IMG/VR virus record: IMGVR_UViG_2671180431_000010
Reading direction: 5' to 3' (one strand)
Length of the DNA: 4,377 bases
Origin: a virus
Taxonomy: Duplodnaviria > Heunggongvirae > Uroviricota > Caudoviricetes
The translations under genes were made by a program, and so were the position numbers. This document shows, one piece after another, positions 1 to 4,377 of the stretch; position 1 is the first letter of the stretch; every line of letters starts with the position of its first letter. The notes under the pieces were generated by a model, which saw only the letters and a program-made list of their open reading frames with translations, ran no database searches and was not told where the DNA came from.

Positions 1-2414
<2,414 letters not shown>

Positions 2415-2419
2415 TCACG

Positions 2420-2423
2420 CTCC
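2420..2423 (-). promoter_or_regulatory. Probable Shine-Dalgarno (GGAG) for J, 8 nt upstream of the J ATG
   Basis: Minus-strand sense sequence of the spacer ends ...UAUGGAGCGUGAGGA-AUG. The GGAG has typical spacing; the GAGGA directly abutting the AUG is too close to act as the SD. Confidence 0.45.
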
Positions 2424-2433
2424 ATAAACGATA

Positions 2434-2453
2434 AAACCGCCCGGAGGCGGTTT
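2434..2453 (-). other. Perfect 8-bp inverted repeat (stem-loop, 4-nt loop) in the I-J intergenic spacer, followed on the sense transcript by a U-rich tract; possible weak intrinsic terminator or attenuator, or an mRNA stability/processing hairpin
   Basis: Plus strand 2434..2441 aaaccgcc, loop 2442..2445 cgga, 2446..2453 ggcggttt (exact reverse complement). On the minus-sense RNA this reads AAACCGCC-UCCG-GGCGGUUU followed by UAUCGUUUAU. It lies between the I stop (2472..2474) and the J start (2411). Confidence 0.35.
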
Positions 2454-2471
2454 CACATAAAACGTTTTTCA

Positions 2472-3113
2472 TCAGCGACCAATCACCACAACCTGACCAC
2501 CATCACCTTCATCTGCTGTGCTGATCTCCTGAGATACCACACGTGATCCCACGCGCATTTCACCGTACAGAACGGGCAGAACATTGCCCTGGGCAACCAT
2601 ATTATCCAGTGAAGAAAAATAGGTGTTCTGTTTGCCGTTATCCGTTGTCTGTGTGCGGGGGGTTTTGGGTTTAGGGGCCAGCATCTGTGCAACACCGCCA
2701 AGCGTCATACTGGCACCGAGAGAAAACAGCAGATTACTCGCCATAATTCCTACCCCCGGCATCCATATAGCAACCGCCATAACAGCCGCCCCCAGCACAG
2801 CCTGAAACACACCGCCACTTTTGGCTCCTGCCAGACGCGGCACGATATGGATCACAGCACCATTTGCCAGCGGTTCATTAAGACGGGCTGATAATTCCGT
2901 TTCACCTGTATCACGCCCGGCAATGCGTACCTGATACCAGCCGTCGCTCAGCTTCTGACGAAACGCCGGGAGCTGTGTGGCCAGTGCCCGGATGGCTTCA
3001 GCCCCCGTTTTCACACGAAGGTCGATGCGGCGGCCAAATCGTTGTAAATCCCCGTAAAGGCAGATGCGCGCCATGCCCGGTGACGCCAGAGGGAGTGTGT
3101 GCGTCGCTGCCAT
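2472..3113 (-). CDS. I: Tail assembly protein I (gpI family), 213 aa: N-terminal ubiquitin-like (beta-grasp) region, a diglycine, a glycine-rich hydrophobic central segment and a conserved C-terminal region
   Basis: Complete ORF in the track (MAATHTLPLASPGMARICLYGDLQRF...GGQVVVIGR). Position between K and J, the ~103-nt overlap with K and the 60-nt spacer before J all match lambda gene I. Start ATG at 3113..3111 is preceded by GAGAGAGG about 11 nt upstream; stop TGA at 2474..2472. Confidence 0.9.
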   Translation of the reverse strand: MAATHTLPLASPGMARICLYGDLQRFGRRIDLRVKTGAEAIRALATQLPAFRQKLSDGWYQVRIAGRDTGETELSARLNEPLANGAVIHIVPRLAGAKSGGVFQAVLGAAVMAVAIWMPGVGIMASNLLFSLGASMTLGGVAQMLAPKPKTPRTQTTDNGKQNTYFSSLDNMVAQGNVLPVLYGEMRVGSRVVSQEISTADEGDGGQVVVIGR

Positions 3114-3754
3114 TTGTCGGTATACCTCTCTCGTTTGCTCAGTTGTTCAGGAATATGGTGCAGCAGCTCGCCGTCGCCGCAGTAAATTGCGGCGTGATTC
3201 GGCACCGATGAACCAAAACAGCACAGCAGCACATCGCCCGGCTGTGCCGCTGACAACGGCACCTGATACAGCCCCGTCGCCTCTAGATTATCCAGATAGA
3301 GATTCTGGCCGTTACGCCACCAGTCATCCTCACGATGAAAGTCCGGCATCTCAATCCCCGCCAGATGATAAGCATCCCGGAACAGTGTGTAACAGTCCGT
3401 CACACCGTGCTCAAAGCGCCGCCCGGTGAGATGCGGCACACAGCGGAACTTATGAATCGTCCCCCGGCAGACCAGCCACCACGGCAAATCACTCTGCACC
3501 TGCAGCCGCCGGTCGGCCTCACTCAGCCAGGGCAGACCACCGGGGTGGCTGTGGACCAGCGCCACAATCTCACCCTGCATTTCTGCCTGCAGCCAGTCTT
3601 CCGGCGACATACGGAAATACGCCTCCGGCTCACCGGAGATATTCACGCAGGGGAAATATCTTTCCCCCTCCGGCGTGCTTACCACGAAGCCGCACGACTC
3701 CGCTGGCGCACATCGCCGGGCGTGCGCCAGAATCGCTGATTCTGTCTGTGTCAT
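3011..3754 (-). CDS. K: Tail assembly protein K (gpK family), 247 aa as the full ORF: N-terminal JAMM/MPN (Mov34) metallopeptidase-like domain plus C-terminal NlpC/P60 (C40) cysteine peptidase-like domain. An alternative internal start (Met49, ATG at 3610..3608) would give a 199-aa product
   Basis: ORF track protein MTQTESAILAHARRCAPAESCGFVV...; JAMM signature H68-S-H70-PGGLPWL-S-EA-D (HxH x7 S x2 D) with an upstream ESCG (Glu19) resembling the JAMM catalytic-Glu motif; downstream GVTDCYTLF and NHAAIYCGDGELLHH are consistent with an NlpC/P60 Cys/His active site. Gene order L-K-I-J as in lambda. The start is uncertain: the upstream ATG at 3754 lies 5 nt after the L stop with no clear SD, while the internal ATG is preceded by GGAGG about 11 nt upstream. 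Confidence 0.88.
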   Translation of the reverse strand: MTQTESAILAHARRCAPAESCGFVVSTPEGERYFPCVNISGEPEAYFRMSPEDWLQAEMQGEIVALVHSHPGGLPWLSEADRRLQVQSDLPWWLVCRGTIHKFRCVPHLTGRRFEHGVTDCYTLFRDAYHLAGIEMPDFHREDDWWRNGQNLYLDNLEATGLYQVPLSAAQPGDVLLCCFGSSVPNHAAIYCGDGELLHHIPEQLSKRERYTDKWQRRTHSLWRHRAWRASAFTGIYNDLAAASTFV

Positions 3755-3759
3755 GGGAT

Positions 3760-4377
3760 TTACTGCGAAAGTTTGTTAATGGAAAGGAAGCTGCCAAAGT
3801 TGCCGACATTATTGCGAAACTTACAGCCACTCAGGCATTTGCTGCATTTATCCTTCGTGATATCGGACGTCGGCTGGTCATATTCATCCGCGACCGCCGG
3901 ACCGCTATAACCGCACTCATCGCCGCGATAGGTCCAGGTGCAGGTGTTGGCCAGCATGATACGTCCCGGAAAAACAGCGCCATCCGTTTCAGTCGGCGTG
4001 GACAGTACAAAAGAGGCACTGACCGCGCTCAGTTCGCTGCACTGCTCGATGCGCCAGCGGCTGATCACCTCCTGCTCCGGATCGGCTTCGCTGTTTCCGT
4101 TGACGAAGTTCACCGCATCCAGAAAGCGGGCGTAAACCTTACGCCGGACCACCGTTCCGCCGACCAGACTCTGCAGATCTTCCGCCATCCCGGTGATCAT
4201 GCCGTGCAGGTTAGAGACCGTCAGTGTCGGACGGGCAGCACTGCCCTTGCCGTTCATCTCAAATCCACTCCCCTGAATGGGATAGGCCTGATACTGCCGC
4301 CCCTGCCAGGTGACCGGCTCACCTTTTTCGTTCTGCTCATTACAGAAAAAATAACGTTCTCCACCGACCTCTGTCAG
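3760..4377 (-). CDS. L: Minor tail (tail tip) protein L, gpL family; 5'-partial (N-terminus beyond the window end), C-terminal 205 codons present, including a cysteine-rich putative Fe-S cluster region
   Basis: The minus-strand frame is open from the window edge: hand translation of 4377 downward gives LTEVGGERYFFCNEQNEKGEPVTWQGRQYQAYPIQGSGFE, continuous with the track ORF (MNGKGSAARPTLTVSNLHGM...FLSINKLSQ, stop at 3762..3760). I recognise this as the lambda gpL C-terminal region. Cys residues occur at ORF positions 73, 106, 115, 138, 141 and 145. The reading frame extends 5' of the track ORF's first Met, so 4257 is an internal Met and not the true start. Confidence 0.92.
   Translation of the reverse strand: MTEVGGERYFFCNEQNEKGEPVTWQGRQYQAYPIQGSGFEMNGKGSAARPTLTVSNLHGMITGMAEDLQSLVGGTVVRRKVYARFLDAVNFVNGNSEADPEQEVISRWRIEQCSELSAVSASFVLSTPTETDGAVFPGRIMLANTCTWTYRGDECGYSGPAVADEYDQPTSDITKDKCSKCLSGCKFRNNVGNFGSFLSINKLSQ

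What the first reader, a model, noticed from the sequence alone, without database searches (positions are those of the whole stretch)
2472..3754. Adjacent I (ubiquitin-like + diglycine) and K (JAMM + NlpC/P60) form a ubiquitin-like processing/conjugation-type module inside the tail assembly operon
Seen in sequence: K carries a JAMM-type metal-binding motif and a Cys/His papain-like (NlpC/P60) signature. I has a roughly 80-residue N-terminal region (about residues 14-92, ICLYGDL...VIHIVPR) followed by S-G-G at residues 99-101 (codons at 2811..2816) and then a glycine-rich hydrophobic stretch. Established knowledge: comparative genomics work (Iyer, Burroughs and Aravind, on prokaryotic antecedents of ubiquitin signalling) described lambda gpI as having a ubiquitin-like beta-grasp domain functionally linked to the JAB and NlpC/P60 domains of gpK. 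The biochemical role in tail-tip assembly, whether cleavage at the diglycine, conjugation or cell-wall hydrolysis, remains poorly resolved as far as I know.
Basis: partly seen in the sequence, partly recalled or inferred. Interest (0 to 1): 0.55.

Follow-up and report, generated by a model that had tools for sequence, protein, structure and literature searches.

The report
Lambda tail genes K and I
These are the well-known tail-tip assembly genes K and I of a lambda-like phage: I starts with a small ubiquitin-like domain, K is a double protease, their link was predicted in 2006, and whether K actually cuts I is still untested.

Summary
On the minus strand the window carries L (partial), K (3011-3754, 247 aa), I (2472-3113, 213 aa) and the start of J. 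It is 95.5% identical to lambdoid phage PhiR49_1.

- **K:** it has an exact JAMM motif (E19, H68-S-H70-x7-S78-xx-D81) and an NlpC/P60 Cys/His set (C121, H187, H199). All of these are invariant in 42 distinct homologues at 32-52% identity.
- **K's JAB domain:** its closest solved structure is Pyrococcus JAMM1, a SAMP-specific protease.

The interpretation needs two corrections. First, the conserved feature is not the G100-G101 pair. G96 is invariant, residue 97 is Ala or Ser, G101 is about 90% conserved, and G100 varies. Second, nothing supports conjugation, because no E1 or E2 gene lies nearby.

The best reading is a cleavable pro-domain. Virion structures show only the C-terminal part of gpI (from residue 101 or 134). 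gpK is absent from virions. [quoted passage not shown] That K makes the cut is inferred, not shown.

This restates Iyer et al. 2006, so it is already known.

The parts
3011..3754 (-). Gene K, tail-tip assembly protein, 247 aa, a non-structural two-domain peptidase.
   Evidence: ORF. Pfam Prok-JAB plus NLPC_P60. 96-98% identical to the 247-aa 'phage tail protein / C40 family peptidase' clusters. Annotated as tail tip assembly protein K in PhiR49_1.
3443..3746 (-). K residues 3-104: JAB/MPN+ (JAMM) metalloprotease domain with E19, H68, H70, S78 and D81.
   Evidence: Pfam PF14464, E 6.1e-14. Motif positions. All five residues are invariant or nearly so in 42 homologues. AlphaFold2 pLDDT is 93-96. 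The best Foldseek hit is P. furiosus JAMM1 (5ld9_A, E 2.7e-5), followed by CSN5 and Rpn11.
3083..3424 (-). K residues 111-224: NlpC/P60 (C40) papain-like domain with C121, H187 and H199.
   Evidence: Pfam PF00877, E 5.7e-13. D120-C121-Y122, H187, H199 and H200 are invariant in 42 homologues. AlphaFold2 pLDDT is only 72-84, and no NlpC/P60 structure appears among the top 50 Foldseek hits.
2472..3113 (-). Gene I, tail-tip assembly / plug ('insertion') protein precursor, 213 aa from M1. An alternative start at M14 (ATG at 3072-3074) would give 200 aa.
   Evidence: ORF. 365 bits to lambda gpI of PDB 8IYK, 8IYL, 8K35 and 8XCG. Homologues begin at the equivalent of M14. A GAGG lies 11 nt upstream of M1, and no Shine-Dalgarno sequence precedes M14.
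2826..3074 (-). I residues 14-96: MoaD/ThiS/SAMP-type ubiquitin-like beta-grasp domain ending at the invariant G96.
2811..2828 (-). I residues 96-101 (G-A-K-S-G-G): conserved hinge and candidate cleavage region. G96 is invariant, residue 97 is Ala or Ser, G101 is about 90% conserved, and G100 is variable.
   Evidence: Column counts. The region is disordered in both AlphaFold2 models. Published models of the virion protein start at lambda residue 101 and T1 residue 92, which is the same column.
2652..2810 (-). I residues 102-154: two hydrophobic, glycine-rich helices (H1 and H2 of the lambda literature).
   Evidence: Hydropathy. AlphaFold2 helices at fusion positions 313-330 and 337-360 correspond to I 99-116 and 123-146. 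They are described as predicted transmembrane helices H1 and H2. Lambda 137-152 wraps the gpH C-terminus.
2475..2651 (-). I residues 155-213: C-terminal plug / beta-augmentation domain (TAPI-C) that stays in the virion tip lumen.
   Evidence: Nearly identical to the modelled part of lambda gpI (9E7M chains, residues 126-212 aligned). It forms a trimeric plug under the gpH C-terminus.
3011..3113 (-). 103-nt K/I overlap, with I in the -1 frame relative to K.
   Evidence: Lambda has the same overlap. Most distant relatives have a 4-nt overlap or a small gap instead.

Best explanation
I is made as a precursor with four parts:
- an N-terminal MoaD/SAMP-like ubiquitin-fold domain (about residues 14-96);
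- a short conserved Gly-containing hinge (G96-[A/S]97...G101);
- two hydrophobic helices;
- a C-terminal plug domain.

Only the part from the hinge onward ends up in the particle. There, three copies plug the tail-tip lumen and hold the C-terminus of the tape-measure protein.

The ubiquitin-fold domain most likely acts as a removable pro-domain or chaperone. It would keep the hydrophobic helices soluble and guide I into the J-L cone. It would then be cut off at the hinge when the tip matures and joins the tape measure and tube.

K is encoded immediately upstream, is not part of the particle, and carries an intact JAMM site and an intact papain-like NlpC/P60 site. It is the most likely enzyme for that cut. 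The JAMM domain would recognise the ubiquitin-fold domain and its glycine tail, as archaeal JAMM1 does with SAMPs.

Shown here or in cited work: the folds, motifs, conservation and gene linkage; absence of the N-terminal region from solved particles; loss of that region on maturation in F-pyocin; and the requirement for the K homologue in tip formation.

Inferred: that K is the protease, which of its two domains acts, and the exact bond. I favour a cut after the invariant G96 or within residues 97-100.
For: - **Selection:** in 42 distinct K homologues at 32-52% identity, only 34 of 247 positions are near-invariant. These include E19, H68, S69, H70, S78, D81, D120, C121, Y122, H187, H199 and H200. 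In I homologues at 30-45% identity, P92 and G96 are near-invariant.
- **Linkage:** a JAB plus NlpC/P60 gene lies directly upstream of I in all 44 related loci where the upstream DNA is present and in three more distant contigs. PHROG families that span JAB plus I and K plus I exist. Iyer et al. 2006 report natural fusions.
- **Fate of I in particles:** only lambda gpI 135-223, 134-222 or 101 onward is seen. T1 gp34 is modelled for 92-163 and F-pyocin PA0640 for 127-200. The earliest starts, lambda 101 and T1 92, fall in the same conserved Gly column.
- **Processing in a homologue:** peptides from the N-terminal region of PA0640 are absent from mature F-pyocin but present in stalled tip precursors.
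- **K is an assembly factor, not a particle part:** it is not found by mass spectrometry in lambda or F-pyocin, and deleting PA0639 gives tubes without tips.
Against: - No experiment links K to the cut.
- In F-pyocin mutants stalled before tube attachment, the N-terminal region of PA0640 persists although the K homologue is present. The same region is removed by unidentified E. coli proteases when PA0640 is expressed alone. K is therefore shown to be neither sufficient nor necessary.
- An AlphaFold2 model of a K-I fusion did not dock the tail of the ubiquitin-fold domain into the JAMM site. pTM was 0.42 and pLDDT was below 50 at I residues 95-97.
- Iyer et al. note I genes next to K versions that have only the NlpC/P60 domain, so the JAMM domain cannot be universally required.
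- For lambda itself, particle mass spectrometry found one gpI peptide, 9.9% coverage. An uncut but flexible N-terminal domain is therefore not excluded.
- The reported first modelled residues come from the papers' text, not from coordinates I could inspect.
Confidence: 0.55

Rival explanations
1. The ubiquitin-fold domain of I is not a substrate of K. It is a docking handle that recruits K to the nascent tip, and K's peptidase domains act on another tail protein. The tape-measure protein gpH is a candidate: it loses a C-terminal piece at a glycine-rich region through an unknown protease. The I pro-domain would then be lost through host proteases or simply be disordered.
For: - Two invariant catalytic centres suggest that K may have two substrates.
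- The protease for the gpH to gpH* cleavage is unknown, and the cut lies in a glycine-rich region.
- The I plug directly holds the gpH C-terminus, so I, the gpH C-terminus and K meet at the tip.
- The N-terminal region of PA0640 is removed by host proteases when the protein is expressed alone, and it is retained in stalled precursors that contain the K homologue.
Against: - JAMM enzymes with a MoaD/SAMP-type partner normally cut at that partner's C-terminal glycine, as shown by the PfJAMM1-SAMP2 structure matched.
- The invariant G96 at the end of the beta-grasp is hard to explain for a pure docking handle.
- Nothing in this window bears on gpH.
Confidence: 0.17
2. The ubiquitin-fold domain is never removed. 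It stays attached to the plug protein in the particle as a flexible, invisible domain, and K is only a folding or assembly chaperone whose catalytic residues serve another purpose.
For: - Several cryo-EM papers simply call the N-terminal domain 'unresolved' or flexible.
- Lambda particle mass spectrometry gives too little gpI coverage to decide.
- Ge and Wang even speculate that the N-terminal part acts at infection.
Against: - Mature F-pyocin lacks peptides from the N-terminal region that are readily detected in precursors.
- Three 10-kDa domains would have to sit in or near a lumen already filled by the plug and the gpH coiled coil.
- Strict conservation of both catalytic sets of K argues for enzymatic activity.
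Confidence: 0.12
3. K's NlpC/P60 domain is a cell-wall (peptidoglycan) endopeptidase used at infection or lysis. The neighbouring ubiquitin-like domain would be incidental.
For: - NlpC/P60 is best known as a peptidoglycan endopeptidase family. Weak PDB sequence hits are to such enzymes, and public annotation reads 'C40 family peptidase' or 'cell wall-associated hydrolase'.
- The enzyme lambda uses to cross the cell wall is unidentified.
Against: - K is not detected in lambda particles, and its homologue is absent from F-pyocin particles.
- K has no N-terminal signal peptide: its sequence begins MTQTESAILAHARRCAPAE.
- Its loss blocks tip assembly rather than entry.
- The domain is always fused to or beside a JAMM domain and next to a ubiquitin-fold gene.
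Confidence: 0.05
4. This is a true ubiquitin-like conjugation module. After release, the ubiquitin-fold domain, ending in Gly, would be activated by a host MoeB/ThiF-type E1 and attached to a tail protein, with K's JAMM reversing the link, as in archaeal SAMPylation.
For: - The closest structural relatives are SAMP1 and MoaD for I and a SAMP-specific JAMM for K.
- SAMPylation needs only an E1-like enzyme, and E. coli has MoeB and ThiF (my own knowledge).
- The glycine at the end of the domain is invariant.
Against: - No E1 or E2 gene lies in the window or in related loci.
- No extra density or adduct is reported on lambda, T1 or F-pyocin tip proteins.
- The domain is encoded as an internal pro-domain, not as a free modifier.
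Confidence: 0.04

Closest known systems
Phage lambda gpK / gpI (TAPK / TAPI of Iyer, Burroughs and Aravind 2006; Pfam PF14464+PF00877 and PF06805)
   Same: Same genes, order, domain make-up and 103-nt overlap. Outside the first 45 codons, where the reference lambda sequence is out of frame, K differs from the lambda sequence at one residue, A241V. I matches lambda gpI at 365 bits with identical N- and C-terminal parts.
   Different: I is 10 residues shorter than lambda gpI (213 versus 223 aa). It differs in two patches: residues 68-86 inside the beta-grasp and residues 103-135 in the first hydrophobic helix and loop. The reference lambda record annotates K as 199 aa because it lacks one base.
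F-pyocin PA0639 / PA0640 of Pseudomonas aeruginosa (PDB 25vf; bioRxiv 10.64898/2026.02.24.707460)
   Same: PA0640 aligns with I over residues 11-199 (E 1.8e-24) and has the same G-S-K...G hinge. It forms the same plug. Its N-terminal region is lost on maturation, and the K homologue is needed for tip formation and is absent from particles.
   Different: This is a bacteriocin, not a phage. The identity of the protease was not addressed, and host proteases can remove the domain in isolation.
Archaeal SAMP / JAMM1 system (H. volcanii and M. acetivorans SAMP1; P. furiosus JAMM1-SAMP2, PDB 5LDA)
   Different: SAMPs are free modifiers that end in Gly-Gly and are conjugated by an E1-like enzyme. Here the beta-grasp is the N-terminal part of a structural-protein precursor, no E1 is encoded, and the JAMM domain is fused to an NlpC/P60 domain.
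Phage T5 baseplate hub pb3 plug domain
   Same: It sits at the same place in the tip lumen and does the same plugging job as the C-terminal part of gpI.
   Different: In T5 the plug is an insertion within the hub protein, with no separate ubiquitin-fold pro-domain. From my own knowledge, T5 has no K-like peptidase gene. This fits the idea that K is needed only where the plug is made as a separate precursor.
Bacterial Bil (ISG15-like) defence system
   Same: It uses a ubiquitin-like protein and a JAB peptidase, and it acts on the phage central tail fibre, the J-type protein next to I.

Membership tests
Lambda tail assembly protein I (TAPI, PF06805) | N-terminal ThiS/MoaD-like beta-grasp domain | tested here: met
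Lambda tail assembly protein I (TAPI, PF06805) | Highly conserved glycine at the C-terminal end of the beta-grasp | tested here: met
G96 is Gly in 38 of 38 ungapped homologues and is at least 90% conserved in the 32- and 58-sequence alignments.
Lambda tail assembly protein I (TAPI, PF06805) | Glycine-rich hydrophobic linker followed by the TAPI-C plug domain | tested here: met
   Full-length match to lambda gpI of 8IYK, and residues 126-212 match the modelled chains of 9E7M. Hydropathy.
Lambda tail assembly protein I (TAPI, PF06805) | Gene position between K and J in an M-L-K-I-J tail-tip block | tested here: met
   Window order L-K-I-J. The same order holds in PhiR49_1, lambda and distant contigs.
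JAMM / MPN+ metalloprotease (Prok-JAB, PF14464) | Motif E-xn-H-S/T-H-x7-S-xx-D | tested here: met
   E19, H68, S69, H70, S78 and D81 with exact spacing. The motif definition is taken from the abstract of PMC300881. The residues are invariant across 42 homologues.
JAMM / MPN+ metalloprotease (Prok-JAB, PF14464) | MPN fold | tested here: met
   AlphaFold2 pLDDT is 93-96 over residues 1-100. Foldseek hits are PfJAMM1, CSN5, Rpn11, AMSH and AfJAMM. The sequence hit to 2kks_A has E 1.3e-5.
JAMM / MPN+ metalloprotease (Prok-JAB, PF14464) | Zinc-dependent cleavage after the C-terminal glycine of a ubiquitin-fold partner | not testable with these tools
   This needs biochemistry. The AlphaFold2 model of a K-I fusion gave no confident docking.
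NlpC/P60 (C40) papain-like peptidase (PF00877) | Catalytic Cys, His and a third polar residue in family order | tested here: met
   Pfam E 5.7e-13 over residues 111-224. C121, H187 and H199/H200 are invariant.
NlpC/P60 (C40) papain-like peptidase (PF00877) | Papain-like fold | tested here: inconclusive
   The model has pLDDT of only 72-84 for this part. No NlpC/P60 chain appears among the top 50 Foldseek hits for the multi-domain query.
NlpC/P60 (C40) papain-like peptidase (PF00877) | Peptidoglycan endopeptidase activity | not testable with these tools
   The context argues against it: there is no signal peptide and the protein is absent from particles.
Ubiquitin-like conjugation system (E1-E2-Ubl, or SAMP/E1 type) | E1-like adenylating enzyme encoded with the ubiquitin-like protein | tested here: not met
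   The window holds only L, K, I and J. Neighbouring genes in three distant contigs carry only tail Pfam families.
Ubiquitin-like conjugation system (E1-E2-Ubl, or SAMP/E1 type) | Free modifier ending in Gly-Gly | tested here: not met
   The beta-grasp is the N-terminal third of a 213-aa protein, and G96 is followed by 117 more residues. A free glycine end would arise only after cleavage.
Ubiquitin-like conjugation system (E1-E2-Ubl, or SAMP/E1 type) | Isopeptide-linked adducts on target proteins | not testable with these tools
   None is reported in the particle structures or proteomics read here.

The most novel reading that the evidence does not exclude
K's two invariant peptidase centres serve a small phage-encoded ubiquitin-like cycle rather than a single trimming step.
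- The JAMM domain frees the MoaD/SAMP-like domain of I with a C-terminal Gly.
- That domain is then transiently attached, through a host MoeB/ThiF-type activating enzyme, to a tail-tip protein as an assembly checkpoint, and removed again.

Probability: 0.05. Interest if true: 0.85.

Novelty: already known. Interest (0 to 1): 0.27.

Why it matters
The genes, their domains and the proposed K-I link have been in the literature since 2003-2006 and are built into Pfam. The finding itself therefore adds nothing new.

Its value is as a reminder of an open and easily testable point in the best-studied phage:
- Recent particle structures and F-pyocin proteomics show that the ubiquitin-like part of the plug protein is missing from finished tails, yet none of those papers connects this to K's JAMM domain.
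- Knowing the enzyme and the bond would fill in a missing step of lambda tail-tip assembly.
- It would give an early, simple example of a JAMM and ubiquitin-fold pair working outside any conjugation system.
- It would help the engineering of F-type pyocins.

Tried and rejected
- **K-I fusion model as a stand-in for a K-I complex.** I used a database K-I 'fusion' protein (P0151) for AlphaFold2. The first alignment was misaligned. The final model gave good domains but no confident inter-domain packing (pTM 0.42), so it says nothing about docking.
- **Programmed -1 frameshift joining K to I.** I is in the -1 frame relative to K. I rejected this idea for two reasons. The database fusions have different junctions and are single-member clusters from draft or long-read assemblies. 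No X_XXY_YYZ slippery heptamer lies in the overlap.
- **The search for related loci with diverse I alignments.** This failed because no stretch was conserved enough. Single diverse homologues worked instead.
- **Profile search of PDB sequences with the beta-grasp alone.** It reached the MoaD-related protein 1v8c only at E 0.42, so the MoaD relationship rests on fold comparison and on Iyer's iterative searches.
- **A 2783-aa hit with 23 matched stretches (P0288).** It is a repetitive, unrelated sequence and was dropped.
- **Literature searches for experimental work linking gpK's JAB domain to gpI.** They found none. Wang et al. 2024 in Structure is not held.
Full report
**What is in the window**

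All long, family-matching ORFs lie on the minus strand.
- Gene L is partial. Its listed ORF at 3760-4257 matches Phage_tail_L positions 40-206.
- Gene K is 3011-3754 (247 aa) and gene I is 2472-3113 (213 aa).
- After a 60-nt spacer, gene J starts at 2411 with [16 protein letters not shown].

The whole window is 95.5% identical to Escherichia phage PhiR49_1. It is 93-95% identical to other lambdoid phages, where these genes are annotated as tail tip assembly proteins L, K and I and host-specificity protein J. The window is therefore the tail-tip block of a lambda-like phage or prophage.

**Checking the observation**

- In I, ICLYGDL is residues 17-23, VIHIVPR is 87-93, and S-G-G is 99-101. The two glycine codons are at 2811-2816.
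- In K, the residues are H68-S-H70, then S78 and D81 with the exact x7 and x2 spacing. The upstream E19 completes the JAMM motif E-xn-H-S/T-H-x7-S-xx-D, as defined in PMC300881.
- DCY is K residues 120-122.

Pfam confirms the three domains well above curated thresholds: Lambda_tail_I on I 14-97 (E 1.4e-24), Prok-JAB on K 3-104 (E 6.1e-14), and NLPC_P60 on K 111-224 (E 5.7e-13). A hydrophobic stretch follows the glycines.

Iyer, Burroughs and Aravind (PMC1779556) described the ubiquitin-like domain of 'TAPI'. They noted its conserved C-terminal glycine, the glycine-rich linker and the C-terminal domain. They described the flanking 'TAPK' with JAB and NlpC/P60 domains. They also proposed that the JAB domain releases the ubiquitin-like domain by cutting at that glycine.

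**Fold tests**

An AlphaFold2 model of I residues 1-105, built on 58 diverse sequences, has mean pLDDT 80.7, with 86-93 over residues 11-90. It shows the strand-helix order of a beta-grasp. Residues 97-105 are disordered.

For K, I modelled a 428-aa database protein (P0151) in which K and I are joined by a frameshift. The JAB part is confident (pLDDT 93-96). Its best Foldseek match is Pyrococcus furiosus JAMM1, also solved in complex with SAMP2, followed by CSN5, Rpn11 and AMSH.

The NlpC/P60 part is less confident (pLDDT 72-84) and produced no top-50 hit. Its fold therefore rests on the Pfam match and the catalytic residues.

The model gave no confident arrangement between domains (pTM 0.42), and the tail of the ubiquitin-fold domain stayed disordered. 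It neither supports nor refutes docking.

**Conservation and linkage**

I collected diverse homologues of I through a search of 1.84 billion representatives, which gave 3,269 hits at E of 0.001 or better. I also collected 45 related loci.
- Every locus with upstream DNA carries a JAB plus NlpC/P60 gene directly before I. The two genes usually overlap by 4 nt.
- Three further distant contigs show the order tape measure, M, L, K (Prok-JAB plus NLPC_P60), I, J.
- Among 42 distinct K homologues only 32-52% identical to this K, just 34 of 247 positions are near-invariant. These include all JAMM residues and the NlpC/P60 Cys and His residues. Both catalytic centres are therefore under strong selection.
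- PHROG families exist that span K plus I and JAB plus I. This agrees with the fusions Iyer et al. reported.

**The 'diglycine' is not the conserved feature**

In I homologues at 30-45% identity, P92 and G96 are invariant and residue 97 is Ala or Ser. G101 is Gly in about 90% of homologues. G100 is Gly in only 27 of 38.

From memory, the C-terminus of MoaD and SAMP1 reads F-P-P-V-(T/S)-G-G. The I family reads V-P-x-x-x-G-(A/S). The invariant G96 therefore sits where the terminal glycine of those proteins sits. This equivalence is an inference, not a computed alignment.

**What particle structures and proteomics say**

Lambda gpI is in PDB entries 8IYK, 8IYL, 8K35, 8XCG and 9E7M. First modelled residues differ between studies:

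| Particle | Protein and residues modelled | Source |
|---|---|---|
| Lambda | gpI 135-223, a trimeric plug under the gpH C-terminus | PMC10721106, |
| Ur-lambda | gpI 134-222 | PMC12617516, |
| Lambda, closed state | gpI from 'position 101 onward'; the N-terminal domain is never seen | PMC11101478, |
| T1 | gp34 92-163 | PMC11945409, |
| F-pyocin | PA0640 127-200 | |

By the profile alignment, T1 residue 92 is the same conserved glycine as G101. If the protein is cut, the mature N-terminus therefore lies at or before G101. A ubiquitin-fold fragment ending at ...S-G-G101 is disfavoured. A cut after G96 or within residues 97-100 fits.

gpK was not detected in lambda particles by mass spectrometry.

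The strongest evidence comes from an F-pyocin preprint (10.64898/2026.02.24.707460).
- Deleting the gpK homologue PA0639 gives tubes without tips.
- PA0639 is absent from particles.

That work did not identify the protease and did not mention the JAB domain. It also reports two facts that cut against a simple model. The N-terminal region persists in stalled precursors although PA0639 is present. It is also removed by unknown E. coli proteases when PA0640 is expressed alone.

**Mechanism**

The best-supported reading is that I is a precursor whose MoaD/SAMP-like domain is a removable pro-domain for a very hydrophobic plug protein. K is the dedicated, non-structural maturation peptidase.

I put about 0.55 on this, with the JAMM domain as the more likely cutter. 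The steps 'K cuts I', 'JAMM rather than NlpC/P60' and 'bond at G96-G100' are all inferred.

The rivals are:
- K is recruited by the ubiquitin-fold domain but cuts something else, for example gpH, whose maturation protease is unknown.
- The domain is retained but flexible.
- K is a cell-wall hydrolase.
- The module performs true conjugation.

The conjugation reading fails two defining tests. No E1 or E2 gene is present, and the ubiquitin fold is not a free modifier ending in glycine.

**Comparison with what is known, and novelty**

This is lambda K/I itself in a close relative. The domain architecture, the gene link and the cleavage hypothesis were published in 2006, and JAMM in 'tail assembly protein K' was noted in 2003-2004. 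The finding is therefore already known.

My searches found no paper that tests the K-I link experimentally, so the biochemical question stays open.

What this check adds is modest:
- the conserved positions are G96, A/S97 and G101, not the G100-G101 pair;
- the published first modelled residues of lambda and T1 coincide at one conserved glycine;
- the closest solved relatives of both partners come from the archaeal SAMP/JAMM system;
- the conjugation reading has no support.

**Scores**

Interest is 0.27 and novelty is 'already known'. The most novel reading not excluded is a transient phage ubiquitin-like cycle, or K as the protease for both tail maturation cuts. I give it a probability of about 0.05, and it would be of high interest if true.

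Noticed in passing
window 3617-3622 (K codons 45-46); L002 (lambda NC_001416) about 14,265: The 1982 reference lambda sequence (J02459 / NC_001416) lacks one base here: GAGGC-TATTTCC versus GAGGCGTATTTCC in the window. This puts the first 45 codons of K out of frame. RefSeq therefore annotates K as 199 aa starting at M49, without the JAMM glutamate E19. Resequenced lambda records (KT232076, LC730321 at 48,503 bp, PV340536, lambda imm21 and imm434, DE3) all carry the extra base. The short K is most likely a sequencing error that has been carried into databases.
   Followed up: yes
window 3011-3113 and 3072-3074: The start of I is annotated in three ways in public records: M1 (213 aa), M14 (200 aa, most NCBI records) and V34 (180 aa in PV340568, which would remove the first beta-strand). 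Distant homologues start at the equivalent of M14. A 52%-identical relative (L005) has a 64-nt K/I overlap that corresponds to the M14 start. However, only M1 has a Shine-Dalgarno-like GAGG upstream. The true start is unresolved.
   Followed up: partly
window 2412-2471 (I-J spacer, minus strand): The 60-nt spacer between I and J folds into a strong hairpin (AAACCGCC-TCCG-GGCGGTTT within a longer stem, -24.6 kcal/mol) followed by T-rich sequence. It is conserved in lambda (-21.0 kcal/mol). One phage record (Ayreon) lists a 'terminator' under the match. The simple terminator scan did not call it.
   Followed up: partly
proteins P0003, P0004, P0057, P0136, P0151, P0199, P0237 and others (database K-I 'fusions'): Many single-member database proteins join K (or its NlpC/P60 part) to I at different junctions inside or near the 103-nt overlap. 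They look like indel errors or decayed prophages rather than programmed frameshifting, and no slippery heptamer lies in the overlap. PHROG families 28576 and 35166 seem to be built on such fusions.
   Followed up: partly
window I residues 68-86 (2856-2912) and 103-135 (2709-2807): Compared with lambda gpI, the protein is nearly identical except for two replaced patches. One is a surface segment of the beta-grasp. The other is the first hydrophobic helix and loop, which is 10 residues shorter here. This suggests mosaic exchange within the gene.
   Followed up: no
L032, L033, L035, L038-L040, L042 (IMG/VR loci): In one group of distant relatives, K and I are separated by about 490-700 nt instead of overlapping. 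An extra small gene may sit between them. It was not examined.
   Followed up: no

Follow-up and report, generated by a model that had tools for sequence, protein, structure and literature searches.

Tail-tip genes of the window

The stretch of viral DNA analysed here, referred to as the window, is 4,377 nucleotides long (IMGVR_UViG_2671180431_000010). A lambdoid tail-tip module is located on its minus strand and consists of K and I, preceded by the 3′ end of L and followed by the 5′ end of J. The gene order L-K-I-J is common to lambda and the window. The window is a lambdoid mosaic and not lambda itself; phage records reach at most 95.5% identity across the full 4.4 kb. As in the TAPK family, K has an L-like gene before it and an I-like gene after it, and the siphophage tail module continues with J. 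The K protein of the window is 100% identical over 247 aa to the K encoded in those lambda-DNA contigs that have one G more than the lambda reference. The features are as follows:

3760..4377, minus strand: 3′ part of L, a tail tip gene whose start lies beyond the window; named L or minor tail protein in matching records
3762..3760, minus strand: stop codon TAA of L, followed by a 5-nt spacer (ATCCC) and then the ATG of K
3011..3754, minus strand: full open reading frame of K, 247 codons; JAB/JAMM domain, then NlpC/P60 domain
3611..3754, minus strand: codons 1–48 of K, absent from the classical 199-aa gpK; Pfam profile positions 3–41, pLDDT 95–98, dN/dS 0.06–0.34
3689..3706, minus strand: P17-A-E19-S-C21-G22, the Glu half of the JAMM motif; its aligned counterparts are PNEACG (2KKS) and VEVCG (PfJAMM1)
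3622..3626, minus strand: GGAGG within codons 43–45 (CCG GAG GCG, P-E-A), a Shine-Dalgarno look-alike before the Met49 ATG
3620, minus strand: G missing from NC_001416/J02459, after reference position 14266 and 9 nt upstream of Met49
3608..3610, minus strand: Met49 ATG, the K start in the lambda reference annotation and an internal codon here; codon 49 is CTG, ATC or ATT in other homologues
3512..3553, minus strand: H68-S-H70-x7-S78-x2-D81, the zinc-binding half of the JAMM motif; conserved in 41 homologues
3083..3424, minus strand: NlpC/P60 (C40) domain, residues 111–224, with C121, H187, and H199 (Pfam PF00877)
2472..3113, minus strand: gene I, ubiquitin-like domain and structural C-terminal part; proposed substrate of K

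The frame of K is opened by an upstream ATG at 3754..3752, 5 nt past the stop of L, and is unbroken to the TGA at 3013..3011 (247 aa). The N-terminal sequence of the 247-aa protein is (M)TQTESAILAHAR. In the NC_001416 annotation L ends at 14127 and K is given as 14276..14875 (199 aa), which agrees with the length given in the initial annotation of this DNA. Residues 49–247 of the window K correspond to the annotated lambda protein (NP_040598.1). The annotated length is the only difference between the two, the reference starting K at Met49 on a sequence without one G. The Met49 ATG and the GGAGG upstream of it were both pointed out initially and are both present in the window. The frame had also been described as open for 48 codons above Met49; this holds in the window and fails in NC_001416, where the frame is broken in that interval. 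The span of 3609–3754 given for these codons ends within the Met49 codon, and the additional 48 codons occupy 3611..3754.

Domains of K and the proposed processing of gpI

The 247-aa form of K is matched by Pfam Prok-JAB (PF14464) at residues 3–104 with a score of 52.3 bits against a cut-off of 25, and positions 3–112 of the 114 in the profile are covered. For the 199-aa form the score is 23.3 bits, under the cut-off of 25, and the match is confined to profile positions 63–112. The NCBIfam desampylase model scores 29.8 bits for K against a cut-off of 130 bits. The K motif E19-x48-H68-S-H70-x7-S78-x2-D81 fits the JAMM signature EXnH(S/T)HX7SXXD as given in the accessible text of Ambroggio et al. 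2003 (PMC300881). The translation contains ESCGF at residues 19–23 as well as H68, H70, and D81, as had been stated initially, and S78 is also present.

The family profile of K matches the solved JAMM/MPN domains 2KKS, 2KCQ, and PfJAMM1 (5LDA, 5LD9) over positions 2–102. The conserved Glu column of this profile (Glu19) is aligned with a Glu in 2KKS, 2KCQ, and PfJAMM1, and the likeness of the ESCGF Glu to the JAMM Glu, suggested at first from the motif, is borne out by this alignment. Glu19 is taken as the catalytic Glu because the JAMM motif defines that residue as catalytic, and the profile alignment supports its predicted placement at the JAMM active site.

The structure of the 247-aa protein was predicted with AlphaFold2 (pLDDT 95.8, pTM 0.90). 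Residues 1–48 sit inside the JAMM fold of this model, an outcome in favour of the long form for the modelling check proposed initially, and form a helix (residues 3–15) and two strands (residues 21–27 and 30–36) with pLDDT values of 95–98. For the N-terminal half of K, Foldseek returned PfJAMM1 (target TM 0.64, rmsd 2.9 Å, 108 columns) and also Rpn11 and CSN5. The N-terminal half of K is thus predicted to adopt the MPN fold, and according to the model codons 1–48 encode helix 1 and strands 1–2 of the JAB/JAMM domain, Glu19 included.

The C-terminal half of K is matched by Pfam NlpC/P60 (PF00877) at residues 111–224 with a score of 49.2 bits against a cut-off of 23, covering positions 1–105 of 105 in the profile, and this match is found in both forms of K. 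D120, H187, and H199 are invariant in 41 homologues, and C121 is conserved in at least 90% of them. By family resemblance, D120, C121, H187, and H199 would make up the catalytic set. The Foldseek matches of this half are MepS, LytE, and Spr. Residues of about 1–105 make up a JAB/JAMM domain, a predicted zinc metallo-isopeptidase whose active site would need Glu19, His68, His70, Ser78, and Asp81. Residues of about 111–224 make up an NlpC/P60 cysteine peptidase domain with Cys121, His187, and His199.

K of the window is a member of the TAPK family of Iyer et al. 2006, with the same two domains and the same ubiquitin-like TAPI/gpI neighbour. The accessible text of that paper (Iyer, Burroughs & Aravind 2006) describes the N-terminus of gpI as ubiquitin-like and TAPK as JAB plus NlpC/P60. 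[quoted passage not shown] Cleavage of gpI by gpK was reported orally in 2025. The N-terminus of gene I is matched by Pfam Lambda_tail_I. Gly100-Gly101 of gpI (window positions of about 2811–2816) ends the ubiquitin-like domain just before hydrophobic helices. In the cryo-EM structure of lambda tails, the virion gpI is resolved from residue 101 onward, and K is required for tail assembly. The JAB domain of K likely cuts the ubiquitin-like N-terminal domain off gpI during tail-tip assembly, and Gly100-Gly101 may mark the site of this cleavage. A JAB domain without its first helix, first two strands, and Glu could not cut gpI, which is a functional argument for the 247-aa form. Expression of gpK for studies of gpI processing must use the 247-aa open reading frame.

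The same fold and the same E...H-S/T-H-x7-S-x2-D motif as in K are found in P. furiosus JAMM1 (5LDA, 5LD9), the Haloferax desampylase, and AfJAMM. Prokaryotic JAMM enzymes cleave ubiquitin-like SAMPs from their substrates, a reaction that resembles the removal proposed for the gpI domain. These enzymes are stand-alone cellular proteins that act on isopeptide-linked conjugates, whereas gpK is fused to NlpC/P60, and its proposed target is a linear fusion in a phage structural protein. The MPN+ fold of the eukaryotic Rpn11 and CSN5 is common to K according to Foldseek, at about 20% identity. Rpn11 and CSN5 act within large complexes and without the NlpC/P60 fusion that K has. For E. coli MepS/Spr and B. 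subtilis LytE, the likeness to the C-terminal half of K extends to the profile, the fold, and the conserved Cys and His residues. MepS/Spr and LytE are secreted cell-wall hydrolases, whereas gpK is not detected in virions.

Conservation of codons 1–48 and the base missing from the lambda reference

Codons 1–48 were compared among homologues of K. Fourteen of the 48 positions (I8, L9, H11, A12, P17, E19, S20, C21, G22, Y33, P35, N38, S40, and F47) are invariant in 18 homologues with identities down to 67%. A more distant set was composed of 41 cluster representatives with 33–59% identity to K. In this set G22 and N38 are invariant, and P17, E19, C21, and F47 are conserved in at least 90%. H68, H70, and D81 are invariant in the same 41 sequences and S69 and S78 are conserved in at least 90%, so that the conservation of the N-terminal part is on a par with that of the zinc-binding half. 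The full-length distant matches align from query residues of about 4–10 onward.

The substitutions were analysed in divergent loci from genome contigs; the copies of K in viral contigs are 97–100% identical and are useless for this purpose. The dN/dS values for codons 2–48 are 0.06 for E. albertii, 0.21 for Gifsy-1, and 0.32–0.34 for Citrobacter. The excess of synonymous substitutions in these codons has Fisher p values of 3e-6 (E. albertii), 4e-4 (Gifsy-1), and 3e-3 (Citrobacter). The pooled pN/pS is 0.49 in codons 2–48 vs 0.30–0.31 in the rest of K, a slightly weaker constraint. No frame-breaking indels within codons 1–48 were found in codon alignments of 20 intact loci. These comparisons show that the 48 N-terminal codons are under purifying selection. 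The homologue check proposed in the initial annotation thus favours the long form, as the codons are conserved at the protein level with a synonymous bias (18 close and 41 distant homologues; codon alignments), and the frame-breaking indels that were named there as counter-evidence are absent from the 20 intact loci.

An open reading frame in another frame (3630..3830, 66 aa) was considered as the source of the conservation and was rejected; the substitutions are synonymous-biased in the frame of K. Two loci have altered copies of the gene. The K homologue of E. coli ECMA0423 (L126, CP178302) is disrupted inside codons 37–47 and has an open reading frame of only 98 codons; it is regarded as a decayed or error-laden copy because further frameshifts occur along its K gene. 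A MAG contig (L112) carries an in-frame internal deletion, which gives a K of 212 aa.

If the classical annotation were right, only the Met49 product would be made and the upstream 48 codons would be an open, noncoding spacer. This annotation is found in NC_001416 and in two records that copy it, OM418627 and Gifsy-1 (NC_010392), and the sequence ahead of Met49 is a good Shine-Dalgarno look-alike. The 48 codons are nonetheless conserved as protein and under purifying selection across genera, they complete a Pfam domain that is otherwise sub-threshold, and they carry the Glu of the motif. Met49 is missing in many homologues, and the reference annotation itself rests on a sequence that is short of one base. 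The classical reading is therefore considered to have almost no chance of being correct.

The base in question, window position 3620, was located by alignment: the sequence is GGAGGC-TATTTCCGTATG in NC_001416 and GGAGGCGTATTTCCGTATG, with the extra G, in the window. Translation of NC_001416 from the equivalent ATG at 14133 runs out of frame at position 135 of the open reading frame. Because the 1982 sequence is without this one G, K and the upstream ATG fall in different frames in the reference. Programmed ribosomal frameshifting was considered for the split reading frame of the reference and was rejected, since the frame is continuous in every other copy, each of which has the additional G.

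The G is present in all 16 lambda-identical stretches, which comprise two phage records (h434 imm21 and O276) and 14 contigs. In 13 of the 16, both phage records included, there are 0 mismatches to NC_001416 and the G is the single gap. The 14 contigs are lambda DNA contaminants within assemblies of unrelated organisms. Most of the contaminant DNA (loci L085–L096, L103, L105, L110, L111, L121–L124, L127, and L128) matches NC_001416 exactly once the extra G is set aside. The G is also carried by OM418627 (a re-sequenced lambda derivative), by phage O276, and by Escherichia and Shigella prophages. When 454 reads of ATCC lambda were mapped to J02459 by Allen et al. 2011 (Table S5, PMC3059205), 232 of the 235 reads at 14267 had a G where the reference has a gap. 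A one-base deletion at position 138 is found in the same ATCC lambda data set (PMC3059205, Table S5). The insertion at 14267 appears in the read mapping to J02459 without a locus because the site lies in the annotated gap between L and K.

A genuine frameshift of the 1982 stock, which would then have made only truncated K, could also account for the missing G in J02459, and laboratory lambda does have at least one real frameshift, in stf. K is needed for tail assembly, however, and the stock sequenced in 1982 was presumably viable. The G was also recovered in 16 of 16 independently sequenced lambda-identical stretches and in 232 of the 235 ATCC lambda reads. The compensating one-base deletion at 138 fits paired errors in an old sequence, and the run at this site, GGAGGCG, is rich in G+C and of a kind that would be prone to gel compression. 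A true mutation in the sequenced stock is very unlikely on these grounds. The two indels (the 14267 insertion and the 138 deletion) are presumably also listed in a commercial supplier's notes on lambda DNA.

Judging from the sequence comparisons, the classical gpK of 199 residues is an artefact of annotation that goes back to one G omitted from the 1982 reference. The first in-frame ATG after the error, located by chance behind GGAGG, was taken as the start of K.

Contigs of lambda were also observed at low coverage in assemblies of Neobacillus, Pseudoxanthomonas, Shewanella, Bradyrhizobium, Leeuwenhoekiella, Kitasatospora, and others. The lambda contigs in unrelated assemblies are evidently laboratory or spike-in contamination of public assemblies.

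Start codons and annotation of K and I

The two candidate starts of K differ in their upstream sequences. For Met49, GGAGG is located at a spacing of about 10–11 nt and the best anti-Shine-Dalgarno duplex has an energy of −9.5 kcal/mol. The upstream ATG (3754) has no recognisable Shine-Dalgarno sequence and an anti-Shine-Dalgarno duplex energy of 0. Translational coupling to the termination of L is proposed because the upstream ATG is without a Shine-Dalgarno sequence of its own, and K is most likely initiated in this manner. An ATG located 5–12 nt past the stop of an L-like gene is kept in Escherichia, Salmonella, Citrobacter, Providencia, Xenorhabdus, and Edwardsiella. This ATG is preceded by AAGGA, AGAGG, or AAGGAG in Providencia and Xenorhabdus.

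In place of ATG, codon 49 reads CTG in a 96%-identical prophage of E. ruysiae; E. albertii has ATC there, Providencia and Xenorhabdus have ATT or ATC, and the consensus at residue 49 of the distant homologues is Ile. The GGAGG is absent from the homologues in Citrobacter, Edwardsiella, Providencia, and Xenorhabdus; those of Citrobacter and Edwardsiella still have ATG at codon 49. The initial annotation left the choice between the long form alone and the production of both isoforms, and the long form is now favoured because Met49 and its GGAGG are not conserved. K is very probably a 247-aa two-domain peptidase translated from the ATG at 3754, with a JAB domain that likely cuts gpI, and the 199-aa form an artefact.

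The production of two isoforms would combine the 247-aa enzyme with a 199-aa Met49 product, composed of NlpC/P60 and a crippled JAB domain, that has a separate role. The GGAGG pairs well (−9.5 kcal/mol) at 10–11 nt before the ATG, gene finders often pick Met49, and the 199-aa clusters amount to thousands of ENA/Logan gene calls. Versions with NlpC/P60 only are noted for some phages in the accessible text of Iyer et al. 2006. However, homologues do not retain the ATG and the GGAGG as a pair, and the consensus at residue 49 is Ile. The spacing between the two elements is longer than optimal. The GGAGG spans the P-E-A codons and may partly reflect coding constraint, because Pro43 is nearly invariant among the close homologues. 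The Met49 product would be without helix 1 and strands 1–2, and its JAB half would probably misfold. The existence of two isoforms is thus improbable, and it is correspondingly doubtful that the GGAGG and ATG at Met49 act as a real second start in lambda and its closest relatives, giving a JAB-dead 199-aa isoform. If they did, the 199-aa isoform could have a role as, for example, a non-cleaving binder of gpI or a timer, or could provide an activity of NlpC/P60 only. Such a second start would be a lineage-specific innovation, absent from homologues of the Providencia type.

The 247-aa form favoured here is present in current databases. The exact sequence is named 'MULTISPECIES: C40 family peptidase [Enterobacteriaceae]' at NCBI and is found in 291 contigs; no NCBI name was found for the exact 199-aa sequence. 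Of 5426 complete E. coli genomes, 4324 contain the 144-nt extension. In each of 12 sampled RefSeq records of E. coli it falls within an annotated CDS, whose product is called C40 family peptidase (11 records) or MPN domain-containing protein (1 record). An example from RefSeq has L followed by a 247-aa K that begins 5 nt past L, and the RefSeq record of phage O276 is arranged likewise. The 247-aa K is already known in practice, and the architecture of JAB plus NlpC/P60 was published in 2006. Lambda K also appears in the JAMM paper of 2003. In the searchable literature, no explicit mention was found of a 247-aa length for lambda K, of a misplaced start in its annotation, or of a missing G as the cause of the 199 aa. 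K is unmentioned in the PRFect frameshift paper, and the site of the missing G is not covered in the MutaMouse lambda gt10 paper.

Other records retain the short form. OM418627 has the G and yet repeats the coordinates of the 199-aa K, and Gifsy-1 (NC_010392) also has a short K. The clusters of 199-aa K (P0058, P0060, P0065, and P0067) have thousands of members, which are mostly gene calls from ENA/Logan metagenomes. Automatic gene finders apparently favour Met49 because of the GGAGG. The case of K illustrates how an erroneous start can become fixed when a Shine-Dalgarno look-alike lies just past a sequence error, and this look-alike still misleads metagenome gene callers.

For curation, the point is that NC_001416 and the records copying its annotation give K without half of its JAB domain, a defect that later work inherits. 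For the lambda two-hybrid interactome, the open reading frames were cloned from NC_001416, and no interaction of K with other tail proteins was obtained. In a review of 2020, HHpred applied to the 199-aa K gave only a peptidase domain at residues 52–182.

The 3′ end of K overlaps gene I in another frame. The conserved ATG of I at 3113 gives an overlap of 103 nt, and overlaps of 97–103 nt are found in 14 of 14 loci checked, from Escherichia to Providencia (among L004 and L098–L125). The dual-coding stretch is observed at window positions 3011–3070, K residues of about 228–247. The C-terminal helix of K (residues 230–243; SAFTGIYNDL is kept in close relatives) shares its DNA with the N-terminus of gpI. 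Many distant homologues of K stop before this C-terminal tail (residues of about 228–247).

Pfam Lambda_tail_I is fully covered (positions 2–83 of 83) only by the long I from the ATG at 3113. In the RefSeq/PGAP annotations of NZ_AP018488 and phage O276, I starts at a nonconserved GTG that overlaps the stop of K and is 190 aa long. With this GTG start, the first strand of the ubiquitin-like domain is cut off. The errors are mirror images of each other: the lambda reference has a short K and a long I, and PGAP has a long K and a short I.
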